Source of the DNA: a virus
Taxonomy: Duplodnaviria; Caudoviricetes
IMG/VR virus record: IMGVR_UViG_3300045958_000007
Coordinates: 8,929-72,928 of that record
DNA length: 64,000 bases
Reading direction: 5' to 3' (one strand)
Both the position numbers and the translations under genes were made by a program. Each line of letters begins with the position of its first letter. Position 1 is the first letter of the stretch. The notes below the pieces were generated by a model. That model saw only the letters and a program-made list of their open reading frames with translations. It searched no databases and was not told the origin of the DNA. Shown one piece after another: positions 1 to 64,000 of this stretch.

Positions 1-459
1 AACATTCAGCGCAATATTCGAGAGGTGTGTGCCGAGAGCAGTCTCGAGGGCGAGAGTCGCGGCCTTCAGGGACTGCTGGTGCGCTGCGTCGATCAGAACC
101 GACATCACGGCTCCGACCGCGTGGGACCGGGCCGACGTCCCCGCTACTCCTCTGGTGACGGTGAGGGCCTGGCCGTTCACGGCCGTTACCAGCATGTGCT
201 CCCAGGCCGTGCATTTGGTCACGCCCGTCGCTACCTGCGTGGTCGAGTCGCAGATGGTGACGATCATGTTCACGGCGAATCCGGTGCCGCTCGCGACGAT
301 CGCGACGTTATCCGTAGGGGCCATCGCGAGGCTGATCGTCGTCTGGACGTTATCCGCCGTGATGAACAGCGTTGAGTCGGTATCGAGGGACCCGGGGTAA
401 TTCGTGGTCTGCGCGGAGAGGCCGCAGGCAAAGAGGACTGCCAGAATAAGATTTCGCAT
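1..459 (-). CDS. Tail fibre-like protein with N-terminal signal peptide (3' end runs off the window; absent from ORF track)
   Basis: Manual translation from ATG 459: MRNLILAVLFACGLSAQTTNYPGSLDT...WEHMLVTAVNGQALTVTRGVAGTSARSHAVG...ALETALG, open to base 1. Confidence 0.75.
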   Translation of the reverse strand, partial: MRNLILAVLFACGLSAQTTNYPGSLDTDSTLFITADNVQTTISLAMAPTDNVAIVASGTGFAVNMIVTICDSTTQVATGVTKCTAWEHMLVTAVNGQALTVTRGVAGTSARSHAVGAVMSVLIDAAHQQSLKAATLALETALGTHLSNIALNV

Positions 460-480
460 GGAATTGGGTGTTGGGTTGGT

Positions 481-1176
481 CTACTGCTGGCCTTGCGGCG
501 CGGCCGGCTGGGGGTTCTGCGGCGCCGACATGGCATTCTGTTCGACGAGTGCCGCCTTGGCTTCCTGCGCCGCCGCCCATACCGCCTGCGCCAGCGAAGG
601 CCTGCCCCACTGCGGGTGAAGATCCTTGGCGAGCAGCTTCACGAGCAGGCGGAGCCAGCCCTGCGGCATGTTCACGGTGTCGTTGACGGTCGCGAAGTTC
701 GCGAGCGGGGTCCAGTACGCCAACTCAAGCGTGCCGGGGGTGTAGGAGGGCGGTGGAAACACCCGCACGTTGATGAGCGGATACGCGGTGTCCGCGCCGA
801 CGATGGCCGGAATGGAGGTCTGCTCACCGAGCGCCTGTTTTGCCATCTCGCCGAACTCCGGCATCGAAAGCACCCGGCCGCCGGAATGCAGGATGGTGCT
901 GTAGTACGCGCGCCAGGCCGTGACTTTCATGGCGCGCAGGCCCCCGGCGGTGGAGAAGGTGCCCCCTGAGCCGAGAGTGTACCCGGTGACGCCCGCCTGG
1001 AGGCTGAACGCCTGCTCGACCTGGGTGGGGACGGTCAAGCCCTCGGCACTCAGCATGTCGAGGATCGGGTTCAGGCGGTTGTAGGCGTCCGTCTGCATCG
1101 CCGAGGTGATCGTCTCGGTGGGGGTGATGGTGCCGATGTCGATAAATGCGGTGTTGATGATGTCGCTGACTAGCAT
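481..1176 (-). CDS. Head-to-tail adaptor, P22 gp4-like
   Basis: N-terminal DIINTAFIDIG...DAYNRLNPILDML and C-terminal MPQGWLRLLVKLLAKDLHPQW pattern; size and context fit. Confidence 0.7.
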   Translation of the reverse strand: MLVSDIINTAFIDIGTITPTETITSAMQTDAYNRLNPILDMLSAEGLTVPTQVEQAFSLQAGVTGYTLGSGGTFSTAGGLRAMKVTAWRAYYSTILHSGGRVLSMPEFGEMAKQALGEQTSIPAIVGADTAYPLINVRVFPPPSYTPGTLELAYWTPLANFATVNDTVNMPQGWLRLLVKLLAKDLHPQWGRPSLAQAVWAAAQEAKAALVEQNAMSAPQNPQPAAPQGQQ

Positions 1177-1186
1177 GGGGATGGCT

Positions 1187-1912
1187 TTAGCAACTGCTGG
1201 AGGTGAGCAGGCCGCCCGAGAAGGTTTCCGTACAGGTAGTGCCCGCGCTGTTCTTCATGGTCTGGCTGTGGGTGACCCCCGCCGCACCGCCGACGCTGAA
1301 CCCGGTACTGGCGTTGATCGCGCCGGTGGCGTCGACCGGGTAGCCCGGCGAGGCGTTGCCTCCGAAGCCCACGCGGCCCGTGGTGAGGTCCACCGTGAGG
1401 CTGCTGGTCCCCGGCCAGACGAACGTACTCCCGGCGGTCAATCCGTTGGCGTAGTCGATGCGGAACACGCTCCCGGACTTCATCAGCCGGGCGGCGGTGG
1501 TCGAGCGCGCCACGTAGGCGGCGCCGCTGTACTCCGCGTCCCAGAGCATCTCCTGGTCGTCCGCGGCCTCGGAAAGCAGGGCGAGTGCGCCCGCCGCGTT
1601 GGCCTGCAGCTTGATCTGGTTCACCCCCGGGGCCGCCGCCGGGTTCAGGTAGAGCGGCGACGCGCTGGTGATGAGCCCTGTGCCGGAGGGCGTGAGCGTG
1701 ACGTTCTGGTTGCTTCCGCCGGCGAGAATCGAGATTGCGCCCGACGACGCCGAGACGTGCGCCGGGGTGGCGTTCTCCATGAACACGAGAGCGTTGGGGA
1801 TCGCGGCGTTGCCCCCGGTGAGCACCGGCGCGTGATTCGCCGCCAGCACCCCCAGTTGAACGCCGGCGAAGGCGGCGAACAAGACCGCCGCGAGAGTAAG
1901 GATCCGTCTCAT
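1187..1912 (-). CDS. Tail-region beta-rich protein with signal-peptide-like N-terminus (241 aa)
   Basis: Re-started at MRRILTLAAVLFAAFAGVQLG (ATGA overlap with upstream stop); C-terminal GRVGFGGNASPGYPVDATGAI resembles tail fibre motifs. Confidence 0.7.
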   Translation of the reverse strand: MRRILTLAAVLFAAFAGVQLGVLAANHAPVLTGGNAAIPNALVFMENATPAHVSASSGAISILAGGSNQNVTLTPSGTGLITSASPLYLNPAAAPGVNQIKLQANAAGALALLSEAADDQEMLWDAEYSGAAYVARSTTAARLMKSGSVFRIDYANGLTAGSTFVWPGTSSLTVDLTTGRVGFGGNASPGYPVDATGAINASTGFSVGGAAGVTHSQTMKNSAGTTCTETFSGGLLTSSSC

Positions 1913-2430
1913 GCTGCCATCCCTGTGGTGTGCTGCCCGATTTGCACGTACTTGCCGCCCGAGAGCCGGAAGTGAAACGTCGTGATCGTGTTGGCGCTGG
2001 TGTCGATATCGGAGGAGACCCCCGAAAACCCGGTGCCCCAGAGGGGCGAGGGGGCGCCGCTGCCGTCCGGCCGCAGAATCACGTCGAGCGCGCCGGCGCC
2101 AGTCGTCGGGGCCTGAATCGTGGAGGACGTCGATTTGAGCACCTGGTCGATGAGCTGCGTCCCGAAAATCCAAACCCATCCCATCGAGGCCGGGGACTGC
2201 TTGACCTGCCACTGGTAGATCAGGCCTGTGTCGGTCTCGATCCAGAGGGTTCCGTTGGGAATCCCTTGCGTGTCGAGGGCCTTGCGCGATGCGCTCGTGC
2301 CGAACTGGACGATGCCCCCGCCGGTCGCGGCCGAGTCCCGCACCGCCTGATAGAAGAGGTACCAGTCCCGGCCGAAGAGCCCGTTTACGAGCGGCGGGTT
2401 CGATTGCTGCGGAACGATCGGAACGTCCAC
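1909..2430 (-). CDS. Putative tail protein downstream of gp10
   Basis: Tightly coupled ORF; PLVNGLFGRDWYLFYQ-type N-terminus seen after gp10-like genes. Confidence 0.6.
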   Translation of the reverse strand: MDVPIVPQQSNPPLVNGLFGRDWYLFYQAVRDSAATGGGIVQFGTSASRKALDTQGIPNGTLWIETDTGLIYQWQVKQSPASMGWVWIFGTQLIDQVLKSTSSTIQAPTTGAGALDVILRPDGSGAPSPLWGTGFSGVSSDIDTSANTITTFHFRLSGGKYVQIGQHTTGMAA

Positions 2431-2431
2431 C

Positions 2432-4585
2432 CTACGCTACCCCGGCCTCGTACTCGATATCGAGGTCGATCAGCATCAATTGATACTGGCCGGTGCCCGA
2501 GAGTCGGAATACCCGGTCGCGCGAGGCGCTGGTCCCGGCCCAGAAAACGCGCTGGCTGTAGGCTCCGGCCACGCCGGCGCCGCCCGTCACCGGCGAAATC
2601 GGATAAACGAAGGTGTTGCCACGGTCGTCGGAGTAGTCCCGCGTGATGGTCGGCTGTATCGTCGCCGAGCTCGTGGTGCCGGTTGCCACCTCGAGCGTCA
2701 TGCGTCCGAAAAACTGGAGGACGCCGGCGGCGTAGAAGTGCGGCAGGACGCGGATCCACTTCTTGTCTGCGCCGTTGTCGTCGAAGTAGTTGAGGTTCAC
2801 CTCGTAGAAGCTGCCGGAGGCGAAGTCGCAACCAATATGCATCCCGGCCGGTCCCCACTCCGGGATGAAGGTGTGGAACCGCGGCACGTAAGACGCGAAC
2901 GCCGATCCGGTCCAGGCCGCCCGCTGGTGCCAGATCGGCGTCCCCGCCTGTTGGCTCGCGGTTTCGTCGTAGACGTATGTGTTCAACGCTCCCGGAAAGT
3001 TGATGACCCAGAACTGATGCCCGTCGTGGACTTCCGGGTAGGCGATCGCGCCCGATGGAGTATCGATCCCGGAGGCCCAGGCCGCCTCTTCGGCGTGCGT
3101 CGAGATGCGGGTCGGGGTGAAGCCGTCGATCCGGTACGCGATGGGCGTCCCGCGCGGGCTGCCCCCGAGGTAGTAAATCCTCTCGCTCATCGCCACCGGC
3201 GCGTAGCGCGCGACACTGCCCTCGCGAGCCGCCGCCCCGCTGATCCGCTGAAACGGAAACGTGGGGTCGCCGGTGTTCTGCCAGACTTCGCTTTCCTCGC
3301 TGCCGAAGATGTAGAGCTGCTCGTGGTCTGCGAGGACCGACTGGATGTAGTCGGGCGCCCCCTCTTTGGTCGCGAAATCGAGCGGGTCCCAGGTGGTGCC
3401 GTCGAAGGGGGCGGAGATGTTGAACTGGCCGCCGAGGTCAGCTCCCACCGCGGCGGTGTAGGTTACTCCCGTGAGCGTGCCCGGCGAAACGCTGACCAAG
3501 AGAAGAGTCGCACTTACGACATCGACCACCGTGTAGTTGAGCCCGGCAATCGTGATCTTCTGGGTTGGCACGATCTCGTCGAACATGCTGCCGCTTACCC
3601 AGTTGACGGTCGTTCCCAAGGTGCTCACGGTGCCGCTCAAGGTCTGGAGCGTTGCCGTGAAGGCCGCGCCGGTCTGGGTGCCGGCGCCCCCGGTGAGCGT
3701 GATGCTCGTCGAGGAATTGACCGTCTGGATGTCGTATGCAATTCCGCTGATGACGATCTGCTGGCCCGCGATCAGCCGCGCGAAGTTGTCCCCCGAGGTC
3801 CAGGTAACGGCCGTGCCGCTGGTCGACACGACGCCCCGGAGCTGCTGCGGCGGGCGCTGCACGATGAAATAGCTGTCGAGGTATGCCCCCGTTACCGCGG
3901 TCACGGGATCGCCGTAAGCGGCGGCGTAGGTCGCGCCCGTCTGCGTGCCGGCGCTCGCCCCGAGGGTGAGACTGGTTGCGGAGTTCCAGGTGACGCTGTA
4001 CGGCGTTCCGTCGATCAGGATGTAGCCGCCGTTCATGGACGACGGAAACTCATCCCCGGAGACCCAGGTAACCGCCGTACCGGAGGTATTGACCGTGCCG
4101 CTGATCTGGAAGTGAGCGATGGCGGGGCCCGAGCCCTCATCGATGTAGGCGTAGCCGTTCTTGACGATCAAGAGCTGGTTGCCGTTGCCGAACATCTGCC
4201 CCGGGTAGCCGTCCGAGGTCGAGCCGGTAAGCTGCTGCTTGGTAATCATCGCCCCCGAGCCCGTGGAAGGGTTGCCCCCCACGTAAGAGCCGATGCCCAA
4301 CTCCCACAGCCAGGAATTCCCGCCGGCAACGCCGTTGGAGTCGTCGGTGAGGACGAACAGCCGGCCTCCGCCCGACCAGGCTCCGCGGAAGACGTGCCCC
4401 GACGTGCTGCCGAGCGTGTTCACGTCGCCGATCTTGTGGTACCCGGGCGCGAATTCGAGGATGCCCTTGTTCTTGCCCTGCTCGTTGGGGTCGTCGATGA
4501 ACTGCGGAATCAGGTTCATCGTCTGCTGGCAGGCAGCGGCCGGGTTGCGCAGGGTGTAGGACTGGCCGACTAAAGGGACTTTCAT
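2432..4585 (-). CDS. Tail hub / packaged DNA stabilization protein, P22 gp10-like, with three inserted repeats
   Basis: MKVPLVGQSY...QTMNLIP start; FATKEGAPD, IFGSEESEVWQNTG, RISTHAEE and RDRVFRLS motifs. Confidence 0.85.
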   Translation of the reverse strand: MKVPLVGQSYTLRNPAAACQQTMNLIPQFIDDPNEQGKNKGILEFAPGYHKIGDVNTLGSTSGHVFRGAWSGGGRLFVLTDDSNGVAGGNSWLWELGIGSYVGGNPSTGSGAMITKQQLTGSTSDGYPGQMFGNGNQLLIVKNGYAYIDEGSGPAIAHFQISGTVNTSGTAVTWVSGDEFPSSMNGGYILIDGTPYSVTWNSATSLTLGASAGTQTGATYAAAYGDPVTAVTGAYLDSYFIVQRPPQQLRGVVSTSGTAVTWTSGDNFARLIAGQQIVISGIAYDIQTVNSSTSITLTGGAGTQTGAAFTATLQTLSGTVSTLGTTVNWVSGSMFDEIVPTQKITIAGLNYTVVDVVSATLLLVSVSPGTLTGVTYTAAVGADLGGQFNISAPFDGTTWDPLDFATKEGAPDYIQSVLADHEQLYIFGSEESEVWQNTGDPTFPFQRISGAAAREGSVARYAPVAMSERIYYLGGSPRGTPIAYRIDGFTPTRISTHAEEAAWASGIDTPSGAIAYPEVHDGHQFWVINFPGALNTYVYDETASQQAGTPIWHQRAAWTGSAFASYVPRFHTFIPEWGPAGMHIGCDFASGSFYEVNLNYFDDNGADKKWIRVLPHFYAAGVLQFFGRMTLEVATGTTSSATIQPTITRDYSDDRGNTFVYPISPVTGGAGVAGAYSQRVFWAGTSASRDRVFRLSGTGQYQLMLIDLDIEYEAGVA

Positions 4586-4791
4586 CGGGGTCGGGGTTCG
4601 ATCGCGGGCCTGAGCAAATCGAGGGGCCTCGGCTCAAAGTTCAGGTGCGGCCGTAGCCGATCAAGAATGGCCGCGCGGCGCTCGCGGGAAAACTGCCGCA
4701 GCATCCGGTCCAGATGCTCCTGGGTCGGCGCGTGCCTCCGCGCCGCGTACTGCGCCTTCATCTCGGGGGTGCGATGGGGGATCCGGGGCAT
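4582..4791 (-). CDS. Small hypothetical protein, paralogue of 12595..12906
   Basis: Coupled to neighbours; DRLRPHLNFEPRP motif shared with the paralogue. Confidence 0.6.
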   Translation of the reverse strand: MPRIPHRTPEMKAQYAARRHAPTQEHLDRMLRQFSRERRAAILDRLRPHLNFEPRPLDLLRPAIEPRPR

Positions 4792-5316
4792 TTACTTCTG
4801 GCGCTTGCGCGGCGTTGCCGCCGCTTCGGCGGTATCGCCCTCGGCCGTGGCGGGCTGTTCCGGCTTCGCCGCGGCGAGCAGCTCGGCGCGCAGGTCTTCG
4901 ATCTGCGCCGCGGCTTCCTTGGAGCGCAGCTTTTCGGCCGCTAGTTCCTTCTGCAGTTCCAGGATCTCCGCGACCTTCTCGGCGCCGTAGTTCTCGAGCG
5001 CCCGGAGTTCGCGCTGCATCTCCCGCTGGAGATCGGCGTACTTCGCCTTCCACTCCTCGCCCGTCAATTCCTTGGGCGGGGCGGCCGGCGCCGGCGGAGG
5101 CGGCGGCGGAAACTTCGCGTACTCCGGCCCGAGGGCGGCGTCCTCTTCGGCGTTCTGGACGGTGACGGAGCTTCCGTCCTCGTGATACCGGGTGGCGGGA
5201 TACGGCCGGTGCTTGTACGGCTCGGGCCGGCCAGGGCGGACCGGGGCGAGGACCGCACCGCGCATCTGCGGGGTAATGATGAGCCGGGTCTTCTGCTGAA
5301 TAGGGGTATCGCTCAT
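4792..5316 (-). CDS. Conserved phage protein downstream of coat (coiled-coil C-terminus)
   Basis: YPATRYHEDGSSVTVQNAEEDAALGPEY motif typical of the small gene after P22-like coat genes. Confidence 0.7.
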   Translation of the reverse strand: MSDTPIQQKTRLIITPQMRGAVLAPVRPGRPEPYKHRPYPATRYHEDGSSVTVQNAEEDAALGPEYAKFPPPPPPAPAAPPKELTGEEWKAKYADLQREMQRELRALENYGAEKVAEILELQKELAAEKLRSKEAAAQIEDLRAELLAAAKPEQPATAEGDTAEAAATPRKRQK

Positions 5317-5334
5317 AACTTTTGCAATAACGGA

Positions 5335-5376
5335 AAAATCGGGGCGGCGGCGCCTCGAAACGGGAGCCGCCGCCCC
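5335..5376 (-). terminator. Intrinsic terminator after the coat/5402 genes
   Basis: GGGGCGGCGG/CCGCCGCCCC stem followed by a T-tract on the minus strand. Confidence 0.7.
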
Positions 5377-5401
5377 ATGGCTGAGGAGGAGAGAAGGGGC
5401 C

Positions 5402-6355
5402 TCAGTAAACCAGCATCACGGGCCCAACGCTGGCCGTGAAGGTCGTAGTCGGAGTGATCGCGGCCAGGGTGCCGAACGTGCCCGTCTGCGAGCCCGTCCC
5501 GTAGTTGGTGGGGGCGCCGGCGGTGGCGTAGGCCTGGAACGTGTCGGTGGTGCCGTTCCCCTGGAGCGCGATGAAATAGGTCTGCGGACCCACCACCCGC
5601 ACCGTCGAAGTGAAGTTGATGCATTGGTACTTCGAGGCGGTGGCGGTGGTAGTTCCGGCGGTGGCGGTATTCGCGATCAGGGCTCCCGAGGAGTCGTAGA
5701 GCGCGAAAATCCACTTATCGGTGGCGACCGTCGCACCGTTCAGCACGCACGCGCCCGTGAGGGTCGCATCGTTGCCGATGTTGAGCTGGGAGAACCAGAT
5801 CTTACCGGCCACGTCGGTCACGGAGGCGTTACTGATGGCGGTCGGCGGAACGAAGGTGGAGAACGCGGTAAACGGCTGCGTCTGGAGCTCCGGCAGGTGG
5901 CCGTGCTGCCACGCGCCGGCCACGCAATAGTTCCAGTGGCCGGTGCGGACGTTGAGCCGCGGGTTGTTGACGAGCGCCGAGGCGGTGCAGGCGCCGGAGG
6001 CGTCGTTCGGGCCGTTGTCGAAATAGCCCGGAGGCCCGAAGTAGACGAGTTCGCCGACGAGGTGCGCGGTACGCATGCTGCCGTTCTGGCCGCGGCGGAC
6101 GGTCCAGATGTTGCCGGTGACGTTGGCGACGACTTCCATGTATTCCCGGCCCACGAAGAGGCCGGTCATGACCTGGTTGTTGGTGCCGAGAGCCGCAACG
6201 CTGATGGTATTGGGCGAGCCGCCGGTGGAGGCCGAGAGCACGATCATGGTGTCCTTGGCCGACATGGGGGAGGCGATGGTGACCTGCGGGGTGACTTCCT
6301 GCGCGAACGCGAAAGCCACCAGCAGAAGAGTGGAGGCAATCAGTTTTTGAAGCAT
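5402..6355 (-). CDS. Signal-peptide-bearing beta-rich protein directly after coat (decoration-like position)
   Basis: MLQKLIASTLLLVAFAFAQ; EYMEVVANVTGNIWTVRRGQNGSMRTAH virion-type motif; several Cys. Confidence 0.8.
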   Translation of the reverse strand: MLQKLIASTLLLVAFAFAQEVTPQVTIASPMSAKDTMIVLSASTGGSPNTISVAALGTNNQVMTGLFVGREYMEVVANVTGNIWTVRRGQNGSMRTAHLVGELVYFGPPGYFDNGPNDASGACTASALVNNPRLNVRTGHWNYCVAGAWQHGHLPELQTQPFTAFSTFVPPTAISNASVTDVAGKIWFSQLNIGNDATLTGACVLNGATVATDKWIFALYDSSGALIANTATAGTTTATASKYQCINFTSTVRVVGPQTYFIALQGNGTTDTFQAYATAGAPTNYGTGSQTGTFGTLAAITPTTTFTASVGPVMLVY

Positions 6356-6429
6356 GTTGATGGGTTTTCCTTTTTAGCTGGATGGGGAGGCGGCTAAACG
6401 CCGCCGCCCCGTCTTTGGTTTCGCGGGAA

Positions 6430-7686
6430 TTAGCCGCAGATGCGCACGCCCCAGTCGCCGCGCTGCGCAACCCAGCCGAACATGATGTCGCAGCGGGTAG
6501 CAAAGATGTCGTTCACGATGTCGTACTGGGACACCGTGCGGATCGACATCCCGGTGGCGGGATCGGTGGCGCGCTTCGCCATCTCGACCGCGCGGGGCAG
6601 GTCGAGCGGCACGCAGGCCCAGGCGTAGGCTTCCTTGTGGAAGGCCATCGCCTGCGGGGTCAGCGTTCCGGCGGTGCCGAACAGGGTCAACGCCGCGCCG
6701 GAGAGCGGAGTCGTGTTGCAGGTGGCATACGGATTCGGCAGGCCGTTGTTGTTGGTGCCGACCGCGATCGCCGGGTAGATGGGCACCACGCCGTTGCCCG
6801 AGCCGTCCGCGTTCACCGGAGCGGTGACCACGAACTGCCGCAGATCGCTCAGGGTGTCGCCCGAAACCGGGTTCACCGCGTAGATCGGGGTGCCCCCGAC
6901 GCCGAGCGTGAACACGTCGCCGGCGTTATAGACGTTCTGCGCGTTGGGGGTGAGGCCGTTGATGACGAGGGCGCTGCCGGTCTGGCCCGCGCCGTTGACG
7001 ACCGGGGTGCCCGCGCCCGAGCCGATCGTGTGGGTGCGGATGTTCTGGGCGAGCAGCCAGTCGAAGCCGGCGCCGGTGCCCATCCGCCCTTTGAGGTACT
7101 GCTTTTTGATCTGCTCCGAGCTCTGGAACAGGCCTTTCAGGGTATCGATGATCTGGGTCTGGAACTTCGACGCGATCACCATGTACCGCTGCTCGTCGAT
7201 CGGCGCCGAATTGCGGTCCAGGGCCTCGAGAGCGGAGAGGTACGTCTGGAAGGCGGTCGAGCCGTTGGGCACGCTGCCGGGGGTGCCGACCACGTTCGGA
7301 GTAGCCTGGTAGGCCACGGTGAGGCCGACCACTTCGGCGGCGTTCGACAGCGCGATCGCCGCGCCTTCGATGTAGCGTTCGCCGATGCGGTCGATCGAGA
7401 GCGTCTGTTCGGCCGAGGTGAAGCTGAAAGCGGTGTGCTTGCGCTGGTTGATGACCAGCGGGATTTTCCGCTCTTCGACGTCCTGGATGACCAGGTTGGC
7501 GCCGTCGACGGCAGCGAATCGCACCGGATCCCGGAGCGAAAGGGTGTCGCCGATCTTGGCGCCCGGTTTGGCGAAGTGCTCGGACCAGTCTTCGTGGTGA
7601 ACGGCTTTGGCAAAGCCGAGGTTGTTTTGGAAGCGCCGCAGCAGTTCGTTGGTGATGATCTGCGGCGTAAGAATCGTATTGGACAA
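6430..7686 (-). CDS. Major capsid protein, P22 coat family
   Basis: SNTILTPQIITNELLRRFQNNL, KIGDTLSLRDPVRF, MAFHKEAYAWACVPL and RCDIMFGW motifs; follows scaffold. Confidence 0.92.
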   Translation of the reverse strand: MSNTILTPQIITNELLRRFQNNLGFAKAVHHEDWSEHFAKPGAKIGDTLSLRDPVRFAAVDGANLVIQDVEERKIPLVINQRKHTAFSFTSAEQTLSIDRIGERYIEGAAIALSNAAEVVGLTVAYQATPNVVGTPGSVPNGSTAFQTYLSALEALDRNSAPIDEQRYMVIASKFQTQIIDTLKGLFQSSEQIKKQYLKGRMGTGAGFDWLLAQNIRTHTIGSGAGTPVVNGAGQTGSALVINGLTPNAQNVYNAGDVFTLGVGGTPIYAVNPVSGDTLSDLRQFVVTAPVNADGSGNGVVPIYPAIAVGTNNNGLPNPYATCNTTPLSGAALTLFGTAGTLTPQAMAFHKEAYAWACVPLDLPRAVEMAKRATDPATGMSIRTVSQYDIVNDIFATRCDIMFGWVAQRGDWGVRICG

Positions 7687-7692
7687 GGGGAC

Positions 7693-8805
7693 TTACCTTT
7701 TCTTGAGCTGCGCCTCCCGCGCTTTGACCCACTTGGCGTAATCGTTGGCGTCCTGGTCCGACATGGGATCGGCTTGAGGGGCTAATGGTCTTCCGCCGAG
7801 GTGGGCGGGAGGGCGCGAGGCGCGCGATGGCTGTTGTTTCGGTTGCGGTTTTGGGGCAGGCTTCGGCGCTGCGGCTCCGGGCTTGGCGGCGCCCTTATCG
7901 GCGGCGGCGCCCTTGGCGGGCGGCGCAATCCGGGTGCGGATCTCTCCGAGCAGCATGCCGGCGCGGGCGAGGGCGACCCCCCATTCGCGCTCGTTGGTGG
8001 CGAGCGTCGAGCGGGCGATCTTCTCGGACTCCTCCGGGTGCTGGCCGAGGTAGTAGGCGATCTCGGTGCCGGCTTCCGGGTCCATGCGCATCACGGACTC
8101 CATGGCGGCCGAGATCTTCACCGCGGGATTGGCAACGACCTCGTTGTAATCGGCAAACCTTGCGGCGGCGCGATTCCATTCGGCCTGCGCGGAAGTCCGC
8201 GCGTGCTCTTCCTCGAGGGCCTGCTTCTGCTTCGCCAGGGCGGCGGCTACCTTGCGCTCGGTGAGCGCCTGGTTGTAGGCGTCGAGCGCCTCCTCGTACT
8301 GGTCCCAGGCGGATTTCTCGTCGGTGTCCTCGAAGTCCCGTAGCATCGGGCGGGCGAGCGGCTTGTCCGCCTCCTCGTCCACTGTTTCCGTGGAGGACGC
8401 TGCTTCCTCCGTAGCTTCCTCTCCCTCCTCCCCTCTGGTGAGGGCATCGAGGCGGGATTGGAGCTCCGCGATTGTGCCGGTCAGCTTCCGCATGCGCCGG
8501 GCGAGGCGCTTATCCTTCTCGGGCTCCTGTTCCTGGGCGGCCTGTACTTCTTCCTGCTCCGCTTCTCCCCCGGGCTCCGACTCCGTGGCGCTTTGGCCCT
8601 CCCGGATTTCTTCTTCTTCCTCGGAGGACTCGGATGGCGGCGTGACTCTGGCGCCCGCCGCGGGCGCTTCTTCTTCCTGCTCTTCGGCCTTCGCCGGCAC
8701 CTCGCCGGTCTCGCGGAAAGCCACGAAGGATTCGTAATCCTCCGGGATCTCTACATAGTCCTGGTCGGTCTGGGCGACGAGGGCGTCAGTTAGTTCGGAC
8801 TGCAT
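7693..8805 (-). CDS. Scaffolding protein
   Basis: Acidic, coiled-coil, Pro-rich; C-terminal YAKWVKAREAQ; between portal and coat; start moved to MQSELTD after GGAG. Confidence 0.8.
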   Translation of the reverse strand: MQSELTDALVAQTDQDYVEIPEDYESFVAFRETGEVPAKAEEQEEEAPAAGARVTPPSESSEEEEEIREGQSATESEPGGEAEQEEVQAAQEQEPEKDKRLARRMRKLTGTIAELQSRLDALTRGEEGEEATEEAASSTETVDEEADKPLARPMLRDFEDTDEKSAWDQYEEALDAYNQALTERKVAAALAKQKQALEEEHARTSAQAEWNRAAARFADYNEVVANPAVKISAAMESVMRMDPEAGTEIAYYLGQHPEESEKIARSTLATNEREWGVALARAGMLLGEIRTRIAPPAKGAAADKGAAKPGAAAPKPAPKPQPKQQPSRASRPPAHLGGRPLAPQADPMSDQDANDYAKWVKAREAQLKKR

Positions 8806-8885
8806 GCGTTTGGGTGTTTCTCCAATGCGGGGATGTTCGCGGCGTACAAAGCCCACCGCTGGGCGGGTACTGCTGAAGTCGTGAG

Positions 8886-10371
8886 TTATGCGGCCTGGGC
8901 AATCTCAGGCGGAGGTGCGCAAGGCATGATCGAGCGTGCAATAAGCAAGCGCCGCAACAAGCGGCACGACGCCATTTCCCAATGCGCGTAGTCGGTCGAC
9001 GCGAGAGCCTCCATGCTCGTCCACCCGACCGGCACGCCCATCAGATGCTCGACAAATCGCGGGTTCAAGATCCGGGGCGAGCAGGAGCAGCCGACGCCAT
9101 GCTCCGAGGTCGGCGGGGCCGGGAGGGAAAACCGGGATATATCCTGTTTCAAACAATGCCGGCGTTTCGGCGATCCCGCGCTTTCGGCCTCCTGCGCGGT
9201 GGGCGTCGACCACTGCCCTGCCGTCTCGCAAAGCGGCCTCGCGTTCCTGCGCTTGATCTTGTCCGTGACGGCTGAACGGTAGTCCTTCGCCTGCGGAGTC
9301 GGCCATTCCTTCACATGCCACTGCAGGTTGCCGCCCCGGTGTTTGGCCGTGTTCGGCCTCTGCGGGCCGCTCATCGCTCCGACCGTATGGGTTGGCCAGA
9401 ACCGCGCCTGCTGATCCAAGCCCTGCTCGTCCCTGCGCTCGCCGCCCCGCGAGCGAAATGAATCGGTGGCCGGGGTCTGCCAGCGCATCACCTGTTTGGC
9501 GAATTCCCCGCCGCCCCCGGCCGTCTTCCCGCGCTTGTCGGTGTTCTGGAAGCCGTGCGGAGTTTTCCAGGTTGCCGCTTCCTCCGCCAGAATCTTGCCG
9601 CCCGTTCCCGGCTTCCGCGTGCTCATCCGCACTCCCTGCGCCGTAACCGTAGGCCAGGTTTTCGCGGCCATCGCTAACGGCACCCCGCAGCCGTTGCCGT
9701 TGTAGCCTTTGGCTTTCATGGCGGCTTTCCGCTTCAGCCACGTCTCGGGCTGCTCGCCGTCCTGCGAGATGGCCGCGTCCGGGCTGGGCCAGGTCCGCGC
9801 CGCGCCCGTCAGCGAATCCTGCGCCCCCGGATGATTCCCGGCGCTCTCCGCGTCCTCCGCCCTCGCGCTCGGCCAGGCAGAAGAGCCGCCGGGCGCCGGT
9901 GGGGGCCCCCGACTTCTGCCGCCGTAAAGAGTCCCGCCGCGCACCTGTAACCCAGGCGTCGTAACTCGCACGCGACTTCAAAGAATCCGAGTCGAGCATG
10001 GGCGTCCACGTTTTCGAGGAAGACCCTCCCGGGCTGGCATTCCCGGATGATCCGGGCGACGTGCGGCCAGAGGTGGCGCGGGTCCTTTTCGGCCCGCTGT
10101 TTTCCGGCGCAACTGAACGGCTGGCACGGGTAGCCCGCGCAGAGGATATCGACCTTTCCCTTCCAGGGGCGGCCGTCGAACGTCTTAACGTCGCTCCAAA
10201 TTGGCGCAGGACGGAGGGATCCGTCTTCAAAGCGCGCAACCAGCCTTTGCGCGACAGTGATTTCCCTTTCCACGTAGCAGACGGTTCTAACTTCGCCGCA
10301 AGCGAGTCGTAATCCGAGGTCGATGCCGCCGTATCCGGCGCAGAGGGAGAGGACGGTAGGTATATCCACAC
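8886..10371 (-). pseudogene. Overprinted alternative-frame ORF (beta-type chain with WPTP repeats and motif IX-like segment), broken by the same frameshift
   Basis: GTG start MWIYLP... 2 nt from the alpha start; continues after the shift as WPS/WKT/WQT/WPT/WST repeats and LNPRFVEHLMGVPVGWT. Confidence 0.65.
8905..10369 (-). pseudogene. dcm: DNA cytosine-C5 methyltransferase (alpha-type chain), broken by a +1 frameshift at about 9889-9893
   Basis: Motifs I (LCAGYGG), IV (GYPCQPFS), VI (FLENV) and VIII (AAEVGGPHRR) in one frame; RLFCLA and motif X (LGNGVVP) in the next frame. Confidence 0.85.
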
Positions 10372-10379
10372 GGGTTCGG

Positions 10380-12614
10380 TTATGCGGCCTGGGCGGCTTG
10401 CGGCCCAGCCGGTTGCTGCGCCTGCGCCTGTTGCGCGGCCTGCTGCTGGTCAAATTGCTGCTGTTGCTGTTGCTGCTGCTGTTCGTGCTGTTGCTGGGCC
10501 TGCTGCATCTGCTGCGCCTGCTGGAACTCCCGCTCCTGCCCGGCGGCGTCGGCCGCGATGGTGAGGTTGGCGTGCTCCAACTCGGCGCGGAGATCGAGCG
10601 CGTGTTTGACCCCGGCGTGATCGAGTTGCGCGAGCTGCGTCATCTGCGCGCTCTTGGCCGTGGTCTCGGCCACCTGGAGCCGGGTCCGGTTGTTCTCGGT
10701 GTTCATCCGCTCCTTCGACTCGATATCGAGCATCTTGCCCTTGAGTAGCTGGAGCAATTGCTGGTTTTCGACCGTGAGCGCCTGGATCAACTGCTGCCCC
10801 TGCTGGAGCTGCGCCTGGATGGCCGGCGGGATGGCGTGCTCGTCCTCGTCCTGCAGGTTGGCCGGGAGCATCTTCTTCAGGCGCTTGGCGATCCGGTCGG
10901 CGCCGGGGAAATCGGAATTCTCGAAGTAGATGTCGGCGACGAGTTGCATCAACTGCGGGTTGCCCTGCGCCAGCGCCATCAGGGTGTCGCGCGTCTCCTG
11001 CCGCGCCGACGTATAGCTGGGCCCCTGCTCCACGGTGACGTCGTACTTGCCGACGTCGAGGCGATGGTGCTTGGTGCGGCCGTCCTGGTCGGTGAACGGG
11101 GCATTGACCCTGATTACCCGCTGTTTCTGGTCCTCCCCGATGATGCGGATTTCGCGGGCCGTATCGTACTTCTTGGGGATGAGGTCGAGGAGGATGCGTC
11201 CGGCGCGCTTGAGGGCGCGCGCCAGGTTGTCCATGAAATGAAAATTGGAAACGTCCCCCTGCTTCTGCAGCTTGCCCACGGCAACGCCGGAGAGGTCCTC
11301 CTTGACCGCGCCGAGCGAGGGGTCGAAGTATCCGGTCGAGGCCTTGATGTCGTCCGCAGCCGCCGCGGCACCGATCGAGAGGGCCTGCACCGGCGGGTCG
11401 AAGGTCCGCCATTGGGGCTCGGGCGCCAGCTTGTCCCCCACGGCCACGGCGTCATATTCGAGATAGGCCGCGTTGTCGCTGTTTGCGCGCTGCCAGTCCT
11501 TGCGTTTCGTTTTGAACTGGCCGACCGCCCCTACCCATTTCGGTTTGGGGGCTAAGGCGATGGTTTCGGCTTCCATCGTCTTGTAGAAGTTGAGGAGCTG
11601 CTGCGGATCGCGGGCGAACCGCGTCATCGAGAAGATGCGGCGCTCGCCCCGCACGATCATCTCGAGGCCGGTCACCATCACGATGGGGATGGTGGAGCCG
11701 TCCCACGGGGTCGGCTCCTCGAGCACCTGCGCGCCGTTGATGATGTACTGGGTTACCTGCGGGATCGAGACCGTGCGCTCCAGGATCTCGCCGTCCGGGC
11801 CGGTGGCCCAGTCCATCGCCTCGATATCGGCGTCGGTGAGGCCGTCCTTCTCCTTGAGGTCCTCCAGGTATTCACGGTGAAGGGTTCCGTCCTCTTCGCG
11901 GCGCATCCGGAGGGTCTTTTGGACTTCCTGGACCTCCCAATACTCCGCGACGAGCCGCGAGGTGGCGTCCATCCACCCCTCGTTTTCGAGGTCGGTGGCG
12001 AATTCGTCGGACAGGTCCGAGGCGTCGGGGCCGAAGCGCGCTTCAAAGGCGTCATTGGCGAAACGCTCGAGCACGAACCCCCACTTGGCATCGGAGCGGT
12101 CGGGCTTCCGCGCATAGCAATCGAGGTAGATCGAAAACGGATCGTCGACCGTGACCGTCTTGAGGTCCTGGTCGAAGCTCTCGTTGTCGGTGTACTCGGA
12201 GGTGTAGCGCCAGTAGCCGAAGCCGCAGCCGGCGGCGTAGAACAGGGCCGTGTCGTAGGCCTGCTCCGCGTCCGAGTCGTACTCGATATGGCGGATCAGC
12301 CCCTGCAGGACCTTGGCGGTGTCGGGGTCGCCTGCCGAGTCCACCGGGTTGACCCGGATGGCCGGCTTGTTCTGGCGCGCCTGGTTGCCGAGTTGGGTAA
12401 CCGGAGGCAGGACTTTGTTGAAGACGAGGCACGGCCGCGGCGAGGGGCCGCGCTCGCGATCACGCTTCACCTTCTGGTCCCACTGCTGGCCGGCGAGAAA
12501 CTCCAGGTCGATGAGCGCCTCCCGCCTGATTTCCTGCTCGGCGGCGACGGCCTGCTGATATCTTTTCCGGGCTCTCTCGAGGACTTGCCGGTACTTACTC
12601 TGGTTGAGCGGCAT
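10380..12614 (-). CDS. Portal protein, P22 gp1-like, with Gln-rich C-terminal tail
   Basis: DLEFLAGQQW, RPCLVFNKV, HIEYDSDAEQAYDTA, RFARDPQQLLN and GKYDVTVEQGPSYTS motifs; start set at MPLNQSKY. Confidence 0.92.
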   Translation of the reverse strand: MPLNQSKYRQVLERARKRYQQAVAAEQEIRREALIDLEFLAGQQWDQKVKRDRERGPSPRPCLVFNKVLPPVTQLGNQARQNKPAIRVNPVDSAGDPDTAKVLQGLIRHIEYDSDAEQAYDTALFYAAGCGFGYWRYTSEYTDNESFDQDLKTVTVDDPFSIYLDCYARKPDRSDAKWGFVLERFANDAFEARFGPDASDLSDEFATDLENEGWMDATSRLVAEYWEVQEVQKTLRMRREEDGTLHREYLEDLKEKDGLTDADIEAMDWATGPDGEILERTVSIPQVTQYIINGAQVLEEPTPWDGSTIPIVMVTGLEMIVRGERRIFSMTRFARDPQQLLNFYKTMEAETIALAPKPKWVGAVGQFKTKRKDWQRANSDNAAYLEYDAVAVGDKLAPEPQWRTFDPPVQALSIGAAAAADDIKASTGYFDPSLGAVKEDLSGVAVGKLQKQGDVSNFHFMDNLARALKRAGRILLDLIPKKYDTAREIRIIGEDQKQRVIRVNAPFTDQDGRTKHHRLDVGKYDVTVEQGPSYTSARQETRDTLMALAQGNPQLMQLVADIYFENSDFPGADRIAKRLKKMLPANLQDEDEHAIPPAIQAQLQQGQQLIQALTVENQQLLQLLKGKMLDIESKERMNTENNRTRLQVAETTAKSAQMTQLAQLDHAGVKHALDLRAELEHANLTIAADAAGQEREFQQAQQMQQAQQQHEQQQQQQQQQFDQQQAAQQAQAQQPAGPQAAQAA

Positions 12615-12906
12615 GGGGGAGGGGTTCGGGCTCGGCCGGCACAACAACGGGCGCGCACTCGTGCGCCTTGCCGGCTCCGCCCGCGGCGCCGCAGAACGGG
12701 CACTCGTCGGTCATCGGCCGGGGGGTAAATCTCAGGTACGGCCGCAGGCGATCAATCATGAGGCGGCGCGCTTCGGGCGCGGCTCCTTCGAGCAGGCGGT
12801 CGAGCATCTCCGGCGTGAAAATGGCGTTCGCCATCAGGGCGATGCGGCGGTCGTCGCGGCGCTCCTGGGGCGAGAGTTTGCGGGGGCGGGTGAAGCGGTG
12901 GCTCAT
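12595..12906 (-). CDS. Hypothetical protein with C-terminal CxxC, paralogue of 4582..4791
   Basis: MSHRFTRP start by ATGA coupling; DRLRPYLRFTPRP motif. Confidence 0.6.
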   Translation of the reverse strand: MSHRFTRPRKLSPQERRDDRRIALMANAIFTPEMLDRLLEGAAPEARRLMIDRLRPYLRFTPRPMTDECPFCGAAGGAGKAHECAPVVVPAEPEPLPHAAQPE

Positions 12907-13139
12907 GCGGCGGGGTCGAACGAGACCCATTGAGTCGTGATGAGGCCGCGGCCTACTGGGAACATTCGCAGGACTAAGCTGAAGTGGCGCGTCTCTTCCC
13001 GGTCCGTGGCGATGTTGTATGTGGTCATCCGCCGATGGATCGGCAGTCGCAGCACTAGCCGCCGCCAGACCTTGCGGCCGAAATGATGGTCGGAACGCCT
13101 CTCGGAGACGTAGGTGCACGGTGCGTATTTGGGTGTCAT
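12903..13139 (-). CDS. Hypothetical protein
   Basis: Fills operon; coupled to downstream gene. Confidence 0.45.
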   Translation of the reverse strand: MTPKYAPCTYVSERRSDHHFGRKVWRRLVLRLPIHRRMTTYNIATDREETRHFSLVLRMFPVGRGLITTQWVSFDPAA

Positions 13140-13166
13140 GGATTGGGGGCTATCTTCGGGGCCGCC

Positions 13167-13376
13167 TTACTCCATCTCGTCGAGGAACCCCGCCAGGGTC
13201 TCGGCCAGGGCGGCGACCGCGGCGCGGTCCAGGCGGCAGCACGGCACCAGTTCGTCGCCCCACTCGACCACCGAGGCGTGGCTGAGGATCAGGGCGACGG
13301 TTTGCACTCCGTCCTCGCCGTCCCCGCTGTCGAGCTGTACCTCGACCACGGGATTGTCGGGTTGCTCGTCGGTCAT
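13167..13376 (-). CDS. Small acidic hypothetical protein
   Basis: Operon position and ATGA overlap. Confidence 0.55.
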   Translation of the reverse strand: MTDEQPDNPVVEVQLDSGDGEDGVQTVALILSHASVVEWGDELVPCCRLDRAAVAALAETLAGFLDEME

Positions 13377-13663
13377 GCTGCTGGTCCGAGGTTCAGATCG
13401 CGCGTAATGGCGGGTGCCGGGTTCTTATCCGGCTCGCGCCATTCGGCGTTGCGGATGCGGTTCAGGTGAGTCAGCATCTTGCGTGGATCCGAGAACACGA
13501 ACGGCACCGGCTTGGGGCCGTGCGTCATGTTGTGCTGCACCTGGAACCCGCCGCCGCCGAGTTTCTGGATATGAACGCTGGCGATCTTCGGCGCCGAGAC
13601 CTTGATCGGCTTCGGCATGGGGATCACTACCTTGGGGACCTTCGGAACACCCGCTATTTTCAT
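13373..13663 (-). CDS. Small basic hypothetical protein (96 aa)
   Basis: Start at MKIAGVPK by ATGA coupling. Confidence 0.55.
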   Translation of the reverse strand: MKIAGVPKVPKVVIPMPKPIKVSAPKIASVHIQKLGGGGFQVQHNMTHGPKPVPFVFSDPRKMLTHLNRIRNAEWREPDKNPAPAITRDLNLGPAA

Positions 13664-14136
13664 GACCGCATCCTGTCGAGACCCTGGACCTGCTTTCCCT
13701 TGTGCGCCGCGGCCACCAGCCGGATCAGCGCCGGCGAGGCCATCGGGGCGCGCTTCGGGTCCGGTCTCCAGAGATTGCAGCAGCCGCCCGGGTCGATCCG
13801 GCCGGCCGTGTCGCCCGGCGAGCGCCGGTTCACGCGCTCGCAATCGAGCTTTGAGATCGAAAAGTGTTCGCAACGCTTGCAGGAGAAGCCGCCGGGGTTC
13901 TCCATGTAGCCGAGCTGGCCTTTATTGAACAGGCCGAGCCACGGGACGGCGATCCGCGATTCCCCGTGGGCGAAGTAGTTGCAGCTTCCGGCGTTCGCCG
14001 AGACGGGCGCAGAGCGGCCGTACCACGCGCACCCGAGCCTGCCATTGGGGAGCGCCTTCGTCATGGTGCATTCGCCGCAGCGATATTCCACGCCGGGCCG
14101 GTACTGGTAGCCGGCCTCCGCCTTCGAGATCTTCAT
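13660..14136 (-). CDS. Tandem HiPIP-like four-Cys domain protein, no export signal
   Basis: Two units: SKAEAGYQYRPGVEYRCGEC...C...GSCNYF and KGQLGYMENPGGFSCKRC...C...IDPGGCCNLW. Confidence 0.65.
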   Translation of the reverse strand: MKISKAEAGYQYRPGVEYRCGECTMTKALPNGRLGCAWYGRSAPVSANAGSCNYFAHGESRIAVPWLGLFNKGQLGYMENPGGFSCKRCEHFSISKLDCERVNRRSPGDTAGRIDPGGCCNLWRPDPKRAPMASPALIRLVAAAHKGKQVQGLDRMRS

Positions 14137-14139
14137 TGT

Positions 14140-14340
14140 TCAGTCGGCGCGCATCCTGGCGAGTCCCTGGAGCTTTGCGCGGTGCTTGCGCTCCATGGCT
14201 TCGCCTTCGGCGGTGACCTGGTTCCCGTGCATGGCGCCGATTTTGTTGAGCGTCCCGTACACCGCGTGATCGAGGGCGCGGCCTTTCTTGCCCTTCGCGC
14301 GGTACTCCCGGCGTAGCTTATCTTCGAGAAAATTGGGCAT
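14140..14340 (-). CDS. Conserved small basic phage protein
   Basis: MPNFLEDKL...AVYGTLNKIGAMHGN...MERKH pattern. Confidence 0.65.
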   Translation of the reverse strand: MPNFLEDKLRREYRAKGKKGRALDHAVYGTLNKIGAMHGNQVTAEGEAMERKHRAKLQGLARMRAD

Positions 14341-14343
14341 GGC

Positions 14344-16086
14344 TCATCGGCACCCCACCAGCGCATTAGGCAGCGGAAACAGGCATGGCGTTGGCCCGGG
14401 AATCGTGGACAGATTCGTAGGCTCGGATGGATTCCAGCTATACGGCGCGTTGCCGCTGATGCCAGGAATGCGGAAGGTTAAAGCGTAGTTCCGCATCGAG
14501 TCGCCGTTCCAGTTGTTCCCGGCCGAGTCCCCGACATTGCCGCGAGGTCCATTTTGCGGACCGGCATAGCCGATGCCGCTGTCCAGTTTCCAGTCGGAAT
14601 AGCTGGTCCCGGTTGAGCCGTAAGCGGCCGTAATGTTCAAGCTGACGCTGGTACCGCCCCCATAGCTGGTAACGGTGCCGGTCATGTAGTTGGCCGGGTT
14701 CGCGGTCGAGTAGCAGTAGATGTAATCGCCAGCCCCGAAGCCGGAACTGGCGTTCGGGATCGCGAAGGTTTGGGAGCCTGTCTGGTCTGGATTGTTGGAG
14801 GTGGCACTTGCGGCGGCGCAAACGCCCGTCGAACAGTGGCCGCTTGGCGACGTCCATGCATAGCGCAACTCAAAGGTTTCGGTTGCGGCCGGCGTCCCCG
14901 ACAGCGTAATTCGGACCGTATCGTTGGTTGCCCCCTTTAGGGCCACCGATGAAATGGTGAAGCCGCCTGCGCCGGTGTCCGTCAACTCGAAACCATAGTT
15001 GCCGTCCGGCAGCGCGGCCACATTGGTCGTATCGAGCACGAGCGGCAGCGTTGGTACCCAAAACTGCACGTCGATGTACTGGCCCGTGACCGTAATGGAA
15101 CGCGGCGCAAACGGCTTCCAGCCCAGGTGCTGATACGTGACTCGCGCCAGAGCGGCGCCCTCGATGGCGCCTTGCTGCCGATATCCCACGGCCGTCTTGT
15201 GTACGCCATCAGGCCCATAGGCATAGGGGTAGTCAGGTCCAAAGCAGAAAATTGTCCCGTCCGAATAATGGTCAAGACACGCCTGAAACTGACCTACCGG
15301 AACACCATCCCCGCTGGTTGACGCTGTTGGCGTGCTACGGACGGAGCCGCCCAGTGAGGCAGAAGCCCAGGACGACTTCTGCCAGATGAACAACGGCACC
15401 AGCCCGGTCTGACTCAGAACCGAGTTAAGCGAGGTCTGGTAGTCGGACTGAAGCTGAACCATGTCGGCCTCATAGGTCGAGTAGGTGGTCGAGCCGTTCA
15501 TTTCGCTTTCGCCCTGGTTATAGGAGACGGCCGGCGTGTAGAACTTCTTGCCCAGGCCGGTGGCAATCTGTTGGGCGCCCCACGCGCCCGAACTCGTTAT
15601 GCCATCGTTCGGAGTTAGGTTGCCCACGGCGTCGTTAAATTCACAGTTCGGCGAACCCGGCGTGCCGCCTGTGCAACTGGTGGCGCCCTTTTTCAGGATC
15701 GCGTAGGACGCTCCCGGCCATCCGTAATCGTCGGTCGCGCAAACCCGACCCGTTGCCGTGTTGTATTGGTTGCACATCGAAGTCGCCGGGCTTTCCAGCG
15801 ACGGGGGTGTGAGGCCGTTCCAGGTCTTGGGGACCAATGTGGTGAACGACGTATTCCCCCACGGATACAGGCCGTTGGAGGGATACATCATGAGACTGCC
15901 GTAAGCCGATCCCGACGTGCAGTTTGCATACCCGGTCGAGCTACAGTAGCCCGCCCAGCCCACGGACAGCGATTGCCCGTACCGGACAATCCAGATGATG
16001 TAATTGCCGGCGGCGTGGGCGACACCGATCCATGCGAAGGCCAACAGAAGAAAACAGAGGGCGTAGTACGCAAAAGTGCGCTTCAC
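14344..16086 (-). CDS. Secreted SGNH-superfamily esterase (SASA / sialate O-acetylesterase-like) with C-terminal beta domains
   Basis: Signal peptide MKRTFAYYALCFLLLAFAWIGVAHA; YGQSLSVG, YNQGESE and DGVH catalytic blocks. Confidence 0.75.
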   Translation of the reverse strand: MKRTFAYYALCFLLLAFAWIGVAHAAGNYIIWIVRYGQSLSVGWAGYCSSTGYANCTSGSAYGSLMMYPSNGLYPWGNTSFTTLVPKTWNGLTPPSLESPATSMCNQYNTATGRVCATDDYGWPGASYAILKKGATSCTGGTPGSPNCEFNDAVGNLTPNDGITSSGAWGAQQIATGLGKKFYTPAVSYNQGESEMNGSTTYSTYEADMVQLQSDYQTSLNSVLSQTGLVPLFIWQKSSWASASLGGSVRSTPTASTSGDGVPVGQFQACLDHYSDGTIFCFGPDYPYAYGPDGVHKTAVGYRQQGAIEGAALARVTYQHLGWKPFAPRSITVTGQYIDVQFWVPTLPLVLDTTNVAALPDGNYGFELTDTGAGGFTISSVALKGATNDTVRITLSGTPAATETFELRYAWTSPSGHCSTGVCAAASATSNNPDQTGSQTFAIPNASSGFGAGDYIYCYSTANPANYMTGTVTSYGGGTSVSLNITAAYGSTGTSYSDWKLDSGIGYAGPQNGPRGNVGDSAGNNWNGDSMRNYALTFRIPGISGNAPYSWNPSEPTNLSTIPGPTPCLFPLPNALVGCR

Positions 16087-17174
16087 TGGATCACCAAGTC
16101 CACCACGACGACCACGTTGGCGTTAGTCGTGTAAGTGCCCGGCAGAAGCCCAATGTCCAGGGTTTGGCCTGCGGTCACGGCCTGATTGAGCCCAGACACA
16201 TAGCCTTGCACTTCGGCGCTACCCGGCATGTTGCCGGTAAACAGATTCACCAGCGTCCCGTTGCCGCAGTTTCCGGTGTTCCCTGCCACGCAAATTGCAA
16301 TTTGCGTGTTCCCCCCGGGCGAGGTTGAACCGGCGCTATTGAGCAGATTATAAGTAGCGGCCTTGATCGTCCCTGTCTTCGGCGAAACGATGGAATAGGT
16401 ACTGCCGTTGCTCCCCGTGGACGCGCTATTCGGGTACATGGCGGCAAAAACGTAGGTAGACGTGTTGCTGGCCAGCGTAGAGTTGTGCAGATCCATGTGA
16501 ACAACGGTCTGGCCCGTGCCGCCGCTCTGCTGCGTCCATGCGTTAGCGGAGCCGCATTCGTAGATGTTTTGGCCCGCGGTGGCGTCGGTAGCAAAGTAAA
16601 GCTGACCCTGTGTACAAGTTCCCGGCATGGCGGCAGTAGTCCCCTTTTGGACCGGGAGTGTCGTTGCCGCGCTCATGTCCTGCGTGGTGCCGGAGCTGTA
16701 GGTGTTGCTTGTGGTAGTGCTGACGTTGCCCGTGCCGGCCGGTCCCTGCGGGCCTGTCGCGCCCGTCGCGCCAACTGGCCCCATACTGCCGGTCGAAATC
16801 GAGCACGTCCCCGAAGTAGAGGCGCTGAACGTGATGGTGGTGACGTTGGCGCTCGTCGCCACGACAGACGAAACCGAAGTAGACGCGCCCGAGGAGCCCA
16901 GCTCATTCCCCGAGGTGTCATAGCAGGCGACCCACGGCTGGCTCGTCCCGAGGTTGTGAGTGGCGGCCAGAGTCGTACCGGACGCGAAGGTGCATCCTGT
17001 CGTCCCGGTTCCCCCGGTGATGGAGCACGTCGCCGGCGCGGTAAAAGAAACCGTCGCGGGAGTACTCCCGGTCCCGCCGCCGCCGCTGCCCCCGGTGACG
17101 ACGGGCGGGGCTACTGGCACCTGAGCGAGTGCAACGCTCGCGAGGCACGTACCCAACACCAGGGCGCGAATCAT
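16083..17174 (-). CDS. Secreted fibre-like protein with short collagen-like stretch
   Basis: MIRALVLGTCLASVALAQ; GPVGATGATGPQGPAG; Thr/Gly-rich with Cys pairs. Confidence 0.7.
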   Translation of the reverse strand: MIRALVLGTCLASVALAQVPVAPPVVTGGSGGGGTGSTPATVSFTAPATCSITGGTGTTGCTFASGTTLAATHNLGTSQPWVACYDTSGNELGSSGASTSVSSVVATSANVTTITFSASTSGTCSISTGSMGPVGATGATGPQGPAGTGNVSTTTSNTYSSGTTQDMSAATTLPVQKGTTAAMPGTCTQGQLYFATDATAGQNIYECGSANAWTQQSGGTGQTVVHMDLHNSTLASNTSTYVFAAMYPNSASTGSNGSTYSIVSPKTGTIKAATYNLLNSAGSTSPGGNTQIAICVAGNTGNCGNGTLVNLFTGNMPGSAEVQGYVSGLNQAVTAGQTLDIGLLPGTYTTNANVVVVVDLVIQ

Positions 17175-17659
17175 TTCTCCCTCCAGACCAGGGTGATGTT
17201 TGCGGTTCCCGTGATCGAGGAAATCGTCACGGTGTAATTGGCTCCTGTCCCGGCTCCCGCTCCGAAAGACAGCTTGGAGAGGTCCAGGTTGATCGTGTTC
17301 GGCGCCGAAGCGAGGTGGGTGATGCCGCCGATCGCCGTCCCCGCCCCTACGTTCGATGCGGTCCAGACCGTGGCACTCGCCGGAGGACCTCCGGGCGGCA
17401 GCGCGGCCGCCGTGCCGGCGGTTGCGGTCGCGGCCGAGCCGTTGACCGATTGCGTGATGTTGCAGGTGACCGAGCAGTAGACCACGGCGGTTTCGAGCTG
17501 CAGGAGTTTCCCCCCACTCGCCGGCTGCTGGATCGTGAAGCTGGTCCCGGCGGCGGTGAGGTTGACGTCGCCAGTTGTGGCCGAGTAGCGATACTGCGCC
17601 AGCGCGCAGGCGGGCAGAAGACAGAGCAGCAGAGCGATGCTGCGAAGCGGGAATTTCAT
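17171..17659 (-). CDS. Secreted beta-rich protein
   Basis: MKFPLRSIALLLCLLPACALAQ signal; GGAG ribosome-binding site upstream. Confidence 0.75.
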   Translation of the reverse strand: MKFPLRSIALLLCLLPACALAQYRYSATTGDVNLTAAGTSFTIQQPASGGKLLQLETAVVYCSVTCNITQSVNGSAATATAGTAAALPPGGPPASATVWTASNVGAGTAIGGITHLASAPNTINLDLSKLSFGAGAGTGANYTVTISSITGTANITLVWREK

Positions 17660-17703
17660 AGGGAGGGGGACCTTTGGAAACCTAACGGCGGATCTTTGGC
17701 AAC

Positions 17704-18042
17704 TTACGGGCGAACCTTTGGCAACTCAGGGCGCAACAGCGCCCGGGTCAGCCGGGCGAAAATGCCGCGCGGGCGGCGCGGGGCCGCAATCGCTACCGGC
17801 TCGACCTTCGCCGGTGAGTACTTCCGTTCAAACACCTCGCGCGGATTGAGGTAGGTATAGCCGTCCGCCTGGATGACCACGTAATCGCCCGGCTTCGGCT
17901 GGATCCGCGCGAGCATCCCCGGCGTAGCCAGGAAGGTCCGATCGTTCTCCGTAACGATCAGAACGTGATCGTCATGGGCGGGTTGCCCCACTCTCGCGAT
18001 GCGGAAGGCTTCGACCTCGATAGGCTTGGCGCGATACTTCAT
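17704..18042 (-). CDS. Conserved phage protein (KYRAKP...PGDY...FERKY type)
   Basis: MKYRAKPIEVEA and KPGDYVVIQADGYTY motifs; ATGA coupling. Confidence 0.65.
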   Translation of the reverse strand: MKYRAKPIEVEAFRIARVGQPAHDDHVLIVTENDRTFLATPGMLARIQPKPGDYVVIQADGYTYLNPREVFERKYSPAKVEPVAIAAPRRPRGIFARLTRALLRPELPKVRP

Positions 18043-18452
18043 TCGGCTTCGGCGGCCCCCTCGCGGGAAATGACCTCGAGAGACGCGACCGCCGGATGCC
18101 GATCGAGCGCGCCCAGGACCTTCTCGGCATGGCCGGCATAGCGCACCCGGAAGCGCACGGTTATCACCTCGTGGGATGTTTTTCGCAGGATGTATCCGTC
18201 CATCGGCGCGTCGTACAGGACCTCCCAGCCGGGCCGCACCCGGACCACCAGGCCGCAGCCCGCGCCGCCCGACCCGAGGAGCTGGTTGTTGCCCCAGAGG
18301 ATGTATTCGTGGTCCTTGGCGTGGGCGGCCCCGTAGCGCACCGCCTCGAGACCTTCCGGGATTCCGGGGATCTCCGGGGCGGCGGGCGCCGGTGGGACGC
18401 ATCCGGGCTTGCCGCAGTTGGGGGTACGGATCTCAGGCGTGCACCAGCACAT
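18039..18452 (-). CDS. Hypothetical protein, Cys-rich N-terminus
   Basis: Abuts both neighbours. Confidence 0.55.
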   Translation of the reverse strand: MCWCTPEIRTPNCGKPGCVPPAPAAPEIPGIPEGLEAVRYGAAHAKDHEYILWGNNQLLGSGGAGCGLVVRVRPGWEVLYDAPMDGYILRKTSHEVITVRFRVRYAGHAEKVLGALDRHPAVASLEVISREGAAEAE

Positions 18453-18923
18453 TTATGCCGTCGCCTCCACCTTCGCCAGCGCAAACTGCTCCTCGTTGAA
18501 CAGGAGATAGCGTTCGCCATCGAGCATGAGGGCGCAGTCGCCGTTTACCTCGACGCCGTTGCGGCTCGTCGGCCGGCGCGGCACCAGGATTACGTCTCCC
18601 GGCGCGGTGTGCATCGGCACCCGGCTCTCGCCGGTCTGCTCCCACTCCCGCGAGCCGCACGCGCCGCACTCCCCGAACCCCGAGTTGCGGCGGTTCAGCA
18701 GAAACCGCTTTTCGGCGCCGCAGCTCCGGCACTTCCCGTGAATCAGCCGGTCGCCGGGCCCGACCGCCACTACCTCGGCCAGAAAGGTATCCCCGGAATC
18801 GCCCGGCCGGTCCGCCCGAATGGCATCGCAGCGCGGCAGGAACAGTACCGCGGAATAGGTATCGAGCGGCTTTGCCAGAATCATGTCGTCGAGCAGCCGC
18901 AGGCGTTCGATGGTCTTACTCAT
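18453..18923 (-). CDS. groES: GroES/Cpn10-like co-chaperonin with inserted Zn-ribbon
   Basis: LRLLDDMILAK, AEVVAVGPG, PGDVIL and LDGERYLLFNEEQ align to GroES; CRSC...CGAC insertion. Confidence 0.8.
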   Translation of the reverse strand: MSKTIERLRLLDDMILAKPLDTYSAVLFLPRCDAIRADRPGDSGDTFLAEVVAVGPGDRLIHGKCRSCGAEKRFLLNRRNSGFGECGACGSREWEQTGESRVPMHTAPGDVILVPRRPTSRNGVEVNGDCALMLDGERYLLFNEEQFALAKVEATA

Positions 18924-19223
18924 TTACTCATTCGCTCCCCTTGCTTTGGTTGTTCTTGGCGCCGCCACGCGCGAGGCGTACCGGCTATCCCGGAAGTAGC
19001 CGCCGTGGGCGGCGTCCTGGGGCCGCGTGATGGACTCGCGGCGCAGGTGTGGCGGCAGGGCGTTCGCCGCCTCGGCGCCGGCGAGGCGCGGCGGGGCGGC
19101 CTGGATCCGCTCGCCCAGGCGGAGCCCATAGTCCGGGTCGTTCTGCAAATCGCAGGCGTCGGCGGCGGCATCGAGCGACCGATAGAGCGCGCGCAGCGCC
19201 TTGGTGTCGGCGATCGCCTTCAC
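18924..19223 (-). CDS. Hypothetical protein
   Basis: GTGA coupling; operon position. Confidence 0.5.
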   Translation of the reverse strand: MKAIADTKALRALYRSLDAAADACDLQNDPDYGLRLGERIQAAPPRLAGAEAANALPPHLRRESITRPQDAAHGGYFRDSRYASRVAAPRTTKARGANE

Positions 19224-19459
19224 GCGGCCATCGAAGACAGCGAGTGCAGCCGGGCCGGGTTCAGCTTCATCCCCGGATACAGGCGGTGGACCTTGGCGCG
19301 GATCCGCTTCGCTACGGGCTTGCCCGAGGAGCGCGCGAGCGCGTCCTTGGCGTGCTCCTCATCTTCCAGCGGATAGCTGCCGGAACCGGGCGCTTTTTCC
19401 GGGATGCCGAACAGCTTTTTGGGGATTCTCTTGCGCTCCTCGGCGGTGAGCTTCGCCAT
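19220..19459 (-). CDS. Conserved small basic phage protein
   Basis: KLTAEERKRIP...SYPLEDEEHAKDALAR pattern. Confidence 0.65.
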   Translation of the reverse strand: MAKLTAEERKRIPKKLFGIPEKAPGSGSYPLEDEEHAKDALARSSGKPVAKRIRAKVHRLYPGMKLNPARLHSLSSMAA

Positions 19460-19461
19460 GG

Positions 19462-19812
19462 CTATTCCTCTTCGCCTTCGCCTTCGCCTTCGTCCTCGTC
19501 GTCGTCCATGTCGTCGTCGTCGCCGGCGCCGGGCTTGATGCCGTAGCTCTTCGCCACATGGTCGAGCATGTCCTGGCCGTCCTCGTGGGGCGTGCCGTTG
19601 CCGTCCTCGCGGAAGTCCGGGAGGTAGCGGCCGGCCTTGTCCGCCGCGGCCTGCTCGGCGGGAGCCGGCTTGCGGAAGGTGCGGGTGATGAAGGCCTGCC
19701 CGCCGGCGCTGTTCTTGGCCGGGTGGATCTCCATGTGGTGAATCTCGCCCTTCGCGGTGTTGCGCAGCCCGGCGAGGGGCTTGGTCTTGGGAGGTGCTGC
19801 TTTCTTTTGCAT
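19462..19812 (-). CDS. Hypothetical protein, basic N-terminus and acidic tail
   Basis: Start MQKKAAPP; ends DDDDMDDDEDEGEGEGEEE. Confidence 0.6.
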   Translation of the reverse strand: MQKKAAPPKTKPLAGLRNTAKGEIHHMEIHPAKNSAGGQAFITRTFRKPAPAEQAAADKAGRYLPDFREDGNGTPHEDGQDMLDHVAKSYGIKPGAGDDDDMDDDEDEGEGEGEEE

Positions 19813-19846
19813 CGGGTTTACTTGCCTGCGGTCTGGCGCGCTCGCT

Positions 19847-21379
19847 CTAGCCGCGCATCCAGCCGGAACTGCCGTACATCGAGCCGGCGAACTCGTCCAT
19901 CTCGTCGTCGTCGTCGCCACCCTCGGGTTCGGGCGGCGCTACCGGCTGCGCGAAGGTGAGGGCCAGGGCGTCGGCGTCGTCGGGGCTCGCGATGCCGCGC
20001 TCCTTCATGTCTTCCTTGGACTCGATCACCAGCTTGGAAGACTGGTTGATGTGGTAGCCCGGCCCGGTGAGCTGCAGCGCCAGGTCCTCCTCGTCGGGAA
20101 TCGCGCCGCGGAGCAGCCAGTCCTTCATCTGCGCCCACATATAGGCGCGCCAGTTGAATTGGTGGGGGTCCGGGCTCCGGCCCCCGAAATTCACTTCAAA
20201 AACATTGTTGAACCCCAGCGCCTTCAGCCGTTCGTAGATGGCCGCGCCGAATGCCGAGTCGATGAACAGGGCCGCGATCTTGCGGCCCGGCCGCTGGTCC
20301 CGCAGCAGTTCCGCCGCGACTCCGACCAATACGCTGCGGTCGCGTCCCTGCTCGCCGGTAATCCGCACCGGCGCGATCGAGCGGGCATCCAGGCCGCGGC
20401 GAAATCGGATCACGTTCCACGCCGCTCCCCCGCCCGACACGTCGAAGCCCGCGATCAGGGGCTCGTCCTTCAGGGCTTGGGCTGCGCGCTTGCGGGCGTC
20501 GTTCACCCGGCCGTTGTCGATAAACTGGAGCTCGTCGGCCAGGGGCGGCTGGCCGAGCACCCGAACCCGCACGAAATCGCTGTCGATCCCGTACTGCTGG
20601 ATCCACTTCTCGATCAGCGGCTTGTTCGCAAACCGCGAAGTGCGGGAGTCGACGGAGTGCCGGATCCAGTCGTCTTTCTCCGAGCCGAAGCAGACGCGGT
20701 GAAAAGCGCCCGAGTTGCGCACCGGCTGGCCCCAGGCGAACCACATGGGCTCCCCGTCCGTGAGACCGCCCTTGGCCGTCTCCCAGATCGCATCCGGGAC
20801 TTCGGAGGCCTCGTCGAAGAGGTACCAGCTCGTCGAATTCTTGGCGTGCTGGCCGGCGAAGGACTGCGCATTCTCGGCCTTGCAGGTCTGCGCCAGGATC
20901 TTCCAGGTTTCGGGGTCGGTCTTCGCCTTGATCGAATCCGCCCCGATATCGAACCAGCCTCTCACCATCAGGAGCTTCGTCCATCGCCGGATGGCGGCCC
21001 AGGTGCGGCTCTCGAGCTGGGTGTAGGTGCCGGCCGTGACGGTGCCGATCGAATAACGCCGGGTCGAGAGGATCCAATTTGCGATCCACGCGCCCATCGA
21101 AGACTTGCCGGTGCCGTGGCCGGAATTTTCGGCCAACTGGATCGGCATTACGGGGTCGCGGCCGTTGAACCCACGTTTCCGGACTTCCTCGCCGAGATCC
21201 CGGAGAAATCGCGCCTGGTTGTCGTCGGGCCCGGTCTCGTGCTCCAGCTCGCCGGGCTCGCCCCACGGGTACGCCCAAATCACGAACCGCAGGGGATCGT
21301 CGTAGAACCGCCGGCGGATGAACTGGTAATCGTCCTCGCTGAACCGGACTTCAGGCGCTTGGCTTCTTTTCGCTTGCAT
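19847..21379 (-). CDS. terL: Terminase large subunit
   Basis: Walker A SGHGTGKS, Walker B YLFDEASE, nuclease IAGFDVSGGG and SPDDADALALTF. Confidence 0.95.
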   Translation of the reverse strand: MQAKRSQAPEVRFSEDDYQFIRRRFYDDPLRFVIWAYPWGEPGELEHETGPDDNQARFLRDLGEEVRKRGFNGRDPVMPIQLAENSGHGTGKSSMGAWIANWILSTRRYSIGTVTAGTYTQLESRTWAAIRRWTKLLMVRGWFDIGADSIKAKTDPETWKILAQTCKAENAQSFAGQHAKNSTSWYLFDEASEVPDAIWETAKGGLTDGEPMWFAWGQPVRNSGAFHRVCFGSEKDDWIRHSVDSRTSRFANKPLIEKWIQQYGIDSDFVRVRVLGQPPLADELQFIDNGRVNDARKRAAQALKDEPLIAGFDVSGGGAAWNVIRFRRGLDARSIAPVRITGEQGRDRSVLVGVAAELLRDQRPGRKIAALFIDSAFGAAIYERLKALGFNNVFEVNFGGRSPDPHQFNWRAYMWAQMKDWLLRGAIPDEEDLALQLTGPGYHINQSSKLVIESKEDMKERGIASPDDADALALTFAQPVAPPEPEGGDDDDEMDEFAGSMYGSSGWMRG

Positions 21380-21968
21380 CGAACTCGGCGAGCCGTTTCT
21401 CGGCGGCTTCGAGCCTGCGCCCGAGGATTACGGAAAGGTTGATCGTCTGCGTCTGCTGCGGCGCCTTCCACTGCCCGCGCTCGATGGCGGCCTGCTGCAG
21501 GATGGCCCGCATCTCGGCCGACGTCGCGTTGTCGATCGCGTATTCCGGCACGGGCTCCGATACCCGGTTGCCCCGCTCGTCGACGCGGGTCTCCATTTTG
21601 TACGTGACCGTGACGAGGCCGGAATCGCCGCCCGGGACGGCCGCCATACCCTCGCTGTCGCCGCGCTTCTCGATCGCGCGCTTCAGCCGCAGGTAGTGGT
21701 CCTGCAGCTCGCGCATGCGCCAGTCCGGATCCGCCACTCCTTCGGTCCGCGCATCGCGCCTCCAGTCCTCGGCGTACTCCTGGACCTTCTTTTGAAAGGC
21801 CGGATCCGCTTTCCACCGCCGGAGGGTGCGGTCCGTGACCCCGATCTTGGCCGCGATCGCCTCGGAGGTGTCGCGGGCCTCGGCCAGCAGGCGGGCTGCG
21901 TACACCTGCTGCTCGGTGAGCTGCTCGGAGGGCGGCACCGGGGGAGCCGGCGTGTTCGATTCGCTCAC
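21351..21968 (-). CDS. terS: Terminase small subunit-like HTH protein
   Basis: HTH SEAIAAKIGVTDRTLRRWKADPAF; directly upstream of terL. Confidence 0.75.
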   Translation of the reverse strand: MSESNTPAPPVPPSEQLTEQQVYAARLLAEARDTSEAIAAKIGVTDRTLRRWKADPAFQKKVQEYAEDWRRDARTEGVADPDWRMRELQDHYLRLKRAIEKRGDSEGMAAVPGGDSGLVTVTYKMETRVDERGNRVSEPVPEYAIDNATSAEMRAILQQAAIERGQWKAPQQTQTINLSVILGRRLEAAEKRLAEFDASEKKPSA

Positions 21969-22234
21969 GGGAGCCGGGATCTATGGCAGAACGGGCAACT
22001 GCGGTCCTCGCTCGCCCGCCATTGGGCGCGCGTCGAGGTCACTCCGCAGCGGAAGCAGACGATCAGGTCCGCGTCCTCGCCTTCGGGCTGGTCGGAGTCG
22101 CCGCCGTACAGCACCGCCAGGCAGCCGACCTGTACCCATTCGGGGGCGGCCAGGTCGACCAGGAGGCGCAGCCGCGCGCGCGCCTCGCGAACTGAATGAG
22201 TGAGCGGCGGAGCCTTTACTTCGGGCGTCGTCAT
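21965..22234 (-). CDS. Hypothetical Zn-finger protein
   Basis: CFRC...CPFC; coupled to neighbours. Confidence 0.5.
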   Translation of the reverse strand: MTTPEVKAPPLTHSVREARARLRLLVDLAAPEWVQVGCLAVLYGGDSDQPEGEDADLIVCFRCGVTSTRAQWRASEDRSCPFCHRSRLP

Positions 22235-22422
22235 CAGCCCTCGATCGACTCCGGTAGCCGGATGGCGAACGGATTTTCATGGGCGCCCGAGAGATTAACG
22301 GCAACCGCCGGTGCCGGGCGCTTGGGGCAGAAAACGGCGTGCTCGCCGCGGCCAAAGACGCAGGCCTCGCAGGCCGATCCGGTGTCGTTTTTATACGGTC
22401 TCGAAACGATTTCGTGCTTCAT
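22234..22422 (-). CDS. Small Cys/His hypothetical protein
   Basis: MKHEIVSR...CEACVFGRGEHAVFC; ATGA overlap with recombinase stop. Confidence 0.45.
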   Translation of the reverse strand: MKHEIVSRPYKNDTGSACEACVFGRGEHAVFCPKRPAPAVAVNLSGAHENPFAIRLPESIEG

Positions 22423-23048
22423 TTTTCCTTGAGCGCCATCCGTAGGGTGCTCCGCTTGACGCCGAGGTCGCGGGCGATCGCGTTCCAACTCCAGCCCTGC
22501 GCCCGCAGCTCGAGGGCGCGCCCGCGGGGAAAGATCTTGCGCGGGCGTCCGCAGGGGCGATCCTGCTTGGATTTGGAGCGGCGGTCCCGGCCCTCCCCGA
22601 CCCTGCCGGCGGCGTAGTCGCGGCGGTACTGGTCAACGCCCGCCTGGACGCGCTCGATAATCAGGTCGCGCTCGAATTCCGCGAGCACCGCCAGAATGTG
22701 CATCAGCAGCTTCGCCATGGGACTGCGCTTATCGGTGTCGATCCCCTGCGTGGGGGCGATGAAGCGGATCCCGAGGCTATCGAGCTCCTGGACTTTTTCG
22801 ACGAACTCGGCGAAGGAGCGGCCGAAACGGTCGATCTTCCAGACCGCCACCACGTCGAACTTGCGCAGCCGCGCATCCTCGAGCAGCCGCTTTTGCGCCG
22901 GGCGCCGTCCGCCCGCCTTGCCCGAGGCCTTCTCGACGTACTCGATGGTGTCCCAGCCGTGCCGGGCGGCCAGCGCGCGCAGCTCCTGAAGCTGCATCTC
23001 GCAGTGTTGATCCTTGGTCGAGACGCGGGCGTAGAGAGCGGCCGTCAT
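22419..23048 (-). CDS. Small serine recombinase (resolvase/invertase family)
   Basis: YARVST catalytic motif, VWKIDRFGRS, LAEFERDLIIERV, C-terminal HTH. Confidence 0.92.
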   Translation of the reverse strand: MTAALYARVSTKDQHCEMQLQELRALAARHGWDTIEYVEKASGKAGGRRPAQKRLLEDARLRKFDVVAVWKIDRFGRSFAEFVEKVQELDSLGIRFIAPTQGIDTDKRSPMAKLLMHILAVLAEFERDLIIERVQAGVDQYRRDYAAGRVGEGRDRRSKSKQDRPCGRPRKIFPRGRALELRAQGWSWNAIARDLGVKRSTLRMALKEK

Positions 23049-23530
23049 TGGGCTGTTGCTGCTTCAATCACCCATCGGACCTTGGGGCCGACCGGATACC
23101 TCGCGGCCCGCGGCCGTTTGGGGCGGTTCCAGGGCCGGCCTTCGGTCATGCCGTCCGGACGCATGCCGATGGCGCACAGGCTGGATCCGCTTTCCTCGGG
23201 CATCGTATAGGTCACCATGCGGGTGTAGCCGAGCGCCCGCGCCGCGCGCCAGATCGCGCCGTAGAGCATCGAATTGGCGTTCTTGGCGCCGTCCGTGCAG
23301 GTGCGGCTGACTTCGATGGTGCGGCCGTCGCATAGCGCCTTCGCTACCGGATTGCCCGCGATCGCCACCCCGCGCAGACCGCCCCGCGGACCGCAGACGC
23401 CTACCGCAAAGCGATGCGCCTGCCGTCCTCCGTGGTGCCGGTGGTGGCGCTCGACGAAGCGGTTGGCGTCCTTGAGGGATACCGGGACCAGGCGCAGCGC
23501 CTGGGCCGGGCGGCTGGCGGAAGGACTCAT
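23045..23530 (-). CDS. XF1762-family GNAT/Mom-like protein
   Basis: ANRFVERHHRHH, IEVSRTCTDG, NSMLYGAIWRAARALGY motifs. Confidence 0.75.
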   Translation of the reverse strand: MSPSASRPAQALRLVPVSLKDANRFVERHHRHHGGRQAHRFAVGVCGPRGGLRGVAIAGNPVAKALCDGRTIEVSRTCTDGAKNANSMLYGAIWRAARALGYTRMVTYTMPEESGSSLCAIGMRPDGMTEGRPWNRPKRPRAARYPVGPKVRWVIEAATAQ

Positions 23531-24471
23531 GCGGCGCGCTTGGCCTCCGCGAATTTCGCAAGCCGCTCATGGGACATCGCGACGTACTCGGGGTTCAACT
23601 CGATCCCGACGTAGCGGCGTCCGTGCTCGAGCGCGACCAGGCCCGTGGTCGCCGCGCCGTTGAACGGATCCAGCACCACGTCGCCCGGCCGGCTTCCCGC
23701 GAGGAGGCAGGGCTCGACCAGCGCCGGCGGGAAGGTGGCGGAGTGGGCGCCCTTGAACGGCCGCGTATTGATGCTCCAGACCGTGCGGCGGTTGCGGCCG
23801 GAGCCGTCGTCCTCCCACGGAATGCCGGTTCCGAGGTGGTTATTGGGCCGCGTAGGCGTGTCCGTGCCGCGCCCGCGCTCGTACCGCGCTAGCGTGTCTG
23901 CTTTGAGCGGTTCCTTGACCGCCGCGTGGTCGTAGTAGTAGCGCCGGCTCTTGGTGAGCAGGAACAGATACTCATGGCTGCGCGTCGGCCGATCCGTAAC
24001 CGACTCGGGCATCGGGTTGCCTTTCGACCAGATGATGTCGGAGCGCAGATACCACCCGTCCGCCTGGAGGGCGAATGCCACGCGCCACGGAATGCCAACC
24101 AGGTCCTTGGGCTTCAGTCCCTCGATCGGCATCCGGTTCGGCTGGAACGTCGGGATGCCGGCATGGGGATTCTTTGAGTCCGGGTGGGTTTTGCCGGCTT
24201 TGCCGCCGCCCGTCGCATAACAGTCGCCGAGGTTGAGCCAGAGCGTGCCGTCGTCCTTGAGTACTCGCCGCACTTCGCGGAAGACATCGACGAGCCGGGC
24301 GACATACTCCTCGGGGGTCTTTTCGAGCCCGAGCTGCCCGTCGACGCCGTAATTTCTCAACCCCCAGTAGGGGGGCGAGCTGATGCAGGTCTGCACGGAT
24401 GTCCCGCGCATTCCTCGCAACCCGGCCAGGGCATCGCCCGTGAGAATCTCGTATCGCGACCTTCCCCTCAT
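23527..24471 (-). CDS. DNA methyltransferase, beta class, SPPY (likely N4-cytosine)
   Basis: CISSPPYW motif IV, HSATFP, VLDPFNGAATTG motif I, GIELNPEY. Confidence 0.9.
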   Translation of the reverse strand: MRGRSRYEILTGDALAGLRGMRGTSVQTCISSPPYWGLRNYGVDGQLGLEKTPEEYVARLVDVFREVRRVLKDDGTLWLNLGDCYATGGGKAGKTHPDSKNPHAGIPTFQPNRMPIEGLKPKDLVGIPWRVAFALQADGWYLRSDIIWSKGNPMPESVTDRPTRSHEYLFLLTKSRRYYYDHAAVKEPLKADTLARYERGRGTDTPTRPNNHLGTGIPWEDDGSGRNRRTVWSINTRPFKGAHSATFPPALVEPCLLAGSRPGDVVLDPFNGAATTGLVALEHGRRYVGIELNPEYVAMSHERLAKFAEAKRAA

Positions 24472-24716
24472 CTCTCCTGCTCGCATTTCTCTTCCAGCCG
24501 GCGAAACGCCTTCCGCACCTTCTCCCACCGCTTTTGATCGAAGATGCCGGCGTTCAGGGTCTCGGCAAAGCTGTTCCACTGCCTCGTGAAGTCCTGCCAG
24601 AGGGCGTAACCGGCATCGCTTTCGGGCGACTTCTGAGCAATCGCCGCGGCGGGGACGGCCGCCGAGAGCGCCATCGCCCGGAGAAGCCGGCGGCGGGTTT
24701 GGATGGAAAGGCTCAT
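24468..24716 (-). CDS. Small protein with twin-arginine-like leader
   Basis: MSLSIQTRRRLLRAMALSAAVPAAAIAQ followed by helical domain. Confidence 0.55.
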   Translation of the reverse strand: MSLSIQTRRRLLRAMALSAAVPAAAIAQKSPESDAGYALWQDFTRQWNSFAETLNAGIFDQKRWEKVRKAFRRLEEKCEQER

Positions 24717-24807
24717 CGGCGGTTTGTTCGGCATACAACCTCGCGGCGCGGTATGCCAGCGCCTTGTCGGGCGGACTCGGGCTGCAGGGGAGAGCAGCCG
24801 GGTCGGC

Positions 24808-25065
24808 TCAATCAAGCTCATCGAACTGAAGTGTGGTCAGACGGTCCTCGTCGGGCACCCAATGCGCCGGGGTGCTGGGTAAGAGCGGGCTCCGGAGCGG
24901 CTCGCCGAGCGCGCTCCCTCGCGCGATGCTCGGCCGTGCGTAGTAGGCGCGCTCCGCCGCACCGTGGTTGGCGTCGAAGATTTCAGCCCATCGCGCGCAG
25001 TCGCACCGGCGGAGGCCACATGGACAGCCACCATCCAGAGCGGGCGCCAGAGCGGTTGCTGCCAT
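24808..25065 (-). CDS. Small Cys-rich protein, paralogue of 26102..26353
   Basis: CDCARWAEIFDANHG...AYY motif. Confidence 0.55.
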   Translation of the reverse strand: MAATALAPALDGGCPCGLRRCDCARWAEIFDANHGAAERAYYARPSIARGSALGEPLRSPLLPSTPAHWVPDEDRLTTLQFDELD

Positions 25066-25067
25066 AG

Positions 25068-26102
25068 TTATGCCGCGAGGCGGCGCTCCGCGATCGCTAG
25101 ATATGCGGGCTCGCGCTCGATCGCGACAATTTCTTTCCAACCCGCGCGGCGGGCGCCCAGAACCTCGGAGCCCGACCCGGCGAACGGCACCAGCAGCCGG
25201 GCGTCGGGCGAGGGCGGCAGAATCAGGCGCGCCAGATACTCGCACAGCTTCACCGGCTTTACCGTGGGGTGCGTGTTGCCTTCGCCGCGCTCTTTCTTAC
25301 TGGCCTTGGCGCAGTAGAAGAAGCGGCTTGCCCCGCCGGCGTCGTTTTTCCAACCTGGCGGGCATTGGTGGCCGTTGAACTTCCCCCAGGTGTTGCGTGT
25401 CTTGTCGGCATGCCGCCGATCCGGAAAGCCGCCGGAGTGCAGGGTGCCGGTCTGCGCGTCCAGCTCGGCCGCAGATTGGGGATCCAGGATGACGTTCGCC
25501 GGCCAGCGGCCGGAGTCGTGCCGCGCGCTGCGGTATTCCTGCCGGCCCGGCGAGTCAATGAACCCTGGTTTGCAGTTGCGGTTACTGCTGCCCCACACCC
25601 CGTTTCCCTTCGGCCCGGGGATGCGGCAGGTGTTGATTGCGAGCGGTCGCTTTTTGCCCGGCTTCCACGCCAGCGTAATCGGCTCCCATGCGGGTTTCAG
25701 GTTGCCGCCCTTGGGAAACCCCTGCCCGTAGAGCCAGCAGAGCGTATCGCCGATCAGGAAACCCGCGTCCTCTAGCGCGCAGGCCAGGCGGTGAAAGGTC
25801 CGCGGTCCGCCGAAGGCCAGCAGCGGCGCGCCGGGCTTGAGCACGCGGAGAACCTTGGCCCAAACCTCCGGGCCCGGTACGCGATCATCCCACCTCATGC
25901 CCATGAACCCGCCGGGACCGTTGCCGGCGCCGATCCGCGCACGCCCTGCCGGATGCCGCAGATTGATCGAACGAACCCCGCTGCCACCTTGCTTATTCGC
26001 CGTGAGGCCATACGGCGGATCGCAGAGGCAGGCATCAAATGATCCCGCCGGCATCGCGCGCAACGCCTCGGCCACCTCGCCCGCTACAATCCTGGTGCTC
26101 AT
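25068..26102 (-). CDS. DNA methyltransferase, beta class, DPPY (likely N6-adenine)
   Basis: CDPPYG, HPTVKPVKLCEYL and LLVPFAGSGS motifs. Confidence 0.9.
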   Translation of the reverse strand: MSTRIVAGEVAEALRAMPAGSFDACLCDPPYGLTANKQGGSGVRSINLRHPAGRARIGAGNGPGGFMGMRWDDRVPGPEVWAKVLRVLKPGAPLLAFGGPRTFHRLACALEDAGFLIGDTLCWLYGQGFPKGGNLKPAWEPITLAWKPGKKRPLAINTCRIPGPKGNGVWGSSNRNCKPGFIDSPGRQEYRSARHDSGRWPANVILDPQSAAELDAQTGTLHSGGFPDRRHADKTRNTWGKFNGHQCPPGWKNDAGGASRFFYCAKASKKERGEGNTHPTVKPVKLCEYLARLILPPSPDARLLVPFAGSGSEVLGARRAGWKEIVAIEREPAYLAIAERRLAA

Positions 26103-26353
26103 CAATCACTCCCCCGGCCGAGCGACGATAGCGGCGACTGCGGATGGATCGCGCGCGGGCTGTAGTAATCCCGCATGGTCTCCCCGTGGTTGCGCTCGAA
26201 AATCTCGTCCCATTTCGCGCACTCGCATCGCTCCCGGCGCCCGCACCACTGGCACCGCGGCGCCGTCTTGTCCTCTTGCGTGGCGGCGCGCTCGTAGTTC
26301 GCGCGCCGGTGGCAGTTGCGGCAGATCCCGCAGGAACACCGGGGAACCTTCAC
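26102..26353 (-). CDS. Small Cys-rich protein
   Basis: GTG start by GTGA overlap; CSCGICRNC and CECAKWDEIFERNHG...DYY. Confidence 0.55.
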   Translation of the reverse strand: MKVPRCSCGICRNCHRRANYERAATQEDKTAPRCQWCGRRERCECAKWDEIFERNHGETMRDYYSPRAIHPQSPLSSLGRGSD

Positions 26354-26826
26354 CGGGGCCGTCGTCTCCGCTTTGGGCGATGGCGGCAGCTCCGGCGCTG
26401 CGCGCCCATAGCGGCAGCCGCCGGCTTTTCGTTGGCCTCCGCCGGAGCGGCCGGTGCGGTCTCGCGGGCCGCGCTCGCCAGGCTCACGGCCACGGGCAGC
26501 AGGTAGCGCCGCGCAAACTGGTCCAGTTCGAGCCCGAGCTCGGCGACCGGCAATTGAAAGTCGACGTAGATCGGACTCTTGCGCCCCACCGGGAAGATGA
26601 CTGCCGCGAACGCCACCAGGTCGTTCTTTTCCCCGGCGCCGTAGACCCATTCGAGGTGGAGCGCCGCCTTCTTCGCGTGGTCGATCGCGCTGGCGTAGCC
26701 GCCGATTTCGAGGTCGCGTTCGCCGGTGCCGGGGCTGTACATCTCGGGCGTCCGGCCGCCGTCCTTCTCGAATTCCGCCTCGAGGAGCCGCAGACACTCG
26801 AATGCGATGTGCGCGCCTTTCAGCAT
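26350..26826 (-). CDS. Hypothetical protein
   Basis: Start MLKGAHIA; coupled on both sides. Confidence 0.55.
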   Translation of the reverse strand: MLKGAHIAFECLRLLEAEFEKDGGRTPEMYSPGTGERDLEIGGYASAIDHAKKAALHLEWVYGAGEKNDLVAFAAVIFPVGRKSPIYVDFQLPVAELGLELDQFARRYLLPVAVSLASAARETAPAAPAEANEKPAAAAMGAQRRSCRHRPKRRRRPR

Positions 26827-27083
26827 CCGTTGAAAAGGTTCTCCATGCGCCCCACCGAGGGGTGCGCGCCGCGGCGCTGGGTGAAGTTCAGGAGGCTCGA
26901 GGATTTCTCGGCGCACCGCTCGGCGGCTTCGCGGATCTCAAACAGAAGGGGCCGGTTGGGGGCGTCCGCCGGAAGGGCGCCGATATAACGATCGATTCCG
27001 GTGAGGATGATGGTGAGCTCGTCGTTGAAGTCTTTCGCGCCGGCGGAGGCCACCGCGTTGATCCAGTCCGCCTGACTGCTCAT
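26820..27083 (-). CDS. Stand-alone HisKA/DHp-like domain lacking the phospho-accepting His
   Basis: AKDFNDELTII...LPADAPNRPLLFEIREAAERCAEKSSSLLNFTQRR matches the AHDFNNLLT...EI..A.ER...LL.F.R pattern with H replaced by K. Confidence 0.7.
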   Translation of the reverse strand: MSSQADWINAVASAGAKDFNDELTIILTGIDRYIGALPADAPNRPLLFEIREAAERCAEKSSSLLNFTQRRGAHPSVGRMENLFNGC

Positions 27084-27322
27084 TACTTCTTGAGGCCCGC
27101 GGACACCATGAACATCGTTCCGATGGCCCCGCCCAGCAGGAGCACCAGCATCCCGAGACCCGTCATCATCATGGTTTTGAGCGAGTCCAGCTTGCCGTCC
27201 ATCCTGACGATCGCCTCCTCGTTCTTGCCGATTTGCTCGTGCAGGTTTTCGATTTTCGCGCCGTGCTCCGCCACTCGGCTGGCGAGGGGATTTTCGGCGG
27301 AGATGGCGGTCGGGCTGGTCAT
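27083..27322 (-). CDS. Coiled-coil protein with C-terminal transmembrane helix
   Basis: Heptad pattern then MMMTGLGMLVLLLGGAIGTMFMV. Confidence 0.7.
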   Translation of the reverse strand: MTSPTAISAENPLASRVAEHGAKIENLHEQIGKNEEAIVRMDGKLDSLKTMMMTGLGMLVLLLGGAIGTMFMVSAGLKK

Positions 27323-27506
27323 GGCGCATTACCGGGGCGGCCCTACGCTGGGATAGCGGCGGGCAAGGAAGGTTCGGGGCGGAGATCTTTTACCAACGGC
27401 GTCGGCTCCGGCTCGTGGGGGCAACCGTCGTCGGCCATGCGGTCGAGTTCGTGTTCTTGCTGAGGGCTGTCTTCGGCCACGCGATTTGCTGCCGCTGGGA
27501 ACGCGG

Positions 27507-28154
27507 TTACTGGTTGACGCAACTGCCCGAGACCGCGGCGTTGACTACCCGCTGGATGTCGACGAGGCCGAACGTGGATCCACTGCTGAGGCTCTTCAGG
27601 CTACCGACACCGCTGACTACCTGGGACACTGCCGCCACTACGTCGAGCGCGTTGGTTGCGCCGTCGCCGTTCAGATCGCAGGGGGAGAGCAGGGGGATGT
27701 TGACCGCCGGGCCCGCGGCCGTGGCGACGGCGCTTCCGGCGAGTGACGCCGATAGGGTGTTGGTCAAGGTGAACGAGGGGCCCGTGGTGTTGGCTGAGGT
27801 GAACGGGCTGATGGGCGCTACCGGCACCGCGACGGTGGCCACCACGCCGTCCGCCAGGGTGTTGCTGTTGACGCCGTAGAGGACGCAGGTGGTCGTCTGC
27901 TGCGCGTTGGCGCCACACTGCACGGTTTTCTGGGCGGCCGTCGCCGCCGGTCCGGCGGTGACCGTGGCGCCGGACGGAACGGTGAAACTCCACTCCGACG
28001 CCGCGATGTTCTGGCCGGCCGAGCCGGCGAGGTTGATGCTGACGGTAGCGGTCTGCCCCGGCCGCGTGGCCGGCGCGGATACGCCGAGGCTGGGCCCGCT
28101 CTGCGCGATCGCGAGCGAGGCCAGCAAGAGGGTCATCAGGAGGATTCTCTTCAT
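27507..28154 (-). CDS. Secreted cohesin-like plus dockerin-like protein
   Basis: MKRILLMTLLLASLAIAQ; PGQTATVSINL...DGVVATV cohesin-like; CDLNGDGATNALDV...DIQRVVNA dockerin-like. Confidence 0.7.
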   Translation of the reverse strand: MKRILLMTLLLASLAIAQSGPSLGVSAPATRPGQTATVSINLAGSAGQNIAASEWSFTVPSGATVTAGPAATAAQKTVQCGANAQQTTTCVLYGVNSNTLADGVVATVAVPVAPISPFTSANTTGPSFTLTNTLSASLAGSAVATAAGPAVNIPLLSPCDLNGDGATNALDVVAAVSQVVSGVGSLKSLSSGSTFGLVDIQRVVNAAVSGSCVNQ

Positions 28155-28486
28155 GCTGCTTTGTTTCTCAGGCTTTCGTGGTGAACCCACAGCGCCACCG
28201 CCACCCGGTTCGGAAGCTCCAGCTTCGTCATGACGGCGTGCATGTACTGTTTGACCGTCCCGGGGGTGAGGTGCAGGCGACTACCGATTTCCTTGTTTTG
28301 CAGGCCCTGCCCCACCAGGAGCGCGACCTGCCGCTGGCGGCTGGTAAGCTCTCTCGATGGAGGACGGTGCTTCTTCAGCGCCGGGCCCTTGCAGTCCGGG
28401 CAGACCCGGGCGCTCTCGGTGCGAAACTCCCTCCCGCAACGGCTGCAGGTGCGGGCTTCCAGCACGGCCGGGAAATTCTGACTCAT
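28151..28486 (-). CDS. Zn-ribbon plus LuxR-type HTH regulator
   Basis: CSRC...CPDC; LTSRQRQVALLVGQGLQNKEIGSRLHLTPGTVKQY. Confidence 0.85.
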   Translation of the reverse strand: MSQNFPAVLEARTCSRCGREFRTESARVCPDCKGPALKKHRPPSRELTSRQRQVALLVGQGLQNKEIGSRLHLTPGTVKQYMHAVMTKLELPNRVAVALWVHHESLRNKAA

Positions 28487-28495
28487 GGCCCGGGG

Positions 28496-28843
28496 TTACA
28501 GGTTTTGCGGGTCGAAACCCAGGCCGCGAATCCGCATGTTCAGCCGCGCCGCGCGGTTGAGCAGCTCGTCGCGCTCGAGCGCCATGCCTTCGGCCGAAAT
28601 GCGCCGCGCGTCGTCGGAGGCGTCTTTTTCCCGCTCCAGGCGAGCGTTGATCCCCATCAGTTCCGCGCGTTGAGCGGCGAGGATAATGGCGTCCTTGGAA
28701 AGGCGTTCAAAGCCTTCCGTCAGGGCGCGGTTGCGCTGCTCGACGCCGGCGAGCGACTGCTTCAGTTGGCCGTTTTCGGCCGCGAGGTCGCGGTTTTCCT
28801 TCTGGATCCGCTGCTGCGTTCGTTTGCTGAAAATGCTCGTCAT
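28496..28843 (-). CDS. Coiled-coil hypothetical protein
   Basis: Heptad-rich; operon position. Confidence 0.6.
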   Translation of the reverse strand: MTSIFSKRTQQRIQKENRDLAAENGQLKQSLAGVEQRNRALTEGFERLSKDAIILAAQRAELMGINARLEREKDASDDARRISAEGMALERDELLNRAARLNMRIRGLGFDPQNL

Positions 28844-28855
28844 GAACTCCCCTTT

Positions 28856-29269
28856 TCAGATTTCGAGCGTCGAGTGGATGGCCTCGACCGCTTCCCGAAT
28901 GACTTCCACCCTGGCCTGCAGCCGCGTGAGGCGCACTCCCATGGGCGACACTGCCGGGCCTGGCGCGGTCTTCTCGCCGGTGTTCGGCTGCGGGTTCGCC
29001 CGCACTACCTCGAGGCGGCTCCCCAGCCTTTCAACGGCTTCCCCAAGGGCGTCGATCTCCTTCTCTACGCGCTCGGCGATCTCGGGAATTTCGAGCGTCC
29101 GCTTCGGGTGTTGCAAGTGGATGGGCTCGCCGGCCGGGAAAGTGGTTTTGAGAATCCGGCGCGGATCGTTCACGATGCCCACTTCCTGCTCGGGTGCCGT
29201 GTTGTGCTTGGCGGCTTCGGCCCGCTGCCATTCCTCTTGTGCGCGCTTATATTCTCGAAAGTCAGTCAT
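28856..29269 (-). CDS. Hypothetical protein
   Basis: Start MTDFREYK coupled to nusG-like stop. Confidence 0.55.
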   Translation of the reverse strand: MTDFREYKRAQEEWQRAEAAKHNTAPEQEVGIVNDPRRILKTTFPAGEPIHLQHPKRTLEIPEIAERVEKEIDALGEAVERLGSRLEVVRANPQPNTGEKTAPGPAVSPMGVRLTRLQARVEVIREAVEAIHSTLEI

Positions 29270-29847
29270 CACGCTGCTTTTCTCCCCTGAAACTCCGGCC
29301 GCGCCGGCGCCGACATCGCCGGCATCATGACTTTCACTGGCTCCCTCGCGATGGGCTCTAACATCGCCACGTCCACCTCGGCCGAAATCGACCGCCGCAG
29401 CATGGTGACGCTGACGATCACCCGCGCGGAATTCTTCGCGTACACAACGAAACCTTCGAGGCCCGCGAGCGGCCCGCGCACGACTCGCACTCGATCGCCG
29501 GCGCTGACAAAAGCGCAGGACTCGACCGCCTTTACCAGGGGTGTGTTTACGATCCGGCGGACCGCCGCGACCTCGAACTCGGAAAGGGCGACCGGAGACC
29601 GCCCGCACCCTACGATGCTTACCACTTGCGGAATCTCGATCACCGGCCGCGCATGAAGCAGCTCAAACCTTGCGAAGCAGTAGCCCGGGAAAAACTTGCG
29701 TTCGATGGTGCGGGCTCCGCCCTTGCGCGAGGGGTCCTTGCGCTCCTCTACCAGGTGCGGATAGAAGGCATCGATTCCCTCCCGGCCGAGTTTGTCGACC
29801 ACGAGGCGTTCCTGGGCGGAGCGGCAGTGTAGGGCGTACCAATCCAT
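29269..29847 (-). CDS. NusG/UpxY/RfaH-family transcription antiterminator
   Basis: WYALHC...FFPGYCFARF NGN domain; GDRVRVVRGPLAGLEG KOW domain. Confidence 0.9.
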   Translation of the reverse strand: MDWYALHCRSAQERLVVDKLGREGIDAFYPHLVEERKDPSRKGGARTIERKFFPGYCFARFELLHARPVIEIPQVVSIVGCGRSPVALSEFEVAAVRRIVNTPLVKAVESCAFVSAGDRVRVVRGPLAGLEGFVVYAKNSARVIVSVTMLRRSISAEVDVAMLEPIAREPVKVMMPAMSAPARPEFQGRKAA

Positions 29848-29939
29848 CGGCGGATGGCCTTCGGCCCCTGGATGCGGAAGCCCGCATCATCGAAACAGGG
29901 GCACACCGGCCAAACCACCAGCCGGAAAAACGGAACCGT

Positions 29940-30419
29940 TCAGGCGGCCTGGGCCGCGGTCGCCTTCACGACGGCGCTGATATCGCGCGCGCCGCTCAGG
30001 GACTCCTTCACAAAAGCCTGCTGTTCGGCTGCCGGCACATGCTCATCGAGCAGCTTGAACGTGTATTTCAACTTCGCCTTCAGCGTCTCCAGGCCGAGGG
30101 CCTTCTCGAGCGCCGCAAATGCCTGCTGTGGGCTGACGACTTCCCGCTTTTTCTCGCAGGCCGTCAGATCCACCCAATACTCGTTACCCTCGGCCCGGAT
30201 CGGGGCCTTCGGGTCGGAATCCTTGTAGTGCGCCCTGATCTCGCCCTTGAGCCTGTCCAGCTCGTCGAGCCAGGGCTTGTTCCGCGCGTACTCCGCCAGC
30301 AGATATCCGCAGCGGTCCAGCTTCCGCCGGAAATCCGCCTCGGCATCGGCCGGCACCGCCGGTTTCGGTTGCCCGAGCGGGACTGCGGGGGCCGGCTGAT
30401 GTCTCTTCAATTTCCCCAT
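29940..30419 (-). CDS. Hypothetical protein
   Basis: Clean ORF with upstream GGCGGCG spacing; coding-like composition. Confidence 0.65.
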   Translation of the reverse strand: MGKLKRHQPAPAVPLGQPKPAVPADAEADFRRKLDRCGYLLAEYARNKPWLDELDRLKGEIRAHYKDSDPKAPIRAEGNEYWVDLTACEKKREVVSPQQAFAALEKALGLETLKAKLKYTFKLLDEHVPAAEQQAFVKESLSGARDISAVVKATAAQAA

Positions 30420-30425
30420 CGCCGC

Positions 30426-30581
30426 CTATGCCGCCGCGTCCGGGGTGAGCCACCCCAACACCAGAGTCTCGAGGTCCTTCACGCGGCGCCGCAGCGCCTG
30501 GAACTCCTCGGCGATGCGCTCCTCGCGGGTCGGCTGCTGCTGCGGCCTTGCGCCCTTCACCAGAATCAGCCGTCGGTTCAT
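30426..30581 (-). CDS. Small coiled-coil protein
   Basis: MNRRLILVK...EEFQALRRRVKDLETLVL. Confidence 0.5.
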   Translation of the reverse strand: MNRRLILVKGARPQQQPTREERIAEEFQALRRRVKDLETLVLGWLTPDAAA

Positions 30582-30639
30582 GATCGGTACAGGACGATGG
30601 TAATGTCTGATCTGGTACATTTCAACGCTACAATGGGCT

Positions 30640-30692
30640 AGGTTTTCCTGGTATAGGAGCAGGAAAACCTGGTACTTCGGCCAGTTTTCCGG
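30640..30692. promoter_or_regulatory. Operator-like inverted repeats in divergent intergenic region
   Basis: AGGTTTTCCTG-N9-CAGGAAAACCT perfect 11 bp inverted repeat plus third half-site CCAGTTTTCC. Confidence 0.55.
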
Positions 30693-30748
30693 AGGAAGAC
30701 AAGGAATTCGGGCCCATGAAATCGTCGTCGTCGTCCCCCGCCCGGCGG

Positions 30749-31048
30749 ATGGAGCCAGTGTGGTTCTCACGCCGCGAACGCGAAGTATTATCCCTGCTCT
30801 GCCGCGGCTGGTCGAATAAGCAGATCGCCGCCAGGATCGAGATCTCGGTCGGCGGGGTCCGCTTCCACCTCACCACGTTGCTCCGCAAGCTCCGTCTCCA
30901 GGACCGCACCGAGATGATCCTCTGGTGCCTCCAGCATCCCGAGGACGTCAGCCGCGGGCGCACCGAGGACCCACGCCTCCACCCGGTCGGCTGCGCGTGC
31001 GGGGGCGCCTGTTGTTCGGCGATGCAGTTGATCGGCAAGGCCGCATAG
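30749..31048 (+). CDS. LuxR-type HTH regulator
   Basis: FSRREREVLSLLCRGWSNKQIAARIEISVGGVRFHL. Confidence 0.85.
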   Translation: MEPVWFSRREREVLSLLCRGWSNKQIAARIEISVGGVRFHLTTLLRKLRLQDRTEMILWCLQHPEDVSRGRTEDPRLHPVGCACGGACCSAMQLIGKAA

Positions 31049-31195
31049 CCGGCCGGTTGGCAGGCTGGCAACTCCGCCGGAGTGCGTGTATATCCTCCAG
31101 CCAACCAGCCAGCCGCGCATGAGCTAACGCCCTAAAGAAAGTAAACCCGTAAGGCGCGCGAAACGGCCGATTGGCGTCGGTTTCGGGGGCGCCGG

Positions 31196-31305
31196 TGCAG
31201 AACTCCAGGACTCGGGCATGCAGACCTCCAGGTCTGCGTGAATGCAGACCTCCAGGTCTCGGCTATGCAGACCTCCAGGTCTGCATCGATGCAGAACTAC
31301 AGGAC
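31196..31305. repeat. Five tandem palindromic repeats, period 23-24 bp
   Basis: TGCAGA(A/C)CT(C/A)CAGG(A/T)C at 31196, 31219, 31243, 31266 and 31290; central copies contain AGACCT-CC-AGGTCT. Confidence 0.9.
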
Positions 31306-31369
31306 ACAGGGAAGAGAAAGGAAAGAGAACGGAATCTGACTTATGCAGGCAAATAACTAAAAAAAAAGG

Positions 31370-31399
31370 TTGACGTTGGTACGAGGCAGTACGCATTAT
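31370..31399 (+). promoter_or_regulatory. Putative sigma70 promoter with upstream A-tract
   Basis: A-tract, TTGACG-N18-CATTAT; ATG at 31407 lies at the predicted start site. Confidence 0.45.
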
Positions 31400-31406
31400 G
31401 TGGGAG

Positions 31407-31700
31407 ATGGCTGCTAACAAGAGCCCCGAAAAGGGGGGCCTCGCCCGCTGGGAGGGGTCGACGCCGGACGAGCGCACCGAAGAGATGAGCCGGGTTGCGA
31501 ACAGGGGATGGACGAAGGCGCGCCGCAAGGAACGCTCCGACCTGATGAAGAGGTTTTGGGCTGGAGTGTCCGCGGAGCGGGCGGAACGCGCTGCTGCTGC
31601 TGCTGCTGCGGCGGCTGGTGGAAGCGCGCCGCCAGGCGCACGCCGAGCGCGTACATCCGCGGCTACTGCGGAACGCGACGAGGAGAGGGCTTCCTCCTGA
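31407..31700 (+). CDS. Small basic protein (GG-ARW-rich, poly-Ala)
   Basis: KGGLARWEGSTPDERTEEMSRVANRGW; similar in style to 53495..53731. Confidence 0.5.
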   Translation: MAANKSPEKGGLARWEGSTPDERTEEMSRVANRGWTKARRKERSDLMKRFWAGVSAERAERAAAAAAAAAGGSAPPGARRARTSAATAERDEERASS

Positions 31701-31709
31701 GCGATGCCG

Positions 31710-32639
31710 TCAGAGCCCAATCATGGCGGCGGCGTTCACTTTGAAGATTTCGGTGCGCCGGTAGTATTTTCGGAGTGCCTCCATGCTTCGATGCCCCGTC
31801 TGCGAGGCGATGAGGAATTCGCCAACGCCTGCATTGGCGGCCGTGGTCACGAACCCGGCGCGCAGGCTGTGACTGCCGTAGCCGGTGGGATCGATGCCGA
31901 CGCGGCGCAGCGATTCCCGCACTACCTTGGTCACGGCCTCGTCGCTCATCGGGTTCCGGTATCGGCCGCCGGTGACGGGCCGGAACAGCGGACCGGGATC
32001 CGGCCCCCGCACCTCGATCCATCGCTCGAGTGCGCGCACGGGGCAGGTCGCCGGATCGGAGCCGAAGGGCAGTCCAACCAGTCGCCCCTTTCCCGCGCGG
32101 TCCTGCTTTTCCCGCCGGATACTGAGGACGACGCCGGAGTCCGTGATCTCCACATCCTCGATTTGCAGCGACACGAGACTCGACCGGCGCAACGCCGACG
32201 CAAACCCTACCGCCAGGATGGCGCGGTTGCGGATCGCGATCGCGGTATCCTCGCCGGCGAGATCGCGGCACACCAACCGGAGCTGCTCGATTGTGAGCGC
32301 CTTCATCTGACGGGGCCGCTCGGCGCGGATGCGGCTGGCGGCGGTCATCAGCCGCCACGTCGAATCAGCCATGGGGCTCGCGAGGCCGGCGCGCTTGTGG
32401 TGAAACACCACGCTCGCCGCGCGGCGCCGCACCGTGCTGACCTTTTTCCCCTGCTCCAGTTGGTCCGTGAGCCAGAGCGAGATGGTTTCGTGCGAGGCGG
32501 GGAGCGGCGCGAGGTTATAGCGCCCGCACCACTCTTCAAAGATCCGCCAATCGTAGCGGTAACCTGCGAGCGTGTTGGGCGCGAAGGTACTTTCGCTAAG
32601 TCGGTCCCGTGCCGCGTACAGTTGCGGGAGAGGTGTCAT
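31710..32639 (-). CDS. int: Tyrosine recombinase (integrase/Cre-like)
   Basis: RNRAILAVGFASALRRSSL, GSHSLRAGFVT and QTGHRS...LRKY catalytic motifs; N-terminal core-binding helices. Confidence 0.92.
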   Translation of the reverse strand: MTPLPQLYAARDRLSESTFAPNTLAGYRYDWRIFEEWCGRYNLAPLPASHETISLWLTDQLEQGKKVSTVRRRAASVVFHHKRAGLASPMADSTWRLMTAASRIRAERPRQMKALTIEQLRLVCRDLAGEDTAIAIRNRAILAVGFASALRRSSLVSLQIEDVEITDSGVVLSIRREKQDRAGKGRLVGLPFGSDPATCPVRALERWIEVRGPDPGPLFRPVTGGRYRNPMSDEAVTKVVRESLRRVGIDPTGYGSHSLRAGFVTTAANAGVGEFLIASQTGHRSMEALRKYYRRTEIFKVNAAAMIGL

Positions 32640-33062
32640 CCCGAAACCTTATCGGCAATTTTGCGGGCGAGGTTAGCAGGGAATTTTGGTTGGGCTACAA
32701 ATCAGGATTGTAGTACAACCCCGATCCGGAGCAATACCAGCTTCCAAGGCCTGGGCCAAGCGGACAGGGCACCCCCGGTGCCGGGAAAAGGCTCACTGAA
32801 GGTCTGCCATTAACATTCTTGGTCGGAGCGTTTTTGTTAGACCTTCTGCAAGCTGAACAATGACCACCGGGAGGTGTTACCTGCCCTCCAGTGTAAAGCC
32901 TTCCCAGTGGGTCATTCAAGTTAAAAAGACCTAGCCTTTTGGGGGAGGTGCTGTTTTGATTCAGTTACAGCGGGACACGAGACGCAGATACACACCCGGT
33001 ACTCATACAACAATTCACCGATTCTTCTCCCTTTATTCCCTCCCTGTGGGCGGAGGCGTTCT

Positions 33063-34370
33063 ATGAGCGCCCCCAGCCCGATTAGACCTCGAAAAAAGCA
33101 CGGCGCGGCCACCGGCCGGAAGCCTTGGGTCAAACCGCCCGGCCAGCGGAAGAGCGGCGATCCCAAGGGTACCTACGCGCTGTTCAAGTGGGAGCAGGTA
33201 TTTGAGGCGTTCCGGGAGAATGACTGGCGGGTGATCGGACTGGCGCTCCTGCCGGACCTGACCCGGATTTCCGCCTCGGCCGGCGTGATGTCCATCCTGG
33301 GATGGGTGGCGGCCCACACCACCGGAGGGGTTTACGGCCTGCGCGGGAGCCGCGTTCTCCTGCACAAGAAGGGCGGCCGGACCAAGTTCTCCTGCACCCT
33401 CACCACGGCGGATTTCCACAAGCTGTGCGGTCGCCGCTTTTCCCGGCGGTACATCCTCAAGGTCGTCTCCTACTGCCTGGAGCAGGGCTTTCTGCTCCAG
33501 CGGGGGGAGACCGGCGAGGCGAAATACCAGTACGCGCTCGACCTCGAGCGGATCCAAAACGCCCCCACCGCGGAGCCCGAACCGGGCGAAGATGAGGCGA
33601 AAAATGAGGGCCAAAATGCGAGTTTTCGGGCTTCGGACGGATCGCGCGACCTCCACGGTGGAGAAGGCACATCGGATCAATGGTTTACGGATGAAAACGG
33701 AGGCGGTGATGGAGCGAATGAAAAGCGAATGCTATGCAGAACTCCAGGACCGAAATCGAACCTGCTTTTGCCGGGCAACTGGCTCCGGCTGGGAAGCTCC
33801 ATGGATGCCGCCGGCCACGAAGTAGCGGGCATCGATGTCCAGTCCGACCACCCCGTCAATGTTACCGCCTATCTGGACGCCAAGGGGGACATGAAAATCA
33901 GAATTTCGCTTCCCCCGGCCGAGGCCAAGGCGGAGCCCATCAGGGAAATCCCTGAGCAGGCGGCGCCGCAGGAATCCCCCGGGGAAGGGCCGAAACTACC
34001 CCCCACCCCGGCACCCGCTGATCCCGTCCCGGGCATGCGCCGGGACCAGTTACTCCTCGGGCTGGCCGACCGGAATCTGCGGGTCACCCCCGCCTACGCG
34101 GATAAGGTTCTGGCTGGGTATCTTCCGGATGCGTCCGTGGGGCACCTCCTCGCCACGGTGGACCAGGAGATAGCCAACGCCAAGGCCAAAGGCAAGACGT
34201 TCGTAACGAGCTGGCTCCCGCACACGGCCAGACAGGCGGCGGCCTCGTGGCCTACCGTGGCCGCGAGACCGCCGCAGGGTCGGGGCTATCAGCCGAGCGA
34301 GAGGGAGAAGCGCCTCGCCAACGAAGGCCGGCGGGCCAAGGGACTGCCGGAGAGGGACTATGAGACCTGA
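33063..34370 (+). CDS. Putative replication initiator (winged-helix N-terminus)
   Basis: Large ORF heading a rightward early operon; HTH-like FSRRYILKVVSYCLEQGFL; low-complexity linker; DnaD-like C-terminus. Confidence 0.55.
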   Translation: MSAPSPIRPRKKHGAATGRKPWVKPPGQRKSGDPKGTYALFKWEQVFEAFRENDWRVIGLALLPDLTRISASAGVMSILGWVAAHTTGGVYGLRGSRVLLHKKGGRTKFSCTLTTADFHKLCGRRFSRRYILKVVSYCLEQGFLLQRGETGEAKYQYALDLERIQNAPTAEPEPGEDEAKNEGQNASFRASDGSRDLHGGEGTSDQWFTDENGGGDGANEKRMLCRTPGPKSNLLLPGNWLRLGSSMDAAGHEVAGIDVQSDHPVNVTAYLDAKGDMKIRISLPPAEAKAEPIREIPEQAAPQESPGEGPKLPPTPAPADPVPGMRRDQLLLGLADRNLRVTPAYADKVLAGYLPDASVGHLLATVDQEIANAKAKGKTFVTSWLPHTARQAAASWPTVAARPPQGRGYQPSEREKRLANEGRRAKGLPERDYET

Positions 34371-35037
34371 CGAGCACCCCCTGACCCCGGAAGTCGCGGC
34401 GAGTGTGGTGGACGCGCTCGCCAGCTTCCGGTACTACCCGCAGAATCCTAAGTACGACTCGCTGATGCGGGATCTCATTGACGATATGTGCCCCTCGGCC
34501 GAGGCGGCGGTCTGGGTAGTCAAGCGGGCGTTTCGGCTGTGGAACGGCGAGTGGAAGGGGCCGCAGGAGCTGCGCGCGATCCTCTGCTCCAAGTACTCTC
34601 CCGCCGATGGCGAGACAGTCTACTCCCAGCTCAAGGAGTTTCGCGCCGGCATTCCGCCGGAGAATCCCGTGCCCGGGCCGGTGCGCGCCGCCCTCCCGCC
34701 AGGGCGGGCGTATAGCGCCGATCCGCAGATGGAGGTCGCTGCGGAGCAGATGGTGGGTGCCGTCGCGCGTAAAGTGCGCGAGTTGCCGGAACTCTCCGCG
34801 GAGGACGCCGAGCGGGCCCGCAAGTTCGGTGTGGCGCTGGAGGAGGTTCTGACTGCGCCCGAAGATCGGGAGCCGCTGCCCGCTCCCCGCAAGCCGCCCC
34901 GGCAGAGCCGATTCGTGCGGTTGAGCCATGACGAAGAACACGCTCCGCTGCCCCCGGGTTCCTACCGGCGCATCACGCAGGAGGATATAGACCGCGCCGT
35001 CCGCGAGCTGCGCGAGAAGAGAGGAGGCCCGCAGTGA
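34360..35037 (+). CDS. Putative helicase loader/inhibitor-like protein following rep
   Basis: Position and helical N-terminus; WKGPQELRAIL motif. Confidence 0.45.
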   Translation: MRPDEHPLTPEVAASVVDALASFRYYPQNPKYDSLMRDLIDDMCPSAEAAVWVVKRAFRLWNGEWKGPQELRAILCSKYSPADGETVYSQLKEFRAGIPPENPVPGPVRAALPPGRAYSADPQMEVAAEQMVGAVARKVRELPELSAEDAERARKFGVALEEVLTAPEDREPLPAPRKPPRQSRFVRLSHDEEHAPLPPGSYRRITQEDIDRAVRELREKRGGPQ

Positions 35038-35261
35038 TTTCGGTGCCGCCGCAGAAGATGACGGTGCAGCAGCTCGAGAGCCGGGTCCGCTTCCACGAGT
35101 CGACGGCGGAGATGTTCGCGCGGGTAGGCGAGGAAAGGATGGCGGCGGAATTCCGCGAGCTGGCGGCGACGTACCGGCGCGAGTTGGGGCGCCGCGGGAA
35201 CGAGGACTCCGCTGTTTTGGTTTCTCTCCGCTCTCCGGACGGAGACGACGCACCGCTGTAG
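35034..35261 (+). CDS. Hypothetical protein
   Basis: GTGA coupling. Confidence 0.5.
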   Translation: MISVPPQKMTVQQLESRVRFHESTAEMFARVGEERMAAEFRELAATYRRELGRRGNEDSAVLVSLRSPDGDDAPL

Positions 35262-35401
35262 GCGCGCTACAGCAGGCCAGATGCGGGGCCGGGCCGCATC
35301 CCCATCAGTTTCACCGGAGCAGATACCAAGGGCGTGATCGAAGTTGGGACCGCCGCTCTCACCCGTCGTGGGGCGGCGGTTCCCAGCGGGAGGCTTCGAC
35401 A

Positions 35402-35704
35402 ATGGCGACGAAGAAGAAAGGCGGGAGCGCAGAGCCCCGGGTCATCAAGACGGACCGGCACGGATTTGTCCGCTGCCGGGTTTGCGGCTGCACAGAGATA
35501 GATGCGTGCGCCAACGGTTGCGGGTGGGTGGACGAGGACCTCTGCATCACTTGTAACAATGCGGTGCTGGCGGTAGGGGACTGGATGGAGAATGCGCGCC
35601 GGCCGACGTGGGCGGGGCTGCGCCGCGAGGTGGACCGGCTGCTGCAGTTGGGCCGAGGCCGGGCGATGGCGGCGCGGAGCGGGGGCGGCCATGGCCGCGA
35701 GTAA
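35402..35704 (+). CDS. Zn-finger hypothetical protein
   Basis: CRVCGCTEIDACANGCGWVDEDLCITC. Confidence 0.65.
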   Translation: MATKKKGGSAEPRVIKTDRHGFVRCRVCGCTEIDACANGCGWVDEDLCITCNNAVLAVGDWMENARRPTWAGLRREVDRLLQLGRGRAMAARSGGGHGRE

Positions 35705-35975
35705 GCTGGTCCCTGACGTCGATCCCCTCCTGGTTACGAAACAGGTATGGGTGGTCCAGGTCGCGCTCGACTTCGTGCGCCAGATCCATCCGCAAACCGT
35801 AGCGCGGATGCCGTGGTGGGATCGGGCGATGGCGCGGATCTGGATCGAGCGCGCAATCTCCTACTCGCCGGCTCCGGGCTCGGTGCCGGAGCTGGAGCCG
35901 CTGATCGCGGCGCTCGAAGTATTGGACGGGGCGGATCGGGGAGTAGCGGCGGAGGCGGGAAGTGCCCGCGGCTGA
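35691..35975 (+). CDS. Hypothetical protein
   Basis: Start MAASKLVP overlapping the upstream gene end. Confidence 0.5.
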   Translation: MAASKLVPDVDPLLVTKQVWVVQVALDFVRQIHPQTVARMPWWDRAMARIWIERAISYSPAPGSVPELEPLIAALEVLDGADRGVAAEAGSARG

Positions 35976-35980
35976 GAGAG

Positions 35981-36013
35981 TAATTTTATTACCCCGGCCG
36001 GGTAATAAAATTA
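35981..36013. repeat. AT-rich perfect inverted repeat between convergent genes
   Basis: TAATTTTATTACCC-CGGCC-GGGTAATAAAATTA (14 bp arms). Confidence 0.9.
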
Positions 36014-36051
36014 CCGCCGCCCGCCGCGGGCAGGCGTGCAAGGGGTCGATT

Positions 36052-36660
36052 TTAGACGGCGTGCATGGCTTGCACGGCCGCCGGAACAACCTTTTGCGCG
36101 GACCCGCGGAGCGCCGCCAGGTCCTCCGGGAAAATGCGCCAGCTCGACCCGGGGCGGGCGCGCTTCTCGCCGTCGCGCCGGATCGGGGCGTCCTGGATCG
36201 CCGGCAGTACCCCGGCGTGGATCATGCGCAGGATGGTCGCCGGGGCGAGCCCGCGCGCCGCGGCGGCCTCGTCGACCGTCAGCGCCTTGGTGAGCACCGG
36301 GCCATTGGCCGCGGGCTTGTGCGCGAGCAGGGCGGCGAGCGCCGCAGTAACCAGTTCGCCGGCGGGCATGCTCTGCAGGGCCTGCACGGGCTCGACGTTC
36401 GCGCCATGCTCGCCATGCCCGGCATGCTCGCCATCGCCGGCCTGCGCGGCGGCGGCCTCCTCGGGGTGGTCCCGCTCGTACTTCACGCGCTCGACGTCGC
36501 CCGCGTGGATGCGCTTCACCATCTGGTTGGTGCTGGAGTCTATCTCCAGCTTCGTGCGCAGTTTGCCGCGCTCTGCCATGGCGAGCACGCTGCGCGGTTT
36601 AATGCCGAGGATCTCGGCGGCGGCTTCCTTGCTGATGTATTCGACTTGAGTAGCTTCCAC
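36052..36660 (-). CDS. Excisionase-like protein with two MerR-type HTH domains
   Basis: YISKEAAAEILGIKPRSV and LTVDEAAAARGLAPATILRMIHAGVLPA...WRI. Confidence 0.75.
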   Translation of the reverse strand: MEATQVEYISKEAAAEILGIKPRSVLAMAERGKLRTKLEIDSSTNQMVKRIHAGDVERVKYERDHPEEAAAAQAGDGEHAGHGEHGANVEPVQALQSMPAGELVTAALAALLAHKPAANGPVLTKALTVDEAAAARGLAPATILRMIHAGVLPAIQDAPIRRDGEKRARPGSSWRIFPEDLAALRGSAQKVVPAAVQAMHAV

Positions 36661-36773
36661 TGTTTTGGTCTCCGTGTGGTGCCGCTACACCTGCTGTGGT
36701 GTGCATGCACTCCTTGCAGACCTTACCATCGACACCCGCTGTTACTCCAGATAAATCGAGAGGAGAGATCGCA

Positions 36774-37010
36774 GTGACGTACACACGGCAGGGGGATCGC
36801 GTCACCCTCGAAATGTCGCGCGACGATTTTGACCGGCTGACTCTAATGCTCGGGTTTGCGCTGGGCGGCGCACTCCGAGACAGCGATCGCCGTCAGTTTT
36901 ATGCCTGGCTTGCGTTTGTAAACGAGCTCAACGCGACGAACCCTGATTTCACGCCGTATGAGATCCCGGAAGAGTTTCGGTCCGCCCAACAACCGGAGGA
37001 GCGGCCGTAA
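36774..37010 (+). CDS. Hypothetical protein
   Basis: GTG start after AGGAG. Confidence 0.6.
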   Translation: MTYTRQGDRVTLEMSRDDFDRLTLMLGFALGGALRDSDRRQFYAWLAFVNELNATNPDFTPYEIPEEFRSAQQPEERP

Positions 37011-37339
37011 TGCTCGCCAGATTGCAGTACGCCGAGGGCGGCCCGTCGCTCGAAGTCAGTTTGGTCTACGTCTGGGACCGGGAGACCATGCTCCCGCGTC
37101 TGATGTCCAACTCAAACGGGGAGAAGGACGCCATGCGGAACGACGTATGGGCGCTGCTCGACCGCGAGCCCGCGGTTGATCGCGTGGTGCTGGTGCGGTC
37201 GGGCCTCACCGTATTCTTCCTGATGCGCCGGCGTGGCTCCTGGTTCGACGTCACGGGTAGAGCCGTGGTGATCCGCATGGCCCCGCGGAGCGAAGCCGCA
37301 GCCGGCGGCGCGGCGGCGCGAGCCAGGGAGGCGGTATGA
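37010..37339 (+). CDS. Hypothetical protein
   Basis: TAATG coupling. Confidence 0.55.
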   Translation: MLARLQYAEGGPSLEVSLVYVWDRETMLPRLMSNSNGEKDAMRNDVWALLDREPAVDRVVLVRSGLTVFFLMRRRGSWFDVTGRAVVIRMAPRSEAAAGGAAARAREAV

Positions 37340-37469
37340 AGGACCGCGAACCGATACCGTGTCGGTGCCGCCGATGCGGGTCTCGCCGGGTATTCCAGAG
37401 CGCAGTGTGGACGTGGCGCTGTGCCGCGTGTGGGGCGGCCAATTACCGTAGAAAGCTGCGGAAGTACGT

Positions 37470-37841
37470 ATGAAGATCGCGGGCATGAAGTTCCTCACCG
37501 GCGCCCGGCTGCTGTGGCGCGAACTCGACTGGCGGAAGCAGCTCGTCATCGAAGCCCTCGCCGTCATGTGGGCCAACGTCGCGTGGGTCGATGGCCTACA
37601 CCTCTGGCAGATGATCTCGAAGACCCGCGCGGCCGAGCTGGGCTTTTGCGGGGGCACGCTGGCCGGGCTGCTCCTCATGACCGCGTGGTATTGGCGCCGC
37701 CTGCGGCCTCGGATTCTCGCTGAACTGGTGGAGGCCTCATCAGGGCTGGCGAGCCGTGCAAGCCGTGCAGAATCGACACCATCGACGCCTTGCGCGGTCC
37801 GGCGGGGCGGTTTCGGGGCGAGGGGGCGGCGGGGGCGGTGA
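37470..37841 (+). CDS. Small membrane protein
   Basis: Two hydrophobic segments. Confidence 0.55.
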   Translation: MKIAGMKFLTGARLLWRELDWRKQLVIEALAVMWANVAWVDGLHLWQMISKTRAAELGFCGGTLAGLLLMTAWYWRRLRPRILAELVEASSGLASRASRAESTPSTPCAVRRGGFGARGRRGR

Positions 37842-38118
37842 GCATCAACGATCAGATCCGGGAGCTCCGGGCGGCCGGCTTCCGCCCGGTGCGCCGTACC
37901 GTCTGGCTGGCGCCGTGGGGCGGCACCTTCCTTACCCCGCACGGGGCGTGGGATTCGATGCAGGCCAACCGGGAGCGCGCAGACCGTGCAAGGGCTGCAA
38001 AATCGACGGCATGCAAAGCCTGCGCGGCCGGGTCAACTTCCGATACGTTTCCATTATCGGAAGTCAGAAATGCCCCCCATCCCGGGAACCCTCCCGGTAA
38101 CGTAGAGGAGAATCCGAT

Positions 38119-38667
38119 ATGCCGGTAGCGGCTACCTGGGCGCGCCGTATCGCGCAGATTCGCAAGGAGGTCGAGGCCTATTCCGTGGACCTTTCTCGCC
38201 GCGACGTGGAACGGATTTTCCGCGTGGGCGAGACGCAGGCGCTTGGGATCATGAGCGCGGCGGGAGGACGATTATCGGAAGTCCGCGGGAAGATACTGGT
38301 GTCCCCCGAATCGCTCCTGGCCTACCTGAAGTACGGGCGGGCGGGGCAGGAGGCGGAGCGCGAGGCGGCGCGGCAGCAAAAGGTCGCGCAGCAAGTCGCC
38401 GAGATGGATGCGCGCCACCAGGAGGAGCCCCCGCTACTGGTTACAACCGTTCCGCGGCCGGTTGCCCGCGAGATCGACCGCGGGGGCCTAGAGCACCCGC
38501 CTGCCGGCATTACGATCGAGCCGGGCCGGATCGAGATCCGGTTCGACGGGGCCGTCGACGCACTCGACAAACTGAAGCGGCTGGCACTCCTGATCGCGCT
38601 GCATGAGGCGGAATTTGCCAAGTGGGCGGATGAGCAAGCCGAAGCGGGAAAGAGGAGGGCAGGGTAA
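38119..38667 (+). CDS. Hypothetical DNA-binding-like protein
   Basis: GGAG ribosome-binding site; LSRRDVERIFRVGETQA HTH-like segment. Confidence 0.65.
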   Translation: MPVAATWARRIAQIRKEVEAYSVDLSRRDVERIFRVGETQALGIMSAAGGRLSEVRGKILVSPESLLAYLKYGRAGQEAEREAARQQKVAQQVAEMDARHQEEPPLLVTTVPRPVAREIDRGGLEHPPAGITIEPGRIEIRFDGAVDALDKLKRLALLIALHEAEFAKWADEQAEAGKRRAG

Positions 38668-38668
38668 G

Positions 38669-39019
38669 GTGACTCCGGAACGCTCAGTTGCCTCGCGGGC
38701 TTCCTTTCGCGTGGCCCAGTTGGTCGCCGCGGCGTGGGAGGCCGCCAAGCGCGCGAGCGACCCGATCTCGGCAAGCGGCGTCTACCAGCACGAGCTCCTG
38801 CAGGCCTTCAACCAGTCCGAGGTGCGGGCTGGCTACTGGGATGCGCTGGTGGCGAACGAGTGGAACCTGATTCACTGCCCGGCAATCGAGGACGGCAGCC
38901 GATGGTGGGTCGTCAAAGTCGAAGCGACGGGAGAGGATCACATCGTCGGCCGCGGCAAGACCCCCGGGGAAGCGATGGATGCCGCTATGGCGAGGCCGGA
39001 ATGGAGGCAGGAAGGATGA
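38669..39019 (+). CDS. Hypothetical protein ending PEWRQEG
   Basis: GTG start just after the upstream stop. Confidence 0.55.
   Translation: MTPERSVASRASFRVAQLVAAAWEAAKRASDPISASGVYQHELLQAFNQSEVRAGYWDALVANEWNLIHCPAIEDGSRWWVVKVEATGEDHIVGRGKTPGEAMDAAMARPEWRQEG
38996..39019 (+). repeat. 24 bp direct repeat, copy 1
   Basis: CCGGAATGGAGGCAGGAAGGATGA identical to 39649..39672. Confidence 0.9.
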
Positions 39020-39672
39020 CCGGCTACGCTTCCAATACCCGTACCCGCCGTAACCTTGACGCGCTCCGCCGCGCGAGTTGGCGAATTCTTTTGACGCCCG
39101 ACAACCCGACCCCGCCGGATGATCTGCTCTTCGGCATCGACAACGGCGCATGGACGGCCCACCGCCAGAACCAGCCATTCGACGAGGCCGCGTTCGGCAG
39201 GCTTGTAGAGCGCCGCGGATCGTTCGCTGATTTTGTGGTGATACCCGACATCGTAGCGGGCGGGATGCGGAGTCTCGAATTCTCCGTCGCGTGGTTGCCT
39301 CGGCTGCGCGGCGTTCGCCGGCTGCTCCTACCCGTTCAGAACGGCATGAGCGTCGAGGAAGTTTCAGCGGTCCTTCGGGACTGGTCAGGCGTGGGGCTTT
39401 TCCTGGGTGGCGACACCGAATGGAAGCTCGCCACGATGTATCAGTGGGGGATGCTGGCCTGCGCGGCGCGCCGGTACTACCACATCGGGAGGGTCAACAC
39501 GGCACGGCGGATCAGGCTTGCGGCTGAGGCCGGAGCAGATTCGTTTGACGGCACGAGCGCCACCATGTTTTCCTGCACGGTCCCGCTGCTTCAGGCTGCT
39601 AGATCGCAGCCGAGCCTATTGGTTCCGTCGATGGCTCTGGGAGCAGCCCCGGAATGGAGGCAGGAAGGATGA
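39016..39672 (+). CDS. TGT/DpdA-like (guanine transglycosylase-like) protein
   Basis: IDNGAW, VIPDIVAGG, PVQNG, FLGG, HIGRVN and DSFDGTS motifs. Confidence 0.65.
   Translation: MTGYASNTRTRRNLDALRRASWRILLTPDNPTPPDDLLFGIDNGAWTAHRQNQPFDEAAFGRLVERRGSFADFVVIPDIVAGGMRSLEFSVAWLPRLRGVRRLLLPVQNGMSVEEVSAVLRDWSGVGLFLGGDTEWKLATMYQWGMLACAARRYYHIGRVNTARRIRLAAEAGADSFDGTSATMFSCTVPLLQAARSQPSLLVPSMALGAAPEWRQEG
39649..39672 (+). repeat. 24 bp direct repeat, copy 2
   Basis: Identical to 38996..39019. Confidence 0.9.
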
Positions 39673-39917
39673 GCGCGATACCCGTGCTGCGCGACGAGCG
39701 CGAGATTCAACGTGCGCACGACATCCTGGAGGCAGTCGTCCGGGGCGAGGTGAACGTGTCCGTTGATGACGAGAGCCGTGCGCACATATTCGGCGCCCTG
39801 GACGTGCTGTGCTGGGTCCTGCACCATGACCACAACCACACCTTCCCCTCCAATCTGGCCCGAATCGAGCGCGCGATGGAGAGGGCCGGCTACGTGCTGC
39901 GGGAGCGACTCCAGTGA
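39669..39917 (+). CDS. Hypothetical protein
   Basis: ATGA coupling inside the repeat. Confidence 0.6.
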   Translation: MSAIPVLRDEREIQRAHDILEAVVRGEVNVSVDDESRAHIFGALDVLCWVLHHDHNHTFPSNLARIERAMERAGYVLRERLQ

Positions 39918-40207
39918 CGGCGACCGAGCCCACTCCAGCACCGCGCAGCGTTTCCTTTATTCCGCAGTGGAGGATGGTGAAGCGCGGCCACGTATGGCAT
40001 TGTCGGAACCTGCTGGATCAAACGCATGCCGTGGTGGGCTTCGTGCGCTTCAGCTACGACGGGTGGGACGGCTACGTGATGACGGGAAAGAAGTGGCCGG
40101 ATGCCGAACGCTGGATCGATAACCGCGGCGGCCGTAAATTCTGGGAGGCGCGGCGGGCGGTCGAGCACGCGATCCGGAGAGAACGACAGGAGGAGGGGAT
40201 CATTTGA
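39914..40207 (+). CDS. Hypothetical Trp-rich protein
   Basis: GTGA coupling. Confidence 0.5.
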   Translation: MTATEPTPAPRSVSFIPQWRMVKRGHVWHCRNLLDQTHAVVGFVRFSYDGWDGYVMTGKKWPDAERWIDNRGGRKFWEARRAVEHAIRRERQEEGII

Positions 40208-40497
40208 TGCCACGGAAGCCAGGGCCGCCGCTCGGCGGGGAGGTGAACCCGGAGCAGGGAGTGCTCGCGGAGGTGCGGGAGCATTGGTACAAGATAGCCG
40301 GCATCCTGCTCTACAAGCTGAACAAGGCGCAGGGGCGCGGCGTCTCTGAGGAGGTCGACATCACCATCGACGACCTGCAGCGGTTCGCGCGGCTGTTCGG
40401 CGATGAAATGCCGGCGGTGGTGTACTACCCGAGCGACGACGTGATCCGGCTGTGGCTGTTGCCGGAGTCCGAAGCGCGCAAGAAAGCGAGGCAGTGA
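40207..40497 (+). CDS. Hypothetical protein
   Basis: TGATG coupling. Confidence 0.6.
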   Translation: MPRKPGPPLGGEVNPEQGVLAEVREHWYKIAGILLYKLNKAQGRGVSEEVDITIDDLQRFARLFGDEMPAVVYYPSDDVIRLWLLPESEARKKARQ

Positions 40498-40498
40498 G

Positions 40499-40792
40499 GT
40501 GAGCAACCCCAACATCCAGGTGGAAGTCACCGACATGCGGGAGATCCACTGTTTCCGGCTGGTCTTGAACGCCGCGGCCTCGGCCGATGATCCCGAGCGG
40601 CGCCCAATCGAGATCATGCTACGCGCCACCGACCTGGTGGACCTGATTCACAAATGCTCCGAGGCGCTCTGCGACTGGCAGGCGCAGACGTCCCGGTATT
40701 TGCTGGACAGGTATAGGCAGGTACTGACCAACGACGACAGGGCACCGGCAAACGCCCAGCCGAGTCCGTCGACGACGGGGGGACAGGACTGA
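40499..40792 (+). CDS. Hypothetical protein
   Basis: Operon position. Confidence 0.55.
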   Translation: MSNPNIQVEVTDMREIHCFRLVLNAAASADDPERRPIEIMLRATDLVDLIHKCSEALCDWQAQTSRYLLDRYRQVLTNDDRAPANAQPSPSTTGGQD

Positions 40793-40793
40793 G

Positions 40794-42134
40794 GTGCGCG
40801 CGCTCCTCCTCCATCTCGACGGCAAGCTGCCGAATCTCGCTTTGATGCGGATTGCCGCGCATCATCGCTCGCTTGGCGACGACGTGGAACTGCGGCGGCC
40901 CCAAAACCCCAGGATGATCGAGCGCGGGCTCTGGGATGCTCCGGACCGGGTATATGCAAGCCTAGTTTTCCGACGAACGATCCCCCTGGCGTTGCGGTTG
41001 AAAGAGGTTTACCCCGACGCGATTCTGGGCGGAACGGGTTGGGACCGGCGCGTCAGGCTGGAGCAAGTGGGTATCGAGACACCGAATCTCGACTACAGCG
41101 TTTATCCGGGCTATGCGCACTCGATCGGGTTTACGCAACGCGGGTGCCGGATGAGCTGCGAGTTCTGCGTTGTGCCGGCCAAAGAGGGAAGGCCACGCCC
41201 GGAAACATCAGTCCGGAAGATCTGGCGTGGAGAGCCGTGGCCGCGGCACCTTCTGTTGCTCGATAACGATTTCGGTGGCCTGCCTGGCTGGCGCGAGAAC
41301 GCCCGTCAGATTATCGAGGGCGAGTTCAAGGTGTGCTTTTGCCAAGGCATCAACGCGCGGCTGCTAAATGAAGAACTGGCCGAGGCGCTGGGCGCGATGA
41401 AATGCACCGATGACGACTTCAAGGAGCGGCGCATCTACACCGCCTGGGACAGCCGCCGCGATGAGAAGATCCTTTTCCGTGGGCTCAACTGGCTGGTGGC
41501 CGCGGGTTTCCGTCCCGACGACATCATGGTCTACATGCTCATCGGCTACTGGCCGAACGAGACCGTTGAAGATTGGGAATACCGCCGGGGCAGGCTTCGG
41601 GATTTCGGATGCAGGCCCTTCCCGATGGCTTATATTGACAGCACCACCACGCCCGATGAGGCGAAGCTGCGCCACGGCTTCCAGCGGTGGGTGATTCGGC
41701 GCGACGACCTGAAAATGTCATGGGCTGAGTTCATGGGTGCCGGCTTCCGGCCGGAGAAGGTGAGACGGTGCGCCGAGTTACCGATTTTGGAAGTGCCAAT
41801 GACGGGTGAGCGCGTGAGCCCTTACGGTCACCATTGGCGCACGGTGCTCAGGCCCGAGACTCTCGCCCGGGACTGCTACGAGTGCGTCCGCTGCGGGGTC
41901 GGCGATCGCCCGCGGGGGCTGCGCACGGCGCTCGAGGTGGCGCACCTGGACGGCGACGTGACGAACAATGCCCCGGAGAACCGCGCTACGCTCTGCAATA
42001 CGTGCCACAAGGCGCACGACCATGAGGCCTGGTGGCCGAAGTTCCAGGCGTGGCTGCTCGCGGAGCGGGAGCGGAAGATCGACGCGGCCGACGCGCGGCG
42101 GCCGATTCTGGAGTACTTGAGGGAGGCGGTGTAG
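40794..42134 (+). CDS. Radical SAM protein fused in frame to an HNH nuclease domain
   Basis: PNLALMR N-terminus, RGCRMSCEFC triad; C-terminal CVRC...EVAHLDGDVTNNAPENRATLCNTCH. Confidence 0.8.
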   Translation: MRALLLHLDGKLPNLALMRIAAHHRSLGDDVELRRPQNPRMIERGLWDAPDRVYASLVFRRTIPLALRLKEVYPDAILGGTGWDRRVRLEQVGIETPNLDYSVYPGYAHSIGFTQRGCRMSCEFCVVPAKEGRPRPETSVRKIWRGEPWPRHLLLLDNDFGGLPGWRENARQIIEGEFKVCFCQGINARLLNEELAEALGAMKCTDDDFKERRIYTAWDSRRDEKILFRGLNWLVAAGFRPDDIMVYMLIGYWPNETVEDWEYRRGRLRDFGCRPFPMAYIDSTTTPDEAKLRHGFQRWVIRRDDLKMSWAEFMGAGFRPEKVRRCAELPILEVPMTGERVSPYGHHWRTVLRPETLARDCYECVRCGVGDRPRGLRTALEVAHLDGDVTNNAPENRATLCNTCHKAHDHEAWWPKFQAWLLAERERKIDAADARRPILEYLREAV

Positions 42135-42136
42135 GG

Positions 42137-42364
42137 GTGAGGAACGAGTTACTGGAAAGAGCCGCGGCAGTGATGCTCCAGCACGTCGGTACCGTTCTCT
42201 GCCCCAAGTGCAACGAGCCGGTGAAAATCTGGGCCGAGCCGGGCGAGAAGCTGATTCGCGCGGGGGCGCCGCGGTGCCCTGAGTGCAAGACGCAGCTCTA
42301 CGATCAGGCGCGGGAGTTGCTCGGCCCGGCGGCAGCGTCGCCCCCGGCACCGGCGGGGTCCTGA
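42137..42364 (+). CDS. Small Zn-ribbon protein
   Basis: CPKC...CPEC. Confidence 0.55.
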   Translation: MRNELLERAAAVMLQHVGTVLCPKCNEPVKIWAEPGEKLIRAGAPRCPECKTQLYDQARELLGPAAASPPAPAGS

Positions 42365-42569
42365 AGCTCCAGGCAGGCGCGCCAGACCCAGAGGATTAGC
42401 GCCAGCTCCGGGAAGAATACGCGAAGGCCGAGGTGCTCTCCGAGTTCGTCCGCCGGCATGACATAGCCGGGGCTCCCATCGGGTATCCCGAGGAACTTCC
42501 CATAGCCGTAGCGATCGACAAACCGGACCGTGGTGCCCGGGGGCAGTGGGGTGCGAATCAAACCCCTAC

Positions 42570-42845
42570 CTACCCCGCGGCCATGGCCTTCTTCTTCGCC
42601 GCTGCCCACCGCTTCCGCTGCGCGGCGGCGATGCGGGCGCGCCCCTCCGGGCTGATGCGCGAACGCTTGCGCCGCAGGGCAGGAGCAGCCACAACCCCGA
42701 CCATCTCGGACCCGTTGCGGGTTTGGACGCGGGCTCCGATCCGCCGCTTCAGTTCCGCTATCTTTCGGTTGATCGTGGCGAGTTCCAACTCGTAGCCGAG
42801 TAAGGCGGCATAGAGAAGGTCGTCGTTGCGCTCCGGAGTGGGCAT
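42570..42845 (-). CDS. Coiled-coil plus basic-tail protein (nucleoid-associated/silencer-like family common in Acidobacteria)
   Basis: AALLGYELELATINRKIAELKRR...ISPEGRARIAAAQRKRWA. Confidence 0.75.
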   Translation of the reverse strand: MPTPERNDDLLYAALLGYELELATINRKIAELKRRIGARVQTRNGSEMVGVVAAPALRRKRSRISPEGRARIAAAQRKRWAAAKKKAMAAG

Positions 42846-42917
42846 ACGGTCATCATACCGCCCGAGTGTGTGGATTCGAGCAGTACTGCGGATGGTTTCG
42901 CTCCTACAATCGATGCC

Positions 42918-43265
42918 ATGGCAGGAGAAGCTTTGACCATCCCGAGCGGGACGCGGACCGGCAACACGAACGCCCGCGGTTACCGCCTACAATGCGGCCG
43001 GGTGACCATTTCGGGCCCGACCTTTCAGGAAGTGCGCGAAGCCTGCGCCGAGATCGCGGGTGCGAGCGGCGGCGAGTGGGGAACGAATGCCAGAGGCTCG
43101 ATGACCGGGACCACCGGGAACACCGGGACCGGCAGCCGGCGCACGCTGACGGCCGCGCACCGGAAAAAGATCAGCCAGGCGCGGAAGCGCCAGACCGCGC
43201 AGACCGCGCAAACCCAGCAGGGGCAAGGCGCGCAGCCGGCCAAGACGCGGACCGCTGGCGCATAA
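42918..43265 (+). CDS. Small basic protein with NUMOD3-like tail
   Basis: TLTAAHRKKISQARKRQ; TACAAT 7 nt upstream of ATG. Confidence 0.55.
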   Translation: MAGEALTIPSGTRTGNTNARGYRLQCGRVTISGPTFQEVREACAEIAGASGGEWGTNARGSMTGTTGNTGTGSRRTLTAAHRKKISQARKRQTAQTAQTQQGQGAQPAKTRTAGA

Positions 43266-43319
43266 TAGAAAGCGCCTGCATGGCGAAATGACGGGGGCCG
43301 CGCTGGGAAGATGGGCACC

Positions 43320-43535
43320 TTACCCGCCGCCCCCGTCTCCGCGCTTCGGGTGACGGCGGCGCCACTCGGCGCGCGCGGCCTCGAGCTGCACTCGAAATGT
43401 CTCCCGGGTAGAGCCGTGGACCGCCATGTAGTGCGCGGCGCAGCCATAGCGGATAAGCTGCCGATCCGTCATGGCGGCGAGGCGCTCGCGAAGCGCGCCC
43501 AGGTCCAGGCCCTCCTCTCGCGTGAAGGCGTACAT
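43320..43535 (-). CDS. Conserved small hypothetical protein
   Basis: DLGALRERLAAMTDRQLIRYG...QLEAARAEWRRRHP. Confidence 0.65.
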   Translation of the reverse strand: MYAFTREEGLDLGALRERLAAMTDRQLIRYGCAAHYMAVHGSTRETFRVQLEAARAEWRRRHPKRGDGGGG

Positions 43536-43581
43536 AGCCGTGCCCCGGCTCCCACGATACGATAAGGGCAGGAGCCCGTGT

Positions 43582-43989
43582 TTGACCCGCCGTAAGCTGT
43601 TCTCTGCCCTCGTTGGCGCCCCCGCTGCAATACCCGCAAAACCGGCGCCGCCGCCCAAGTTCGCCGTGCGGGAGTCCGGGTTTTGCGTGTGCGGCGGAGC
43701 CATGATCGCGCACGGCAGTTCTCTCGAGGGGACGGAGTATTTCTCCTGCACCCGTCCGGACTGTCCGCAGTACGACGTACCCCTGAAGCCCCCACGCATG
43801 GAGACGGAGCGCGCCGATCCGCGCGTAGTGCAGCGGGTACGGGCCCGGGAAGCGGCGGGGCAGAGGCAGGCGGATCTCGACCGCCCGCACGGTCTCTATG
43901 ACTGGGTGCGCAGGCGTTACTGGCACGCGGCCAGGGGCGAGTGGGTGGATGCGGCCCCGTTCGACACCGCGAGGCGGCCAAAGGCGTGA
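43582..43989 (+). CDS. Cys-rich protein with twin-arginine-like leader
   Basis: TTG start after GGAG; TRRKLFSALVGAPAA; CVCGG...CTRPDC. Confidence 0.55.
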   Translation: MTRRKLFSALVGAPAAIPAKPAPPPKFAVRESGFCVCGGAMIAHGSSLEGTEYFSCTRPDCPQYDVPLKPPRMETERADPRVVQRVRAREAAGQRQADLDRPHGLYDWVRRRYWHAARGEWVDAAPFDTARRPKA

Positions 43990-44348
43990 AGGTCTACAAC
44001 CGCGCCGATTTCTTGACGCTGCCCGAGGGGGTGATCTTCTGCAGCGGCCCCCAATGGGCCTTCGGCAACCTCCGGGTGAAGGGCGAATCGCTCCTCCGGT
44101 CTAACGATTTCGTGTGCCTGGAGCTCCAGTGGATCGACTCGCGCGACAGCGGCGAGGCGGTGGACCGGCTGGATGCGATGCTCCAGGCGGGCGCGAGCTA
44201 CCCGATGAACGGCGACTACGGCCGCGACGGGTGCTTCGCCGACGAGGAGGTGTTCCTGGTGTGGGAGCGGGCCGACCTGGAGCGGCTCATGCAGTACTGC
44301 GAACGCGCGATTGAGGCGACCGCCGGGCGGCCGGTGGCCGGCGCTTGA
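43986..44348 (+). CDS. Hypothetical protein
   Basis: GTGA coupling; KVYNRADFLTLPEG start. Confidence 0.6.
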   Translation: MKVYNRADFLTLPEGVIFCSGPQWAFGNLRVKGESLLRSNDFVCLELQWIDSRDSGEAVDRLDAMLQAGASYPMNGDYGRDGCFADEEVFLVWERADLERLMQYCERAIEATAGRPVAGA

Positions 44349-44510
44349 TTTCCCTGCAACTACACCCCGACGACCGCATCGTGTGCGAGCGGTGCCTCCA
44401 GGAGCCGGCCGCCTGCGATTGTGAAGATGGGCCCGGAATCAGCCGCCGGTGGAAGCCGCTCGGAGAGGTGCTCGCGGCGAGGGACCGCGCCCGCGCGGCG
44501 AGGGAGAGCC

Positions 44511-44744
44511 ATGGCAAACCAGTTCATTCCGGTGGTGACGATTGCGCACGAGGTCTACCTGAGTGCGATCGCCAACGGGGCGACGCGGGCGAAGGCCCTG
44601 GACCTGGCTCGGAGGTTCGCCGGCTCTCACTGCCTGGCCCGCGGCGGAGCGCATAGGTTCTCCGACGACGAGATCCGGCTCGGGGTCTGCGATTGCGAGG
44701 GTTGCCGAGCCTCCCGCAGCCTCCCCGAAAGGCCCGCACCCTGA
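44511..44744 (+). CDS. Hypothetical protein
   Basis: GGAG ribosome-binding site, MANQFIPV start. Confidence 0.55.
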   Translation: MANQFIPVVTIAHEVYLSAIANGATRAKALDLARRFAGSHCLARGGAHRFSDDEIRLGVCDCEGCRASRSLPERPAP

Positions 44745-44872
44745 CCCCTCCCTGCGCCTGGCCGTTTCGTCCTGGGGCGTCCTGGAGCCCGAAAGGTGGC
44801 TAAATTTCGGCGAGAGGCAGGAAAATGGACGTTATGGCCGATTTCACGCGCGCTACTGGTGGGAGTCGAAGA

Positions 44873-45145
44873 GTGAACCGTCGCGGATTTCTCGCCCTGC
44901 TCGCCGGCGCCGTCCTCGATCCCGAGCGGCTGCTTTGGCGGCCGGGAGCAAGGCTCATCTCCATCCCCGCCCCGGCCCCGGCGCCGGCGCGGATTCAGGT
45001 TTGCGAGATTCTTACGCCGGAGGTGATCTCCTCCGAAGTCCTCCGCATGATCCAGGCGCACCTGATCGACATGAGCCGGATCAACTTCCACTTCCACCGG
45101 GATGCGTTCGCGTTCGTCAGCGAGCCGCTCGGGGACCGCTGGTGA
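44873..45145 (+). CDS. Small protein with twin-arginine-like leader
   Basis: NRRGFLALLAGAVLDPERLLWRPG. Confidence 0.6.
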   Translation: MNRRGFLALLAGAVLDPERLLWRPGARLISIPAPAPAPARIQVCEILTPEVISSEVLRMIQAHLIDMSRINFHFHRDAFAFVSEPLGDRW

Positions 45146-45329
45146 CCCGCGGGGAGCAAGGGCTGGCTCCTCTGGCTCGTCGTCTTATGCGGCTGGTTGG
45201 TGCTCTCGATCGCGTTCGGCCTGTCTGACGGGCCAGTGACGGGCCTGATCGCGGCCGGCGTCGGGATCGTGCTGTGGGCGTTCATCTCGCTCATGGCCCA
45301 TTTCGGCTGAATTGCGATAATTCACTTAT

Positions 45330-45932
45330 ATGGGCTCCGACCTTTCCGCCCCGCTTCTGCAGGTAATCCGCAAGCTCCAGCAGACACCGACCAAGGGCGA
45401 GGCCTCCCGTATCAAGCGGCGTTTCGCCAATGCAACCGACGCGGTGGCGGTGGTGTGCGATGTATCGCCCTCGATGCTCGACACCATCGGGAGCTACGAC
45501 CTGCGCAAGTGGGACCAGCTCAGGATTGCGCTGGCGGACGTGTATCTCGGGTTTCCGGGCATCCATGTGATCGCCTTCGGGTCTTACGTTCGGAAGATTG
45601 CCGCGCTCGCCGAGCTGCCCGCGGGCGGCGCGCTCGGCGGCAGCACCAACATGGCGGCGGCGATCCAGGCGGCGGCGGAACTGAAGCCGCGGAAAACCAT
45701 CATCATTTCGGACGGCCTGCCGGATTCGACGACGCTCGCGCAACAGGAGGCCGAGGCCATGACGGGCGCGATCAGCGCCATCTACTGCGGGCCCGAGGGA
45801 CATCCCGGCGCCGAATTCTTGTACGGCCTGGCGCGGATGTCCGGAGGCCGCGGCGTGGTGTGGGAAGGACGCGAGGCCTTGACGGGCGTGGTGCGCAACC
45901 TCCTGGCGGCGCCGGCCGCCGCGCAGCAGTAG
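45330..45932 (+). CDS. von Willebrand factor A domain protein
   Basis: MIDAS DVSPSM, GGSTNM and IIISDGLPD motifs. Confidence 0.85.
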   Translation: MGSDLSAPLLQVIRKLQQTPTKGEASRIKRRFANATDAVAVVCDVSPSMLDTIGSYDLRKWDQLRIALADVYLGFPGIHVIAFGSYVRKIAALAELPAGGALGGSTNMAAAIQAAAELKPRKTIIISDGLPDSTTLAQQEAEAMTGAISAIYCGPEGHPGAEFLYGLARMSGGRGVVWEGREALTGVVRNLLAAPAAAQQ

Positions 45933-45937
45933 GGGAA

Positions 45938-46510
45938 ATGGATCTCGGGCTCAAAGCACTCGACGACGACCAACTGATCGAGCTGCTCGGCCAATGCTGC
46001 AACGAGCTGGCCGAGCGCGATCCCGTGGTGCGCGACCTGGCGCAGAGCGCCATCTTCGGTGAGGCCGAAAAGCTGCGGCTCATGAAGGAGAGCGCCAAGG
46101 AGGCCGTCGAGGAGGCGCGGAGCGAGTACATCGAGGATCTCCATCGCGAGGTCGGCGCCGAGGTGCGGCGGGCGGTCCAGGCCGGCGAAATCCGGCTACT
46201 GAGCCCGGCCGAGGAATCGCGCGAGGTGGCGATCGGCGACCTGGAGACGCGGGTGAAGTTGCTCGACGAGGAGATTTCGACCCTGGAGGACGAGGACGAC
46301 CCCGAGGCGCTCTTTCGCCTGCGGTATGCCAACGGGTATCTGGAGGCCGATGTGCGGCTGGGCGGCTTTGAGCAGCGCCGCTACCGGGTCGAACTGAGCG
46401 AGAGCCAAATGTCGGTGTTCGCCGGGAGCATCCTGCAGGGTCTCAAGCGGCGACCGGCTGACGGCGCAACTCGTCCAATCTTTCGGCCAGGGCTTGTCGC
46501 GCCTTGGTAG
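45938..46510 (+). CDS. Acidic helical hypothetical protein
   Basis: Start MDLGLKAL just after the vWA stop. Confidence 0.6.
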   Translation: MDLGLKALDDDQLIELLGQCCNELAERDPVVRDLAQSAIFGEAEKLRLMKESAKEAVEEARSEYIEDLHREVGAEVRRAVQAGEIRLLSPAEESREVAIGDLETRVKLLDEEISTLEDEDDPEALFRLRYANGYLEADVRLGGFEQRRYRVELSESQMSVFAGSILQGLKRRPADGATRPIFRPGLVAPW

Positions 46511-47099
46511 CGAGCGCCAGCCGCCGGCTTGGCCTGGGTTTCCGCTCGATGCCCTGTGTGAAGCCGAAGAGCACAGAGTAGCGCGTCCTCCATGTGTCGA
46601 TTAGGGGGTCATAGGCCTGGATGACGCGCACCGATAGATTCGCACCGGTGCAGCGGGAAGCGCCGTCATGGCTAAGTGCCGCTGGCAAATCCAGCTCGCC
46701 GGTGACCAGTTTGGAGCCGAATTTCCACCCTTTCGTGATGCGCGGCAGGAAGTGTTGCCGCACCATCGGGCCGAGGCGCCGCCAGGTGAAGCTCAGGATG
46801 CCGTCGGAGGGGTCCGAATCCACGTCCACGCAGAAATTGTGGAGCGCCACCATCTCGAAAGACGTGCTCCCCATGATCTCCGGGAACGATGGCGGGGTGT
46901 TCTCCCACGGGGCGAAGTCGACGCGGAAAGGCCGAGGGATGCGGACGTGGGCGAAGGACGAAAAGGGGGATCCCGGGGCCGCGCCGGTGATAAAGCCCCG
47001 CTCGACCACGATCATCGCCCCGTAGTTCGCGAGCTCGTCGCCGAGTACGCGGCAGAATTCGTGCGCGATGGTCTGGGGGGTGAGACGGGCGGCCGGCAT
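46443..47099 (-). CDS. Hypothetical protein
   Basis: Coding-like composition; ends the leftward early operon. Confidence 0.6.
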   Translation of the reverse strand: MPAARLTPQTIAHEFCRVLGDELANYGAMIVVERGFITGAAPGSPFSSFAHVRIPRPFRVDFAPWENTPPSFPEIMGSTSFEMVALHNFCVDVDSDPSDGILSFTWRRLGPMVRQHFLPRITKGWKFGSKLVTGELDLPAALSHDGASRCTGANLSVRVIQAYDPLIDTWRTRYSVLFGFTQGIERKPRPSRRLALATKARQALAERLDELRRQPVAA

Positions 47100-47286
47100 T
47101 CCTGGGGTTCGTTCGCCTCGGGAGCTGCAAGCATTCGCGTTTATCTCCCGCGGCCAGCTAACAGGTTAGCAGCCAGTGTTTGCGCTCGCCGGGGTGCTCG
47201 GGGCAGGGGGTGGGGTTGGGCTCGCCGCCGGAGTTTGCCGCCGTGACGGCAGAAGGTATCGAAGTCGGGGACGGCGGGGCGGTTGG

Positions 47287-47589
47287 TCATTTGCTCTCCT
47301 CGGCCTTCGTTCTTGCGGCGAACGCCGCCCCGCCCAGCTTCGCGATCGCCCGCCGGCGCCGCGGCGAGACCTTCATGCGCGCGCCCTGGCGCAGGTTCGG
47401 GTCGGCTCGCCAGCACCCGCAGGAAACGGTATTGCCCGCGATCAGGTTCTTGCTCGATACCAGCTTGGCGTTGCCGCACTCACAGGAGCACGGCCAGCAG
47501 GCGCGGCCGTTGCGGATGACCGGCTCGGCGTGTCTTGAGATGGTGAGGCGGCCGAAGGTTCGGCCGCGCAGGTCGGTAACGGCTCCCAT
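47287..47589 (-). CDS. Stand-alone Cys-rich domain of the type found at the N-terminus of AP2/HNH endonucleases
   Basis: DLRGRTFGRLT...WPCSCECG...NLIAGNTVSCGC. Confidence 0.75.
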   Translation of the reverse strand: MGAVTDLRGRTFGRLTISRHAEPVIRNGRACWPCSCECGNAKLVSSKNLIAGNTVSCGCWRADPNLRQGARMKVSPRRRRAIAKLGGAAFAARTKAEESK

Positions 47590-47592
47590 GCC

Positions 47593-47754
47593 TTATCGCT
47601 CGATTCCCGCCGCACGCAGAGTGCGGTGCGCGTCGGCCACCTGTCTGGCAGTGGGCGGATAGCAGTCGATGGGCCGCGCGTCCTGCGCGAGCTCGGCGGC
47701 GTCCAGGATTTCCTGCGCCTCGTAGATCTCTTGGTCCGTTGGCTTGGGCTGCAT
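47593..47754 (-). CDS. Small hypothetical protein
   Basis: MQPKPTDQEIYEAQ; AAAGGA ribosome-binding site. Confidence 0.5.
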   Translation of the reverse strand: MQPKPTDQEIYEAQEILDAAELAQDARPIDCYPPTARQVADAHRTLRAAGIER

Positions 47755-47832
47755 GCTTGTCCTTTCCCCGGCGTTCCGTAGCCGGGCCCGGTGACCAACC
47801 GGACGCCCCGCAACCACGCGGAGACCACGCGG

Positions 47833-48063
47833 TTACCTGCGGGGCTTGGACTTGGGTTTGCGCGCCGCGGCTTTGGCGGCCTGCTCTTCCTGGTGCTGGC
47901 GGCGGACCGCCAGCCACATGATTTGGTCGTAGCTGGCGGTGTAGCGCGTCCTGGTGCCCTTCGGACGGATCTCCAGGTGCCGAGGGTGCAGGGAGACGAT
48001 CAGAGCCCGTCCACGGTCAAATACGGCCGATTCGCGGGTCACGGGTTTGTCGAGGCGGGTCAT
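47833..48063 (-). CDS. Small basic hypothetical protein
   Basis: ATGA coupling. Confidence 0.6.
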   Translation of the reverse strand: MTRLDKPVTRESAVFDRGRALIVSLHPRHLEIRPKGTRTRYTASYDQIMWLAVRRQHQEEQAAKAAARKPKSKPRR

Positions 48064-48266
48064 AGCTCACCTCCCGAGAGAATACAGAACTCCTCGGCGA
48101 ACTCGCGCGCCTTTTCCGTGGCGTCATCCGTCACGGCAACCTCGTACCGCCAGCCCGAGGGGCTTGCGATCACCTCCAGGTTGACGTACTCGCCGCGTAC
48201 CTGAGCCTCCGGGTGCTTCTCGGCGATGGATTGCAGGGCTGCTATGACTTCGGCGATGGGCATCAT
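48060..48266 (-). CDS. Small hypothetical protein
   Basis: Coupled to neighbours. Confidence 0.6.
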   Translation of the reverse strand: MMPIAEVIAALQSIAEKHPEAQVRGEYVNLEVIASPSGWRYEVAVTDDATEKAREFAEEFCILSGGEL

Positions 48267-48376
48267 TCCCGGCCCTCCTCTCGCGCCGCCGGGCGCGCTC
48301 CGACCTGCCGAAGCTCATCGGGAGTCAGGGGCGCGGCGCGGCGAGCGATCAGCCGCGCCTGCTCGATCAGGTCCAT
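48263..48376 (-). CDS. 37 aa hypothetical protein
   Basis: MDLIEQARL after duplicated GAGAGGAG site; ATGA overlap. Confidence 0.45.
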   Translation of the reverse strand: MDLIEQARLIARRAAPLTPDELRQVGARPAAREEGRE

Positions 48377-48397
48377 CGTCTCATCTCCTCTCGTGAG

Positions 48398-48829
48398 CTA
48401 TCGGTCAAATGGTCTGCGTCCAAGTTCGTCCAGCCCGAGTTGCCGCGCCTCGGCGGCGATGGAGCGCGAAATCGGCGTGCAGTTGTCATACTGCACGGTA
48501 AAGACCTCGCTCCCGCTGTAGCTGGTGACGCGCGGATTGCGATTCAGGTGCCGCTGGACCATCTCGCTGGCCTTAACTTCGATTTCCATCGTCATCGTCT
48601 CATCTCCTCTCGTTGGGCTACCGGGGTTCATGTGGCCTCCAGTGACCGTTCCGACCCCCTCGATTTCTCTCGTCGCGCCGATGCGGCACCGCGCCGCAGC
48701 GAACACATCCTCTATTGGCCGATCCACGAGGGAGGAGAATCCAGGCGAGCGCAGGCGGTAGAGCGGCTGCGGTTTGCCGCCCTCCGCCCCCAGCCCGCAA
48801 TACGCACAGTTGAGCCGGTCCAGTGTCAT
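48398..48829 (-). CDS. Hypothetical protein with possible internal start at 48595
   Basis: MTLDRLNCAYC; internal AGAGGAG-N-ATG. Confidence 0.5.
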   Translation of the reverse strand: MTLDRLNCAYCGLGAEGGKPQPLYRLRSPGFSSLVDRPIEDVFAAARCRIGATREIEGVGTVTGGHMNPGSPTRGDETMTMEIEVKASEMVQRHLNRNPRVTSYSGSEVFTVQYDNCTPISRSIAAEARQLGLDELGRRPFDR

Positions 48830-49038
48830 TGGTCGGCCTCCTGGTCCAGCGGCTCCTCCCCCTCGCAATCGTCGCCCTCGTCGTAAATGTACTCGGCCTG
48901 AATCCCGCAGGCCTCCAGCACGTCGCGCAGGTCGGAGCCGCTCAACATGCCGGGATACTCGAATCGGAACGTCTGCCCGTTGACCGCGACCGTAACCTCA
49001 TCGTCGGTGGAGCAGATGCGGACGCCGGTGTTCGCCAT
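48826..49038 (-). CDS. Small acidic hypothetical protein
   Basis: Coupled to neighbours. Confidence 0.6.
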   Translation of the reverse strand: MANTGVRICSTDDEVTVAVNGQTFRFEYPGMLSGSDLRDVLEACGIQAEYIYDEGDDCEGEEPLDQEADQ

Positions 49039-49281
49039 CTACTTGCCCTCCAGTTCCGTCTCGACCGCTGCCGCCAATTCGGCGTTCCGGGCGCGCACGT
49101 AGTTGTAATCATTGGTCCCGTCGTTAGGGCGCTCCAGCCAAGTCCGCACGCGATCCGTGCCCGGCTCGTGGTAGACCACGATATCGGCACTCGGATCAAT
49201 TGCTGCGATGGCTTTCTCGGCGCGCTCGCGAGCGGCACTTTTCAGCTCGCGACCTTCCCAGACTCTGATGAAGTAACTCAC
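49039..49281 (-). CDS. Hypothetical protein
   Basis: AAGGAG ribosome-binding site and GTG start. Confidence 0.65.
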   Translation of the reverse strand: MSYFIRVWEGRELKSAARERAEKAIAAIDPSADIVVYHEPGTDRVRTWLERPNDGTNDYNYVRARNAELAAAVETELEGK

Positions 49282-49319
49282 GTTTTCTCCTTCGCCGCGT
49301 TGGTTGCGCGGCTGAGGAG

Positions 49320-49349
49320 ATTATGCGCTCACGGCCTCATTGAAGTCAA
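49320..49349 (-). promoter_or_regulatory. Putative sigma70 promoter
   Basis: TTGACT-N18-CATAAT on the minus strand. Confidence 0.55.
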
Positions 49350-49465
49350 CAGAAGATCGCGGGAATCGTCAGGAATCGTCAGATCCCGCTCCACCACGTA
49401 GAAGTATTTCGCGTCCGGGGGCGGCCCTTCGGAGGCGTACTCGATCTTGGTGGCCTTCGAGCCGG

Positions 49466-49720
49466 TCATCTCCATAGCGAGCTGGCCCGCTCGCAGGTCG
49501 GGAATCCCAAACTCCTGGCCTGGCGCGCGCGCCGCTCCGCGTTTGCGGCACAACGCTGGCGGAATTCCTCGGCCCCGATCTCGCGGCGCACCACATAGCG
49601 GATGCCAGCGATCAGAATCACCTCGTTGGGCTCGAGGCGCTTGCTCGCCGCGATCGTGCAGCCGGCCGGAGCGAGGCCGTGCTCCTGCATGATCTCGCGG
49701 AGGCGTTGCTCTGGGCTCAT
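49466..49720 (-). CDS. Hypothetical protein
   Basis: MSPEQRLREIM start. Confidence 0.4.
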   Translation of the reverse strand: MSPEQRLREIMQEHGLAPAGCTIAASKRLEPNEVILIAGIRYVVRREIGAEEFRQRCAANAERRARQARSLGFPTCERASSLWR

Positions 49721-49994
49721 GCTTTCATCATGGCTCACCGCCCCCCTCGCCCCGAAAAAACCGGACGGCGCCGGCGGACGGAGCGTGTTTTTTTCGCGCC
49801 GCGGCACCTGTCCACGAATTCCCGTGCAGAGTCGTGGTTATCTCTGCCCTTACGAGTGTTTTCAGTGATTTAGCCCTGGGCATGGGCAAAAAACATATGT
49901 TTTCCGCCTACTCATTCCGGGCCGCGTAACTCCTTTCGTTGCGTGTCCGCCATGTCCGGTTACCGAGAGGTTTTTTGCCCACCCCATAGACGCG

Positions 49995-50030
49995 AAAAGG
50001 CCCGCCACCGCGCGGGGGCGATGGCGGGCC
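49995..50030 (-). terminator. Intrinsic terminator
   Basis: GGCCCGCCA/TGGCGGGCC stem followed by TTTT. Confidence 0.7.
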
Positions 50031-50063
50031 AAGCAGCGGAAACGTCGAATACGCTTCCCTATC

Positions 50064-50237
50064 TTACCGGGTCAGCAGAAGGATCGTCAGCAGCTCGCCG
50101 GCGAGCGCCGCGGCCAGCAGCCACCAGAAGCGCCGCCGCCAGCGCACGGTATCGCGGTAGGGCGAGAGGCCGCCGTGGTCGCGGAGGAACTGGCGGAACT
50201 TGATCTCGGTTCGCCAGTCGTCCATAACCTCACTCAT
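50064..50237 (-). CDS. Small protein with C-terminal transmembrane helix
   Basis: RFWWLLAAALAGELLTILLL. Confidence 0.5.
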   Translation of the reverse strand: MSEVMDDWRTEIKFRQFLRDHGGLSPYRDTVRWRRRFWWLLAAALAGELLTILLLTR

Positions 50238-50348
50238 GAGTTGCGGCCCCCTCAATCCGCTCGAGCGCCGCGTCGGGGTGCCATTTACCCGCAGCGTCCT
50301 CCCACCCAACCGTGAACAGACGCGGTTCGGTCTGCTGATATACCCAGG

Positions 50349-50456
50349 TCATAGCCTACCCTCCAGCATAAAGGCCAGCGCGAGAAAGAAGAGGATCAGG
50401 AGAAAGCCGCCGATCCCTTCCCGCAGGGCTTGGATATCGTCCTTGCGGAGCATCAT
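50349..50456 (-). CDS. 35 aa membrane peptide
   Basis: GIGGFLLILFFLALAFML; GGAGG upstream. Confidence 0.4.
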   Translation of the reverse strand: MMLRKDDIQALREGIGGFLLILFFLALAFMLEGRL

Positions 50457-50457
50457 C

Positions 50458-50676
50458 TTATGCCACCTCCTGAAAGTCAGCCGCGGCCGTTGCCGCCGGC
50501 ACCATGTAGACCACGCGGGCCCGGCGCACCTGCCAGACGCGCACCTCCAGGCCCGTCGCCCGGGCCGTCTCTTCGGCCACGCCCTGCGCGCGGTCGAGGT
50601 GCTTCTCAAACCCCACCGCGGCGGGCGCGCCGTTCGGGTGGATGACGTGGATGGAAAAACCGGAGGGCCTGCGCAT
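50458..50676 (-). CDS. Hypothetical protein
   Basis: GAGGAGG ribosome-binding site. Confidence 0.55.
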   Translation of the reverse strand: MRRPSGFSIHVIHPNGAPAAVGFEKHLDRAQGVAEETARATGLEVRVWQVRRARVVYMVPAATAAADFQEVA

Positions 50677-50678
50677 GG

Positions 50679-51056
50679 TCAGTCCTCCTCCGGCAGCATG
50701 ATCGTGATTACGGGCTCGCCGTCGTCGCCGGGCCCGCAGACCGCCTTGAGCGTGACGAGACGGCGCTGCCGCTCCTTCATGATGAAGCAGACGCGGTAGA
50801 GGATTTCGGTACCGCCGCGCCGCATCTCCACGCGGAGCATCCAGAGCACATCCCACAGCCGCCCAGCCTCCGACTGGCCGAGGCGAACGCTGCGCGGGTC
50901 GGGCGTTACGTACCCATCCCAGACCGTGCGGGTGATGGCGACGGGGAAGCGGATACCCGCCTCCCGTGCCGTTTCGCTGACGTCGACCAGCGTGCCGTCA
51001 GCGAGGGCATCGGCCCGCGTATAGGCGTAGATGACTTCGCCAAAGAGGTTGTCCAT
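50679..51056 (-). CDS. DUF6573-like conserved phage/plasmid protein
   Basis: VIYAYTRADALADGTLVDVS...AGIRFPVAIT...RLWDVLWM. Confidence 0.75.
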   Translation of the reverse strand: MDNLFGEVIYAYTRADALADGTLVDVSETAREAGIRFPVAITRTVWDGYVTPDPRSVRLGQSEAGRLWDVLWMLRVEMRRGGTEILYRVCFIMKERQRRLVTLKAVCGPGDDGEPVITIMLPEED

Positions 51057-51058
51057 GG

Positions 51059-51832
51059 CTACTTCACCTCCACATAGGTTCCGCCGGCCAACTCCGCGCC
51101 GGGGATCTCGGTGCCCGCCTTGAGGTCCGCCTTCGCCCGCGTCTTGTCCACTTCCGCGCGCGGCGACTTCACCGCGTCGAGCACCTGCGCCCGGACGTCC
51201 AGGTCCAGAGAATCGACCATCAATTCCCACGTCTCCGCCGGAAGCGTTACGGTCACCCGCTTGTACTTGGCCGGGATCGCCGCCTCGTCTGTCACGTTGA
51301 GGCTCTTGTCGCATCCGTGCAGCCCGAGCGTGAGAGTGCGTCCCTCCAGCTTCTTGCGCTTGCCCTTGGGGTCGGTGCCGAGGGTCTCGATGATCCGGGT
51401 GATGTAGCCGTCCAGCCGGTCGAGGGCGCGCTCGTAGAGTTCCTGGCGCTCGGTGAGCCGCTGCCGCTCGGATTTGGCGACGGCGATTTGGGAAACCAGA
51501 TGCAGCCGGAACTGGCCCACGCGATCGCGTTTCTCAACCACCTGAGTCAGCGTCTCCCGCAGTTCGATCTCGTACTGCTGCTCCATCTCGGCGGAGACCG
51601 CCTCCTCGGTGTCGAGGAGGGCGGCCAAGTGCATTTCGAGGTCGTACAGCGTCCGCGCCACGGGCGGCGCCGGGGGCTCCGCGGCGGCAAGGCGGGTGGT
51701 CGATCCGCCCGCCTCCTTCACCTTCTGCTCGAAGCTCTGGGCGTCCGTCTCGGTCTCGAAGCGGTACACCTGATGGTCCGGGGTCTCGATCACCACCGGC
51801 CCGTGCGGCACTACAGCGAGTGGGGTAGCCAT
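51059..51832 (-). CDS. Siphovirus Gp157-family protein
   Basis: TLYDLE...KRDRV...IPAKYKRV...VDKTRAKADLKAGTEIPGAEL. Confidence 0.8.
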   Translation of the reverse strand: MATPLAVVPHGPVVIETPDHQVYRFETETDAQSFEQKVKEAGGSTTRLAAAEPPAPPVARTLYDLEMHLAALLDTEEAVSAEMEQQYEIELRETLTQVVEKRDRVGQFRLHLVSQIAVAKSERQRLTERQELYERALDRLDGYITRIIETLGTDPKGKRKKLEGRTLTLGLHGCDKSLNVTDEAAIPAKYKRVTVTLPAETWELMVDSLDLDVRAQVLDAVKSPRAEVDKTRAKADLKAGTEIPGAELAGGTYVEVK

Positions 51833-51835
51833 GGT

Positions 51836-52945
51836 TTATGCCACCTCCTTGTTCGCGTTCGCAATCGCTTCCAGGTGGAAGTACAGGTCGGCCGCTTTCT
51901 CCGGGGCGCCGGGCGTCCGGTTGTCGATGGCGTTGCGGATGTCCTGGAAGTTCCGCCAGCCGTACCGCTCCAGCTCCGCCCGCCAGACGGACTCGCCGAC
52001 GCGCTCGCGCATCCCCTTGAACGCCTCCGCGAGGTCCAGCATGGTTTTCCACGGGCCTTTGCGCTGCAACGGTTGCCGCCCCTCGACCTTCTGCTTGGCG
52101 ACATACGCGGCGGCCGACGAGCCGGGCCGGTAGCCGCCGGTGTCGATCACCTCCTCGGGCGGGGTGAAGTCCTCCATGTCCTGGCTGAAGAACTCGCTCG
52201 CCGAGGTGGCGTTCTTGGTGCCGCTGATCTTCGCGCGCTTGAGCGCCATCTTGAGCACGGTATTGACGCAATCGAAGATATCGGGGTTGGGTTTGCGCCC
52301 GGTCTGCTGGCTGGTGATTTGCGGGTCGTCGAGGGCGAAGGTAGCGCCGCAGCCGCCCACCTTTCGCCAGCAGTACCACTCATCGCGGTCCTTCGATTTC
52401 CGGATGTTCTCCTTGTGGCAGGCCGGGCAGGTGCGCTCGGCCTGCCGCCAACGGTATTTCGACTCCCAGGACGTGCAGGAGCCCATGCCCTCGCCGATCA
52501 GGAAGTCCCCGCGGAACACCCGGCAGTGAATCTGGTAATAGAAAAACGGCTCGCCCGCGTGGCGCTCGCCGCTCCAGTCCTCCTCCTTTTCGAGGAATGC
52601 AAACTGCGGCGTCAGCCCGAACAGGTTGAGCAGCTTTTCGGCGCCGGGCTCGAAGAGCATGGGCCGGTCCGCGCCGGGGATCTTGCCGTAGTCCACGCCC
52701 TCCACCATCAGGCTGGTCATCGCATCCTGGATGGCCTTGCGCCGCACGAGGGCCTGCTGAATATCCATCACCGGCATGAACCGGCTTACCTCGCCGGCGC
52801 CGCCGGGGACCAACGCTCTGCTATCCTCGATGCTGTTGGAGTGGCTCGAGATGGTCCCGCTGTCTTGAGTCGCAACCGGGACGGGTGCGCTAACACCCGT
52901 CCCCGGCTCTTGGTATCTTCCGTTCGGCTTTCCAAATAAAGGCAT
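51836..52945 (-). CDS. Putative single-strand annealing/recombination protein
   Basis: LFEPGAEKLL and NTVLKMALKRA...SEFFSQDMED motifs; adjacent to Gp157. Confidence 0.6.
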   Translation of the reverse strand: MPLFGKPNGRYQEPGTGVSAPVPVATQDSGTISSHSNSIEDSRALVPGGAGEVSRFMPVMDIQQALVRRKAIQDAMTSLMVEGVDYGKIPGADRPMLFEPGAEKLLNLFGLTPQFAFLEKEEDWSGERHAGEPFFYYQIHCRVFRGDFLIGEGMGSCTSWESKYRWRQAERTCPACHKENIRKSKDRDEWYCWRKVGGCGATFALDDPQITSQQTGRKPNPDIFDCVNTVLKMALKRAKISGTKNATSASEFFSQDMEDFTPPEEVIDTGGYRPGSSAAAYVAKQKVEGRQPLQRKGPWKTMLDLAEAFKGMRERVGESVWRAELERYGWRNFQDIRNAIDNRTPGAPEKAADLYFHLEAIANANKEVA

Positions 52946-52959
52946 CTGCCTTTCTCCTT

Positions 52960-53145
52960 TCAAATGTGGGCTAACAGGTCGGCTACGAACTCCTCCGGCA
53001 CGTCCACGCCCTCGACCCGGTAGGCGGGATCCTGGAGGTACTCATCAAGCAGGTGTTCGGCCTGCGCGCGGGCTTGCTCGCGGGGGCATGCCCCGGCCGC
53101 CAGCAGCCCGGTCATGATGAGCGCGATTGCTTCCTCGCGGAACAT
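52960..53145 (-). CDS. Small hypothetical protein
   Basis: TAATG coupling. Confidence 0.55.
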   Translation of the reverse strand: MFREEAIALIMTGLLAAGACPREQARAQAEHLLDEYLQDPAYRVEGVDVPEEFVADLLAHI

Positions 53146-53378
53146 TAGAACGGACGCCCCTCCTCTCCTCCGGCCGCAATGGCGCGCTCGACCGCTTCCA
53201 AACCACCAGCCGCCTCGATCTCTTCGGCTAGTTCCTCGTCACTGACGCAGACGGCGTGAGTGGCTCCGGGCACCGTCGCCCCTACCTCGGGCTCCGGTTC
53301 CGGTTCCTGGGCTTCGTACTCGGCCTCGCCGTGGGTGGGGCCGTCATAGTAGTTGTCGTAGTAGTCTTCGCTGTACAT
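53145..53378 (-). CDS. Small acidic hypothetical protein, first gene of the leftward early operon
   Basis: MYSEDYYD after AAGGGA. Confidence 0.6.
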   Translation of the reverse strand: MYSEDYYDNYYDGPTHGEAEYEAQEPEPEPEVGATVPGATHAVCVSDEELAEEIEAAGGLEAVERAIAAGGEEGRPF

Positions 53379-53421
53379 TAGCGTCCCTTTCCCTTTCATC
53401 GGGGTCTTCTACTTAACCCTG

Positions 53422-53486
53422 ATGCTAACGTAGCAGCGGTGCCACAGTCAAGCGAAAACATGCTTACCCAGGAGCGGTGCTATAAT
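53422..53486. promoter_or_regulatory. Divergent promoter pair (switch-like region)
   Basis: Minus: TTGACT-N18-TAGCAT; plus: extended -10 TGCTATAAT at 53478-53486; AGCGGTGC occurs twice. Confidence 0.6.
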
Positions 53487-53494
53487 CCGCAATC

Positions 53495-53731
53495 GTGGCA
53501 AAGAAGAACCCAGCGGCGGTGCAACTCGGCAAGCTGAGGAAGGAGAAAGGGCCGCCGCTCAACGAGGTTGGACGGCTCGGGGGGATTGCCAGAAAAGAGA
53601 AGCTGTCAGAGGAAGAGCGGAAATCCTCCGCGAGCCGCGCAGGAAAACGAAGCGCGGCGAAACTCACCGCCGCTGAACGCAAGAGACGGGCGCGTGCCGC
53701 CGCAGCGGCTAGGTGGGAGAAGAAGGCGTGA
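53495..53731 (+). CDS. Small basic helical protein in repressor/cro-like position
   Basis: KNPAAVQLG...GRLGGIAR...RARAAAAARW family pattern. Confidence 0.75.
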   Translation: MAKKNPAAVQLGKLRKEKGPPLNEVGRLGGIARKEKLSEEERKSSASRAGKRSAAKLTAAERKRRARAAAAARWEKKA

Positions 53732-53955
53732 CCATCCTCCGGTTGGCGGTTATGGCCGTCGTGGCTATCTGGGGTGGGGCCATAGCAATCGCCATGCTCG
53801 TAACCCCGATTTCCAAGTCCCGGGCGGCAAGCAGCAGTTCGCGCCTTCGGGATGCCCTGCCTGCCGGAAACCGTTCGACACGTCGCTGCCGCGCAACGTC
53901 GATGCGATTCGCGATGCCTTCCGTTCGATTCCAGAGGACCTGCGGGATCTGGTGA
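53728..53955 (+). CDS. Small membrane protein
   Basis: GTGA coupling; LAVMAVVAIWGGAIAIAMLV. Confidence 0.45.
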   Translation: MTILRLAVMAVVAIWGGAIAIAMLVTPISKSRAASSSSRLRDALPAGNRSTRRCRATSMRFAMPSVRFQRTCGIW

Positions 53956-54013
53956 GCTTCCAGGTTGACGCGGGGCCTGCCGAGGAGCGGAGATGATCGA
54001 CGCCCCCCAAAAT

Positions 54014-54052
54014 ACACAAATGGCCGGCCCTCCGCGCGGGAAGGCCGGCCAT
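54014..54052 (-). terminator. Terminator ending the lysis operon
   Basis: ATGGCCGGCC/GGCCGGCCAT stem followed by TTTGTGTATTTT on the minus strand. Confidence 0.65.
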
Positions 54053-54209
54053 GATGGAAGGCTTTGCGAAATTCGGTCGCTGACTCTCCTAAAGAGGTTC
54101 TTTCGAGAGTAGCGTGTTACGCCGCGATAGAGGAATCGGCGGACTCTTTGAACCCTAGGCGCGCCCTGCGTGCATCAACCGCCGACCCTTCGATTTCGCA
54201 TCGGTGAGA

Positions 54210-54818
54210 CTAGGACCGAATCAGTCGATCCCCCGCCCGATAGGCGTCGGCGAACGCCTCCAGGCCGTGACTGCCGCCGTTCACCAGGCGCCGGGCGGTC
54301 CCCAGGTCGGCGGCGGCGAGCGCCGCCCGGATGCGCGGCTCCTTGGCCTTGAGGAAGCTCGCGAGCAGCCGGGCCGCGATTACCGGATCGTTCGCCAGAT
54401 CCGGGCTCGCCACCAGGTCCACCCCGATTGCGGCGCCGTGCTGCTGGTAATTCGCGCGGCCGGTCAACTGGACGAAGCCCCGGCCGCGGAACCGCTCGCC
54501 GTCCGGAGCCCCGCGGTTGCCGAGATCGGGGCGCGAGTCGTACAAGTCGAAGGGATGCGCCGGAGCCAGCGGGGCGCCGGGCTCCTGGCGAACGAGCGCC
54601 TGGCCCGCCGGCGACGTGTTGAACCGCGAGATGCCCTCGCTCACGGGCTCGAATGCCGAGGCCTCGGCCCGAATGGTGCCGAGCGCCATCAGGAGCATAC
54701 TCCGGTCGCCGAGCTGCGCGTCCGAGAGCGCCTGCAGGACGTGCGGCAGGTTCGCCTCGATATTGCGCAGCGGGGCGCCGGGGAACATCGGAGCGACCAG
54801 CGCGGCCGTGACGGTCAC
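54210..54818 (-). CDS. Endolysin, glycoside hydrolase family 19
   Basis: TIRAE, DLGN, FRGRGFVQLTGRANY and RRLVNGGSHGL motifs. Confidence 0.9.
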   Translation of the reverse strand: MTVTAALVAPMFPGAPLRNIEANLPHVLQALSDAQLGDRSMLLMALGTIRAEASAFEPVSEGISRFNTSPAGQALVRQEPGAPLAPAHPFDLYDSRPDLGNRGAPDGERFRGRGFVQLTGRANYQQHGAAIGVDLVASPDLANDPVIAARLLASFLKAKEPRIRAALAAADLGTARRLVNGGSHGLEAFADAYRAGDRLIRS

Positions 54819-55027
54819 CGCAACGCCTCCGCGTACTCGCCGAGGGCATCCGCGTAGTCCCGGAGCGCCGCACAGAGTGCGTCCTTACTCCGGTTGCCCT
54901 CGCACGCGACCAGGAGGGTAGTGATGGTCGCCTCTGCGCAGCCGCTATCGCGCAGGCGCCCGGCGAGCCGCTGGGCCGCTTCGTCGAGGCGGTCCGCCGC
55001 CCGGTTGAACCGTTCGCCGTCCATCAT
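54815..55027 (-). CDS. Small helical protein in lysis cassette
   Basis: Coupled to neighbours. Confidence 0.55.
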   Translation of the reverse strand: MMDGERFNRAADRLDEAAQRLAGRLRDSGCAEATITTLLVACEGNRSKDALCAALRDYADALGEYAEALR

Positions 55028-55225
55028 CTATTGCTTCCTCCGGTACATGAGGTAGCCGGACCAGAGCAGGGCGAACGCCGCCGCGATCTTGACCAGCTCG
55101 CCGTGCGGCACCGCTTCCCAGCGGACCGAGGCAAGCAGGCTCATTCCGGCCGCGCCGCCGGCGCCGGTCGAGAGCACGTCCGCGATCTTGTTATGGCTGT
55201 TCGGGTCCACGGGGGAGGGCGTCAC
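55028..55225 (-). CDS. Putative holin
   Basis: 65 aa, hydrophobic segments, basic C-terminus YRRKQ, next to endolysin. Confidence 0.55.
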   Translation of the reverse strand: MTPSPVDPNSHNKIADVLSTGAGGAAGMSLLASVRWEAVPHGELVKIAAAFALLWSGYLMYRRKQ

Positions 55226-55803
55226 CTGGAGCCCCCGAAGCTGTAGAAGGCCATGAACTCGGGGCCCATCTGCAGGCTGCTATTGGTGCCCGTGACCGAC
55301 GCCGGGAGGGTGGTGCCGGTGGCGCGGAGGATCGGCATGAGAAACAGGTGCGGGGCGGGCTGGAAGGCGAGGAATACTCCAGTCGAATAGGCCAGAGCGT
55401 TGGCTCCGGACGGGGGCGCCGATTGTGTGTTGGCGAATCCGCCGTCGACCAGGAATCCGAGGAAGGCTTTGCCGCTGGCGCTCTGCGCGGCGACATAGGC
55501 CATGCCGGTGCGGATGCTGGTGGGCAAGTAGGTCTTAGTCCCGTTGGCGGCGAGCTGCGCGCCGGCGAGAGGGGTCGAAAAGGTGTTCCACCAATACCAG
55601 CTCGAGCCGCTGCCGAGCTGGACCGCAAGCGAGGTCACATTCGAGAGGGGTACGCTGGCGGCGCGATCCCACTCGACGCCGGTGCCAACGAGATAGGGCG
55701 GGAGGCTGGCGGTCGAGACGTTGGAGACCGGGAGCTGCGGCGCGGGGGCCTGTGCAAGTGCGGACACCGCCGCGAGAGTTAGCGCGAGAGTCAGTTTCAT
55801 CAT
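55222..55803 (-). CDS. Secreted, possibly outer-membrane beta-barrel protein
   Basis: MKLTLALTLAAVSALAQ; amphipathic strands ending PEFMAFYSF. Confidence 0.65.
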   Translation of the reverse strand: MMKLTLALTLAAVSALAQAPAPQLPVSNVSTASLPPYLVGTGVEWDRAASVPLSNVTSLAVQLGSGSSWYWWNTFSTPLAGAQLAANGTKTYLPTSIRTGMAYVAAQSASGKAFLGFLVDGGFANTQSAPPSGANALAYSTGVFLAFQPAPHLFLMPILRATGTTLPASVTGTNSSLQMGPEFMAFYSFGGSR

Positions 55804-55822
55804 GTGCGTTTTCCTTTGGGGG

Positions 55823-56518
55823 TTACCAGAACAGGGTGATGACGCGGGCAGCGGCGTAGGCCGGACCCAGAATCCGCTCGTACCAATGCTTGGGTCTGGC
55901 GATGGCGTCCGCCTCGCGGCGGGCGTCGTCCGCGATCGCTACCGCGGACTCCGCAATCTTCGGGGTAGCGTCCTTTACGCTCCGCATCGTCTGTGCGGTT
56001 TCGCCGAGCGTGACCTTGGCCGCGGCGGTGAGGCCCAGGACTTGCGCCGGCAGAGCGTCCCGGCGGAGCAGGATCGCGGAGGCCTCGTCGGCGTGCGCCG
56101 TGATGCTCGCGGCGTGGTCGAGCGTAGGCTTGAGGTCCTGGTGTATCTCGGCCACCGTCTCCGCCACCTCGCTCACGGGCGCCGCAGCCATCCCTACGGC
56201 CTCGAGGGCGTCCGCGCGGATTCCGGCGAGTTGGCCCGCGGTGTCGCTGCGCCAGGCGGCGATCTCGGCCAAGGCTTCCCTCCGGGTGGCCGTGAGCTGC
56301 GCGTCGGCCTTGCCGCTGATCGTGTCCAGCCGCGCCATGACGTCGGCGCGGAGCTGGTTCGCCTGCCGCTCGAGCAGGTCCCGGGTCTTCTGGCCTTCCC
56401 GCTGCGCCACGCCAAACTGCGCTTTGACGAGGGCGCGCGCGTCGAGCAGGAGGAGCGTGCCGCTCGCGCCGATCGAGAGGAGCGCCGCTGCGGCGGCACC
56501 GTATAGTACTTTCTTCAT
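55823..56518 (-). CDS. N-terminal TM plus long coiled-coil protein (i-spanin-like)
   Basis: MKKVLYGAAAAALLSIGASGTLLLL; heptads; lysis context. Confidence 0.6.
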   Translation of the reverse strand: MKKVLYGAAAAALLSIGASGTLLLLDARALVKAQFGVAQREGQKTRDLLERQANQLRADVMARLDTISGKADAQLTATRREALAEIAAWRSDTAGQLAGIRADALEAVGMAAAPVSEVAETVAEIHQDLKPTLDHAASITAHADEASAILLRRDALPAQVLGLTAAAKVTLGETAQTMRSVKDATPKIAESAVAIADDARREADAIARPKHWYERILGPAYAAARVITLFW

Positions 56519-56547
56519 GGAGTTTTCGGCCTCGCGGGGAATATGCT

Positions 56548-56742
56548 TTGGGAATGGATGCGGCGCTGCTGGTCGACAGTCTGATGCAGAAGTACGGAAT
56601 GGATGCCTACAAGAAAGCGATCGAGCTTACCGTCGCGGCCACGCGCCGGGGCGATCTCGCCGAGGCGCGGAAGTACTCGGCCGTCGCGCACCAGATCCTG
56701 AACCGCCGGCAGGCCGCCGTGCTCCGGGCAGGTTCCAGCTAG
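56548..56742 (+). CDS. Small helical protein on the opposite strand
   Basis: Fills the gap between two minus-strand genes; coding-like. Confidence 0.5.
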   Translation: MGMDAALLVDSLMQKYGMDAYKKAIELTVAATRRGDLAEARKYSAVAHQILNRRQAAVLRAGSS

Positions 56743-56812
56743 GCTCGTCGTAGATCTCCGGCTCCGGCCAGTGGTCGATGAGGAAGTGGCGGCGGGACAT
56801 AAGAGAAGGTCT

Positions 56813-59800
56813 TTACTGGGCGGCGGCGGCCCGCATCTCGGCGGGGCCGATGTGCAACTCCCGCAATCGGTCGAGGAGGTGCTGCTGGTCCTGGGCGGCG
56901 AGGCGCGGGAATTGCTGCCGCAGCTTTTGGGCGAGCACGGGTAGGAAGCGCTGCCTCTCCTCCGCGTTTGCGGCATCCATGGCGTCGAGCGCCGCGGCTA
57001 CGCCGAGCGATCTGAACCCTGCCACGTCCTTCGGCACGCGCGCCCGCTCTACCGCTTTGCGGATATCGGCCGGTGAGGCGATACCGTCGCGCACGGCCTT
57101 TTGCGCCAACGCGCGCGCGCGTTCGATGTCCCGATCCCGGAGGGCGTCTGTAATCCGATTGCTCGTTTCCTGCCTGTTGATCTCGTTGAGGGCCTCGCGC
57201 TGCTTCGCCAGAAACTCGGCGTGCGAGAGCGTGGTCGTCGGGTGGCTGAAGAGCTGCGGCGCGGCGAGATCCACGATCATGCGGAGCCAGCGGTTCTCGG
57301 GATCGTCGGCATGCGCGAGCACGCCCCTGGTGAACCCGGTGGCCGCCCCTACGTTGGCGAGAAAACCGTTCATGGTGAGGAACGGGCCGAGGAGGTGCTG
57401 CTTCACCCATCCGGTTGCGCCGGGCTTCTGCTTTTCGACCGCGCCCAGCGTCTGAAGGCTCGGTTTGCCGCGGTCGTCACGGAATCCCGTTATGTATGGC
57501 TCGGTTCCCGTGATTCCCACCCAAGCGGTTTTGGCGGGCGGTCCCATCACCGGCTCGACGGCGGCATTGACGGCACCGGCGACGGCCGCGTCCATCATCT
57601 GATCGGCGCTCGCGTGTACCTGATGGGCTTCAAACATTTGAGCGATGCCCAGCGCGCGGGCGCCGCGGTAGACGAGCGGCGAGAACCATTGGAGGCCGAT
57701 GTAGGCGTCACCGTTCGAGGGCGGGCCCCAGATCTGCCGCGCCAGCCACGAATTCCGGTCCTCGGAGTTCAGCCGCACCGCCAGGAATTTCGCGTGCGGG
57801 TCCTCCCACGGCCATTTCCCGGTGTAGGCGCGGTGCGCCGCCAGCCAGAGCGCGATGAGGCCCACGGCGCCGCCGGTGATCGCAGTCAGGGCGCGCAGCC
57901 ACCGGCCGCCCTTGCCTTCGACGGGCATCGGCCCGCGGCCGGTCCAGGCATTCACTCCGTTGCGGACCATCGTGCTGCCCGCGGTATAAAACGGGCTCCA
58001 GCCGCTCTCCTTCAAGCTACGCTCGATGCGGCCCTGCAGCGCCCGGGTATAGTTGCCGAGCTGGTTGACGAAACGGTACATCTCGCGGGGGGTCGCGCCG
58101 GGGTTGATTGCCTTCGCCGTGCGGTACATCAGCAGGCGCGCGCGAATGTCGACGCCGCGGGGGCCGTACAGGAATGGGCCGAACCCGCGCTCGAGCTTCG
58201 CCCCGGTCTGTTCCGCAAACTCCCGGCTCTTCCGGAACCAGGCCGAGGCCACGGCGCCGTACTTTTCGGGGATGAGGCCGAGCTTCGCCATTTCCGCAAT
58301 ATCCCGCGCCGCTTCTTCGTTGGTCGGGTCGGTATTGATGAGGTGCAGAATCGCCGCCGCGCGCTTAGTGAACGGCAGATTGCCGGCGGCCTTCGCGGCG
58401 AGGCTGCGGCCGAGGAACGGCGTATTCGCCACCAGCGTCCCGATGAGATTCGACGAGTGGATTACCGCGTCGAGCGGGCCGGCGAGCGTGAATTTGGTGA
58501 TGCGCCCGATCAGACTCTTGGGGTCGGACAGGTTGAGGTGGCGCTTATCGAGGATCGGCCGCAGCTCCTCCTCCAGCCACGCCGGGATAACGCCTCTGCC
58601 GGCGGGGAGGTGAACCGTACCGTTGGGAGTAATGAGGGTGCGGTCGGGGTGCGTCTCGATCGTGACCCCCTGATACTCGACGCCCCGCCAGGTGATCGTA
58701 TCCGGCGCCTCCTCCCCCTGCTTTACCTTCCGCAGCAGTCCCGCCTTGTGCAGAGCTTCGATCAGGGCGGCCTTATTGTTCACCCGGAAGGCATTTCGGA
58801 TGCGGTCATTGAATGCCTCCATCGAGGGGTCGTAAGCCTCGCCGTGGCCGGTGGCGAACATATTGGCGATGTTGCGCGGCTTGCGGTAGGGGACGGCGCG
58901 CCCGCTGCGGCCGGGAGCCTTGTGGGCCTCCTCTCCTTCCTCATCGAGCCGGATCAGCGGGTAGTAAGTCTTGAGCGGGCCCAGCGCATCGCTGAATACG
59001 CCCTCGTTCTCCTCGTGGTTGCGGGCGACCGGATCTTCGAGCAGCCGCTTATAGACATCGAGGCCGCGGGCGAACCCAGGGTTGCCGGTGATGTCGTCGA
59101 ATTCATCATCCGGCATCATCTCGGCCACGCGATCGGCCGCCCGGTTAAAGGTGTCCTCCAGGAAGGCGCGCAGCCCGTCGAAGTCCTCGCGTTCGAGCAG
59201 CGCCGCGGCGGTGATAGCAGGGGACTCCAGCGGCTCTCCCACGCTCTCCTCATGGATGGCCTTGAGCACCGGCGCCAGCCACTTCCCGAAAGAGTCGTGG
59301 AGGTCCTCGTCGGTCGACTCGATCGCCCCCTCGGCCATGTTCTGCCACCGCTCCCGGATGCCGCGCAGCCGGCTTTCGATCAGGGCGCGGCGGAAGTCGA
59401 GCCAGGAGGGGCCGTCCTTGCCGAGCGCCTCGACGATCCGGGGCACGGACGCGCGCACCAGGGCCGAGGTCTGCGCCCGCGAGGTGGCGGCTTTGACGGC
59501 TTGCGCGTGGACGCCGGGATGGGCTTTCTCCAGTTGCGAGAGGTTGCGGACGTACTTATCTTTCCAGGCCCCGAGGCCGGAGTAACTGACCTTGGCTTCG
59601 TCGTCGTGCCTTCGGTTCAGATTGCGGTATAGGTCGCGGGCGGCGGCGGCTACTCGCGAAGTGCCGGTCTCGTCTTTGAGGAAGTCGCGGGCCGGATTGA
59701 CTTCGGGTTTCTCGGACGCGATATTTGTATTGGAGCGGCCACCTGCGGACGGAGGAGCCTTGTCAGTCCGTCCCTCGCCCGGGTGAGATCCAGGGATGTC

Positions 59801-62800
59801 CGTCGTCCCCTTGGTAGTAGGCGGCTGCTCCCCTTCCTTTAGCGCGTGATAGAACTGTCGCGAAACGGGTCCGAACGGCCCTATTTCTTCGGCTTCTCTG
59901 GCTGCGAGAGTGCCCGGCTGCTGCCCGGAAACATCTCGTCCAGTTTCTTCTGCAGGGCTTCCTCGTCCCCCTCCTGGGCTGACTTCACCAGGTCTTGCAT
60001 GTTGCGTTTCGACTCCGCCAGCTCCGCCGGGGAGAGTTTCGTCTTTGAGGACCGACTCATAAATTTGATTGACGATGGTAGCAGCCTTGGCACCGTTCTG
60101 CCCCACCAGCCCCTTTACATAGGCTTCCGCCAGGTCGCGCGCTTCCTGCGCGGTAAGCCCTAACTCCTGCCAGCGCCCCGGCCGCATCAGCCGAACGCCG
60201 ATCTCGGCCACGATGATGGCGCGGTTGTGCTCGTAGAACGGCGATTGGGGGTTGAGCTTCGGGTAGCCGATCCGCCGGAGGGCCTCGTATGCCTTCTGGC
60301 CGGCGGCCGTTTCGACTACATGCGCCGGCAGGCTTCGCAGTCCCTTGGGCAGCTCCATCTGCTGCGCGTGATCGTACTCCTCCTCGGCGACTCGCTTGAG
60401 AACGTGGTCCGGGATGCGCGGACCCGCCTGGACAACGATCAGGGGCGGGCGCTTGGGGGCGCGGATGTCCTTCGGGTGCGTAAACAACGGCTGGGGGTTG
60501 TGCGGGTTGTCCTGCGCCTGGCGCTCGAAGTGGGCATCGATCCCGAGCGCCTTTGCGATCTGGTTGGCGACGTCGAACAGGGCCTCGTCGAATCCGGGGT
60601 CGCTGTCGTCTGATCTCGGGTTGTGCGCCGCGGCGCGGGCTTCCTCGAGGATGTTCGTCCACTCGTGCGGCCCCAGCACGGTGCCGATCGTGTGACGCGA
60701 GTTTTCCCCGAGCCCTACCTGCCCCATGCGCCTCAGCACGACGTCCATGGCGGGAGCGTTGACCACCAGAGCCGGGACGTTGCCGAACTTCCGGGCGTAG
60801 GCCTTGGCTCCGCCCCAATACATTTGGAGCTGCCCGGTAGTGGGGGTGTCGGCGGGATACCCGGGCTCGGAGAGGCGCCGCACGGTCCGCGGGTCGAGCG
60901 AGAATTCGCCGGGCCGGCGCGTGCGCGGCGGCTTGGCCAGGTCGTCAATGGTGACGGAACGCTCGCCGAACAGGTCCATCTGATCCGGCGAGGCGGCGCG
61001 CTCGCGGGCGCGGAGATCGTCGAGGGGGACGGATTCAAAGGGACGGGCGTAGGTGGCGGGGTGCTCGCGGCTCGGCGGTAGCGCAGGGTTGCGCTGCCCT
61101 TCGGGCGTCGACGTGGCCGCCGGCGGGGCCGGTTGTTCGTCAGCGAGACGGAGGAGCCGGTTGATTTCGTGGGTGAGACGGAATAGCTCGGTAGGGGCGT
61201 CCTTCCCCAGCTTGTCGAGCAGGCGGTCGCCGTCCTTGAGTACCGAGCGGAGTTGGCCGCGATCAATGGCGCTGTAGTCGCCCTTGCTCTGCGCGCCCTC
61301 CAGGGTTGTCAGCGCCGTCTGCAGGCGCGCCATGGTAACGGAGGGGTCTTCGGATGGGGTGAGCTGGGTGGATGCCGCTGCGGGCGCGGGCGGCGTCAGT
61401 ACCTTCAGATTGCGCGATCGCTGGGTATTGCCGGCATACGGCGTCCCGTCGTCGGCCTTGATGTGAAAGTCGCCGCGGTCGTTGTCAACGTCGGTAACGA
61501 CACCCTCGCGGGTCTGCCAGCCGCCGCGGCGCTCCTCAAAGGAGACGCGATCGCCGGTTTTGACCGGGACCGCCTTGGTGATCTTGAGTGGGGTGGTGTC
61601 CTTCACCCGCTCAATCGCGTTCCCGGTTTCCTCTTCTGGGTCGATGATGTAGTTGCCCGGCTCGGTACGGATGACGTACCCGTGGAGGGTCTTGCTCCCG
61701 GCCTTCCACCGCACGCGCTTGCCTACAAATTCCTGCGGCCTGGACGCGCCCGGAGCGGCCGGGGGCTCCGTGCCGTTCAGCTTCTCCTCGAGGCGCTTGA
61801 TCTCGGGCAGATAGTAATTGGTGAGGAGATCGGTCCCCGGGTCGGCGGGATCGCCGGTGCGCCCGCGCGCCAGCTCGTCGCGGTCCTCTCGCAATTCGTT
61901 CAGCCGCTCGACGAGGCCCTCGCGAGTAGCGGGGTCGCCGCGGAGCTCGTGGAGCTGGAATTTAAACCACTTATTTGCGGCGAGGATTTCGCGCTCGCGC
62001 ATCTTCTCCGGGTAACGGGAGCGGTCGATATCGCGCAGCCGTTCCCTCAGCTCTTCCTGGATGTCCTCCAGGGTTTTCTGTGCCCTTGCCGGCGCGGTCG
62101 GTTCGGGCTCGGGGGCTGCGGGCGGCAGCTTCGACTTATCGAGTTCGTAATGGGTGTAGTAGTGCGGCGGGGGTGCGGTGTGGCCCTCCGGCACATGGCC
62201 CGGCGGTCCCGCCGCATACCGCGGCGTGAGGACGCCCTCGCGGACGAATTGGGCGATGACGCGCTCCGTGTCGCTCCCGGGAGCTGCCGAGATCTCAAAC
62301 ATTGGCCCCTTGGAGTCGCCCTTGTAGTAAAACTCCGAGGAATTGACTTCGGGCCGCTCGCCGCGCCAGTCTTCGGCCGCGATTTTCTGCAGCACGTCGA
62401 GGCCTCGCCGGTATTCGTCGGGGCTCGGCGCGGGTATCCCTTCCGGGTTGGAGAGCCGCTCGAATTCCGCGCGCCGCGCCTGGTTGTGCGCCTCGCGCGC
62501 AGCGTCTTCCTTCTGCTGCTTCTTTTGCTCGGGGGTGAGTTCGGCCGCCGGCGGCGCTACTTCCGGTTGGGTTGCTGCTGGCCCGGCAGGGGCTCCGCCT
62601 GGAACTGAATTTCCTGCCCCGGCGCCGGCCGGAGGCTGCCCGGCTGGAGCAGGAGACTCCGCAGGAACGCCAGAGCCCGCTGCCTGCCCCCCGGTGAGAC
62701 GCTGAACCTGGCGGGTGAGTTCGTCGCGGATGGCCCGGTAGGCGCGTTGTTTGACTTCGGCATGTGGCTGTCCTTGGGCGAGTTCCCGCGCGGACTGATC

Positions 62801-64000
62801 GAGAATCGCGTCGATCGGCCCGGCGCTGGTGCTCAGTTTATCGTAGAGTTGAATCCCCTGATTAGCCGCCTGGTGCGCCTGCTGGTTGGCGGCCGTCTGG
62901 ATGCTGTTCCCGGTTTGGGTAAGGGTTTGGGCCGCGGCGTCGGTCGAGACCGCGCCGAAGAGTTTGCGCTCGGCTCCGAGCTGCTTGCGCACATAGTCGC
63001 TGATCTCTGCCTTTTCGGGGAGGAGCGAGCGCGTCATCTCCTCTTCGCCGAAGAGGCCACCCTGCGCCTGATCGGCGGTCGACTCGGTAATGGTCGAGGT
63101 GCGCTGGTTGAGCCGGATGAGTTCGCCCACCTGATCGTTGGTGAGGCGCTGACCGTTCTGCTCGCGCTGCTTCAGTAGGGTGTAGAGCGCGGTCTGGTCG
63201 GCATGATTCGGAACGCCCGCGCCGATGACGGCGCCGCGCTCGACCGAGAGCTCGCCCGCAATTACGTCGTCGAAGATCGCCGGAGCGAGGTTGGAGAGTG
63301 CCAGCCCTTGCGCGGCGACCTTTCCCTTGAGCGAAACTCCCTGCTGCGCGAGTTGGTCCGGGGTCAGGCCGGAGTCGCGGAAGACCTTGGCGGCGTCGGT
63401 GGCATCGCCGCGGCCCTCGGCAATATTCGCGAGCGCCCCCTGTAGCCGCGCCTCCTGGGCGTTGGGCGCGTCCAGGTAACGCACCAGCATTTGCTGCGCG
63501 GCTGGTTGCGTGGGGGCGAGACGGTTGGCGAGATCCAGGCGGTGATGGCCGTTGACGATGTAGGTTTGGCCGTCGTCCGGATCGCGCCAGACGAGGGTAA
63601 TGCCGGCTTTGACCGGATCCCACACCGGCACGCCCCGCAGCTCTTCGCCGGCGCCGCCCTGCCCCACGTTGCGCTTGAACTGGAAGCGGGTCGGGTCGGC
63701 GACGATCGAGGAGGTGGGGATGTAGCCCACCCAGCCGGGCGCGCCGGGGGCGGGGGCCTGGGGAAGCGCGGGGGACGGCGGCGGAGTTGCGGTGGGGGCC
63801 GGCGGTGGGGCGGCAGGCTCGCTCGGCGATCCAGCAGGCGTGGTAGCGGCGGCGGCCGGGGCCGGGGCCGGGGCGCTGCTCATCCGATCGAGCTGCGCCT
63901 GGAGATCGTGCGCGGCGTCCTCGTCCCCGTCCTCAACTGCGGCGCTGAGGCGGCGCTGTAGTTCGGCGATACGCGCCTGCTGTGCCTGTTGAACGAGCGC
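56813..64000 (-). CDS. Giant polyvalent / DNA-ejection-type virion protein, 5' end beyond the window (>2395 aa)
   Basis: Frame stays open from 63883 to 64000 (ALVQQAQQARIAELQRR...LDRMSSAP); ParB-like FQFK...WDP...YIVNGHHR; SH3/KOW-like units; helical C-terminal half. Confidence 0.85.
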   Translation of the reverse strand, partial: ALVQQAQQARIAELQRRLSAAVEDGDEDAAHDLQAQLDRMSSAPAPAPAAAATTPAGSPSEPAAPPPAPTATPPPSPALPQAPAPGAPGWVGYIPTSSIVADPTRFQFKRNVGQGGAGEELRGVPVWDPVKAGITLVWRDPDDGQTYIVNGHHRLDLANRLAPTQPAAQQMLVRYLDAPNAQEARLQGALANIAEGRGDATDAAKVFRDSGLTPDQLAQQGVSLKGKVAAQGLALSNLAPAIFDDVIAGELSVERGAVIGAGVPNHADQTALYTLLKQREQNGQRLTNDQVGELIRLNQRTSTITESTADQAQGGLFGEEEMTRSLLPEKAEISDYVRKQLGAERKLFGAVSTDAAAQTLTQTGNSIQTAANQQAHQAANQGIQLYDKLSTSAGPIDAILDQSARELAQGQPHAEVKQRAYRAIRDELTRQVQRLTGGQAAGSGVPAESPAPAGQPPAGAGAGNSVPGGAPAGPAATQPEVAPPAAELTPEQKKQQKEDAAREAHNQARRAEFERLSNPEGIPAPSPDEYRRGLDVLQKIAAEDWRGERPEVNSSEFYYKGDSKGPMFEISAAPGSDTERVIAQFVREGVLTPRYAAGPPGHVPEGHTAPPPHYYTHYELDKSKLPPAAPEPEPTAPARAQKTLEDIQEELRERLRDIDRSRYPEKMREREILAANKWFKFQLHELRGDPATREGLVERLNELREDRDELARGRTGDPADPGTDLLTNYYLPEIKRLEEKLNGTEPPAAPGASRPQEFVGKRVRWKAGSKTLHGYVIRTEPGNYIIDPEEETGNAIERVKDTTPLKITKAVPVKTGDRVSFEERRGGWQTREGVVTDVDNDRGDFHIKADDGTPYAGNTQRSRNLKVLTPPAPAAASTQLTPSEDPSVTMARLQTALTTLEGAQSKGDYSAIDRGQLRSVLKDGDRLLDKLGKDAPTELFRLTHEINRLLRLADEQPAPPAATSTPEGQRNPALPPSREHPATYARPFESVPLDDLRARERAASPDQMDLFGERSVTIDDLAKPPRTRRPGEFSLDPRTVRRLSEPGYPADTPTTGQLQMYWGGAKAYARKFGNVPALVVNAPAMDVVLRRMGQVGLGENSRHTIGTVLGPHEWTNILEEARAAAHNPRSDDSDPGFDEALFDVANQIAKALGIDAHFERQAQDNPHNPQPLFTHPKDIRAPKRPPLIVVQAGPRIPDHVLKRVAEEEYDHAQQMELPKGLRSLPAHVVETAAGQKAYEALRRIGYPKLNPQSPFYEHNRAIIVAEIGVRLMRPGRWQELGLTAQEARDLAEAYVKGLVGQNGAKAATIVNQIYESVLKDETLPGGAGGVETQHARPGEVSPGGGRGSPAEETGRDVSGQQPGTLAAREAEEIGPFGPVSRQFYHALKEGEQPPTTKGTTDIPGSHPGEGRTDKAPPSAGGRSNTNIASEKPEVNPARDFLKDETGTSRVAAAARDLYRNLNRRHDDEAKVSYSGLGAWKDKYVRNLSQLEKAHPGVHAQAVKAATSRAQTSALVRASVPRIVEALGKDGPSWLDFRRALIESRLRGIRERWQNMAEGAIESTDEDLHDSFGKWLAPVLKAIHEESVGEPLESPAITAAALLEREDFDGLRAFLEDTFNRAADRVAEMMPDDEFDDITGNPGFARGLDVYKRLLEDPVARNHEENEGVFSDALGPLKTYYPLIRLDEEGEEAHKAPGRSGRAVPYRKPRNIANMFATGHGEAYDPSMEAFNDRIRNAFRVNNKAALIEALHKAGLLRKVKQGEEAPDTITWRGVEYQGVTIETHPDRTLITPNGTVHLPAGRGVIPAWLEEELRPILDKRHLNLSDPKSLIGRITKFTLAGPLDAVIHSSNLIGTLVANTPFLGRSLAAKAAGNLPFTKRAAAILHLINTDPTNEEAARDIAEMAKLGLIPEKYGAVASAWFRKSREFAEQTGAKLERGFGPFLYGPRGVDIRARLLMYRTAKAINPGATPREMYRFVNQLGNYTRALQGRIERSLKESGWSPFYTAGSTMVRNGVNAWTGRGPMPVEGKGGRWLRALTAITGGAVGLIALWLAAHRAYTGKWPWEDPHAKFLAVRLNSEDRNSWLARQIWGPPSNGDAYIGLQWFSPLVYRGARALGIAQMFEAHQVHASADQMMDAAVAGAVNAAVEPVMGPPAKTAWVGITGTEPYITGFRDDRGKPSLQTLGAVEKQKPGATGWVKQHLLGPFLTMNGFLANVGAATGFTRGVLAHADDPENRWLRMIVDLAAPQLFSHPTTTLSHAEFLAKQREALNEINRQETSNRITDALRDRDIERARALAQKAVRDGIASPADIRKAVERARVPKDVAGFRSLGVAAALDAMDAANAEERQRFLPVLAQKLRQQFPRLAAQDQQHLLDRLRELHIGPAEMRAAAAQ

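Follow-up and report, generated by a model that had tools for sequence, protein, structure and literature searches.

Two-component signalling is the main bacterial sensory system, and the dimerisation/phosphotransfer (DHp) hairpin is thought of as a part of the kinase. The locus described here raises the question of what a phage might do with such a hairpin when it is encoded as a gene of its own and carries a Lys in place of the phospho-acceptor His. The window, that is, the whole stretch of DNA analysed (64,000 nucleotides, approximately 66% GC), comprises bases 8929-72928 of the 72,928-bp IMG/VR virus record IMGVR_UViG_3300045958_000007, whose CheckV completeness is 100%. The gene content of this soil phage includes a portal, a large terminase, a scaffold, a tail-fibre, an invertase, a Mom-like protein and a tyrosine integrase, along with two N6/N4 DNA methylases, a NusG-like antiterminator and a LuxR/GerE regulator.

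The P0001 gene and its surroundings

A preliminary description of this DNA placed an 87-aa ORF with an ATG start on the minus strand at positions 26820-27083, and translation of the segment confirmed it. The product is designated P0001. The relevant features of the locus are:

26820..27083, minus strand: P0001, stand-alone DHp-like gene, 87 aa (ORF, translation, codon signal and CckA DHp homology).
27003..27038, minus strand: H-box equivalent, P0001 residues 16-27, A-K-D-F-N-D-E-L-T-I-I-L (CckA alignment and family column counts).
27033-27035, minus strand: Lys17, codon AAA, opposite the phospho-acceptor His in the alignment.
27083..27322, minus strand: XhlA-like protein of 79 aa, upstream of P0001 (phrog_1193 'hemolysin', E 2.5e-5; weak match to Pfam XhlA, E 0.13).
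26350..26826, minus strand: orf158, 158 aa, downstream of P0001, function unassigned (gene call and junction).

The ATG of P0001 overlaps the TAA of the XhlA-like gene (TAATG), while at the other end the ATG of the 158-aa gene lies among its final codons (ATGCTGA), and no interrupting promoter-like or terminator-like site was found in the block around P0001. The GC content at codon positions 1, 2 and 3 (0.60, 0.49 and 0.84, respectively) is coding-like. A longer reading of 169 aa, obtained by extending the frame upstream to 27329, was rejected as non-coding: the extension has a GC3 of only 0.40, against 0.88 for the XhlA-like frame over the same DNA, which argues that the 87-aa model is correct. 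The two closest homologues, P0002 and P0004, are both 86 aa long and align to P0001 from residue 2-3, providing further support for the start. P0001 is a real gene. As for its downstream neighbour, Pfam, PHROG, PDB and Atlas searches with orf158 provided no lead.

Relationship of P0001 to the DHp hairpin of histidine kinases

The resemblance of the ORF to the DHp region of NtrB/CckA-type kinases, pointed out in the preliminary description, proved to be real and far above chance in PDB, profile and exhaustive searches. The best phmmer match of P0001 among PDB sequences was CckA (5idj_A; residues 8-73 against 10-75, E 0.013). When a profile of 40 family members (see below) was used instead, CckA was the sole PDB match (E 3.1e-11); the match extended over profile positions 3-87, which take in the DHp as well as the linker that joins it to the ATPase domain. 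The NCBIfam CckA equivalog models matched the DHp region weakly (E 1.2e-4). The Pfam HisKA model (PF00512) gave no match to P0001 at E<=1, the gathering score not being reached, and it matched 4 of 40 family members with a best E of 0.0021, below threshold. The true kinase fragments P0081 and P0138 matched HisKA at E 1e-8 to 1e-10. No usable match was obtained when P0001 was searched against Pfam and PHROGs.

Lys17 is aligned with the acceptor His in both the CckA and the family alignments, in agreement with the replacement originally proposed; the His is present in 97% of 49 aligned long (kinase-type) proteins. Domain searches also bore out the lack of any sensor, ATP-binding or receiver domain in the ORF. 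The protein ends 17 residues past helix 2, and nothing matching PF00072 (receiver) or PF02518 (HATPase_c) was detected anywhere in the 72,928-bp phage genome; a control search with PF02518 found this domain in 14 of 14 genomes.

An AF2 model built from the family alignment (pLDDT 93.8) predicted a helical hairpin, its two helices formed by residues 4-36 and 44-70, with residues 80-86 adding a short C-terminal helix. The GacS DHp (7z8n_A) was among the top structural matches (Z 9.5, rmsd 2.3, 73 residues), with unrelated hairpins scoring equally. Likewise, a wide VIA-align comparison returned GacS, ZraS and LOV-HK (LOV-kinase chimeras) mixed with unrelated hairpins (ESCRT-III, phyllogen), and a Foldseek search of the model against the PDB yielded nothing at E<=1e-3. 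With so many unrelated hairpins matching a helical hairpin, the Foldseek check suggested at the outset can neither confirm nor refute a DHp, and we did not regard the fold as diagnostic. Judged by its alignments, P0001 is a DHp homologue consisting of the dimerisation/phosphotransfer hairpin, followed by the short linker which ordinarily connects it to an ATPase domain.

A family of stand-alone DHp proteins

When 1.84 billion representative proteins were searched exhaustively with P0001 as the phmmer query (E<=1e-3), 200 proteins were returned. About 50 of these were long and were matched mid-protein, in stretches taken as DHp (E 1e-7 to 5e-4); those checked were histidine kinases. Approximately 100 of the best 150 representatives measured 61-162 aa. 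The best match, P0002 (86 aa), is about 60-61% identical to P0001 (E 3.7e-24), and other small members, such as P0003, P0005 and the L015 gene upstream of tsaD, are similar in length and 40-60% identical to it. Members of the stand-alone family are about 80-135 aa long. Word-index searches had returned the query alone among proteins of near length and nothing among longer ones, a result of their limited sensitivity, given that the exhaustive search recovered the family.

A profile search of a 5.8-billion-protein set yielded at least 628 clusters at E<=1e-8. With the exception of four histidine-kinase labels, the names shown for these clusters were 'hypothetical protein', and no precomputed Pfam domain appeared among the entries listed. 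Looking up the clusters of His-less representatives (P0002, P0004 and others) led to short contigs of 1-7 kb, again with the name 'hypothetical protein'. No model for the stand-alone family was found in Pfam or NCBIfam, nor did a literature search find any paper describing it, consistent with the original remark that no described example was known.

Chromosomal copies in Bryobacterales

The first broad alignment of the family was too diverse for locus scans, and a narrower one was used. With one genome taken for each GTDB species, the scan identified 98 loci, nearly all in Bryobacterales/Solibacteraceae MAGs. An order-level tally counted matches in 12 of 121 genomes, an unreliable figure, with 43 candidates scored per genome. 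In each of five large Bryobacterales genomes there was exactly one short-frame match (125-135 bits, open frames of 90-137 aa); the same five genomes each contained 16-38 long-frame matches (433-1557 aa) at no more than 62 bits, which were read as kinases.

Genes at the bacterial loci were called with a GC3-based caller validated on the window. In at least 47 loci, the next gene downstream of the small DHp gene, in the same orientation, was tsaD (PF00814, E 1e-80). Linkage to tsaD was seen by tblastn in 58 of 96 loci, with 7 adjoining an Hsp70+DUF3731 gene, and tsaD was directly downstream in 17 of the 22 metagenome loci. Divergent genes upstream of the small DHp gene often encoded an S55-like peptidase and a beta-propeller protein. 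None of the window's phage neighbour genes was present at the bacterial loci. The median pairwise dN/dS among 50 host copies was 0.18 (485 pairs), an approximate value owing to high dS.

The presence of one short-frame match per genome, the wide gap in score and the dN/dS value together suggest that the family is a conserved orthologue rather than kinase debris. The preliminary description had weighed the possibility that the homologues were decaying fragments of full kinases; we found the family to be single-copy, syntenic and under purifying selection. Decay of a kinase is ruled out as the origin of these proteins by the single copy and the dN/dS value, as well as by the host-profile score and the kept signatures described below. 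We also considered whether the family might substitute for missing HPt proteins. The candidate host genomes hold 7-12 ordinary Hpt domains each, so that the family is not needed as the sole phosphotransfer module and this explanation is unnecessary.

Taken at the level of reading frames and gene order, these loci show that some of the Bryobacterales (Acidobacteriota) carry the family as a chromosomal, single-copy gene, in most cases with tsaD as the next gene downstream. P0001 is not an orphan invented by the phage; it is a copy of this chromosomal and mostly His-bearing family.

P0001 and the host family

The affiliation of P0001 was evaluated with a host-only HMM built from 53 tsaD-linked copies. 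P0001 scored 97.8 bits on this model (E 2.8e-30) and ranked 38 out of 157, in the upper third of the family, whereas long proteins scored at most 71.2 bits, with a median of 52.3. The small family and the long (kinase-type) proteins differ at the following positions:

Before the H-box: Ala-Ala-Ala in the small family, Gly-Gly-Val in long proteins.
H+5: Glu in the small family, Leu in long proteins.
Helix 2: Cys in the small family, Ala in long proteins.
Helix 2: Lys in the small family, Leu in long proteins.
Before Phe/Tyr: Asn in the small family, Ala in long proteins.
After helix 2: Gly in the small family, Val/Pro in long proteins.
C-terminal helix: Glu in the small family, Asn in long proteins.

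P0001 has the family state for the Glu at H+5, the Cys, the Lys, the Asn, the Gly (in a Gly-x-x-Pro tail) and the C-terminal Glu; before the H-box it reads Ser-Ala-Gly, intermediate between the two groups. Its Asn at H+3 and Glu at H+5 are family signatures. Of the positions with 75% or higher conservation across the family, P0001 matches 17 out of 17, and it departs from the family solely at the His and at the helix-2 Trp, which is Glu in P0001. Its gene has no tsaD neighbour: it belongs to an accessory block of the phage and is flanked by the XhlA-like gene and orf158. By profile score and diagnostic residues, the comparison shows P0001 to be a member of the host stand-alone DHp family.

These data bear on the mechanism favoured in the preliminary description, whereby P0001 would insert into the dimers of full-length host kinases of the CckA/NtrB type, or soak up response regulators, and cause a dominant-negative shutdown. 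The homology of P0001 to the DHp of this kinase class is true, and candidate host genomes hold many kinases with the same type of H-box, namely the 16-38 long-frame matches mentioned above. Moreover, inhibition through a DHp-DHp heterodimer is the way in which RetS blocks GacS (PMC8498467), and the phage protein PIT4 binds several histidine-kinase domains (PMC10714779). However, P0001 is far closer to the small family than to any long-protein DHp tested (97.8 bits against no more than 71), and the features that set the family apart affect both helices (GG to AA before the H-box, L to E at +5, TRQ to A/S-S-G in helix 2). DHp dimerisation is, furthermore, normally paralogue-specific. Since the family is conserved in bacteria without any phage, its surfaces would have evolved to serve the host, not to poison kinases. 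This family-specific character disfavours the mechanism, which we consider distinctly unlikely; with these scores and residues, full-length kinase dimers are a less likely target than the host small DHp protein or its partner.

Loss of the phospho-acceptor His in the family

The residue at the His position was counted in an unbiased set of 106 small representatives. Fifty of them (about 47%) were His-less, with Arg in 19, Ser in 7, Gln in 6, Ala in 5, Lys in 4, Asn in 4, and other residues in the remainder. The His-less proteins keep the Asn at +3 (47/50), the Glu at +5 (43/50), the helix-2 Arg (47/50), the Cys (37/50) and the Gly (45/50), at frequencies matching those of the His-bearing set. 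Their scores on the host profile were somewhat lower than those of His-bearing proteins (84.6 versus 99.3 bits, p 0.005), making them slightly more divergent. On a poorly resolved tree, loss of the His involved about 25 changes, at least 7 of which were forced by supported branches. Across many members, the kept signatures show, on this comparative measure, that the His is dispensable: the remainder of the protein stays under constraint without it.

Chromosomal tsaD-linked copies had His in 53 of 53 cases, a count biased by a search pattern that allowed H, K or N alone, and in 12 of 13 cases in an unbiased sample of the order. One tsaD-linked lineage has Gln at this position (L102 and L104, with L100 similar).

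If, as the many His-less members suggest, the core function of the family is independent of the His, P0001 need not be an antagonist and could simply be a working copy. It might then serve as an equivalent of the host protein (a His-independent adaptor, a scaffold or a response-regulator phosphatase-like factor) that provides an extra or replacement dose. Besides the high proportion of His-less clusters with the other signatures kept, this explanation is favoured by the existence of tsaD-linked chromosomal copies with Gln, by the three virus or provirus records, out of four that carry the gene, in which the His is retained, and by the fact that the isolated DHp domain of EnvZ retains phosphatase activity towards OmpR-P. 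On the other hand, the strong preference for His in the tsaD-linked set, whether the biased or the unbiased sample is considered, suggests that the His matters in the resident copy. Phosphatase activity in HisKA proteins has been assigned to an Asn or Thr at H+4, a position at which P0001 has Asp. This activity is dealt with in PMC3510030. All considered, we take the working-copy explanation to be a serious rival, though an unlikely one.

Phage copies and phage relatives

Three other loci with a gene of the family were found in IMG/VR (L002, L003 and L004). The first is a provirus record, also present in a Bryobacteraceae MAG (L029, L086), with an 89-aa gene that keeps the His; the genome in which this provirus resides (G119) also holds a chromosomal copy (L097). 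In the other two, which are viral contigs, a sigma-region-4 gene is followed by a 101-aa His-bearing copy and then by a serine recombinase, and the NusG-like gene is 46% identical to that of the window. A further candidate, P0032, seems to be a run-together gene call in which a phrog_2175 phage protein (E 1e-5) is fused with a His-less copy.

A tree of 180 sequences and 92 columns, poorly resolved, was relied on only for the pairing of P0001 with P0002 and for the scatter of the phage copies. P0001 grouped with P0002, which has Thr at the His position, and with P0004, which has Asn (SH-aLRT 92 and 84); P0001 and P0002 have an identical C-terminal octapeptide. This subclade is His-less with a replacing residue that varies (K, T or N), so that no role can be demonstrated for the Lys itself. 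Whether a non-His residue is conserved in phage homologues had been raised as a check at the outset: it is not, since all three other phage loci keep the His and the subclade of P0001 itself varies. The copies of the window, of L002 and of L003/L004 lie in different parts of the poorly resolved tree. By placement and gene context, the phage copies show that the family gene was acquired by phages more than once.

Searches of viral contigs with orf158 and with the NusG-like gene found no related phage. Portals 30-47% identical to that of the window were identified in five Bryobacterales genomes, lending support to the assignment of the host. In these five genomes no family member was detected at E<=1e-17, which speaks against a resident protein there for P0001 to compete with, and their prophages had neither the XhlA-like gene nor orf158. 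The absence of the P0001 gene from the related-portal prophages suggests that it belongs to a variable accessory block.

That the XhlA-like gene, P0001 and orf158 form an accessory block missing from related prophages and from other viral contigs could be taken to mean that P0001 was carried in with adjacent DNA and is either a passenger without function or a remnant in decay. Against this stand the intact frame with its GC3 of 0.84 and overlaps with both neighbours, the 17 of 17 conserved positions, the octapeptide and roughly 60% identity common to P0001 and P0002, and the rank of 38 out of 157 on the host profile. We regard a functionless P0001 as highly improbable.

A proposed role for P0001

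With Lys17 in place of the phospho-acceptor His, P0001 cannot carry a phosphoryl group on His. With all of the 17 conserved positions kept, it should still fold, dimerise and dock the partners of the family. The explanation that we prefer, and to which we would give about an even chance on the sequence data, is that P0001 is a captured, non-phosphorylatable stand-in for the host small DHp protein, acting via dimerisation or partner docking. P0001 would form mixed dimers with the host small DHp protein, or occupy the partner of the latter, which would most plausibly be a receiver domain. One host signalling route would be blocked, or fixed in one state, while the phage is present. On this view P0001 probably interferes with host signalling through what it binds, not through phosphoryl transfer; we infer its dimerisation, its partner, the direction of its effect and the benefit to the phage. 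A tentative and rather doubtful extension is that the tsaD-adjacent DHp might constitute a minimal dimeric phosphotransfer/receiver-docking hub in Bryobacterales, and the His-less phage copies pseudo-phosphotransfer decoys that would switch the route off.

The work brings to light a conserved and unannotated family, with at least 628 clusters, in which the DHp hairpin stands alone; the loss of the acceptor His, many times in this family, while constraint on the remainder was kept; and the capture of a stand-alone DHp gene by phages of soil Acidobacteria. Were the His-less phage copy to act as a competitor, phages would possess a compact blocker of one specific signalling route, encoded by a single gene, and with it a new class of interference between phage and host. 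Failing that, the host family would still be a candidate for a new component of acidobacterial signalling, missed by current domain libraries.

Comparison with known systems

P0001 is homologous to the HisKA DHp of CckA/NtrB-like kinases (PF00512; 5IDJ, Caulobacter CckA), with which it has in common the H-box pattern A-x-D-F-N-x-x-L-T, the loop Pro-x-Arg and the helix-2 Arg. It differs from these kinases in being devoid of ATPase, sensor and receiver domains, in having Lys for the phospho-His and in its family-specific residues. The Bryobacterales host copies have the same signatures as P0001, but they are chromosomal, single-copy, tsaD-adjacent and nearly always endowed with the His, whereas P0001 is phage-borne and has Lys. 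DHp-like dimeric hairpins that act as phosphorelay intermediates without kinase activity are found in Spo0B of Bacillus and ChpT of Caulobacter. Each of these carries an ATPase-like domain at its C-terminus and depends on its His, and P0001 has neither feature. A Pfam scan of P0001 at E<=1 gave no match to Hpt (PF01627) or HPTransfase, and none to the Sda or KipI families, any resemblance to which would be functional alone.

Among proteins that act on kinases, the RetS-GacS pair mentioned above illustrates inhibition through the DHp, and the pseudokinase DivL is a His-less kinase homologue that controls two-component signalling (PMC4211667). PIT4 is not a DHp-only protein, and it is not reported as a DHp homologue in the paper cited above. 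RetS and DivL are full-length multidomain kinases, unlike the DHp-only P0001.

In Arabidopsis, AHP6 is a His-less pseudo-phosphotransfer protein that works as a competitive inhibitor of the phosphorelay in cytokinin signalling. As a phosphotransfer module without its His, AHP6 offers the closest functional analogy to the mechanism proposed for P0001. It is unlike P0001 in having an HPt fold (a monomeric four-helix bundle) and an unrelated sequence, and in being eukaryotic and not viral. Should the decoy extension outlined above hold, P0001 would be the first case of a virus mimicking a two-component phosphotransfer domain, and would parallel in bacteria what AHP6 does in plants.

Neighbours and variants of the family at bacterial loci

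Seven chromosomal members of the small DHp family, the stand-alone histidine-kinase DHp proteins found mainly in Bryobacterales, form a subclade with an SH-aLRT value of 99 (L075, L077, L079, L080, L084, L092 and L093). Its members carry an N-terminal extension and adjoin a gene for an 880-aa Hsp70+DUF3731 protein, not tsaD. Genomes G099 and G127 have a copy of this Hsp70-linked type as their sole strong match to the family.

In about 25 host loci, two genes diverge from the small DHp gene. They lie approximately 1.3 and 3.3 kb upstream and are exemplified by:

L078:3985-5742, minus strand: S55-like protein
L013:1700-3895, minus strand: beta-propeller protein

One encodes a 585-aa protein with a short match to S55 (SpoIVB) peptidases, the other a 731-aa beta-propeller protein with Reg_prop/SGL repeats. 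A small-DHp/tsaD/S55-like/propeller neighbourhood identical to that of the Bryobacterales loci was found in L005 (DATNFO010000029.1), labelled Candidatus Limnocylindrales (Chloroflexota); either the contig was mis-binned or the locus has been transferred. Another chromosomal member, L091 (G013:C1:2228542-2231799), has Arg at the position of the phospho-acceptor His and one in-frame TGA within the family match.

Absence of the His was also seen in P0032, a 480-aa metagenome protein whose C-terminal 70 aa are a small-DHp sequence with Ala instead. Its N-terminal 200 aa match phage family phrog_2175, while the Gly/Asp/Arg-rich middle resembles an off-frame read. Probably, P0032 is a run-together gene call from a phage contig.

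Other reading frames of the phage window

Two small Cys-rich ORFs accompany the DNA methylase genes, and a large frame lies elsewhere in the window:

26102-26353, minus strand: small Cys-rich ORF
24808-25245, minus strand: small Cys-rich ORF
56813-63883, minus strand: open frame of 2356 aa

The Cys-rich ORFs share the motif C-x-C...W-x-EIF-x-x-NHG...YY (59% identity over 29 aa, E 2e-10), and neither had a match in a Pfam search. The first abuts the gene of a 345-aa N6/N4 DNA methylase on its upstream side; the second sits between both methylase genes, overlapping the 345-aa one and upstream of the 403-aa one. These ORFs may encode zinc-binding partners or controllers associated with the methylases. 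The 2356-aa frame showed no Pfam family at E<=1e-4.

Genes upstream of the DHp-like gene

Upstream of the DHp-like gene, and transcribed in the same direction, lie:

27083-27322, minus strand: XhlA-like protein, 79 aa (phrog_1193 'hemolysin', E 2.5e-5)
28151-28486, minus strand: LuxR/GerE HTH protein, zinc ribbon at the N-terminus
29269-29847, minus strand: NusG-like antiterminator (phrog_6386, E 1.6e-23)

The XhlA-like gene ends in a stop codon that overlaps the DHp-like gene's start, and its vicinity showed no recognisable endolysin. The LuxR/GerE HTH protein is without a receiver domain. In L003, a viral contig whose family copy bears the His, NusG-like and sigma-region-4 genes are likewise followed by the DHp-like gene.
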